Of a stretch of DNA of 52,364 bases, positions 1-52,364 are shown piece after piece. Location of the stretch: positions 1 through 52,364 of the IMG/VR virus record IMGVR_UViG_3300030380_005007. One strand, 5' to 3'. Within the stretch, counting starts at the first letter, position 1. Each line of letters begins with the position of its first letter. This DNA is from a virus. Taxonomy: Duplodnaviria > Caudoviricetes. The notes under the pieces are model-generated. The model had not been told where the DNA came from. It searched no databases and was given only the letters and a program-made list of their open reading frames with translations. Made by a program: the position numbers and the translations under genes.

Positions 1-7
1 AGCTAAT

Positions 8-1411
8 ATGGCAGATATTAATCTAGGAGTTGGTGGAGCTAACTCAGCATCAGGTGTTTATGAGATTGATAACTCTTGTAAGTTAGAGAGGCTTAATACT
101 GAAAAATTACAACACACATTTGATGCAGACCCAACAAATTTAAAAAAGAATACTCTTAGTATTTGGTTTAAAAGAACTGAGATAAGTGTAAATCAAGGAC
201 TTTATCAATTTGGTGATGATGCAAGTGGAGAACATAGTTATTTTAGATTCACGACTGATGACAGAGGATTTTTAAGAGGTAATTTTGGCAGTAATGTTCA
301 ATTTTTACTTACCTCACAATCATTTAGAGATACTTCAGCATGGTATCATTTAGTTGTTGCATGGGATACAACGCAAAGCACTGCTTCTAATAGATTAAAA
401 GTTTATTTAAATGGTTCAGAAATAACAGTATTTGATACTGATAATCGTTCCTCAGTAATTCCATTAAATCAGGATACACCACATGGAGAAAATGGTAAGT
501 CTATAATAATTGGTGAGGGTGTTTATGACATTTCTGCTTATGTCGCTGAAACACACTTTGTAGATGGTCAAGCATTAGCACCTACAGATTTTGGTGAATA
601 TGATGCAGATAGTGGAATTTGGAAACCTAAACAATATACAGGTACTTATGGCAATAATGGATTTTATTTAGACTTTAGCGATGCAGCTAACTTAGGTGAT
701 GATGCTAGTGGTAATGGTAATAACTTTACAGAAACCAACATAACAGCAGCCGACCAAGCTACTGACACGCCTACTAATAATTTTACAATTTTAAACACAC
801 TTCATAGAGTACCTGATACAACAATAAAAGAAGGGAATACTGCTACTGTAAAAACTAATAATGGTTGGAGAACTATAGTTAGTACTTTAGGTGTTTCAAG
901 TGGTAAGTGGTATTTTGAACTAAGTGCAGGAAGTGAATACACTATGATTGGAGTTGCAGGTGATTCTGTTTATGGCGGTGGTGGAACATGGGAATATTAT
1001 CTTGGCTCACTTACAGGTAGTCTCGGGTATTATGGTAACTCTGCTACCTACTTCCAAGACGGAAGTGATAAATCACCTACTAATGTTTCAAGTTTTGTAG
1101 CTGATGATATTATTGGTATGGCACTTGATGTTGATAATGGAAAAGTTTATTTCCATAAAAATGGTACTTATCAAAATCAAGGTAATCCTAATAATGGTAC
1201 AAACGGTTATACTTTAACTGGTATTGCACCTTACTTTTTAGGTTTATCAACTTATCAACAATCCGACCAATGTGAAGTAAACTATGGTGGTTATCATGTT
1301 TATTCAGTCTCGTCAGGTAACAGCGATGCAAACGGATATGGTAACTTTGAATATGCACCACCTTCAGGATATTATGCTTTATGCACTAAAAACTTAGCGG
1401 AGTACGGATAA
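8..1411 (+). CDS. Tail fibre / receptor-binding protein, LamG(ConA)-like + SPRY-like domains (allele A)
   Basis: 467 aa; TLSIWFKR and FRDTSAWYHLVVAWDT (LamG-like), SSGKWYFE and DIIGMALDVDNGKVYFHKNG (SPRY-like); near-copy at 50935-52335. Confidence 0.75.
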   Translation: MADINLGVGGANSASGVYEIDNSCKLERLNTEKLQHTFDADPTNLKKNTLSIWFKRTEISVNQGLYQFGDDASGEHSYFRFTTDDRGFLRGNFGSNVQFLLTSQSFRDTSAWYHLVVAWDTTQSTASNRLKVYLNGSEITVFDTDNRSSVIPLNQDTPHGENGKSIIIGEGVYDISAYVAETHFVDGQALAPTDFGEYDADSGIWKPKQYTGTYGNNGFYLDFSDAANLGDDASGNGNNFTETNITAADQATDTPTNNFTILNTLHRVPDTTIKEGNTATVKTNNGWRTIVSTLGVSSGKWYFELSAGSEYTMIGVAGDSVYGGGGTWEYYLGSLTGSLGYYGNSATYFQDGSDKSPTNVSSFVADDIIGMALDVDNGKVYFHKNGTYQNQGNPNNGTNGYTLTGIAPYFLGLSTYQQSDQCEVNYGGYHVYSVSSGNSDANGYGNFEYAPPSGYYALCTKNLAEYG

Positions 1412-2454
1412 TGGCTTATACAAATATTGATGACCCTTCAGCACATTTTCAGACTACTCTCTATACAGGTGATGGTAACGACCCTAGAACAGTAACAAAT
1501 GGTGGAAACTCTGATTTGCAACCTGACTGGGTTATTATAAAGTATAGAACAGCAGGAGTAAGCCCATCAACTTACGACAGTAGCAGAGGAGCAACCAAAA
1601 GACTTTACACTGATTTTGGTAGTACAGAAGCAACCTTAACAACTGGTGTAAAGGCTTTTAATACTGATGGCTTTACAGTAGGCGATTTAGGAGAAGTCAA
1701 TACCAATAATGTTCCTTATGTAGCTTGGCAATGGCATTGTAACAGTGGTACAACCTCATCTAATACAGAAGGCAATACCACTAATACATTACAAGTAAAC
1801 ACCACAGCAGGTTTTAGCATTAACACATTCACAAGTCAAGCATCAGGCAATACAACAATTGGACATGGGTTGGGTGGAGTTCCTGAATTTTATATGATTA
1901 AAGCAAGAAATAATGATTATAGTTGGTGGGTAAACCATGTTGGTATGGGAGACCAAAGTGATGAATATGTGGCATGGAATCTAACAGGCGATAGGAATGA
2001 TGTATCTTGGGGAGCAGCACCTACTAGCACTTTGCTTACATTCTCACAAGCCTTTGTAGGTGCAAGCAAAAACACAGTTTGTTATGCTTTTAAAGAAAAG
2101 CAAGGGTATAGCAAGTTTGGAAAATATACAGGTAATGGAAATGCAGATGGTACATTTGTTTATACAGGATTTAAACCTGCATTTTTTGTGTGCAAAAGAA
2201 CTGATAATACAGGTAATTGGTTGATGTTTGATAATAAACGAGACGGTATAAATCCTAGTGGTAGATATTTTTATGCCAATGGAGGTAATGCTGAATTTGA
2301 CTCAACCACAGTATTATGTGATTTTGTAAGTAATGGTGTAAAGGTAAGGTCAGATAACAATGACATAGGTGCATCCAATGCCACTTATATTTTTTTAGCA
2401 TTTGCAGAAAATCCATTTGTAACATCAACAGGAATACCAACCACAGCTAGGTAA
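1411..2454 (+). CDS. Tail-associated beta-rich protein
   Basis: 347 aa Gly/Thr/Asn-rich; repeated YTGxG and PDWVIIK/PAFFVCK motifs typical of marine phage tail proteins; coupled to upstream gene (TAATG). Confidence 0.6.
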   Translation: MAYTNIDDPSAHFQTTLYTGDGNDPRTVTNGGNSDLQPDWVIIKYRTAGVSPSTYDSSRGATKRLYTDFGSTEATLTTGVKAFNTDGFTVGDLGEVNTNNVPYVAWQWHCNSGTTSSNTEGNTTNTLQVNTTAGFSINTFTSQASGNTTIGHGLGGVPEFYMIKARNNDYSWWVNHVGMGDQSDEYVAWNLTGDRNDVSWGAAPTSTLLTFSQAFVGASKNTVCYAFKEKQGYSKFGKYTGNGNADGTFVYTGFKPAFFVCKRTDNTGNWLMFDNKRDGINPSGRYFYANGGNAEFDSTTVLCDFVSNGVKVRSDNNDIGASNATYIFLAFAENPFVTSTGIPTTAR

Positions 2455-2483
2455 AATAAAATTATTGAGGTAGAATAAAAATT

Positions 2484-3062
2484 ATGTGGGCATTAGTAGA
2501 ATCAGGCAGTATAACTGCTACTTATAATCAACCGAAAGCTATACAAATAGGGGATATAAAATACCCTAGTAATATATTTCAAGTATGGTCTAAATCCGAA
2601 TTAGAGGCTGTAGGTCTTTACGAAGTTGTTTATGATCGTACAAATTTTAAAGATAAAGAATATTATATTAATACTGACGAAACTTTAACTTTTGCAAGTA
2701 ATACGGTTACTGCTTCTTGGGGTACAGCTACAGCAAAAGCCCTAAACGACTCATCAGAAGAAATAAGTGGTGTGACTTACAATTACAAAGGTCTTAAAAC
2801 ATTACACAAAGAAACTGTAGATCAACAAGCATATTCATTATTACAATCAAGCGATTGGATGGTTGTAAGAAATGCAGAAAGTTCAAAAGCCATACCTTCT
2901 GATTGGTTAGATTTTAGAGTAAATGTTAGAAGCACTGCTTCTGATATGAAAGATAAAATAGATGCTGTAAGTGATGTAGACGCACTAGCGGCACTTTATG
3001 TTTACAATTCTAAAACTGGTACACGACCATTGGGTGAGTTTCCAACCCCACCAAGTTCATAA
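2484..3062 (+). CDS. Putative tail fibre assembly chaperone
   Basis: C-terminal LLQSSDWMVVR...WLDFR motif typical of fibre chaperones; follows fibre genes. Confidence 0.5.
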   Translation: MWALVESGSITATYNQPKAIQIGDIKYPSNIFQVWSKSELEAVGLYEVVYDRTNFKDKEYYINTDETLTFASNTVTASWGTATAKALNDSSEEISGVTYNYKGLKTLHKETVDQQAYSLLQSSDWMVVRNAESSKAIPSDWLDFRVNVRSTASDMKDKIDAVSDVDALAALYVYNSKTGTRPLGEFPTPPSS

Positions 3063-3071
3063 GGAGTAAAT

Positions 3072-3179
3072 ATGGAATATTTTTTAGGAATATTATTAGT
3101 TTTAGTAATCGCTGGTGCGGTTATTTGGAAAAACAAACCTGAATGGGTTAGCAAAGTTAAGTCCTGGTTTGTTGAATAA
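3072..3179 (+). CDS. Small membrane peptide (35 aa, not in ORF track)
   Basis: AAGGAG RBS at 3061; MEYFLGILLVLVIAGAVIWKNKPEWVSKVKSWFVE; stop overlaps next ATG. Confidence 0.6.
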   Translation: MEYFLGILLVLVIAGAVIWKNKPEWVSKVKSWFVE

Positions 3180-3373
3180 TGTCTAAGCCAACGGTTCAAA
3201 GCACTTATAACGAATTAATTCGTCACCAAACCGAATGTGCTGAACGTTGGAAAACTTGTTTTAACCATCTAGAAAAATTAGATGCTGATATTACGTTTAT
3301 CAGAAATATAGTAGTAGGCGGTACAGGTACTTTGGCTTTGTGCTTTTTAGGATTTATACTGACTCAGATATGA
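3179..3373 (+). CDS. Small coiled-coil protein with C-terminal TM helix (lysis-cassette)
   Basis: 64 aa, hydrophobic C-terminus, upstream of holin and lysozyme. Confidence 0.5.
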   Translation: MSKPTVQSTYNELIRHQTECAERWKTCFNHLEKLDADITFIRNIVVGGTGTLALCFLGFILTQI

Positions 3374-3834
3374 AACAACTTAAATCAATTTTAGGTGCTT
3401 TAGCGCCAACTTTAGGAGCGGCTATAGGTGGCCCACTTGGCGGCCAAGCTGGGTCAATACTTAGTTCTGTACTGGGTGTGCCTAACAACCCCAAGTCTAT
3501 AGAATCAGCGATGAACAACATCACCTCTGAACAGATGATGGCGTTAAAGAAAGCTGAAAAAGAATTTGAAGTTCAAATGAAAGAGCTTGATGTTGATATC
3601 TATAAATTAGAAACTAAAGACGTTCAAGATGCTAGAGAAAAGTTTAGCTCTGATTGGACTCCTAAATTTTTAGGTGTTCTTTGTCTTGTAGGCTTCTTTG
3701 GTTATATAGGTATGGTCACACTTTACCCCCAACCAGATTCAAGTGACGATATTGTCATGCTGGTAATTGGATCTATTACTGGTATAGCTACCGCAGTTAT
3801 ATCATTCTATTTTGGATCGTCCAACAAAAAATAA
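3370..3834 (+). CDS. Putative holin
   Basis: Likely start MKQLK at 3370 (ATGA overlap); two C-terminal TM helices ending FYFGSS; directly before lysozyme. Confidence 0.6.
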   Translation: MKQLKSILGALAPTLGAAIGGPLGGQAGSILSSVLGVPNNPKSIESAMNNITSEQMMALKKAEKEFEVQMKELDVDIYKLETKDVQDAREKFSSDWTPKFLGVLCLVGFFGYIGMVTLYPQPDSSDDIVMLVIGSITGIATAVISFYFGSSNKK

Positions 3835-3836
3835 TT

Positions 3837-4301
3837 ATGCACATCTCTGACGAAGGGCTAGAACTTATCAAGCATTTTGAGGGTTGCCCAACAGATGATG
3901 AGGGTAACGTTGTTGCTTATCAAGATGCAGTAGATGTATGGACAATTGGTTATGGCCATACCAAAGATGTGCAAGAAGGCGATAAGTGGACTAAAGAAAA
4001 AGCAGATTTTATGTTATGGCGAGAACTCGAAGATGAGTACGAGGATTACATCAATAATTACGTCCATGTACCTTTAAATCAACAACAATTTGATGCTTTG
4101 TGTTCTTGGGTGTATAACCTTGGACCGGCAAACTTAAAAAAATCAACATTACTTAGAAAATTAAATAACGGTGAATACGAAGAAACGCCAAATCAAATAA
4201 AAAGATGGAATAAAGCTGGGGGAAAAGTTCTCGAAGGTCTAGTGCGAAGAAGAGAAGCAGAGGCTTTGCTTTTTGAAGGCAAAGACTGGCGACATATATA
4301 G
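3837..4301 (+). CDS. Endolysin, GH24 phage lysozyme
   Basis: IKHFEG, YQDAVDVWTIGYGHT, LNQQQFDALCSWVYNLG, GLVRRREAE motifs. Confidence 0.95.
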   Translation: MHISDEGLELIKHFEGCPTDDEGNVVAYQDAVDVWTIGYGHTKDVQEGDKWTKEKADFMLWRELEDEYEDYINNYVHVPLNQQQFDALCSWVYNLGPANLKKSTLLRKLNNGEYEETPNQIKRWNKAGGKVLEGLVRRREAEALLFEGKDWRHI

Positions 4302-4309
4302 GAGTTTAA

Positions 4310-4777
4310 ATGTCACACGTTTCTGCAAGAATAGCACTTGCAGGTGAATATTTAGCAGCATCATATTTGATGCGATTTTGTGACTCTGTGATAATTGCGC
4401 CCGAGGGTCATAAGTCAGATTTAATACTTGACCACCAAGGTCAACTTTATAAAGTTCAAGTAAAAACAACCAATAGCATTTATAAAAAACGTGATAATGA
4501 TTACTATCGCTGGGATTTTAGATCTAACGCAGATAACAAAAGAAAAAATAAAATGCTAAGATATGGGAGTGGGCAAGTAGACATTTTTTGTTTAGTTGCT
4601 TTACCTATAGATAAAGTTTTCTTTTTATCTTTTGATAAAGTAGAAAATTCTATTGCTAAAACTATAAATAGTTTAAATGAAATTAATTCAGAAGAATCTT
4701 TGATAAATAGTTTATTAGAGATAAATAAAATACCAAATTTGGAACCGATAGATGCCACTACAGAAAGCGATATTTAG
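4310..4777 (+). CDS. PD-(D/E)XK endonuclease, free-standing homing-endonuclease-like
   Basis: AGE...SDLILD...KVQVKT motif; more AT-rich than neighbours. Confidence 0.7.
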   Translation: MSHVSARIALAGEYLAASYLMRFCDSVIIAPEGHKSDLILDHQGQLYKVQVKTTNSIYKKRDNDYYRWDFRSNADNKRKNKMLRYGSGQVDIFCLVALPIDKVFFLSFDKVENSIAKTINSLNEINSEESLINSLLEINKIPNLEPIDATTESDI

Positions 4778-6626
4778 ACCAGGGGTAAACAGAGAAGGAA
4801 CCGACTACGATAACGAGGGCGGTTGGTTTGATGTAAACTTGGTAAGATTTAGAAAGGGTAGACCTGAAAAATTTGGTGGATGGGCAAAACTTTTAAGCAA
4901 TACTTTTTTGGGAACTTGCAGAGCTCTGCATGCTTGGATTGCTAATTCAGGTGAAAAATATTTAGGTCTTGGAACGCATTTTAAATATTATATTCAAGAA
5001 GGCACAACTTTTAATGATGTTACACCTCTTAGGCTTACAACTGCTGCAGGCGATGTAACTTTCTCTGCTTCAAATGGAGATGCGACAATTACTGTCGCTG
5101 ATACCGCACATGGCGCAGTACAAAACGACTTTGTTACTTTTTCAGGCGCAGCAAGTCTAGGTGGTAATATTACTGCTACTGTTTTAAACCAAGAATATCA
5201 AATCGCTACGATTGTGAATGCAAACTCATATACTGTTGAGGCAAAAGATACAAGCGATTCAACCGTAACTGCAAACGCTTCAGATACAGGAAACGGCGGT
5301 AGTTCTGTTGTTGGTAAATATCAAATTAATACAGGATTAGATGTTTTCGTTCCTTCAACAGGTTGGAGTGTTGGTTCTTGGAGTTCAGGAGCCTGGGGTT
5401 CATCTACTTCCTTATCTGCCTCAAATCAGCTTAGATTATGGACACATGATAACTTTGGCGAAAATTTAATCATCAATCCTAGAGGTGGTGGTATTTTTGA
5501 GTGGATTCAAAATGACGGTCTTAATACTAGGGCTGTTGAGTTGTCGGGCAGAACAGGAGCAAATTTAGTTCCAACCGTAGGACTACAAACAATTACCTCT
5601 GAAAAAGATAGGCATCTTATTGTTCTCGGCGCTGATCCTTTAAATGTAGGTGGTACAGCCAGAACAGGCACCGTAGATCCAATGTTTATCGCTTTTTCTG
5701 ACCAAGAAAACGAGTTAGAGTTTGAACCTTTAATTACCAATACTGCAGGCTCTTTACGATTATCTGCTGGTTCAGAAATTATCGGCGCGTGTAAAGCTAG
5801 ACAAGAAATACTTATTTGGACTGATACTTCACTTTATAGCATGCAATTTGTTGGACCGCCTTTTACATTTGCTGTTAACTTAATAAACCAAAATACAGGA
5901 ATGATAAGTCCTAAAGCGTGTGTTTCTGCTCCGGGTGGCGTGTATTGGATGGATACTAATAGCTTTTACATATATAACGGATCAGTAAGAGAAGTTCCTT
6001 GTTCTGTTTTAAATTATGTTTTCTCAGATATAAACAAAGATCAAGCATTTAAAATTCACGCTTTTACAATAATGGATAAAAATGAAGTAGGTTGGTTCTA
6101 TCCGTCCTCTTCATCCATCGAGGTAGACAGATACGTTTTATATAATTATGAAGAAAAAGTTTGGACTTATGGCCAGTTAGAGAGAACCGCTTGGTTGGAT
6201 TCAGGTATTGAATCATACCCAAGAGCTGTAGCTAATAATTATTTGTATCAACAAGAGTTTGGTTTTGACGATGACGGTTCGCCGATGACAAATGTTTTTA
6301 TTGAAAGTTCAGACTTTGATATCGGTGATGGCGAAAACTTTCAATTTATTCGACGTATGATTCCAGATATTAAGTTTTTACAAAACAGTAACGACTGTTC
6401 AGTTAACGTTGTTCTTAAAACTAGAAATAATCCTGGACAGTCTTTGTCAGCTAGCTCTACAAATGCAGTTCAAAGCAATACTGGTCAACTTAATATTAGA
6501 GCTAGAGGCCGTCAAGTTGCTCTTAGAGTTGAATCAGATGATGATGCAAGCAACGATGGTAATTTAGGAATAGGTTGGAGATTAGGGGCAACCAGATTAG
6601 ATATTAGACAAGACGGTAGAAGATGA
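4752..6626 (+). CDS. Tail nozzle / head-stabilisation protein (P22 gp10/T7 gp12 position)
   Basis: 624 aa beta-rich with Trp repeats; precedes internal virion genes. Confidence 0.6.
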   Translation: MPLQKAIFRPGVNREGTDYDNEGGWFDVNLVRFRKGRPEKFGGWAKLLSNTFLGTCRALHAWIANSGEKYLGLGTHFKYYIQEGTTFNDVTPLRLTTAAGDVTFSASNGDATITVADTAHGAVQNDFVTFSGAASLGGNITATVLNQEYQIATIVNANSYTVEAKDTSDSTVTANASDTGNGGSSVVGKYQINTGLDVFVPSTGWSVGSWSSGAWGSSTSLSASNQLRLWTHDNFGENLIINPRGGGIFEWIQNDGLNTRAVELSGRTGANLVPTVGLQTITSEKDRHLIVLGADPLNVGGTARTGTVDPMFIAFSDQENELEFEPLITNTAGSLRLSAGSEIIGACKARQEILIWTDTSLYSMQFVGPPFTFAVNLINQNTGMISPKACVSAPGGVYWMDTNSFYIYNGSVREVPCSVLNYVFSDINKDQAFKIHAFTIMDKNEVGWFYPSSSSIEVDRYVLYNYEEKVWTYGQLERTAWLDSGIESYPRAVANNYLYQQEFGFDDDGSPMTNVFIESSDFDIGDGENFQFIRRMIPDIKFLQNSNDCSVNVVLKTRNNPGQSLSASSTNAVQSNTGQLNIRARGRQVALRVESDDDASNDGNLGIGWRLGATRLDIRQDGRR

Positions 6627-6934
6627 GCAAAATACTGCCAACTCAGCTGCCTTTAGCGCAAGGTGAGTATGTTTCTGCTGACCTTTTTAATAGACTTGTA
6701 CGTATTTTAGAGATAAACTTAGGAGCAGTAGACCCCGATAATACTTTACAATTATCGACTACTGAACGTGATCAATTAAACTTTAATATTGGCACGCTAA
6801 TATTCAATACGACTACAGAAGTATTGCAGGTATTTGACGGTACAGAGTTTATTGATTTAACGACTCATCGCACCTACCTGACAGGACTTTCTGCTACAAC
6901 TGGATTAGGCTCAGTTACTGTATCGACGCCTTAA
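6623..6934 (+). CDS. Virion structural protein (hypothetical)
   Basis: 103 aa, GTLIFNTTTEVLQVFDG motif seen in tail proteins; ATGA overlap. Confidence 0.5.
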   Translation: MSKILPTQLPLAQGEYVSADLFNRLVRILEINLGAVDPDNTLQLSTTERDQLNFNIGTLIFNTTTEVLQVFDGTEFIDLTTHRTYLTGLSATTGLGSVTVSTP

Positions 6935-6961
6935 AAATGCTAACATATAGGTTATATTAAT

Positions 6962-8635
6962 ATGCTAAACGGAATACAAAAACAAGACTTACAAGGTATT
7001 GCTGCTTTGGGGAGAAATGAGGACACTTTTCTTGCGCACGTTGCGCCAGATGAAATGGTTGTCCCAGCTCAAGTTCTTAAAGACGATCCACTTTTAAACA
7101 CATACATTCGTAACTCTATTTCCAAGTACGGCGTTGATCCGAATCAATTCGTAGTCGGAAATGGCGATATGGATTTAAATCCGATGACTGGACTGCCTGA
7201 GTTTGGCTTTTTATCAAAGGTTGTTAAAAAAGTTAAAAAAGCGGTTAAAAAAGTTGTAAAGCCGGTAGCTCAAGTAGCTCAATTTGTACCGGGACCTTGG
7301 CAGGCACCTGCTGCTTTAGTAGCAAAAGCAAGTACCGTATATGACGTAGCAAAAGGCAGAGCAAGTCCAGCAGCTTTATTAAGTGTTGCTGGCCCCTTAA
7401 GAGTTGGTCCAGGAATAGGCGAAAGTTTAGGAGCTATAAAAGATGCTGGCGGCTTAGGAGCAACTTTTGGAAATATAGGTTCTGCTTTAAAATCAGGTAT
7501 CGGCTCATTCGCAAAAGATCCATTTGGTACAATTGGCGGACTATTTAAAGGCGGAGGACAAACTACCGTTCAGCCTGGAGATAGCTTATCAAGTATTGCT
7601 GCAAAAGAAGGAACAACCGTTGCAGAATTATTAAAAGCCAATCCTCAAATAACCAATCCTAATTTAATACAAGCAGGCGCTACTATTAAATTGCCTGGAG
7701 CAAGCGGTTTATCAAGAATTGGGGGTGGCTTACAGAAAATAGGTGAAGGTATTGGCGGATTGATGCCAAGTACTGAAGGTCAAAGTCAAGTTGGAATGAT
7801 CGAAGATATGCTTAAAAGCAGACCATCTGATCCCGTCAGAGAAGGCGGAGGATTTTTAAGTGGAATGATGGGCGGCGATCAACAACAACAACAAGGCGGC
7901 GGCGGATTCTTGCAATCTTTAGGTGGAGCGATGACAGGCCCAGCAGGTCTTGCAGGCTTGTACGGATTAGCGACTTATTTAGGCGCTAAAGAAAGAGAAG
8001 GTGGATTAGCAGAAACTCCAGCAGTAACAATGGATGCTTTAGGAAGATATCAACTTTCTAAAACTTTAGGGACTGGTGGAACCAGAGAAGAGTTTGGTTT
8101 AGGGCCGGCTCCTCAAGCGCTTAAGTTTGCTGAAGGCGATGTAGTTCCATCATCTAATGAAATAAATTTAGTGATCGATGCAATAGATGGAACAATACCT
8201 CAATATGATAATGAAAAAATAATTCAGGACTTTATTGAAAAATATGGAATTGATATGTTTCGACAAATTAGCAGCAATGTAAGCTCAAGAACTTTTTATG
8301 ACAACAATAATGATTTTTACAAAGAGGGAAGAACTATAAACCCATCAAATGTTATTAGACCAGGATTTAATACTGGCGGCGCTGTAATGATGGAAGAATT
8401 AGATATGCGTCAAGGTGGAGAATCTATTGGTCCAGGAACTGGAACTTCCGATGATATCCCAGCGATGTTAAGTGACGGCGAATTTGTAATGACTGCTAAA
8501 GCAACACGTGGAGCAGGCTCATATGAAACCAAAAAAACTCCAAAAGGAATTGAGCTAATTAAAAGCGGAGATCCTTCAAGAGAGGCAGGCGTAGAAAATA
8601 TGCGCGAGCTAATGAAAATGTTTGAGGCAGTATAA
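6962..8635 (+). CDS. Internal virion/ejection protein with LysM domain
   Basis: TTVQPGDSLSSIAAKEGTTVAELLKANPQITNPNLIQAGATIKLP is a canonical LysM; Gly-rich; C-terminal GPGTGTSDDIPAMLSDGEFV motif. Confidence 0.7.
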   Translation: MLNGIQKQDLQGIAALGRNEDTFLAHVAPDEMVVPAQVLKDDPLLNTYIRNSISKYGVDPNQFVVGNGDMDLNPMTGLPEFGFLSKVVKKVKKAVKKVVKPVAQVAQFVPGPWQAPAALVAKASTVYDVAKGRASPAALLSVAGPLRVGPGIGESLGAIKDAGGLGATFGNIGSALKSGIGSFAKDPFGTIGGLFKGGGQTTVQPGDSLSSIAAKEGTTVAELLKANPQITNPNLIQAGATIKLPGASGLSRIGGGLQKIGEGIGGLMPSTEGQSQVGMIEDMLKSRPSDPVREGGGFLSGMMGGDQQQQQGGGGFLQSLGGAMTGPAGLAGLYGLATYLGAKEREGGLAETPAVTMDALGRYQLSKTLGTGGTREEFGLGPAPQALKFAEGDVVPSSNEINLVIDAIDGTIPQYDNEKIIQDFIEKYGIDMFRQISSNVSSRTFYDNNNDFYKEGRTINPSNVIRPGFNTGGAVMMEELDMRQGGESIGPGTGTSDDIPAMLSDGEFVMTAKATRGAGSYETKKTPKGIELIKSGDPSREAGVENMRELMKMFEAV

Positions 8636-9987
8636 TGGCTACAGTAAACCCAGTTTTACAAGGTATAACTAGAGATGAGGCAATATCCGATCCGTTTGTC
8701 AGAGAACTTTATTTTGGATCTGCAGACACACCAGGATTAATAGCGCAAGCAACTCAAGCTGCGCAAAAAGCATATTTAGACCAACCTCCAATATTAGAAC
8801 AAACCGCAGGATTAACTCCAGATGAGTTAAGAGCAAGAGAAGTTGCTAGAGCTGGAATTGGTTCTTTTCAACCATTTTTAAGCAGAGCAGAACAAGCTTA
8901 CGGTAGAGGCCTCGGAGCCTTGCAATCAAGTATTGGTTTTGGCGGCCCTTCGGCTAGGCAGTTGCTTGGATTATCTTTACAACAATACGATCCAAGAATG
9001 GCTGGAACATTTTACGATCCGTTTGAAGAACAAGTTGTTCAGCAAACCATACAAGATACTTTAAAAGCAGCAGCTCAACAAGACATACAACAAAGGGCTT
9101 CTGATATAGCTAGAGGCGGAGAGTCCGCTTTTGGTTCAAGAGCTCGATTAACAGCTGGCGAAAGGCAAGCAGCAATAGGTAGAGGATTAGGGGAAGTTCT
9201 TAGCAACATAAGGTCAGGAGGATTCCAAACTGCTCAACAAAGAGCTCTAGAGGAATTTGACAGACAAAGAAATGCTGCAAGCAGAGCAGCTCAATTACAG
9301 GCTGGATTTGGCGGAGATATCTCAGCAGCACAAAGATTGTTTGGCTCAGATATATCCGGACTAGGTTCTGAAGCGCAAAGATTAAGAGGTATTGACGTTG
9401 GTCAACTTGAGGGATTAGGAGCGACTCAAAGAAATATAGAAGAGCAAAGACTTGCTAGACAATATGCTCAACAACAAGCGCAAAGACAAGCTCCGCTACA
9501 AGCTACTAAATTTATTCAAGGTTTTGCTCCTCAATATGTTTCTGGAAGAACAGACGTTAAAAAAACATACGGAATGCCAGTTGATCCTTTAGGATTAGGA
9601 ATCGGAGCAGCTTTAGGAGCTTACAGAGGTTTAAGAAGAGAACCTCAACCTGATTTATCTGCATATAACAAGGGTATAGCTGACACTGAGGCTGCTAGAA
9701 AAGCAGCAGCAGAAAGAGCAGAGATAGGTCAAAATTTACGTTTACCTAGCTCTATAGGAACTCAACAACAATTCCCAACATCTCAATACGGTTATACTGA
9801 TTACAGCAACATGCTTGTTAATCCGTATCAGCCAACTACAAGTTCTTACGTTCCTGGCAGAGTAAACTTACCTAGTTCTTTACCGGGACAAAGCCCAACA
9901 ATAAATAACCCTAATCCATACGCTGGATTTGATCCAACAAATCCTGGAGCGGGTTTGCCTTATAACGTGTTTGGAGGGACTCCTTGA
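8635..9987 (+). CDS. Internal virion / DNA-ejection protein
   Basis: Gln/Ala/Gly-rich helical protein in ejection-gene position. Confidence 0.55.
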   Translation: MATVNPVLQGITRDEAISDPFVRELYFGSADTPGLIAQATQAAQKAYLDQPPILEQTAGLTPDELRAREVARAGIGSFQPFLSRAEQAYGRGLGALQSSIGFGGPSARQLLGLSLQQYDPRMAGTFYDPFEEQVVQQTIQDTLKAAAQQDIQQRASDIARGGESAFGSRARLTAGERQAAIGRGLGEVLSNIRSGGFQTAQQRALEEFDRQRNAASRAAQLQAGFGGDISAAQRLFGSDISGLGSEAQRLRGIDVGQLEGLGATQRNIEEQRLARQYAQQQAQRQAPLQATKFIQGFAPQYVSGRTDVKKTYGMPVDPLGLGIGAALGAYRGLRREPQPDLSAYNKGIADTEAARKAAAERAEIGQNLRLPSSIGTQQQFPTSQYGYTDYSNMLVNPYQPTTSSYVPGRVNLPSSLPGQSPTINNPNPYAGFDPTNPGAGLPYNVFGGTP

Positions 9988-11471
9988 TGAATGTTTTACA
10001 AAGAAAAATGTTTGCTAAAGGAGACCAAGTAAAAAAATCAAGGGTTATCCCTAGGTTTGAAAACGATACGTTACCGTTAACAGACTTTCAAATTCAAACA
10101 GGTCAAAGAACAAACAGACAAGTAAAGCCTAGAGGGGCTGATCCTCAATTTGATTCTTTTTTAGATAGATACGGAATTACAGCATCTCAGTATGCAGAGG
10201 TACATGGTCTAATAGAACCTGAATCAGGAATGCTTGGATCTGTAACTCCAGAGCTATTCTTTGGACCTGGAGGCTTACAATCTTTAGCCTCAAAAATGTT
10301 TACAACCAAAACTGTCCCTACAGGATTAAGCGGAAAAGTCCAGTTGCCTGCAGGACAACAAGGACCTCTTCAAGTAAAAGAAATTACTAAAGATGTAACA
10401 ACCTTATCTCCTTTTGGTAAAACTGCAACTGTACTACCAGCCACTCTTGCTTTAACTGGATCGAAAGCAGTTGAGGAAGAGGAAGATACTATATCGGATG
10501 ATAAAGAAGTGGATTTGGTAGCGCAAAAAGATTTAGATGTAGATCTAACCTTAAAACCAAGCACGCAAAAACTTTTAGATGAGATAATGGGCAAAAAGAA
10601 AGTTGACCCAGCAGAAGAGCGAAAAAAAGTTGGTAAAGAAGAAATAGATTTTATTGATGCAAGTTTAAAAACACTACAAGACAGAAAAAACCAACAAATA
10701 GCTGCTGTTAACAAAAAGCAACAAGAAAAAGATTACGCAACGATGAATATATTTCTTGAAGAAGTTTCTGCAGCTTTAGCTGAAAGCAGAGGTGATCTTG
10801 GGATTGGTTTATCTCAAGGAGCAGCAAATGCAGCAAAAAGAATGGGCGAAGAAGAAAGAGAAGACGAGCTTGCTTTTATTGATGCTCTAAGTGATCTTGA
10901 TTTAGATGAGGGCGGTTTAGATTTGACTGAATCAAATGTATTAAAAATTTCTGAGAGATATAGAGATGCGGTTTCATCTATTGAAAAACAAGACAATTTA
11001 AGAACAATAATTGGAGAAATGAAGTCTGCAATTAGCGGCGGCAACGTTACCGGATTAACCGGTTTTGTCAGCAGAATGATTGATAACGTAGCAGGTTTTA
11101 CTGGAATTGGAGACGATATTGTTCGTGCCGCTACCTCAGCGAAAGATAAAGGCGAATACATACAGGCTCAAGCAATTCAACAAATACTACAAGAAAGTGG
11201 AAGAACTATTTCTGATAGAGATAGACAACTTATTAAACAAATTGTTGCAAACTTAGAAAATCCTTTTATGGGTAAAGGAAGAGCCGAAGAATCTTTATCA
11301 AGAATTTTAAATAATATAAGAATGTCAGAGGATGAAGCTAGGAAAGAAGTAGAGTTTTTAAGACAAAGATACGGAACAGTAATTCCTCAGCTTGGAATGT
11401 ATGATCAAGCTCTTAGTTCAGCACCAACAACAGAACCAGAATATAATCTAGACGACGTTATAACAGGATAA
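9984..11471 (+). CDS. Internal virion protein
   Basis: 495 aa helical; position. Confidence 0.5.
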   Translation: MMNVLQRKMFAKGDQVKKSRVIPRFENDTLPLTDFQIQTGQRTNRQVKPRGADPQFDSFLDRYGITASQYAEVHGLIEPESGMLGSVTPELFFGPGGLQSLASKMFTTKTVPTGLSGKVQLPAGQQGPLQVKEITKDVTTLSPFGKTATVLPATLALTGSKAVEEEEDTISDDKEVDLVAQKDLDVDLTLKPSTQKLLDEIMGKKKVDPAEERKKVGKEEIDFIDASLKTLQDRKNQQIAAVNKKQQEKDYATMNIFLEEVSAALAESRGDLGIGLSQGAANAAKRMGEEEREDELAFIDALSDLDLDEGGLDLTESNVLKISERYRDAVSSIEKQDNLRTIIGEMKSAISGGNVTGLTGFVSRMIDNVAGFTGIGDDIVRAATSAKDKGEYIQAQAIQQILQESGRTISDRDRQLIKQIVANLENPFMGKGRAEESLSRILNNIRMSEDEARKEVEFLRQRYGTVIPQLGMYDQALSSAPTTEPEYNLDDVITG

Positions 11472-11474
11472 AAA

Positions 11475-14400
11475 ATGGCCATAAAAATAAGATTACCGAA
11501 TGGCCGTTACATCAAGGTTGAAACTGACGATCCTAGAAACGCCCAAGCAAAAGCTCAAGAATACTACAATAACGGTGGTAGAGGTTTTGTTGATAAAAAA
11601 ACAAGAAATCTAGCGGCTGAATATGATAAAAGGTTTGATTACGATTCAGGCGTTCAAGCGCCTTGGTTGCGTACAAAGCTTGCGGCGATGGAAACTCTTG
11701 GCGGTAAAGAAAAAGTATTAGAAGACGCTGTTGGATCAGATGGCTTTACTAGAGATAGCTCAGGCAGTTTAGCGCTTACGCCTTTAGGAATGGAAAGGCT
11801 CGGTTTTGACGCTACTGGAAAAAATGTAATTATTGATGAAAGTGGTCTTTCAATGAATGACCTTGTTGATTTTGCTGGAGCTTTAGGGCCAATAGCTGGA
11901 TCTATCCTAGGTAGCGTTGTTACAAGAGGAAGAATAAAACCATCTTATCCTGGAATTAAAAATATGACTCTTAAAGATTTGGGTAAAATATCTTTAGGGA
12001 CAGGTACAGGAGCAGCTGGCGGTAAATATGTAGAAGAAGGAATAGAGTACGTTGCTGGCTTGCAAGATCAAGGAGTAGCTGACTTAGCAAAATTAGGAGC
12101 TACAGAATTTGCTATAGGTGCTGGAGGAGAATTTTTGTTTGGAGCAGCAGCCAAAGGATTAAAGGCTTCACTTGGTCAAAATGCTTTAGCAAGGGGAGCT
12201 GTAGGAACGAGAGCTGTCAAGGAAGCAGCATCTTTAGCCAAAGGTGTTAAAGATGAAGCTACTGGAAAAGTTTACAAAGGAGCTACGGCAATTGCAGGAT
12301 TAGAAAGCCCCATTACAGGTCAATTACAACCTATCTTAGAAGCGATTACAAAGTATAAAGGCAGAGAAGATAATTTAGCAAAATCTTTGCTAGCTACTCT
12401 AAAAAACCTGTATCGAAAAACAAATGACTTAACAGCAGATTACAACGTTACGATTGATGATTTAAGAAAAGAAGGATTTGCAGATGTATTTTCTCAAGTT
12501 GAATCAGGAAGACTTTTAAGAGAAGGCTTGTTAGATACTTTAAATAAATTAGAAAGCAAGGCTGACGTTGCCTCCGGTCAAGTAACTCAATCAGCAAATC
12601 AGATAATCAAAGATTTTGACGCTTTTGCAGAACCTGCAACATCTCAAGCAGGAAACGACATTAGAGAGTTTGCAGTAAACGCGTATGCTTCTTGGGATGA
12701 AACGGTTGATTCATTATATGAACCTTTACAAAACTTTTTTAAAGTTCCAACAAACGTTAAAAAGCTTTTTCCAGAAGGAACATCTGGAGCTGAAATGGCT
12801 GATGCAATTAAGTTAATACCTAAAGAATCATTGCTTGAGCCTATAGAATTTATAAACGCTGCACCTTTAAGAGCACAAGCATCTCAATTAAGAAAATCCG
12901 TATTAAAAGGTGTAGATGAAGATGATCCTTTGTTTAAAGATTTGATGTATCTAGAAAATATTGGAGGCGCCGACGGCAATATGTCTTTGGACGCTTTATT
13001 AAAAATAAGAAAAGATTTAGCAAGTAAGTTAAGAGTAACAGGTAATAATGGCCAGCCTGCAAAATATGCGGGTCTTGACAGTAAAGAAAGACAAAAACTT
13101 TTAACAACTGTTAACAATATGTTTAAAAACATTGAAGACGGAAGTGAACTTGCAGTTGGAATGGCTAGACAAGCTTTTGAAAATGCTGCTGAAAATGTTC
13201 AATCGTTAAGAAGAGCCCAAGGATCAAGGGGCGGTAGACCAACTAAAGCAGAAAACGAATACATATCAGATTTACTAAGAAGAGCTGAAGACGCTGGGAA
13301 AATAAGTACTTATATAAAAGGACTAAAAATTGCTAACGGTTATTTTAGTAAAGGGTTCCAAGCTTTTGATGATGTTAATTTTAGAAAAATTTTAAATGAT
13401 GCTTCGGCTGGCGGCGCCGACGTAGACCAAATAGTTTCTAGTCTTGTTATTGGCAAGAAAAACAACGGAGAAAAACTATCAAAGCTTTTAAGCACGCTTG
13501 ACTCTGCAACTGCAGGTATAAGAGGTACTTACGATGAAACCGGCAGATTAGTTAGGGGTGCTCCTAAAGAAAGAGTTGCCTTAACAATACCAAAAGAGCA
13601 GAAAAGAATATTAGCAGAATTGGATATAAAAGTTAATGAGCCAGTTTTTGCAAACTCGCAAAATACTTTAGATATTTTGCAGAAAGAATATTTTAGAAAC
13701 ATTGTAAAAAATTTAGACCCAGACGCTCCTGTTAATTACGCCAACCTAGCCAAACAAATTAATGATCTTGGCACAACTACAGATGTTTTATTTCCTAACG
13801 GACTTAAAAGACAATTAGTTCAAGAGCTAATGGATGCTGACAATATGGTTAATACTGGATCAGTAAAAGAGCTTGAAGAGCTTTTAAAAACAGCTAAGTC
13901 AGGTGACGATATAGCGGACGCTGTAAGACAGAAAATAGCAGCAAATGCAGAGGTAGATCAATTAAGAACATCTGAGATTGTAAGAAGAATGGATCAGTTG
14001 GATACAGAAGAAATAGTTTCTACTTTATTTAAAAAAGGCAACGTTGATGAAATAAGACTTGTAAAAGAAACTCTTGGACCAGACAGTGAAAAATTTAAGC
14101 AATTTCAGGTAGGCGCGATGAACAAAATAATAACTGACGTTGTTAATCCTGGAGAAGACGTTGTTACAAAACTTTTCAACGAAGGAAAATTTTCTACTCT
14201 AGTTGATGAATACGAATCAGTTTTACGAGAAACATTTGGTGACGATCAGTTTAAGTTGATGCAAAAAGCTGCGGACTCAATTAAATACGCCATGACAGCA
14301 GAAAAAAAAGCTGGAGGAGGAACTTTGTTCACTCAAGCGTTTGTTATGAGATACATTTTTAATCCTATAGGCGCTTTAAGAGTTTTCACTCCTTTTAGAA

Positions 14401-14786
14401 TTTTTGCTACAGCTTTAGGATCACCTACTATAATAAGATATCTTGCCGGAGAAATATCTGATAAAGAAATGTTAAAAAGAGCTCCATCTTTATTAAGAGA
14501 TTTTGGTTACACAAGACCTATTACTAAAAGCATGCTTACGCAAACTCTTGCAGAGGGTGCAGAAGATGCTACACAAGAAGCAACTAGATATAGCGAAACA
14601 GACGGCGTTGATCCAAACATACCGTTAGGATCAGTACAATTACCTAAACAGCAAACTGCAAGTCTTGATTTACCAGAGGTTGAAGCACCTGCATCACAAA
14701 GACAAACTGTTGGCGGTCGAGCTGTTCCAGCCTCTTTAATATCAGATCCAATAACAAGAGATTTAGCTAATCTGCTAGGTCAGTAG
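11475..14786 (+). CDS. Large internal virion / ejection protein
   Basis: 1103 aa helical, last gene of the late block as in podoviruses. Confidence 0.55.
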   Translation: MAIKIRLPNGRYIKVETDDPRNAQAKAQEYYNNGGRGFVDKKTRNLAAEYDKRFDYDSGVQAPWLRTKLAAMETLGGKEKVLEDAVGSDGFTRDSSGSLALTPLGMERLGFDATGKNVIIDESGLSMNDLVDFAGALGPIAGSILGSVVTRGRIKPSYPGIKNMTLKDLGKISLGTGTGAAGGKYVEEGIEYVAGLQDQGVADLAKLGATEFAIGAGGEFLFGAAAKGLKASLGQNALARGAVGTRAVKEAASLAKGVKDEATGKVYKGATAIAGLESPITGQLQPILEAITKYKGREDNLAKSLLATLKNLYRKTNDLTADYNVTIDDLRKEGFADVFSQVESGRLLREGLLDTLNKLESKADVASGQVTQSANQIIKDFDAFAEPATSQAGNDIREFAVNAYASWDETVDSLYEPLQNFFKVPTNVKKLFPEGTSGAEMADAIKLIPKESLLEPIEFINAAPLRAQASQLRKSVLKGVDEDDPLFKDLMYLENIGGADGNMSLDALLKIRKDLASKLRVTGNNGQPAKYAGLDSKERQKLLTTVNNMFKNIEDGSELAVGMARQAFENAAENVQSLRRAQGSRGGRPTKAENEYISDLLRRAEDAGKISTYIKGLKIANGYFSKGFQAFDDVNFRKILNDASAGGADVDQIVSSLVIGKKNNGEKLSKLLSTLDSATAGIRGTYDETGRLVRGAPKERVALTIPKEQKRILAELDIKVNEPVFANSQNTLDILQKEYFRNIVKNLDPDAPVNYANLAKQINDLGTTTDVLFPNGLKRQLVQELMDADNMVNTGSVKELEELLKTAKSGDDIADAVRQKIAANAEVDQLRTSEIVRRMDQLDTEEIVSTLFKKGNVDEIRLVKETLGPDSEKFKQFQVGAMNKIITDVVNPGEDVVTKLFNEGKFSTLVDEYESVLRETFGDDQFKLMQKAADSIKYAMTAEKKAGGGTLFTQAFVMRYIFNPIGALRVFTPFRIFATALGSPTIIRYLAGEISDKEMLKRAPSLLRDFGYTRPITKSMLTQTLAEGAEDATQEATRYSETDGVDPNIPLGSVQLPKQQTASLDLPEVEAPASQRQTVGGRAVPASLISDPITRDLANLLGQ

Positions 14787-15195
14787 ATTTTTCTTCGTAA
14801 ATCTTCCAATTTTTTTTAAGAACATCTAACCACTTTTCCATATCCATAACCGTAACAGCGTCATTATTAACGGGCCATTCAGGATTAATTGCATGTAACG
14901 GAACGCATACGCGAATCGGTTTTCTATTATATTTAAAGACTAAAACGGGAATTCTTTGGTCAGCCGCTGCACATACCTGCTCCCACCATCCTGACTGGTA
15001 CCAATCGCCTGACTTATAGAATTTACATTCCACAGCATGATAAGGAATATTGATATCGCATAAATTGTTCGTCTGGTATTGATCAAGATTCCTCTTACAA
15101 ATATAGTTAATTTTTTCTGACTCGAAAAAAGAATTGAGTATTTTAGCAACCTCTCGCTCAAAGGTCGCCCCCTTGTTCCTAGAATTCACAGACAT
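14767..15195 (-). CDS. Holliday junction resolvase (Hjc-like PD-(D/E)XK)
   Basis: NSRNKGATFEREVA...CDI...AVECK...PVLVFK. Confidence 0.8.
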   Translation of the reverse strand: MSVNSRNKGATFEREVAKILNSFFESEKINYICKRNLDQYQTNNLCDINIPYHAVECKFYKSGDWYQSGWWEQVCAAADQRIPVLVFKYNRKPIRVCVPLHAINPEWPVNNDAVTVMDMEKWLDVLKKNWKIYEEKSTDLAD

Positions 15196-15206
15196 GTTAC
15201 TTTTGT

Positions 15207-15365
15207 TCAGCTAGATAAGCTAATTGGTTTATTGTCTTCGGTTGTAAAGTCATTATCTTCTTCCTTTCTACGTTCATTTATTAATCTCTTCCATTCATCA
15301 TATCGATAGTATGTTTTATCGACATCATCCCAAATTAATCCTAAATATACCCAATCTTTTTCCAT
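15207..15365 (-). CDS. Hypothetical protein (52 aa, not in ORF track)
   Basis: MEKDWVYLGLIWDDVDKTYYRYDEWKRL...; fills the gap in the minus-strand operon. Confidence 0.5.
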   Translation of the reverse strand: MEKDWVYLGLIWDDVDKTYYRYDEWKRLINERRKEEDNDFTTEDNKPISLSS

Positions 15366-15380
15366 AAGGTTAATTTAACA

Positions 15381-15863
15381 TTATTTCTTCTTCTTCACCA
15401 ATCCCATCTCTTCTCGATCAAATCCAAGGGGATGAGGTGAGAGACATTCAAGCTCGTCTTTGTTGAAATGTATGTACGGCTCTGAATCCTCTTCATAGAC
15501 AGGCTCTGCGACCGTTCCAAAGCGTACATCGTAAGGATAGTCAGCTCTCCAAGTATGGCTATAAACGCTGTCAGTCATTGCGTAAACAATTACAAAAGGA
15601 TAATTAGTAGCCTGGGACAAAGCTGCGCCCATACGTAATTTACTTGCTGATAAAATGATCGTATCGTACTTATCAATCGGAAATGTTCTGCATTTAACCT
15701 CCATCCAAAATGAAACTTCCTTTGATTCGCACCAGTAATCTAGACCATAACTAACTGGCAATTTGTTGCATCTAACATTCCAGAGGCCCTCAATAAAACC
15801 AGCCACACGCTCTTCACGCTTTTGGTCATTAACTGTCTCCATCTTTGGTTTAGGTGTTTCCAT
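15381..15863 (-). CDS. PD-(D/E)XK-fold nuclease-like protein
   Basis: LDYW...MEVKCR motif. Confidence 0.55.
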   Translation of the reverse strand: METPKPKMETVNDQKREERVAGFIEGLWNVRCNKLPVSYGLDYWCESKEVSFWMEVKCRTFPIDKYDTIILSASKLRMGAALSQATNYPFVIVYAMTDSVYSHTWRADYPYDVRFGTVAEPVYEEDSEPYIHFNKDELECLSPHPLGFDREEMGLVKKKK

Positions 15864-16104
15864 CTAACTCTCCTTTTTTAAAAGTAATTCTGACAATATA
15901 TTTACGAATGATAGCAATCAAAGTAAATACAGTCGTTTGGATTATCGAGGTGGTCAGCAAAGTAACTTCTAAAAAATTGCAGACATTTAAAAGAATATAA
16001 GATACCGGCAAAGCAATTATTATTCCTACGGCAACATCGCTGAGGCTTTCCTTCATCGCGTATCGATCAATCTTCATCAAAAAATTCAGGATCAATTGCA
16101 ACAA
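15850..16104 (-). CDS. Small two-TM membrane protein
   Basis: ESLSDVAVG...IIRKYIVR pattern common in phages; true start may be downstream (MKESL). Confidence 0.55.
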   Translation of the reverse strand: MLQLILNFLMKIDRYAMKESLSDVAVGIIIALPVSYILLNVCNFLEVTLLTTSIIQTTVFTLIAIIRKYIVRITFKKGELDGNT

Positions 16105-18190
16105 TACGTTTTGTTGGTCGACCTGTTCCTTTGGCTCTCATATCCTTTTCTTGTATTTCGCCTGAGTTCTTCAAGCGTTCAATAATTTCTTTGACTTCAT
16201 ATGACTTCATTGATCTAAATATTTCACGTCGATCAATATCTCTTTTTGAGATACCCCAATCGCCTTGACTACGAATGAAGTTGAGTATTTGTTTGATACG
16301 TCCTTCCATTTCTGAACCTGCAACTTTATCTCTACAGTTTTCTATCAATACTTGATCGTAGTAATTAACATAATTAATTGCCCAAAGAGTCACATCAGCG
16401 TTGATTTGTTTTGCGTTGCGATCATCAGCTAGAGCACATATCAAAGCTAAACGCATCGACTTCTCACGCGTTCTTGATAGCAACACTTCCAAGCCTTCTT
16501 TTTCTAATTTATTTTGTTGGTCAACAAGATCGTAAGCTAAGCGCTCAAGCAAGCTTTTACTTTCATCTGAGAATGGAATGACACGTTGTTTAAAATCGAT
16601 CTCTGCATTGTTCATTGATATTTGCTCCATTTCATTTTTAGCTTGACGAACATGTTGGACCCAATCCGTTGTTGATCTTGGAGGTTCTACAAATGGCTTC
16701 ATCTTGCCTACTGTTCTTGGTAGATGTGATTCCGTTACGATAAACCTGTTAAGGAATCCGTCAACGATACGACCGGTTGAGAGCGCACCGTAAAAATTCT
16801 TTGGTACGCTCATACCGACCAACGTTATTGCAGGTTTGATAGTTGACCTATCTAGCACTTCTTTTTGTTGTTTCTGCGTTAACGTCATCATCGAATAGTT
16901 GTCAGGGCGTAGGACACCATGACATCTTCCCCATGTCTCCATAAGAACTTGTAAAGCATCTTCTTTGTTTGAATTACTTGCATTAGAAATACTTTCAAGC
17001 CTTTTACCAAATTCATCCATTACAGTTATATGGGCTGGCTTATGTCTAAGCAAAGAGTAAATAGCACCACTTGATGTGTAACCATCTCCTGCCAACAAGT
17101 CTATCTGCTCAGCTTTTTCAAGAATAGCTTCTATAACTGTCTTAACGTTTTCTTTTCCTTGTCCTGATTTAGCAATACACATAAAGAACAAAGATGAAAA
17201 GTTATTCATATCTGTCTTATATATTCTTCCTAAAGCGACAGATGCTAATGCAATTGATGCTTGTAAATTGATTGCAGGCTGAGATATTTGAGCTATGTCT
17301 TCTGCGTAATTATAAACGTCACTTATAATCCCTGGTGGCTTATATAAGTCATTAGGCTCAACGATATCAATTTGTTTAGATATATATGCAGGAGCCTGCT
17401 GGTTTTTTCTTTCGTGCGTTTTTTGAATACTATTAACGGTAGTTTGTATTTCTGATTGCGGAAGTGGTGGATCGTTTTGTTCGTTCCAAGAATTTACAAA
17501 AAAGTGAACGAAATCTAAATTAAGGTTTTTAGCAATTAAGTATCCTGCTAATCTTGCAGCTTGATCATTTCTTGATCCTTCGGTTACGCCGTCAAGCGAA
17601 AGGGGAGTTGCTATGGGTTTTCCATTTACTTTCTCTGCCCCCGTAATCTTTACCCAAAGATCTTTGGTAAAGTCAGGAAGGTCTTCTATCTCATTGAGTT
17701 CCCAATCATGGATGATTGTGGGTTCATAAATGGCTCCTGTTGCATGTATATTGTGTGGTGCAACGATTAGCCCACCAACTCCCCTAATATCAATTAATTT
17801 ATCAGGATCGTGATCTTGGCCTCTTCTAGCTACGTAGGTAGTAAAGTTTTCAGGGTTATTGTAATAGTAGTGAACGCCTTTACCAGTGGCTACTTTAAAA
17901 GGTGTTACAGGTAAATTATTATCTGCCCAATTCACCGCTTCAGGTGTATCAGCATCTACTACAATAAATTTTCCGGTAACAAGAGCTACTACTAAATCAT
18001 CTCTCCCCTTGAACCATTTTTCAATTTCTGCGGTCGTTGGCTGGGTCTGTTGAAACCTTTGCCAACCGCCTAACTCTTTAGGTGGTACTTTATTTGATCT
18101 TAATAAAGGTACGACACTAATGCCTTCTTCATGGTAGGCAAGAGCTAAGTCCAACGCAGAATCTTGCGCTGTTACGTTTATATGAAACAC
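16067..18190 (-). CDS. Bifunctional primase-polymerase (Prim-Pol) + PriCT + DUF3987-like helicase
   Basis: VVDAD, TGKGVHYYY, IDIRGVGGLIVAP (Prim-Pol); EGSRND...PPLP (PriCT); AKSGQGKE Walker A, VMDEFG Walker B. Confidence 0.9.
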   Translation of the reverse strand: MFHINVTAQDSALDLALAYHEEGISVVPLLRSNKVPPKELGGWQRFQQTQPTTAEIEKWFKGRDDLVVALVTGKFIVVDADTPEAVNWADNNLPVTPFKVATGKGVHYYYNNPENFTTYVARRGQDHDPDKLIDIRGVGGLIVAPHNIHATGAIYEPTIIHDWELNEIEDLPDFTKDLWVKITGAEKVNGKPIATPLSLDGVTEGSRNDQAARLAGYLIAKNLNLDFVHFFVNSWNEQNDPPLPQSEIQTTVNSIQKTHERKNQQAPAYISKQIDIVEPNDLYKPPGIISDVYNYAEDIAQISQPAINLQASIALASVALGRIYKTDMNNFSSLFFMCIAKSGQGKENVKTVIEAILEKAEQIDLLAGDGYTSSGAIYSLLRHKPAHITVMDEFGKRLESISNASNSNKEDALQVLMETWGRCHGVLRPDNYSMMTLTQKQQKEVLDRSTIKPAITLVGMSVPKNFYGALSTGRIVDGFLNRFIVTESHLPRTVGKMKPFVEPPRSTTDWVQHVRQAKNEMEQISMNNAEIDFKQRVIPFSDESKSLLERLAYDLVDQQNKLEKEGLEVLLSRTREKSMRLALICALADDRNAKQINADVTLWAINYVNYYDQVLIENCRDKVAGSEMEGRIKQILNFIRSQGDWGISKRDIDRREIFRSMKSYEVKEIIERLKNSGEIQEKDMRAKGTGRPTKRIVAIDPEFFDED

Positions 18191-18192
18191 TA

Positions 18193-18531
18193 CTAACTCG
18201 TTTCTTCAAGTGGTCCATAGATAGATTCAAAGTCAAGCTTACCTCCAGACGCTTGTATTATTTTTTTTGCTTGTTTAATAGAAGGTTGACGTAAACCATA
18301 CCTCCACGATTTTGTTGTTGCTGGTGAGCAACCGAATAATTCAGCCGCTGGCTCAGTGCCAATGAACTCAATATATTCTTTAAGAGTATATCTCTTCACT
18401 TCTCTCTCCTTGTATTGTGGTTCTAATTTATTACTTAGAAATACTGAAAGCTCTTTTTCTGATAGAGTGATTGTTCTCCATAGATAGTTTACTTTCCATT
18501 GATCTTTATGTACTTCGTTCATATGATACAA
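18193..18531 (-). CDS. Cro-like HTH DNA-binding protein
   Basis: TLKEYI...AAELFGCSPATTKSWRYGLRQPS; start may be 18522 (MNEVH). Confidence 0.7.
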   Translation of the reverse strand: MYHMNEVHKDQWKVNYLWRTITLSEKELSVFLSNKLEPQYKEREVKRYTLKEYIEFIGTEPAAELFGCSPATTKSWRYGLRQPSIKQAKKIIQASGGKLDFESIYGPLEETS

Positions 18532-18557
18532 CCCGTTAATTATTTTGTTGTGACATA

Positions 18558-18586
18558 TTGTAATTGTAAAAAATATAAAATAAAAT
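18558..18586 (+). promoter_or_regulatory. Sigma70-like promoter of AAA/SSB operon
   Basis: TTGTAA-17-TAAAAT, then GGAGA RBS at 18604. Confidence 0.5.
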
Positions 18587-18614
18587 ACCTTTTATAAAAA
18601 AAAGGAGAAGATAT

Positions 18615-19322
18615 ATGTCAAATATATTAGATAGAATTGCCTCTCCAAGTGATCTTGTTCAAATGCAAGGAGCTAAGATTCTTGTATTTGGAGCATCTGG
18701 AGCAGGTAAAACCACGCTTTGCGCAACCGCGCCAGGCAAAACTCTCATCATCAGTATGGAAGCTGGTCTTTTATCCATCAAGGATAAAGACAATGTGACC
18801 GCTATTGAGGTAAAGGAAGCATCAGAGATCGAGGAGATCGCTCAACTATTGGAGAGCGGTAAACTTGATTATGATACTGTCTGCCTAGATAGTGTTACTG
18901 AGATGTCAGAAATACTTTTGGCTTCTGAAAAAGCTAGAAGTAAAGACCCAAGACGTGCATATGGAGAGGTCATTGAAGTAATGACTCGAACCATGCGTAG
19001 GTTTAGGGATCTGAAGATTCACGTAATCTTTGTCGCTAAAGAAGACAAGATTCGTGATGAGCAAACCGGTGTGTTTCATCATCAACCAATGATGGTAGGT
19101 GCGAAGTTACCGGTGCAAATTCCTTACTTTTTTGATGAGGTATTGGCTTTAAGAACCTTTACTGAAGAAAATGAAGAAGGTAAAAAAATTATCAATAGAT
19201 GGTTGCAAACCACTATTGGTGATAATTATACCGCTAAGGATAGGAGTGGTAAGTTAGAAACTTTTGAAGAGCCTAACTTAACACATGTCATTAATAAACT
19301 TGGATTTACATTAGGAGAGTAA
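18615..19322 (+). CDS. AAA_24 ATPase (Sak4-like recombination protein)
   Basis: GASGAGKT Walker A, TVCLDSVTE Walker B, AKDRSG C-terminus; next to SSB. Confidence 0.85.
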   Translation: MSNILDRIASPSDLVQMQGAKILVFGASGAGKTTLCATAPGKTLIISMEAGLLSIKDKDNVTAIEVKEASEIEEIAQLLESGKLDYDTVCLDSVTEMSEILLASEKARSKDPRRAYGEVIEVMTRTMRRFRDLKIHVIFVAKEDKIRDEQTGVFHHQPMMVGAKLPVQIPYFFDEVLALRTFTEENEEGKKIINRWLQTTIGDNYTAKDRSGKLETFEEPNLTHVINKLGFTLGE

Positions 19323-19323
19323 T

Positions 19324-19827
19324 ATGAGCGATTTTGCAGATGTCAAGTTTGATTTCAGTGATGATAATAGCAACACATATATACCCGAGGGCGATTATAC
19401 GACTGAGATAATTAAATGCGAAAAGACTAAGTCTAAAGCAGGTAATGATTATCTCGCACTTGAAGTTAAGGTTGTTGGTGAAAAATACAACGGCTGGATA
19501 GCAAGGAATAATTTTAACCTTTGGTATACCAACAGCGATGCTGAAAAGCAGGATGTGGTTAGAGAGATTGCTGCAAAGCAATTTTCAAAACTACTTAAAG
19601 CTTTGAACATGGATAAGAATCCACCGGCTAACGCTACTGAACTCGTTGGTCTGAACGTTGTTTCTTCACTTGGTATTGAGGAAAGCAATAACGAGGAGTA
19701 CCCTGATAGAAATAATATCACTGGGTTTTCATCCGTTACTGGCGAATCTTCAACACCCCCTAAAGTTGCACAGGATGCACCTGATTGGGTTGAGGAATCA
19801 AAACCAGCTAAACCTAGCTTAGGTTAA
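19324..19827 (+). CDS. DUF669-type single-stranded DNA-binding protein
   Basis: IPEGDY...SKAGNDYL pattern; acidic/Pro tail; usual partner of Sak4. Confidence 0.75.
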   Translation: MSDFADVKFDFSDDNSNTYIPEGDYTTEIIKCEKTKSKAGNDYLALEVKVVGEKYNGWIARNNFNLWYTNSDAEKQDVVREIAAKQFSKLLKALNMDKNPPANATELVGLNVVSSLGIEESNNEEYPDRNNITGFSSVTGESSTPPKVAQDAPDWVEESKPAKPSLG

Positions 19828-19830
19828 ACA

Positions 19831-19892
19831 AGAAGGTGCGCTAGGGTGCCTCAAGAGTCTTTTCCCCCTGTTAATGACTCACCTAGACTTCT
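19831..19892. terminator. Long stem-loop between convergent genes
   Basis: AGAAG/CTTCT, CTAGG/CCTAG, GAGTC/GACTC nested stems. Confidence 0.5.
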
Positions 19893-20097
19893 AATGAATT
19901 GTTAAACTAACTAGTTGAAGTGGATCGTATTCAGATATGTCTACGACTTTAGCTGGATAATAACTATCGCTATCTTCCATTGATTTGAGTGCGGTAAAAA
20001 ACTTTGCGGTATGTTTATCTGGAGCTTTCATTATTATGGCTTTTAGCTCGTCATCTGTTTCGTAACAGCATATGTATTTTTTTAAATTTTCAAACAT
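19891..20097 (-). CDS. Hypothetical protein
   Basis: 68 aa, coupled in operon. Confidence 0.55.
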   Translation of the reverse strand: MFENLKKYICCYETDDELKAIIMKAPDKHTAKFFTALKSMEDSDSYYPAKVVDISEYDPLQLVSLTIH

Positions 20098-20372
20098 TAA
20101 TTATCTTCCTTAATAAATCCATTTACATATAAAGCAATAATCGCATAATGAATAATCTTCATCAGATCCTCGTTTGCTTTGCCTTTCTTTTTACCAAAAC
20201 GCATTGCGTATTTCATTACATTGCCAACAGCAAATCCCTCTCCGTGACCGCTATCAATTATCATATCAGTTGCCTGATACTTACCGTTGGCGTAATGTTG
20301 GTTATAAGTTTGGTTGATGTAGTTTTCAACGGCTTTAAGAATTTCGTCTTCTTTAAACTTATAATTGATCAT
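20097..20372 (-). CDS. DUF3310 (SaV-like) protein
   Basis: HYA...GFAVGNVMKYAMRFGKK...DLMKIIHY. Confidence 0.8.
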   Translation of the reverse strand: MINYKFKEDEILKAVENYINQTYNQHYANGKYQATDMIIDSGHGEGFAVGNVMKYAMRFGKKKGKANEDLMKIIHYAIIALYVNGFIKEDN

Positions 20373-28697: not shown

Positions 28698-29002
28698 GGT
28701 AGTTTTTTTAAGCAGGTCTACCAACTACTGCCTATCTCGGAATTATACTCTTGCTCTAGGCTCTCAAGAGTTTTGTAGTTAGTGCATGGTGGTTTAGTTC
28801 TCATTTACTTTTATCCTTAACCTCTTCAAGCCAACCGAATTGATACAGAAAGGTTTTTATAAAGGCTCACTCCTAACTACTATGTATGTGGGCGATTGGA
28901 TTAGTTAGTCGGGATACAGTCGGGACAAAAATTGTCGGGACTGTGGTCGGACTAAGATAGTTAGTAATCGCTAATTTACCTATCAATCCTCGCACATACA
29001 TA
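28698..29002 (-). ncRNA. Structured 5' leader of leftward early operon
   Basis: TATGTATGTG/CACATACATA (28881/28993), GTAGTTAG/CTAACTAC, CTCTTG/CAAGAG stems and a pseudoknot at 28698-28731; TTGACA on minus strand at 29036-29031. Confidence 0.5.
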
Positions 29003-29007
29003 TACCC

Positions 29008-29110
29008 ATCTTGGAGACAGATTGTAGAAATGTCAATACTTAATATGAAAATAATTGAATTAAAAATAAATGATACAAATTGTAGAAATACGTATTGAGA
29101 TAGGTATAAT
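29008..29110. promoter_or_regulatory. Divergent early promoters with TACAAATTGTA palindrome
   Basis: Minus TTGACA-17-CAAGAT; plus TATAAT 29105-29110; ATTGTAGAAAT repeated at 29021 and 29079. Confidence 0.55.
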
Positions 29111-29139
29111 AGAAGGATAACAAAATGGAGATATAGAAA

Positions 29140-29442
29140 ATGAATGAATATTTAAATATGTACCGTTTAGGCAAGTTTGCAGAAACGAAAAAAAATGCTG
29201 AGGGTAAAAGAGTCGCATTACATGACGGCACTTACTACGGACTACAAGGGACAGTAGCAGTCGTTGATTATGAGACTGGTTATAGAGCCTTAAAAAAAGA
29301 TTTCAGCAATGAATATATTGATTTAACTCAATCAGAAATTGATTCTTGGAATGAAGGTCAAGGATTAAATAAAGAAGATGTAAGATCAATTGTTGCTTAC
29401 AGCTTTACGGGTGGAATTAGGTTGCAAAATGATATTAATTAA
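29140..29442 (+). CDS. Hypothetical early protein
   Basis: GGAGA RBS, promoter upstream. Confidence 0.6.
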   Translation: MNEYLNMYRLGKFAETKKNAEGKRVALHDGTYYGLQGTVAVVDYETGYRALKKDFSNEYIDLTQSEIDSWNEGQGLNKEDVRSIVAYSFTGGIRLQNDIN

Positions 29443-29683
29443 TTACGGAATTCAAGACGGTGAGAATGAATATACAGAATGGGATTGCGATATTAATTTC
29501 TCTAAAGCTGATTATGACAATGGCAAGGTAAAAGATTTTGATCTTTTACAAGATATGTATTCAGTAGATGAAGATGACTTTGACGGCAACAACGCATATT
29601 GGGATAGCGATAGATTGGTATATGTTGAAAGTGTCCAAGATATTGATCAAGAAACGCTAGATATTTTAAGGAGATATGTATGA
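29390..29683 (+). CDS. Highly acidic early protein (true start probably 29429)
   Basis: Asp/Glu-rich. Confidence 0.55.
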   Translation: MLLTALRVELGCKMILINYGIQDGENEYTEWDCDINFSKADYDNGKVKDFDLLQDMYSVDEDDFDGNNAYWDSDRLVYVESVQDIDQETLDILRRYV

Positions 29684-29997
29684 TAAGCACAATGACAAAA
29701 AGCGATTTTAAAAATTGGTTTAGATCAAGTTCATACAAAAATAATTTTTCTTACATGGGGTTAGATGCTTTGTTTGATTACCTAGAAGAATTAGAGGACG
29801 ATACAGGTGTCAAAATAGAATTTGATCCTATTGCTATTTGTTGCGATTTTGTAGAGTACGATAGCCTAGAAGAAATTACAGAAATGTATGACTCAATAGA
29901 AACGCTTGAAGATTTGGAAATGGAAACAACTGTTATTCGAATATATGAGTATGACGGCAAAACGGAAACAGGGGGTTATATTATTAGAGATTTTTAA
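29680..29997 (+). CDS. Acidic early protein
   Basis: AGGAG RBS; NFSYMGLDALFDYLEE...DPIAICCDF. Confidence 0.65.
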   Translation: MISTMTKSDFKNWFRSSSYKNNFSYMGLDALFDYLEELEDDTGVKIEFDPIAICCDFVEYDSLEEITEMYDSIETLEDLEMETTVIRIYEYDGKTETGGYIIRDF

Positions 29998-30018
29998 CTG
30001 TATCTCCGTTGCAGTTAG

Positions 30019-30044
30019 GGGCTACTTAGGTAGCCCTTTTTTTT
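30019..30044 (+). terminator. Intrinsic terminator
   Basis: GGGCTAC-TTAG-GTAGCCC + T8. Confidence 0.85.
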
Positions 30045-30306
30045 ACCTACTGTCCCCAACAAAATTATATAGACTTCTTTAATAGGGCAATTAATAGCAT
30101 TTCCCTTGTTGATCGGCTTTCCCTTTTAAAAATTTGAGGGTGTCGGGTGTCGGGATTGTCGGGGTCGGGATTAGAATTAGTCGGGTCGGGATTTTGTTTA
30201 GATATATATAGATATAGATATAGATATAGATAAAAAAATATATATATGTAGTCGTTGGATCGAAAAAACGGCGGGCCCGCTGGATCGTCCGGGCTGCTAA
30301 TTAAAT

Positions 30307-30334
30307 TTGATATGTAGGATACAAAGAGTATAAT
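30307..30334 (+). promoter_or_regulatory. Sigma70-like early promoter
   Basis: TTGATA-16-TATAAT. Confidence 0.65.
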
Positions 30335-30364
30335 AAGCTTATAACTTAACGGAGAAATTAAATT

Positions 30365-30901
30365 ATGAATGACATATATATAGAAAATATAAACCTTAAA
30401 AACTCAAGGAAACACTTTCCGCGAACAACCAAAAATTATTATTGGCATTTCGTAGACGGTTTAAAATTGGTTTTTAGTTACAGAACTTTAATTGCAATTG
30501 ATCGGCTTGTTTCGGTTAACAATTGGAGCCGAACAACCGCGCGGCATTTGTTCTGGTATAGCGGCAGCGATAAAGATCACCCGCGCGTTAATGATTTCAA
30601 CGAACAAGCGCGAGAGATTTTAAAGGATGCCGGGCTGTTAGAAGAGCGCAACCCGCTTAAATCAATTGCGGCTATCTCTTCAATATTTTCGCTGATGTCC
30701 AATGAAGAGGATGAAGGATCTATAAGAAGGTCAAATAATCAGCGTAAAAGGTTTTACGAAACACATCCAGGAATAACATTTCCAGATGATTGGGACAGCC
30801 TAACAACCGCCGACCAAAAAAAGCGGTTAGATATGTGCGACCTAGCGGGACTGGAGAAAAGTAACGATATTGTAAATAGTCCCACATCTAAAACCGCTTA
30901 A
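30365..30901 (+). CDS. Hypothetical early protein
   Basis: GGAGA RBS; FSYRTLIA...WSRTTARH motif. Confidence 0.65.
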   Translation: MNDIYIENINLKNSRKHFPRTTKNYYWHFVDGLKLVFSYRTLIAIDRLVSVNNWSRTTARHLFWYSGSDKDHPRVNDFNEQAREILKDAGLLEERNPLKSIAAISSIFSLMSNEEDEGSIRRSNNQRKRFYETHPGITFPDDWDSLTTADQKKRLDMCDLAGLEKSNDIVNSPTSKTA

Positions 30902-30921
30902 TCTCTCTATCTCCGAGAGTG

Positions 30922-30946
30922 CCCCCGCTAGTCGGGGGTTTTTTTT
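30922..30946 (+). terminator. Intrinsic terminator
   Basis: CCCCCG-CTAGT-CGGGGG + T8. Confidence 0.85.
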
Positions 30947-31011
30947 GTCTGTCGGGTGTCGGGGTCGGGGGTCGGGTTTTTTTATATATAGTTAGTAAAA
31001 ATTAATTATAA

Positions 31012-31043
<32 letters not shown>

Positions 31044-31200
31044 CTAAAAAATGGATCCAGCTCGATCCATCTAGATCCAAAATGGATCCAGCGGATCCAG
31101 CGGATCCACCGCAAGGTCATATATAACTATTGCTTATAATGTCCTTCCCGGTAATATCATTTATATGAATGTTCGCAGCTGAGCAAAAAGACCCCCTAAT

Positions 31201-31231
31201 TTCTACAATTTGTAGCAAGATCGATTATAAT
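31201..31231 (+). promoter_or_regulatory. Early promoter with CTACAATTTGTAG palindrome
   Basis: TATAAT 31226-31231; palindrome 31203-31215 covers the -35 position. Confidence 0.55.
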
Positions 31232-31295
31232 AAAACCACTGGCGCCAAAAGGCGGCAGCATTTACGGGGGCAGAGCCCCCGAGGAGATAGAAAGT

Positions 31296-31631
31296 ATGCT
31301 AGAAGTAGACTTTAGAGATTGCTCGGAAGAGTGCAAAGAAAAGCTGAATAAGTTCCAGTTCTATATTGGTTCTTACATGATGGCGATTGGTATCGGTGAG
31401 ATCACCGAGAAAAATGTAAATGAAGTATATGCAAGATTGCTGATCCTTCACACATCATCTGATGTTCATTTAGAAGGTGAGCCTTGGATGACTTACGATA
31501 TGGTTAAGCTACTCATTGGCGCCAAGTTCAATGTGGCTTATGAGAAAGCATCCGTATGGTCAACAAGAATGTATAAATGCGTTCTTAGAGAAGTCGAGAG
31601 AAATCTTGATAAACAGAAAGAGGTGGCTTAA
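31296..31631 (+). CDS. Hypothetical early protein
   Basis: GAGGAG RBS. Confidence 0.65.
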   Translation: MLEVDFRDCSEECKEKLNKFQFYIGSYMMAIGIGEITEKNVNEVYARLLILHTSSDVHLEGEPWMTYDMVKLLIGAKFNVAYEKASVWSTRMYKCVLREVERNLDKQKEVA

Positions 31632-31918
31632 TGAAAGATCTAATCCTTAGATGGCTTGGTCTTGATCAGACTGTAGCTACTGACGAGCAAGTCGAGAAAG
31701 TGGTTGAGAGAGTAGTCGAAAGACTACTCGCTCAAAACTACGACTTCGACGGTTTCACTTCTAGAGTCGAAGACCTAGAAGGACTGGTAGAAGATATCGA
31801 GCGATACGTTGAGGATCACTCTGTAGGACTTGAGACGCTTGAGGAAAGAGTAGATGACATCTACTCACCTGATGGGTTCGAGCTCACTTTAACCGCAAAG
31901 ACTCAAGAGGTGGCGTAA
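31631..31918 (+). CDS. Acidic coiled-coil early protein
   Basis: GAGGTG RBS, TAATG coupling. Confidence 0.6.
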   Translation: MKDLILRWLGLDQTVATDEQVEKVVERVVERLLAQNYDFDGFTSRVEDLEGLVEDIERYVEDHSVGLETLEERVDDIYSPDGFELTLTAKTQEVA

Positions 31919-32241
31919 TGACAGATATCAATAACTATCTTGAGTCCAAGGTCCGAATCACTCCCATTAGTGGGAGTGGCTCGGTATATGCGCAGTCCCT
32001 AATTTCTAGGGGCTTCGCTGACACGCGAGCAACCAAGATTGGCGAGGCGATCGATAACGACGATATGCTGGCTCTAGCTTACGCAATCGGTTCATGCGAT
32101 GACTATTACTATCCTTGGCTGATCGAGAATGAGCCGATCCTCTTCTTATACTTTAGGAAGAACGCGCCTCATATGAAGGACGACATCGACTGGATGGATC
32201 AGCGGATCCGCCAACACTTGGAGAAGAGAAATGATAAGTAG
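31918..32241 (+). CDS. Hypothetical early protein
   Basis: GAGGTG RBS, TAATG coupling. Confidence 0.6.
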   Translation: MTDINNYLESKVRITPISGSGSVYAQSLISRGFADTRATKIGEAIDNDDMLALAYAIGSCDDYYYPWLIENEPILFLYFRKNAPHMKDDIDWMDQRIRQHLEKRNDK

Positions 32242-32434
32242 ACCTTGGAGATCATACTCATACGGCGATCCGTCGCCTTGCACTTGCGGATCCGGAAAGG
32301 ATCGAGCGATCTGCAAGGATCGGCTCGGCAACTTCGTCACTTACTTCTGCGAGGACTGCGAGGATCAGCATCTGCCCAGCTGGGATCCAAGCATATGGAC
32401 CAAGCAGATCCGCTACGAGGAGTGTGATTGGTAA
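32231..32434 (+). CDS. Cys-rich Zn-binding small protein
   Basis: PCTCGSGK (SEC-C-like) and CEDC. Confidence 0.6.
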   Translation: MISRPWRSYSYGDPSPCTCGSGKDRAICKDRLGNFVTYFCEDCEDQHLPSWDPSIWTKQIRYEECDW

Positions 32435-32453
32435 TTAGATCCAACTGGATCGA

Positions 32454-32478
32454 GGGGGCTGATCGCCCCCTTTTTTTT
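32454..32478 (+). terminator. Intrinsic terminator
   Basis: GGGGGC-TGATC-GCCCCC + T8. Confidence 0.85.
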
Positions 32479-32841
32479 GGTCGGGTTGGTCGGGTCGGGT
32501 CGAGGCATACAGATGGATCAGCTTTCTTTTTCTGATCAGCAAATATATAAGTAGCTAAAAAAAAGATCTGATCAACGCTTTTACTGGGCCCAAATATTGT
32601 CCGCCCAGGTCGCCCTGGTTCCTTAACCCAAGGGGGGGAAAGGGGACCAAAAACACCCTTTTTTTTCCAAAAACACCCGGTTTTTGATCAAAAACATGAT
32701 TCTTTTGGATCCAAACTTTAGATCAGATCGGGCTTAATTTGCACCCCCCACCCCCCTAAATCGAGGGGTGTTACCGTATACTAGGTTACAGGCAATAATA
32801 CACATACTAATTCTGGTATTTTTTAACTTTTGAATCTTTGC

Positions 32842-32870
32842 TTGTAAAGGATTCTTTAGTCGGCTATTAT
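32842..32870 (+). promoter_or_regulatory. Putative late-operon promoter
   Basis: TTGTAA-17-TATTAT; predicted +1 at ~32877 coincides with hairpin start. Confidence 0.6.
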
Positions 32871-32876
32871 TCTTAC

Positions 32877-32941
32877 AAGCGAGTAAGGTATTTAGCACTT
32901 CGTTCATACTATCTTCTCCAAGACTTTTGCTTTACTCGCTT
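32877..32941 (+). ncRNA. Putative multi-target antisense hairpin RNA (late leader)
   Basis: AAGCGAGTAA/TTACTCGCTT stem; loop has 10-12 nt perfect complements to five gene starts in this genome. Confidence 0.7.
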
Positions 32942-32968
32942 ACTAAAAAATATATGTAGGAAAAAAAT

Positions 32969-34099
32969 ATGGGTTTATTTTCAAAATTACGTAAAAAAGT
33001 TAAAGCAAAAAAAGTAGCTAAAAAAATTATTTCCCCTAAAATTGCAAAATCAGGACGCGGCGGTATTCTTAACGAAATAAGAGAACGCGGCGGTTTTGCC
33101 GGAGCTATTCCGCTACCGAGAAGAAATCCTTTTATTAATAGGATTAAAGATTTAAATATGGATGACAGAGGAATGATGTTGGATAGGTTTAGACAATTAG
33201 GTAAACCACGTCTAGGTTTCGGTTTAGGAGAACTTCTTCCACGTATTAAAGATAAGGTACCCTTGGCGCCGGTTTTTTCTGGTATGCCGATGCCTCAAAT
33301 GGTAGGTGAACCCCAAATGCTTACGCAGCCAATTTCTAGAGTCCCAGTCGAAGAAAATATTTCTGAAATTTATGACTCTGGCTTTGCGATGCGTGATAAG
33401 CAAATGGATATGATGGAACCAAGAATGATGATGGCGGACGGGGATGTTGCACTTTCAGGAGAAGCTGCAGCCGAAAGTTTAGATAGTTTCTTAAATGCTA
33501 ATCCAGAACAAGTTGAATTTGGAATGGAATCCAGACTTAGAAATGTAACGTTAGAAATGATGGATGCTTTGAGCAGAGGCGATCTGGATGCAGTTAGAGA
33601 ACTTGAAGCAGAAAAAATAATGCTTGAAAAAATGCTTAAAGATAAAAAAATGCCTAAATACGGACCTCCTCCGCAAAGACCAGAGGGTATGGCAGCCGGC
33701 GGCGAAGCTAAACCAGACTTTTTAGATTTCGACAACGACGGCGATAAAGAAGAATCGATGAAACAAGCGCTTCAACAAAAAAATAAATTTGCTGAAGGCG
33801 ACGAAGTCAGTATGATGCTGATGGAAATGGATGAGGGTGATGATATGTCAGAAGAAGAAATGGAAGGCTTAGAAGGTTTAAGCGAAGTATCCGGTCCTGA
33901 AACCGAAATGCTTAACAATATTATTAACCAAATTATTGAACTAATTGCGCAAGGCGCGACTGAAGAGCAAATCATTCAATTCTTGATGGAACAAGGTCTT
34001 GACGAAGAAGATATTACTGAAGTGATGAGCATGCTTTCTCAGGAAATGACTGCAGGTGGAGAAGAGGGTATAGATTCTCAATTAGCTGCTCTCGGCTAA
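32969..34099 (+). CDS. Low-complexity late protein (basic N-terminus, acidic C-terminus, DxDxDG motif)
   Basis: DFLDFDNDGDKEESMK; Met/Glu-rich. Confidence 0.6.
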   Translation: MGLFSKLRKKVKAKKVAKKIISPKIAKSGRGGILNEIRERGGFAGAIPLPRRNPFINRIKDLNMDDRGMMLDRFRQLGKPRLGFGLGELLPRIKDKVPLAPVFSGMPMPQMVGEPQMLTQPISRVPVEENISEIYDSGFAMRDKQMDMMEPRMMMADGDVALSGEAAAESLDSFLNANPEQVEFGMESRLRNVTLEMMDALSRGDLDAVRELEAEKIMLEKMLKDKKMPKYGPPPQRPEGMAAGGEAKPDFLDFDNDGDKEESMKQALQQKNKFAEGDEVSMMLMEMDEGDDMSEEEMEGLEGLSEVSGPETEMLNNIINQIIELIAQGATEEQIIQFLMEQGLDEEDITEVMSMLSQEMTAGGEEGIDSQLAALG

Positions 34100-34100
34100 G

Positions 34101-34442
34101 ATGCAAGATATCGATAAGGCTTTAGCGGAATTAAGCGCTCTTGGTCCTATCTCAGATGATCCTCTGTACTCAATCAGTATGGCGGTCTTTGGTCCAACCG
34201 GTAAATTAAAACTTGCTGATCTTGCTATCGATTTAGCCAAACACTCAAGAATCAAATCGTTAATTAATTCTGGAACTGCTGGAGATCGAGCAGAAGCAAA
34301 AAGAATTTACGAAACAATTAAAATTAAAGATCCAGATAAAGCCAACGAGCTTTATACGGATATGTTAAATGAAGGCAAAAAGATTGTCGGAACCGAAGAT
34401 ATTACCAAGATGGCTAAAGAGTACGGTTTTAAAATAAAGTAA
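34101..34442 (+). CDS. Hypothetical protein
   Basis: 113 aa before terL. Confidence 0.55.
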   Translation: MQDIDKALAELSALGPISDDPLYSISMAVFGPTGKLKLADLAIDLAKHSRIKSLINSGTAGDRAEAKRIYETIKIKDPDKANELYTDMLNEGKKIVGTEDITKMAKEYGFKIK

Positions 34443-34447
34443 AAAGT

Positions 34448-35908
34448 ATGGACCTGTCACATTTGACAGAATCAGAGCTCAAAGAAGCTCTGCTGTTAGT
34501 AGAAAAACAACAAGGCTTCGCCGTTCAGGAGGAGTGTCAACAATCGTTTTTAAAATATATCAATCAGATGTGGCCCGAGTTTATCTGCGGTCGCCATCAT
34601 CAGATTTTTGCCGAGAAACTTGAACAAGTTGCGCAAGGCAAAATCAATCGTTTGATTATCAATATGCCACCTCGTCATACCAAATCTGAATTTGCTTCAA
34701 CGTATTTTCCGTCTTGGATAATGGGTATGCAACCAAAAATGAAAATAATGCAGACCACTCATACCGGCGAACTGGCCGTTAGGTTTGGTAGGAAAGTTAG
34801 AAACTTGATGGAGCAAAAAGAATACAAGCAGGTATTTCCAGATGTAAAGCTGCAAGCCGACAACAAATCAGCCGGTCGTTGGGAAACCAATAAGGGTGGC
34901 GAATACTTTGCAGCGGGTGTTGGTGGAGCCGTAACCGGAAGGGGTGCGGATTTATTAATTATTGATGACCCGCATTCAGAACAAGATGCGCTGTCGCCGA
35001 ATGCGTTGGAGAGTGCGTATGAATGGTACACCTCTGGACCTCGTCAGCGTTTGCAACCCAAAGGCGCGATTGTTATTGTAATGACGCGTTGGTCTTCAAT
35101 CGACTTGACCGCTAAATTACTTGAAGCGCAAAAAGAACCTTTGGCAGATCAATGGGAAGTGATAGAGTTCCCTGCAATTTTTCCTGATACCGAGAAACCT
35201 TTATGGCCTGAGTTTTGGTCGCAAGATGAATTATTGAAAGTTAAGGCGTCGTTGCCTGGCATGAAATGGAATGCTCAGTGGATGCAACAACCAACCGCTG
35301 AAGAGGGATCGATCATCAAACGCGAGTGGTGGCAAAGGTGGGAAAATGATTCCTTGCCGGGCGTAAAATATATTATGCAAAGTTACGATACTGCGTTTTC
35401 CAAAAAACAAACCGCAGACTATTCTGCGATTTCAACTTGGGGTGTATTTAAGCCAACGGAAGATTCACCTGATTGTGTTATCTTATTGGATTCGCAAAAA
35501 GGTCGCTGGGACTTTCCAGAACTTAAAGAAATTGCGATGCGCGAATACCAATATTGGCAATCGGATATGGTTTTGATTGAGGCGAAAGCATCCGGAACTC
35601 CGTTGACGCATGAACTGCGGCGAATGGGAATACCGGTGGTTAATTATTCGCCAACGCGTGGCCATGATAAACATTCAAGAATGCACTCGGTTGCTCCGAT
35701 CTTTGAAGCCGGTATGGTTTGGGCACCCAATCGTATGTTTGCAGAAGATATGATTGAGGAATGTGCTGCATTTCCATTTGGCGCTAATGACGATTTATGT
35801 GATACTATGACCCAAGCGTTAATGCGATTCCGCGAAGGTGGATTTGTTTACTTAGATAGCGATTACGACGACGAAGAACGTGAACCAAGAAAGAGAGTTT
35901 ATTACTAA
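34448..35908 (+). CDS. terL: Terminase large subunit
   Basis: MPPRHTKS Walker A, LLIIDDP Walker B, VMTRW, SYDTA, IEAKASG, DDLCD nuclease motifs. Confidence 0.95.
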   Translation: MDLSHLTESELKEALLLVEKQQGFAVQEECQQSFLKYINQMWPEFICGRHHQIFAEKLEQVAQGKINRLIINMPPRHTKSEFASTYFPSWIMGMQPKMKIMQTTHTGELAVRFGRKVRNLMEQKEYKQVFPDVKLQADNKSAGRWETNKGGEYFAAGVGGAVTGRGADLLIIDDPHSEQDALSPNALESAYEWYTSGPRQRLQPKGAIVIVMTRWSSIDLTAKLLEAQKEPLADQWEVIEFPAIFPDTEKPLWPEFWSQDELLKVKASLPGMKWNAQWMQQPTAEEGSIIKREWWQRWENDSLPGVKYIMQSYDTAFSKKQTADYSAISTWGVFKPTEDSPDCVILLDSQKGRWDFPELKEIAMREYQYWQSDMVLIEAKASGTPLTHELRRMGIPVVNYSPTRGHDKHSRMHSVAPIFEAGMVWAPNRMFAEDMIEECAAFPFGANDDLCDTMTQALMRFREGGFVYLDSDYDDEEREPRKRVYY

Positions 35909-38406
35909 TGGCAATTGAAAGACAGGTACCCGATCCAGCGCAAACAGCTGAACCCGTACAAGATTTAACAACTCAAAGATCAACCGATGATCTTGATGAA
36001 GATATTATTGAAATTTTAGAAGGCTTAGACGAAGAAGAAGGCGTTCAGTTCCAAGAAGATGGTTCTGTCATTTTGGGCGAACCTGATGTTGAAATGCCTG
36101 GACTAGGTTTTGGAGAAAACTTAGCCGAAGTTGTTTCTGAAAATGAACTTGACAAAATATATGTTGAGTTGATGTCTGCTATTGAAAACGACAAGTCTGC
36201 TCGCGAAGACTGGGAGAAAACTTATACCGATGGATTGAAATACCTCGGTATGAAATTTGATGACGAAAGATCAGAGCCGTTTGAAGGAGCGAGTGGCGTG
36301 ATCCATCCTTTGCTTGGAGAGAGTGTGACTCAATTCCAAGCGCAAGCTTACAAAGAATTATTGCCGCCTCAAGGCCCTGTTAAAACTCAGGTCGTAGGTG
36401 AATACAATTCAGCGGTCGAAGAACAAGCGCAACGCGTAAAAGAGTTTATGAATTATCAGATTACTCACGTTATGGAAGAGTATGACGAAGATTTAGATCA
36501 GATGCTTTTTTATCTGCCCCTTGCAGGAAGTGCATTTAAGAAAGTTTATTATGATGAAAATCTAGGCAGAGCAGTTTCTAAGTTTGTAGCTCCAGAAGAT
36601 TTAATCGTTCCTTACTACACCACAGATTTAGAAAACTGTCCTAGAATTACGCATCTAATTAAGATGCCTGAAAACGAAGTTAAAAAACTTCAAGCAATTG
36701 GTTTTTACAGAAACGTAAAAGTTGATACCGGCGATGATAGTACTGTTGATGCTGGATTAGAAAGCGAACAAGAAAAGCTAGAAGGGATAAAACCATCATA
36801 TGATACCGGTGAAGTATGTAATCTTTACGAGATTCATTGCAACTTAGACCTAGAAGGTTTTGAAGATACTGATGAAGACGGTGACTTTACTGAAGTCAAA
36901 CTGCCTTACATCGTAACTATTGATACCAATTCAGATAATATTCTCTCAATCAGAAGAAACTTCGTTGAAGACGATCCGATAAAAAACAAAATTGAATATT
37001 TTGTTCACTTTAAATTTTTGCCTGGATTAGGTTTTTACGGATTTGGTTTAACGCATATGATTGGCGGTTTATCCAAAGCTTCAACCTCAATTGTTAGACA
37101 ATTAATTGATGCTGGAACGTTATCTAACTTACCGGCTGGTTTTAAAACTAGAGGCATTAGAATTAGAGATGAAGATTCTCCGATTCAACCGGGTGAGTTC
37201 AGAGATGTTGATGCTCCAGCAGGAAGTCTTAGGGATGCAATTCAACCGTTGCCGTTCAAAGAGCCAAGCGGAACCTTATTAAATTTATTAGGATTATTAG
37301 TTCAATCAGGACAACGCTTTGCTTCAATCGCTGAAATTAATGTGGGCGAAGGCAACTCTCAAGCTCCAGTCGGAACCACGTTAGCTTTACTCGAAAGGTC
37401 AACCAAAGTTTTATCTGCGATTCATAAACGATTACATGCAGCGCAGAAAAAAGAATTTGATTTACTTGCAGATATTTTTGCTAAGAGCCTTCCAGATGTT
37501 TATCCGTATGCGATAGCTGGTGGAATGATGCAAGTTAAACAAACTGACTTTGATGAAAGAGTAGATGTATTCCCCGTATCAAATCCAGATATATTTTCAA
37601 CCAGTCAAAGAATTGTAATGGCTCAAGAAATGATGCAGTTAGTTCAATCTAATCCGCAGATTCATGGCCCTAACGGTGTGTATGAAGCTTATCGAAGAAT
37701 GTATGCCTCTTTAGGCGTAGATAATATTGATGCTTTATTGGTGCCACCCCCTGATACAGAGCCTAAACCTATCGAAGCTGGTTTTGAAAACTCTGTATTA
37801 CTAGCAGGTGGAGTAGCGCAAGCATTTCCAGAACAAGACCATGATGCTCATATAGCGGTTCATGTTAATTTGTTAAACATGCAGCCGGTCCAAATGAATG
37901 CTCAGGTACAAGCTAACATCTATGCACATATTATGCAGCATTTGCAAATGAAGGCTGATATTATTGCGCAGCAACAAATGCCGCCTGAAGCCTTGCAACA
38001 GTATCAAGGTTTGTTGCAGCAAAGCCAAGCGGTTAGCCCTGTTGAGGCTGGACAGATGACTCAACAAGCAAACTCTATTTTGGCTCAGTTTAGTGCGCCG
38101 ATTATGAATGAATTAATGATGCAGTTTTCTCAACAAGTAGCTGCTCCACCGCAAGAGGATCCTTTAGTATCTATTAGAAAACAAGAGCTTGCTTTAAAAG
38201 GTCAAGAGTTGCAGCAGGATAAAGAACAGTTTGCAGTTAAGGAACAAATTAGAGCTGAGGAGAAAGCAAGACAAGATCAAATAGATCGAGAAAGAATTGA
38301 CGCGCAACGAGATATTGCTAGAATGAGAGATGGTACTGCTCAAGATAGACTTGATCAGCAAAAAGAATTAAAATTAATTGACTTAGGATTAAACCAACTT
38401 AATTAA
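35908..38406 (+). CDS. Portal protein
   Basis: 832 aa directly after terL; GSAFKKVYYD, long Gln-rich C-terminal coil (P22-like). Confidence 0.85.
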   Translation: MAIERQVPDPAQTAEPVQDLTTQRSTDDLDEDIIEILEGLDEEEGVQFQEDGSVILGEPDVEMPGLGFGENLAEVVSENELDKIYVELMSAIENDKSAREDWEKTYTDGLKYLGMKFDDERSEPFEGASGVIHPLLGESVTQFQAQAYKELLPPQGPVKTQVVGEYNSAVEEQAQRVKEFMNYQITHVMEEYDEDLDQMLFYLPLAGSAFKKVYYDENLGRAVSKFVAPEDLIVPYYTTDLENCPRITHLIKMPENEVKKLQAIGFYRNVKVDTGDDSTVDAGLESEQEKLEGIKPSYDTGEVCNLYEIHCNLDLEGFEDTDEDGDFTEVKLPYIVTIDTNSDNILSIRRNFVEDDPIKNKIEYFVHFKFLPGLGFYGFGLTHMIGGLSKASTSIVRQLIDAGTLSNLPAGFKTRGIRIRDEDSPIQPGEFRDVDAPAGSLRDAIQPLPFKEPSGTLLNLLGLLVQSGQRFASIAEINVGEGNSQAPVGTTLALLERSTKVLSAIHKRLHAAQKKEFDLLADIFAKSLPDVYPYAIAGGMMQVKQTDFDERVDVFPVSNPDIFSTSQRIVMAQEMMQLVQSNPQIHGPNGVYEAYRRMYASLGVDNIDALLVPPPDTEPKPIEAGFENSVLLAGGVAQAFPEQDHDAHIAVHVNLLNMQPVQMNAQVQANIYAHIMQHLQMKADIIAQQQMPPEALQQYQGLLQQSQAVSPVEAGQMTQQANSILAQFSAPIMNELMMQFSQQVAAPPQEDPLVSIRKQELALKGQELQQDKEQFAVKEQIRAEEKARQDQIDRERIDAQRDIARMRDGTAQDRLDQQKELKLIDLGLNQLN

Positions 38407-38414
38407 ATAACAAA

Positions 38415-38615
38415 ATGATAAAAAGAACTGAAATCAAAGATTTAGAAACTCCTAAAATATTGAAGAAACAACCTTATACTAATAAAGGTAATGTTGCTTT
38501 TAACGATATGAAGAACGTAAGCGCTGACGCTACACCTAAGCCAGGAATGGGCAAAGGTAAAGCAAGAGGTGTGGGCGCAGCTGAGTTCGGCGGTAAGTTT
38601 TCTGGCGTTTATTAA
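38415..38615 (+). CDS. Small head-module protein
   Basis: ARGVGAA...KFSGVY C-terminus. Confidence 0.55.
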   Translation: MIKRTEIKDLETPKILKKQPYTNKGNVAFNDMKNVSADATPKPGMGKGKARGVGAAEFGGKFSGVY

Positions 38616-38824
38616 TGTCAGTTATTTGGATAGCTGACCAACTTAAAAAACAGCTAAAGGAGAAGAAAGAAGATATTAACGCTCAGTTATTAAACGGCGT
38701 TAAATCTTTTGAAGATTATCAATATCTACGTGGTCGCTACAATTCTCTCGACGACGTAGAAAATGAACTTAGAGAATTGCTAAAAAGGATAGTTGAAGAT
38801 GACGGAGAAGATATTAGTACCTGA
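38615..38824 (+). CDS. Small head-module protein
   Basis: FEDYQYLRG helical hairpin pattern. Confidence 0.55.
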   Translation: MSVIWIADQLKKQLKEKKEDINAQLLNGVKSFEDYQYLRGRYNSLDDVENELRELLKRIVEDDGEDIST

Positions 38825-39284
38825 CCACGTAGCGGCAGAGGTCGAAGCGGAAGCTAAAAAAGAAACAGAAAAAGAATCTGAAACAGATACTGCTTTTGTT
38901 AATTCAGAAGATAGAGTCCTAGATCCGACTCTAATGTCAAAATCACTTGTAGAACGAATGCCTAATCCTGCGGGATGGCGGATGTTAATCCTTCCATATA
39001 AAGGAAGAGGTGTTTCTAAAGGTGGTATTACCCTAGTAAAAGATACAGTTGACAGAGAAGCGCTAGCTTCAGTTGTTGCATATGTGGTAAAAATGGGCCC
39101 GCTTTGTTATAAAGACAAAGACAAGTTTGGTGACATCCCTTGGTGTGAGGAAAAACAATGGGTGCTTATAGGAAGGTATGCAGGAGCTCGCTTTAAATTA
39201 GGCGATGATGCTGAATGCCGAATAATTAACGATGATGAAGTTATCGCTACGATCTCTGATCCAGATGACATTGTCACGCTGTAA
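38793..39284 (+). CDS. groES: GroES/Cpn10-like co-chaperonin
   Basis: PAGWRMLI, SKGGITL mobile loop, VVKMGP, RYAG, IINDDEVIA. Confidence 0.85.
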   Translation: MKMTEKILVPDHVAAEVEAEAKKETEKESETDTAFVNSEDRVLDPTLMSKSLVERMPNPAGWRMLILPYKGRGVSKGGITLVKDTVDREALASVVAYVVKMGPLCYKDKDKFGDIPWCEEKQWVLIGRYAGARFKLGDDAECRIINDDEVIATISDPDDIVTL

Positions 39285-39296
39285 CGTGAGGAAATC

Positions 39297-40211
39297 ATGC
39301 AAGAAGAAGAAAAAAACTTAGTAGAAGAACAAGTAGAAGATGGTGAGGTTGTCGAAGTTGAAATGCCTGAAGAGGAAGCAGATGAATCGGCACCTGTAGA
39401 AGATGTTTCTGAGGAGGAACAAGCAAAGGACGAAGACAAGGACGAATTAGAAAATTATTCTAAAAACGTTCAAAAGCGGATTGCTACGCTTACTAAAAAA
39501 ATGCGTGAGCAGGAACGAGCTGCTCAATCAGCGTATGAATACGCAAGATCTTTGCAAGAAGAAAATAATAATTTAAAAACCTCTAACTCAGAGGCTCATC
39601 AGAATTATTATTCTGAAGCAGAGAACAGATTAAAGTCGCAAAGAGCTCAAGCAAATTCAGTTTTAAAATCAGCTTATCAAGAACAAGATTGGGACAAAGT
39701 AACAAAAGCCCAAGAAATACTAGATAAGATTACGGTTGAAGAAAGTAAATTGGTTAATACTAAAATAAAGGTTGAGGAAGCGCCTCAAACTCAATACCAA
39801 GATTATGTTCAACAACAACAATATCAACAACCTGCTCAACAAGAGGCGCCTGACCCTGAACCTGCGGCGCAAGATTGGGCAGAAAAAAACAAGTGGTTTG
39901 GTGAAGATGAAACCATGACGTTGGCTGCTTTTAACATTCATCGAAAATTAATTGAAGAAGAAGGGTTTGATCCTTCTGATTCAATGTATTATGATGAGAT
40001 AGATAAACGTATCAGAGTTGAGTTTCCTCATAAGTTTGAAGACGGTGGGGAAGTTAAACCAAAACAGAAGATGCAACAAACTGTTGCCCCGGCTGTAAGG
40101 TCTGAAGGCTCTGGACGCAAACGACAAGTTAGACTTACCAAAAGCGAAGTTGAAATGGCGCGTCGTTTGAATGTACCGGTTCAAGAATACGCTAAACATA
40201 TTAAAAGGTAA
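39297..40211 (+). CDS. Capsid scaffolding protein
   Basis: Acidic N-terminus, coiled coil, short basic C-terminal helix; upstream of capsid. Confidence 0.65.
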   Translation: MQEEEKNLVEEQVEDGEVVEVEMPEEEADESAPVEDVSEEEQAKDEDKDELENYSKNVQKRIATLTKKMREQERAAQSAYEYARSLQEENNNLKTSNSEAHQNYYSEAENRLKSQRAQANSVLKSAYQEQDWDKVTKAQEILDKITVEESKLVNTKIKVEEAPQTQYQDYVQQQQYQQPAQQEAPDPEPAAQDWAEKNKWFGEDETMTLAAFNIHRKLIEEEGFDPSDSMYYDEIDKRIRVEFPHKFEDGGEVKPKQKMQQTVAPAVRSEGSGRKRQVRLTKSEVEMARRLNVPVQEYAKHIKR

Positions 40212-40217
40212 GAAACT

Positions 40218-40694
40218 ATGACAAAAGAGAACAAAAAAACAAACAACAGAACCCCACGTTCTGCAGATACTCGAGCTGATATGAACGCTCGCAAACCTTG
40301 GCGTCCCCCATCTATGTTGGAGACTCCACCAGCACCTGAAGGTTATTCCTACAGGTGGATAAGAGCCGAAATTGTCGGTCAGGAAGATAAGAAAAATGTT
40401 ATGTCAAGATTACGTGAAGGCTTTGAGCTAGTGCGTAAAGAAGAGATAGGAGATTTCGAGCTTCCAACGATGGACGATGGAAAGCACGCTGGTGTAGTAG
40501 CCGTGGGTGGTTTGCTTTTGGCTAAGATTCCCAATGAAACGCGTGATGAAAGAAACGCCTACTTTTCTGATCGTGCGCAATCCCAACAGGATGCAATTGA
40601 TAATGATTTGATGAAGGAATCTGACCCGTCTTCTCCGATATTAAAACCTCAGAGAAGTTCAAGCGTTACTTTTGGTGGTGGCAAAAGAGATTAA
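40218..40694 (+). CDS. Conserved head-module protein
   Basis: WRPPSML..P.APEGYSYRWIR. Confidence 0.55.
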   Translation: MTKENKKTNNRTPRSADTRADMNARKPWRPPSMLETPPAPEGYSYRWIRAEIVGQEDKKNVMSRLREGFELVRKEEIGDFELPTMDDGKHAGVVAVGGLLLAKIPNETRDERNAYFSDRAQSQQDAIDNDLMKESDPSSPILKPQRSSSVTFGGGKRD

Positions 40695-40736
40695 TTTTTT
40701 GCTGCTTAAAACAACTTTTTAGATAAAGGTAAAATT

Positions 40737-41315
40737 ATGGCTAATAAAAATGCACCTTTCGGTCTAAGACCAGTTGGCGAATTAGGTTCGAGTTATAACA
40801 CAAGCGGAACAACCGAATACTCAATTGCCTCTGGCGCGTCCGGAAACATTTTTTCAGGCGACCTAGTAAAAATGGCTAACACAGGTACTATTCTAGTAGC
40901 TGCTGCTGGCGATCAAGCGCTAGGTGTCTTTAGGGGATGTAAATATACCGACTCAAATGGCGATGTAATCTATTCAGCTTACTGGCCAAACGGTACTGTT
41001 TCATCAGATGCGGTGGCATTCGTAGTTGACGACCCAAATGCCTTGTTTGAAGTCCAAAGTGCTGCTACTGGCTCAGTTGTTCAAACTGTAGTTGGTAACA
41101 ACGCTGATATTGTTTATTCAACTGGATCAACTCAAACTGGTATTTCTGCTGTTAAAATCAGCGGAACAACTGCAGCAACTTCAGCACAATTAAGAATTGT
41201 TGGTTTTTCAGGAGATCCTGACAACAATGCTTTAGGTACTGGAACGTTGTCTACAAACGTTAACATGATTGTCAAAATTAACGAGCACTTCTATGCTCAA
41301 GTAACGGGAGTCTAA
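40737..41315 (+). CDS. Minor capsid/decoration protein
   Basis: MANKNAPFGLRP; beta-rich; immediately upstream of major capsid. Confidence 0.55.
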   Translation: MANKNAPFGLRPVGELGSSYNTSGTTEYSIASGASGNIFSGDLVKMANTGTILVAAAGDQALGVFRGCKYTDSNGDVIYSAYWPNGTVSSDAVAFVVDDPNALFEVQSAATGSVVQTVVGNNADIVYSTGSTQTGISAVKISGTTAATSAQLRIVGFSGDPDNNALGTGTLSTNVNMIVKINEHFYAQVTGV

Positions 41316-41317
41316 TC

Positions 41318-42226
41318 ATGGCAATTAATCGTTCACAATTAGCAAAGGAACTCGAGCCTGGTTTGAATGCCTTGTTTGGCATGGAATACGCTAGGTACGA
41401 TAACGAACATGCAGAAATCTTTGATACTGAAACTTCAGATAGAGCTTTTGAAGAAGAGGTACTAATCGTTGGCTTTGGGAATGCCCAAACTAAAGCTGAA
41501 GGATCTGGTGTTGCATTTGATAATGCAACTGAAGGATATACTTCAAGATACAGCCACGAAACAGTTGCTCTTGCTTTTGCTCTAACAGAAGAAGCTGTTG
41601 AAGACAATCTGTACGACAGACTTGGTTCAAGGTATACAAAAGCCTTGGCTAGATCTATGGCAAATACAAAGCAGATTAAAGCTGCTTCAGTATTAAATAA
41701 CGCGTTTAGTAGCAGCCATACAGGCGGCGACGGTCAACCTCTTGTTTCTAATGCTCACCCTCTCGGTGGCGGCGGAACTGCAAGTAACAGACCATCAACT
41801 TATACTGACCTTAATGAAACTTCATTAGAAGATGCTCTTATTTCTATATCAACTTTTAGTGATGACAGAAATTTAGTAATTGCATTACAAGGTACAAAGT
41901 TGATTGTTCCACCTCAGTTGCAATTTGTTGCTGACAGATTACTAGAAACTCCTGGAAGAGTTAGTACATCTGACAACGACATCAACGCTATTAAGAATAT
42001 GGGCATGGTTCCTGAAGGGTATGTGGTTAACCACTATCTAACAGATACTGACGCTTGGTTCTTAAAAACTGATTGTCCTGACGGATTTAAACATTTCCAA
42101 AGAAGCCCAATGCAAACTTCACTAGAAGGTGATTTCGATACTGGTAATATGAGATATAAAGCCAGAGAGAGATACAGCTTCGGATTCTCCAACTGGAGAG
42201 CAGTGTTTGCATCTCAAGGTGCTTAA
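41318..42226 (+). CDS. Major capsid protein (HK97 fold)
   Basis: 302 aa, KELEPGLNALFG, KLIVPPQL, DFDTGNMRYKARERYSFG; strong terminator follows. Confidence 0.85.
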   Translation: MAINRSQLAKELEPGLNALFGMEYARYDNEHAEIFDTETSDRAFEEEVLIVGFGNAQTKAEGSGVAFDNATEGYTSRYSHETVALAFALTEEAVEDNLYDRLGSRYTKALARSMANTKQIKAASVLNNAFSSSHTGGDGQPLVSNAHPLGGGGTASNRPSTYTDLNETSLEDALISISTFSDDRNLVIALQGTKLIVPPQLQFVADRLLETPGRVSTSDNDINAIKNMGMVPEGYVVNHYLTDTDAWFLKTDCPDGFKHFQRSPMQTSLEGDFDTGNMRYKARERYSFGFSNWRAVFASQGA

Positions 42227-42261
42227 TACCCGTTACTCGGGGTGGGTTGTTTAAACCTACT

Positions 42262-42291
42262 GAAAGGGAGCTTAGGCTCCCTTTCTTTTTT
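42262..42291 (+). terminator. Intrinsic terminator after major capsid gene
   Basis: GAAAGGGAGC-TTAG-GCTCCCTTTC + T-run. Confidence 0.9.
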
Positions 42292-42366
42292 CTGAAATAA
42301 ATTTACAAAAAGCTACCTTAAACAGTATTCTTATTGTAGAATCTGAGTAAACCAATTATAAATACT

Positions 42367-42783
42367 ATGAATACTGGTTTACATTCGAGTTTATCTTTAG
42401 CAAACTCACCTTGCACTGGTCGTTGCACTACGTCTATGGCTCCTTTTGACGAAAGATGTCAAGGATGCGGCAGAAATATTAAACAAATACGCGATTGGGA
42501 AACATATTCTGATTATGATAAGAAAATAGTTAATGTAAAAAACTGGCTAGAGGGTTATGATATAAGACAGAAAATTGAGGCAGAAATGAGTTCAAAAGAT
42601 TCCAAAAAAATACAAGACATTCAAGGCAGAATGACTACTGTTATTTCTTTAGTAGAGATGATAGGCCAAGATATGTTGGATGAGTTTGGTAAGGACTCAT
42701 CAATAAAAGAATCTTATCAGGCTTTATTTAGTTGTAGAGAGCAAATACTCAAGTCAAAAGAAAACTTCCCTCAAGACTGCTAA
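42367..42783 (+). CDS. DUF1289-domain (Cys-rich, putative Fe-S) protein
   Basis: SPCTGRC...CQGCGRNIKQIRDW. Confidence 0.75.
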   Translation: MNTGLHSSLSLANSPCTGRCTTSMAPFDERCQGCGRNIKQIRDWETYSDYDKKIVNVKNWLEGYDIRQKIEAEMSSKDSKKIQDIQGRMTTVISLVEMIGQDMLDEFGKDSSIKESYQALFSCREQILKSKENFPQDC

Positions 42784-42879
42784 AGTAGTATAGTTATCTA
42801 AACCGAGATAACTTGTTGCTCCAACTGACTCGGCAGACTTACTCCAAAGATGGCGCAACTAATTTAGCAGGAGAAAACA

Positions 42880-43386
42880 ATGGCTAAATCAACTTTTTCA
42901 GGTCCAGTCAAATCTTTGGCAGGATTTATCTCAGCAGGAACTAACGCAATCGTAAGTCTTACAGCTGACACATCCTTAACTGTAGACGCACATGCAGGTA
43001 AGATACTTCTATGTAATGACGCTGATGGTAAATTTACATTACCTTCTATTGTTACTACTACACCAAGCGATCCGACAGATCCAAATCAAACCAATAATTT
43101 AGGTGCATCATTTACATTTGTTATTGTTACCGCAGCTACTGATTTAGATATCAAAACAGACGGTACTGATAAGTTTGTTGGTGGTCTATATACTGGTGTT
43201 AACAACGCAACAGGCAAAACCTTTATTTCAGGTGCATCTAATGACGTTATTACACTTAACGGATCAACCAAAGGCGGATTAGCAGGAAGCATTATTAAAG
43301 TTCACGCTATAGCAAGCGCTAAGTATGCTGTAGAAGGAATCACTTTAGGTTCAGGAACTCTAGTAACTCCATTTGCTGACGCTTAA
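42880..43386 (+). CDS. Virion structural protein
   Basis: MAKSTFSGPV N-terminus, beta-rich; AGGAG RBS. Confidence 0.6.
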   Translation: MAKSTFSGPVKSLAGFISAGTNAIVSLTADTSLTVDAHAGKILLCNDADGKFTLPSIVTTTPSDPTDPNQTNNLGASFTFVIVTAATDLDIKTDGTDKFVGGLYTGVNNATGKTFISGASNDVITLNGSTKGGLAGSIIKVHAIASAKYAVEGITLGSGTLVTPFADA

Positions 43387-43401
43387 TACTAGGAGATAAT
43401 T

Positions 43402-43701
43402 ATGGCAGGTAGAATTGTAGGATCAGATGTAAAGACAGCTACAACCACTTCTTCTGCTACCGGTGGTGCAGTTTTGCAAAACGGTAGAGCAAGATTAAGA
43501 GGATACATCATAGCTGGCGGATCTTCTGACGGTACTGTTACTTTCAGAGATGGAACTGTATCAGGCTCTACCATATTAATTGCTCCTTGCAACGCTAATG
43601 ATACTGAAACAATGAACATTCCAGATTCTGGTGTTCTATTTGAAGACGGTATTCATGTTGTATTAAGTAATATAGATAGAGTAACTGTCTTTCACTCTTA
43701 G
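43402..43701 (+). CDS. Virion structural protein
   Basis: Small beta protein; AGGAG RBS. Confidence 0.55.
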   Translation: MAGRIVGSDVKTATTTSSATGGAVLQNGRARLRGYIIAGGSSDGTVTFRDGTVSGSTILIAPCNANDTETMNIPDSGVLFEDGIHVVLSNIDRVTVFHS

Positions 43702-43715
43702 CATTTGAATCTTTT

Positions 43716-43749
43716 TGTAGTAGCACTTATTATGGTGCTACTACATTTT
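43716..43749 (+). terminator. Stem-loop (terminator or processing site)
   Basis: TGTAGTAGCAC-8-GTGCTACTACA + TTTT. Confidence 0.6.
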
Positions 43750-43753
43750 AATT

Positions 43754-44053
43754 ATGGCAGCTAAGAAAAAATCAAAACCCATACGCAGAACCGTAGGTAA
43801 AGGCGGTAATTATCGTCCTACCAAAAAAGGCGCTGGTATGACAAAAAAAGGTATTAAGGAATATCGCAAAAAAAATCCAGGCTCAAAACTTAAAGGAGCA
43901 GTCACTGGTAAAGTAAAAAAAGGATCCGCAGCTGCAAAAAGAAGAAAATCATATTGCGCTAGATCTCTTGGTCAACTTAAGCGTAGCTCAGCAAAAACAA
44001 GAAACAATCCAAACTCAAGAATTCGTCAAGCAAGAAGAAGGTGGAAATGTTGA
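43754..44053 (+). CDS. Highly basic small protein
   Basis: RRKSYCARS...ARRRWKC. Confidence 0.65.
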   Translation: MAAKKKSKPIRRTVGKGGNYRPTKKGAGMTKKGIKEYRKKNPGSKLKGAVTGKVKKGSAAAKRRKSYCARSLGQLKRSSAKTRNNPNSRIRQARRRWKC

Positions 44054-44085
44054 GGGAAATGAAAAAAATTTGGTAGAATTAAGTA

Positions 44086-44316
44086 ATGGCTAAAAAAGTA
44101 AAAAGCGGCGGTAAAATTTGTCCAGCAGGAAAAGCTTGGGCAAAACGCACATTTGATACATACCCAAGTGCGTATGCAAATATGGCTGCATCTAAATATT
44201 GTAAAGATCCAAACTATGCAAAAAAATCCAAAGCCAAAAAAAGCAAAAGAAAAAAGTATGCTGGTGGCGGTATTGCCAGTGCAGGCTTTGGAGCTGTAAT
44301 GAGATCATCTAGCTAA
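44086..44316 (+). CDS. Highly basic small protein
   Basis: YPSAYAN motif. Confidence 0.65.
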   Translation: MAKKVKSGGKICPAGKAWAKRTFDTYPSAYANMAASKYCKDPNYAKKSKAKKSKRKKYAGGGIASAGFGAVMRSSS

Positions 44317-44320
44317 AATT

Positions 44321-44647
44321 ATGGGACAACTAGCAGAGTGGCGTAAACAAAATTGGGTTCGTATTGGAACCGACGGTTCTATTAAAGGTCCTTGTGGAAC
44401 TAGCAAAAATAAAAAAAACCCAGACCGTTGTTTGCCAGCAGCCAAAGCAAGAAGTTTATCTAAAACAGAAAGGGCTAAAACTGCTAGAAAGAAAAAAAGA
44501 GCTGGGGCAAAAGGTAAAACTGTTGTCTCAAATACAAAAAAAGCTAAAGTAAGAGTTAAAAAATCAACAGGCGATGTCGTTATTAAGATTGCCAAAGGAT
44601 GTGGTAAAGTAATGAACGACAGGAGAAAGAAAACTAAATTTTATTAG
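44321..44647 (+). CDS. Highly basic small protein
   Basis: LAEWRKQNWV...RCLP..KA. Confidence 0.65.
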   Translation: MGQLAEWRKQNWVRIGTDGSIKGPCGTSKNKKNPDRCLPAAKARSLSKTERAKTARKKKRAGAKGKTVVSNTKKAKVRVKKSTGDVVIKIAKGCGKVMNDRRKKTKFY

Positions 44648-44655
44648 GAAATAAT

Positions 44656-44886
44656 ATGTATAAGAAAACTAAAGGTTACTCTAAAGGCGGTAAAAAAGGC
44701 GGCCTAAAAAAAATGTCTAAAGGCGGAATGAAACCTAAAGGAATGTCTAAAGGCGGTATGGCCAAAGGGTACAAAAAAGGTGGTATGGCCAAAGGGTACA
44801 AAAAAGGTGGTATGGCCAAAGGGTACAAAAAAGGTGGTATGGCCAAAGGCAATAAAAAAGGTGGCAAAAAGGGCGGAAAAAAGTAA
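44656..44886 (+). CDS. Lys/Gly repeat protein
   Basis: (GMAKGYKKG)n. Confidence 0.6.
   Translation: MYKKTKGYSKGGKKGGLKKMSKGGMKPKGMSKGGMAKGYKKGGMAKGYKKGGMAKGYKKGGMAKGNKKGGKKGGKK
44755..44849 (+). repeat. 27-bp tandem repeat, 3.5 copies
   Basis: GGTATGGCCAAAGGGTACAAAAAAGGT exact x3 plus partial. Confidence 0.95.
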
Positions 44887-44892
44887 GTAGTA

Positions 44893-45570
44893 GTGGCTTA
44901 TCTTTATAGCAATATACCTCACTTTAAGTGTTGGGTAAGAAAAGAATATACTCATAACCATGACAAATATCATGGTGACTTTTTACACGCCATGGCAGTT
45001 GGCGTAACTACGATGCCAAATCGTTGTCTAAGCTTTCACATGATATTTACTGGAGTTGAGGCTGATGGTGAGCCAGAAGATACGGTGCATGGTGGCGCAA
45101 TGTGGGCTAGAATGCCAATCACAGCTTTAGTAGGCGACACGCCTTTTGAAGAATGGCCCGAGCCTATGCAAGTGCATGACGCGCAGCCTTGGGATTGTTC
45201 CTCTCATAACAACTCAGTATATGTTATTGATAGAGCTACACCATGCCCTTGGCTAGCCAAAATAGATGGTCAAATGTTTCCTGCGAAATATTACTTTACA
45301 GTTGATTATGCTGAAAGTGAGATCGCAGATGATCCAGCTCAACATAAAAGTAGTCACGTTTTAGAGCTTTTAGACGCAGGAGAATGGACAGGTAATATAG
45401 TTGCGCTACCAAACAATAGAGTTAGAGTTACACACCCTGCTTGGTTCCAAACAGGTGAAGGTGCACCCGACTTCAGGCCATCTCAACATATACATTATTC
45501 TAAATCTGATTTAGACTATACCTTAGATGTAAACAGGGTTTTTGATAACTTATATAATGAGGATGAATAA
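44893..45570 (+). CDS. Conserved hypothetical phage protein
   Basis: GAMWARMPI, QPWDC, YYFTVD, QHKSSH, ALPNNR. Confidence 0.65.
   Translation: MAYLYSNIPHFKCWVRKEYTHNHDKYHGDFLHAMAVGVTTMPNRCLSFHMIFTGVEADGEPEDTVHGGAMWARMPITALVGDTPFEEWPEPMQVHDAQPWDCSSHNNSVYVIDRATPCPWLAKIDGQMFPAKYYFTVDYAESEIADDPAQHKSSHVLELLDAGEWTGNIVALPNNRVRVTHPAWFQTGEGAPDFRPSQHIHYSKSDLDYTLDVNRVFDNLYNEDE

Positions 45571-52364: not shown

What the first reader, a model, noticed from the sequence alone, without database searches (positions are those of the whole stretch)
32877..32941. One hairpin loop antisense to five replication-phase gene starts: candidate late master sRNA switch
Seen: a 10-bp perfect stem (about 14 bp with GU) begins at the predicted +1 of the TTGTAA-17-TATTAT promoter heading the late operon. 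Its loop contains ACUUCGUUCAUACUAUCUUCUCC (32897-32919), whose overlapping windows are complementary to five translation starts. (1) 32897-32907 pairs with AUGAACGAAGU of the 24126 minus gene, plus CUCC with its GGAG. (2) 32897-32908 pairs with UAUGAACGAAGU at 18523-18512 (Cro-like gene, which heads the Prim-Pol operon). (3) 32904-32914 pairs with AGAUAGUAUGA at 24204-24214. (4) 32910-32919 pairs with GGAGAAGAUA at 18604-18613, extending to 14 bp over the AUG with one bulge. (5) 32903-32912 pairs with AUAGUAUGAA at 25560-25569. Four targets are the first genes of both divergent promoter pairs, and two unrelated genes share the start ATGAACGAAGTA. Inference: onset of late transcription silences replication/recombination mRNAs through one trans-acting RNA, rather than through a protein regulator.
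Basis: partly seen in the sequence, partly recalled or inferred. Interest (0 to 1): 0.92.

Follow-up and report, generated by a model that had tools for sequence, protein, structure and literature searches.

The report
Conserved late-leader hairpin with anti-start loop
A conserved RNA hairpin at the very start of this marine phage's late (packaging and structural) operon shows an open loop that mirrors gene start signals and changes together with the start of an early repressor gene, so it may be an RNA switch that silences early genes, though no transcript has been seen.

Summary
The hairpin at 32877-32941 and all five listed complementarities are in the sequence. The reverse complement of the loop reads as a ribosome-binding site plus ATG, so matches to gene starts are partly expected. 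With an unbiased gene set, 9 of 82 other start regions do as well as the loop.

The element is nonetheless real. Versions occur in at least 14 related marine phage contigs, always just after a -10-like box at the head of the late operon. Stem sequences differ but stay paired: 162 Watson-Crick pairs, 32 G.U and 0 A.C, so the fold belongs to the late-sense RNA. TTCTCC is present in all 12 loop variants compared.

The loop tracks the first codons of the early repressor (cro-like) gene 10-14 kb away. The match is AACGAAGT in the window, AACAAAGC in G002 and AGCGAAGT in G005 and G007, and each record matches its own version. One lineage pairs imperfectly and one distant genome shows no match.

Best reading (about 0.5): an antisense loop in the late leader that blocks early translation starts. 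Rivals are a shared DNA operator, a purely cis-acting leader, or a minus-strand mini-ORF. No transcript was seen and there is no Rfam match. I rate it a new variant of a known kind.

The parts
32793..32963 (+). Conserved block holding promoter, hairpin and leader; the flanks are variable
   Evidence: blastn to L002 (95%) and L025 (87%) covers only this part of the intergenic region. A DNA-run joint at 32502->32793 shows the upstream flank is replaceable.
32842..32870 (+). Promoter-like site TTGTAA-17-TATTAT, with the -10 at 32865-32870
   Evidence: Found by the scan, not significant alone. A -10-like hexamer lies 3-15 nt before the helix in all 14 instances.
32877..32890 (+). 5' arm of the hairpin
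32891..32927 (+). Open 37-nt loop. It holds the anti-start segment 32897-32908 (CAT at 32905-32907) and the anti-SD TTCTCC at 32914-32919
   Evidence: Unpaired in the MFE and centroid structures. TTCTCC is present in all 12 loop variants compared, and G[T/C]TCA in 10 of 12.
32928..32941 (+). 3' arm of the hairpin
   Evidence: 32934 A>G in three DNA runs turns U-A into U.G.
32942..32968 (+). A/U-rich linker with a weak SD before the first late gene
32969..34099 (+). First late gene (376 aa, unknown function), followed by TerL at 34448-35908 and portal at 35908-38406
   Evidence: Three perfect RNA-library contigs lie inside it.
18512..18523 (-). Start of the cro-like repressor gene (18193-18522); proposed main target, 12 nt complementary to 32897-32908
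   Evidence: phrog_35 transcriptional repressor, E = 2e-6. Co-varies with the loop in other records.
18604..18613 (+). SD region of the divergent AAA_24 ATPase gene (18615-19322), 10 nt complementary to 32910-32919
24116..24126 (-). Start of a 60-aa gene (23944-24126), 11 nt complementary
   Evidence: The TIRs of its orthologs match the loops of G005, G006 and G007 through a 12-nt SD segment.
25766..25776 (+).
24204..24214 (+).
   Evidence: Exact 11-nt match. The ORF overlaps minus-strand ORF 24159-24422.
25560..25569 (+).
   Evidence: Exact 10-nt match. The ORF overlaps minus-strand ORF 25510-25692.
32734..32907 (-). 57-aa minus-strand ORF whose SD and ATG are the loop's reverse complement; judged not to be a conserved gene
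32452..32472 (+). Terminator-like hairpin ending the preceding + strand operon

Best explanation
The element is a conserved structured 5' leader of the late (packaging and structural) operon. Late transcription starts a few bases before 32877. The first 65 nt fold into a 12-14 bp helix that holds a 37-nt loop open. The loop carries the complement of a translation start: UUCUCC (anti-SD) and ACUUCGUUCAU (anti-AUG plus codons 2-4).

Proposed mechanism, which is inferred. The loop pairs in trans with the start region of the mRNA for the early cro-like repressor that heads the Prim-Pol operon. It pairs more weakly with the SD or start regions of other first genes of the early divergent units (the AAA_24 ATPase, the 60-aa gene at 24126, the ATG at 25767). 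Pairing would block ribosome binding once late transcripts accumulate.

Shown here: the structure, its strand, its position, its conservation, and the co-variation with the repressor start. Inferred: transcription from this promoter, the pairing itself, and repression.
For: 1. Conservation. The element was detected in 11 of 80 loci fetched through TerL: L002, L012, L014, L015 (partial), L017, L018, L022, L023, L025, L029 and L032. It was also found in the records G005, G006, G007, G018, G011, G012, L209, L352, G020, G023, G025, G028 and L418.

2. Stem covariation. In 7 sequences and 8 pairs, 100% of cells pair and 3 pairs carry changes on both sides. No shuffle of 500 reaches the covariation score, and slid controls pair only 23-43%. 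In 4 sequences and 12 pairs, 100% pair and 2 pairs carry double changes.

3. Strand. Over 14 instances the helix has 162 Watson-Crick pairs, 32 G.U, 0 A.C and 2 other. In the five instances found by sequence similarity alone the count is 12 G.U to 0 A.C.

4. Position. A -10-like hexamer lies 3-15 nt before the helix in all 14 instances. The first late ATG follows 10-30 nt after it, although the first late gene differs between relatives.

5. Loop versus the cro start within one record:
- window: 12 nt, TATGAACGAAGT
- L025/L100 record: ATGAA[C/T]GAAGTGC, 13 nt with one G.U
- G002: TGAACAAAGC, 10 nt
- G005 and G006: TGAGCGAAGT, 10 nt
- G007: TGAGCGAAGT, 10 nt
The 9- or 10-mer occurs only at the element and the cro start in G005 and in the 20.8-kb G002 locus.

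6. Unpaired contigs fit the same scheme. The L029 loop matches the MNKT-class cro start over 15 nt, and the L017 loop matches the MNKE class over 11 nt.

7. The SD part of the loop matches the SD region of the AAA_24 gene. The match is 10 nt in the window and in the L025 record, 9 nt in G002 and 11 nt in G007. That TIR ranks 1st in duplex energy in G005, G006 and G007 and 2nd of 74 in G002.

8. In a G002-like lineage another early gene starts GTGAACAAAGCT, a 12-nt match to the G002-type loop.

9. The loop and the cro start are both unpaired in MFE folds.
Against: - There is no evidence of a transcript or a 5' end. The one RNA library has contigs only inside the 376-aa gene, and DNA carry-over cannot be excluded.
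- L012 lineage, cro read in five loci (L352, L351, L358, L336, L354), with the element found in L352 and in the records of L351 and L358 (G023, G025). The loop keeps AACGAAGTGC while cro starts ATGAGAGAAGTAG. That gives 10 positions with one G.U and one mismatch.
- In G011 the loop is start-like but has no target of 10 nt or more in the 48-kb contig, and its cro start does not match. G012 matches by only 9 nt, in another register.
- By duplex energy the cro start is not among the top 6 in any genome.
- Start-like sequences hit other starts often.
- Only about three independent mirrored substitutions underlie the covariation. My rough estimate of P between 1e-3 and 1e-2 is hand reasoning, not a computed test.
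- The window has no terminator after the hairpin, so a discrete small RNA is not indicated.
Confidence: 0.5

Rival explanations
1. Shared DNA operator. The 10-12 bp shared by the loop, the cro start and other early starts is the binding site of a DNA-binding regulator, most simply the cro-like repressor itself. It would autoregulate at its own start and block late transcription as a roadblock about 20-30 bp after the late start site. The hairpin would then be an unrelated leader feature.
For: - The target gene belongs to a repressor family.
- The sites lie in three regulatory regions.
- Site and protein could co-evolve, which would also give lineage-specific pairs.
- Relatives carry a partial direct repeat, ATGAACGG, 16 nt upstream of the cro ATG.
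- TATGAACG occurs 5 times against 1.36 expected.
Against: - The site is not palindromic or repeated inside the element.
- It coincides exactly with start codons plus codons 2-4 in every case, and its variation follows the amino-acid changes MNEV, MSEV and MNKA.
- It does not explain the TTCTCC shared by all loop variants, the open loop, or the strand-specific helix.
- C-to-T changes in the target that keep G.U pairing are left uncompensated (L025 record). This fits RNA pairing better.
Confidence: 0.15
2. Cis-acting leader only. The 5'-terminal helix protects or regulates the late mRNA itself, through stability, promoter-proximal control or control of first-gene translation by the anti-SD. The resemblance to early starts has no function in trans.
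For: - The helix begins at the predicted start site in all instances, as stabilising 5' hairpins do (recalled knowledge).
- The most conserved loop letters are the anti-SD TTCTCC, not the cro-matching part.
- G011 and G012 keep the element without a clear target.
- Some relatives have GGAGAA as the SD of the first late gene, 10-20 nt after the helix.
Against: - It does not explain the mirrored changes with the cro start in G002, G005 and G007.
- It does not explain why the exact 9- or 10-mer occurs only at those two places in G005 and G002.
- The first late genes of L017 and L018 have no SD to sequester, and the window has only AGGAA.
Confidence: 0.22
3. A real minus-strand translation start. 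The loop's reverse complement is the SD and start codon of a short minus-strand ORF or leader peptide.
For: - There is a canonical SD spacing of 5-8 nt in most variants (3 nt in L029).
- The start codon varies among ATG, TTG and GTG and is never CTG.
- The second codon is AAC or AGC in the 11 instances translated.
Against: - The ORFs are 14-57 aa, and only MN(K/E) is shared, in 10 of the 11 instances (L032 reads MSV); frame-shifting indels separate variants.
- There is no family hit.
- All 32 G.U pairs would be C.A mismatches on that strand.
- No minus-strand promoter was found by the scan.
- A start-like reverse complement is exactly what an anti-start RNA must have.
Confidence: 0.08
4. Chance. 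A hairpin that happens to lie before the late operon, with loop matches picked after the fact.
For: Start-like 23- to 37-mers often have several matches of 10 nt. The promoter scan is not significant.
Against: Conservation, stem covariation and co-variation with cro across lineages.
Confidence: 0.03

Closest known systems
Phage antisense RNAs: lambda OOP (against cII) and P22 sar (against ant)
   Same: They are short phage RNAs that control a regulator of the developmental switch by base pairing. They are listed in passages of the review PMC5415839.
   Different: Those are cis-antisense, transcribed opposite their target. Here the proposed target lies 10-14 kb away, the pairing is only 10-13 nt, and the RNA is the leader of the late operon.
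P1/P7 c4 antisense RNA of the immI operon
   Same: It is a structured RNA from the 5' part of an operon whose exposed segments pair with a ribosome-binding region elsewhere and block translation of a developmental regulator.
   Different: c4 acts on its own operon's mRNA and is cut out by processing. No similarity of sequence or fold was tested, and there is no Rfam match here.
Short leader RNAs from lambdoid late promoters (lambda 6S, StxS; recalled) and lambda PreS (bioRxiv 10.1101/2024.10.31.621285; only the search listing and the start of the abstract were seen)
   Same: The idea is the same: RNA made at or near a phage promoter acts in trans as a base-pairing regulator.
   Different: Those regulate host genes, and 6S/StxS end at a terminator that is read through by Q. 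The window has no terminator after the hairpin, and the proposed targets are the phage's own early genes.
T4 RegA translational repressor (review PMC3014915; search listing only)
   Same: It gives coordinated shut-off of several early mRNAs at their translation initiation regions.
   Different: RegA is a protein. Here the candidate effector is an RNA loop.
5'-terminal stabiliser hairpins of bacterial and phage mRNAs (recalled)
   Same: The helix starts at the first transcribed bases of a long mRNA.
   Different: Stabilisers need no conserved 37-nt loop, and none is known to me to co-vary with another gene's start.

Membership tests
Any curated Rfam family | Covariance-model score at the gathering threshold, or E <= 1 | tested here: not met
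   0 matches in the whole window at gathering. 0 matches at E <= 1 in 32750-33000.
Intrinsic terminator | G+C-rich stem, 3-8 nt loop, U tract directly after | tested here: not met
   The scan reports none at 32877-32941. The loop is 37 nt and is followed by ACTAAAAAA. A T run does follow the helix in L012, L032, G005 and G007, so partial termination there is open.
Small protein gene on the minus strand (32734-32907) | ORF length and sequence conserved in relatives; family match | tested here: not met
   ORFs are 14-57 aa, and only MN(K/E) is shared, in 10 of 11 instances (L032 reads MSV). No PHROG hit.
Trans-acting base-pairing RNA that blocks a translation start | Accessible single-stranded segment complementary to the target start region | tested here: met
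   The loop is open in the MFE and centroid structures. There is 12-nt exact complementarity to the cro start, and the target is unpaired in the MFE.
Trans-acting base-pairing RNA that blocks a translation start | Pairing kept by co-variation in relatives | tested here: inconclusive
   Kept in 5 of 8 lineages with both parts known: window/G001, L025 record, G002, G005/G006/G018, G007. Imperfect in the L012 class, a 9-nt match in another register in G012, and none in G011.
Trans-acting base-pairing RNA that blocks a translation start | The RNA is made, and it represses the target | not testable with these tools
   The RNA-library contigs cover only 33405-34107. No reporter or infection data exist.
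Cis-antisense RNA (OOP or sar type) | Encoded opposite its target | tested here: not met
   The targets lie at 18.5 and 24.1 kb and the element at 32.9 kb.
Operator of a helix-turn-helix repressor | Dyad-symmetric or repeated half-sites near promoters | tested here: inconclusive
   No dyad or repeat lies inside the element. A partial direct repeat lies upstream of cro in relatives. The motif is enriched in the window.
5'-terminal mRNA stabiliser hairpin | The helix starts within a few bases of the transcript's 5' end | tested here: inconclusive
   The position of the -10-like box predicts this in 14 of 14 instances, but no 5' end has been mapped.

The most novel reading that the evidence does not exclude
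A family of late-operon leader RNAs in a widespread clade of uncultured marine phages acts as an 'anti-start' RNA. Its open loop co-evolves with the first codons of the early repressor gene and with the ribosome-binding sites of other early first genes. The mere onset of late transcription would then switch off translation of the early repressor and replication programme. Together with the repressor, this would form an RNA-protein toggle for the early-to-late transition.
Probability: 0.4. Interest if true: 0.8.

Novelty: new variant of a known kind. Interest (0 to 1): 0.66.

Why it matters
Early-to-late switching in phages is usually explained by proteins: sigma factors, antiterminators, repressors and translational repressors such as RegA. 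This element would instead be a late mRNA leader that silences early starts by pairing, with the seed evolving in step with the target's first codons. That would be a compact, RNA-based way to make the switch irreversible.

The element is a new conserved RNA structure with no Rfam family. It occurs in phages whose terminase is 58-60% identical to those of HTVC023P-type pelagiphages, a group described as abundant in the ocean (search listing). The prediction is directly testable with two in vitro transcripts or a two-plasmid reporter, even though the host is unknown.

If the DNA-operator rival is right, the finding still identifies the operator and regulon of the early repressor.

Tried and rejected
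- Minus-strand gene. The 57-aa ORF has a perfect SD and ATG, but it is not conserved and has no family. Rejected as a gene.
- Terminator or Rfam family. None found. No tRNA.
- DNA similarity to deposited phages. None for 32400-33400.
- The 376-aa protein found no relatives by pattern scan.
- Duplex-energy ranking. It favours long interrupted SD-containing duplexes and does not single out cro. I used it only for the AAA_24 and 24126-ortholog rankings.
- Model R1 finds only window-like variants plus weak L032 and L018. R2 finds the MNK-type variants plus L170, L172 and L032. Neither finds all variants.
- RNAalifold on 13 sequences gave no structure because MAFFT misaligned the 3' arms. I therefore counted pairs on two sub-alignments.
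1 of 80 loci was real by R2 (L209), and 0 of 39 further loci.
- Element not found:
  - G008, G009, G010, G013 by the hairpin scan.
  - G014-G017, G019, G022, G024, G026, G027 by pattern only.
  - The G021 hit is an ordinary gene start.
  - 13-kb regions of HTVC027P and 023Pt_psg01.
  - L397 1-2500.
  These are fragments or distant relatives, so absence is not shown.
- The searches for more same-record pairs through the helicase and a 284-aa protein added only the L012 class and L418, which has no cro in its contig.
- Sequencing runs. The RNA run X1 holds 8% of the sampled words and lies only on 33405-34107 and two short TerL pieces. The lack of cover over the hairpin says nothing.
- Literature. 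Three full-text searches listed no description of this element. I read only passages of PMC5415839. Supplements were not consulted.
- No structure or complex prediction was run.

Full report
WHAT THE WINDOW IS. The window is a whole IMG/VR virus record of 52,364 bp, 38% G+C, with estimated completeness of 96%. The finding lies in a 535-bp gap. On one side is a + strand operon that ends with a terminator-like hairpin at 32452-32472. On the other is the + strand operon that begins at 32969 and carries the large terminase (34448-35908) and portal (35908-38406). The nearest deposited phages by terminase are phage 023Pt_psg01, phage DSL-LC04 and Pelagibacter phages HTVC027P and HTVC023P, at 58-63% identity. 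The host is not known.

THE OBSERVATION. The hairpin is as described. It has a 10-bp perfect stem, 14 bp with two G.U pairs, and a 37-nt loop. MFE is -17.5 kcal/mol and z = -3.2. All five complementarities are exact.

It heads a 57-aa minus-strand ORF. So 'antisense to five starts' also means 'looks like a start'.

I tested that null:
No shuffle of 5000 and none of 82 other antisense starts reaches 5 (maximum 4).
- Against an unbiased set of 83 genes it scores 2, and 9 of 82 other starts reach that.
- Genome-wide, the 37-nt loop has 11 matches of 10 nt or more. 10.7% of genomic 37-mers and 12 of 83 start windows reach 11.

The number of targets is therefore not strong evidence by itself. More specific is the 9-mer TGAACGAAG. 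It occurs exactly four times, each at an ATG: 18513, 24117, 25768 and 32898.

THE ELEMENT IS CONSERVED AND STRUCTURED.
- Among 80 loci fetched through the terminase, only 32793-32963 of the intergenic region finds relatives by blastn.
- Alignment shows a nearly invariant loop and stems that change on both sides.
- A hairpin-plus-motif scan and two covariance models raised the count to 11 of the 80 loci. Many of the other loci lack upstream sequence.
- Further copies turned up in other records.
- Stem sequences differ widely. Examples are GCGAGTAAGG, GCAGGTAAGG, TTGCAGGTAAG, GTTACAGGTAG, GTTGTAGGTGAA and GCAGACTCAGAC. All stay paired.
- Pair counts: 100% of cells paired, with 3 of 8 pairs changed on both sides; 0 of 500 shuffles reach the covariation score, and slid controls pair 23-43%. 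In the second sub-alignment 100% pair, with 2 of 12 pairs changed on both sides.

WHICH STRAND FOLDS. Over 14 instances the helix has 162 Watson-Crick pairs, 32 G.U pairs, no A.C and 2 other. On the minus strand every G.U would be a C.A mismatch. Nine instances were found with a stem finder that allowed G.U. The five found by sequence similarity alone still give 12 G.U to 0 A.C. A population variant in three DNA runs, 32934 A>G, turns U-A into U.G.

A -10-like hexamer (TATAAT, TATTAT, TATCAT, TATACT or TAGAAT) lies 3-15 nt before the helix in all 14 instances. The first late ATG follows 10-30 nt after it, even though the first late gene differs between relatives. The minus-strand ORFs are 14-57 aa and share only MN(K/E), in 10 of the 11 instances (L032 reads MSV). 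The element is therefore best read as the 5' end of the late transcript.

THE LOOP. Across 12 variants TTCTCC is present in all. It is the complement of GGAGAA, the usual SD of this phage's early genes. G[T/C]TCA is present in 10 of 12; G011 has ACTCA and G012 lacks it. The spacing between the two boxes varies from 1 to 8 nt.

THE LINK TO THE EARLY REPRESSOR GENE. The 109-aa gene at 18193-18522 has no Pfam hit. It matches PHROG 35, transcriptional repressor, at E = 2e-6. It heads the Prim-Pol operon and diverges from an AAA_24 ATPase gene. Its orthologs start in several ways: ATGAACGAAGTA, ATGAATGAAGTG, ATGAGCGAAGTC, ATGAGTGAAGTC, ATGAACAAAGCA, ATGAACAAAGAA and ATGAACAAAACA (79 loci read).

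Where loop and gene lie on one record, the loop follows the gene:
- window and G001: 12 nt
- L025/L100 record: 13 nt with one G.U
- G002: TGAACAAAGC
- G005, G006 and G007: TGAGCGAAGT
- G018: the same by pattern only

In G005, and in the 20.8-kb G002 locus, the exact 9- or 10-mer occurs only at these two places. Loops on short contigs fit cro classes seen on other contigs: L029 and L209 with MNKT over 15 nt, and L017 with MNKE over 11 nt. The changes that break pairing (GAA to AAA, GT to GC) are mirrored in the loop. C-to-T changes that keep a G.U are not mirrored.

COUNTER-EXAMPLES.
- L012 class: I read cro in five loci, and the element was found in L352 and in the records of two of the others (G023, G025). 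The loop is unchanged while cro starts ATGAGAGAAGTAG. That gives one G.U and one mismatch in ten positions.
- G011: the loop is start-like, but no target of 10 nt or more exists in the 48-kb contig.
- G012: only a 9-nt match, in another register.

OTHER TARGETS.
- The SD part of the loop matches the AAA_24 SD region: 10 nt in the window and in the L025 record, 9 nt in G002, 11 nt in G007, and 6+6 with one mismatch in G005. That start ranks first by duplex energy in G005, G006 and G007 and second of 74 in G002. SD-containing matches are partly generic.
- Orthologs of the 24126 gene match the G005, G006 and G007 loops by a 12-nt SD segment. In G002 the match is only 8 nt.
- In a G002-like lineage another early gene starts GTGAACAAAGCT, 12 nt of the G002-type loop.

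INTERPRETATION. The data fit a late-leader RNA whose open loop is antisense to early translation starts, above all that of the repressor gene. They do not prove it. No transcript or 5' end was seen, pairing is short and A/U-rich, and only about three independent mirrored substitutions support co-evolution. A shared DNA operator explains the co-variation too. It does not explain the coincidence with start codons, the conserved anti-SD, or the strand-specific open-loop hairpin. A purely cis-acting leader explains the helix and the anti-SD but not the mirrored changes.

My confidences are: antisense leader 0.5, cis-only leader 0.22, operator 0.15, minus-strand mini-ORF 0.08, and chance 0.03.

COMPARISON WITH WHAT IS KNOWN. 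In logic it works like the phage antisense controls OOP and sar (passages of PMC5415839) and P1 c4 (recalled). It is not cis-encoded and has no Rfam family. It sits at the 5' end of a late structural operon and would act on the phage's own early genes. Three full-text searches listed no description of it. I rate it a new variant of a known kind, with interest 0.66.

Noticed in passing
window 24116-25948: Six of the 11 genome-wide matches of 10 nt or more to the loop's reverse complement fall in this 1.85-kb stretch of small early ORFs: 24116, 24204, 24919, 25560, 25766 and 25939. That is far more than its 3.5% share of the genome would give.
   Followed up: partly
window 32740-32775: A C-rich tract followed by a small hairpin (CACCCCCCACCCCCCTAAATCGAGGGGTG) lies just upstream of the conserved block. 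It is absent from L002, and a DNA-run joint at 32502->32793 skips it. It is a variable insert of unknown role.
   Followed up: no
window 32969-34099 and relatives: The first late gene differs between relatives: the 376-aa MGLFSK protein here and in L002, MANGF/MANVL proteins in L025, L029, L032 and G007, and MSKKFSH/MAKKFSH proteins in L017 and L018. The leader element is kept in all of them, so a mosaic joint lies right after it.
   Followed up: partly
L017, L018, L022, L032, L170, L172: about 20 nt upstream of the helix: CCCTATT (CCCTTAG in L002 and L025) lies 4-6 nt before the -10-like box in most relatives. It may be part of a special late promoter.
   Followed up: no
L092-L101, positions about 580-600: A partial direct repeat, ATGAACGG, lies 16 nt upstream of the cro ATGAACGAAG / ATGAATGAAG start. 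It could be a second pairing site or an operator half-site.
   Followed up: no
L327 3190-3620 (Pelagibacter phage HTVC027P, record 17702-18132): The 550-bp gap before that phage's late operon is unusually G+C-rich and looks structured. It has no match to my models and was not searched against Rfam.
   Followed up: no
window 18522, 24126, 25767: Three genes or candidate starts begin ATGAACGAAG (MNEV, MNEV, MNED). The protein sequences read (cro-like; 24126 gene, recorded in the notes) show no likeness beyond the first four residues.
   Followed up: partly
window 32840-32973: In three DNA runs the summed contig depth peaks over the element relative to its flanks: 147, 58 and 73 against 22, 16 and 8 in the next bin. 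This fits the element being shared by more strains than its neighbours.
   Followed up: no
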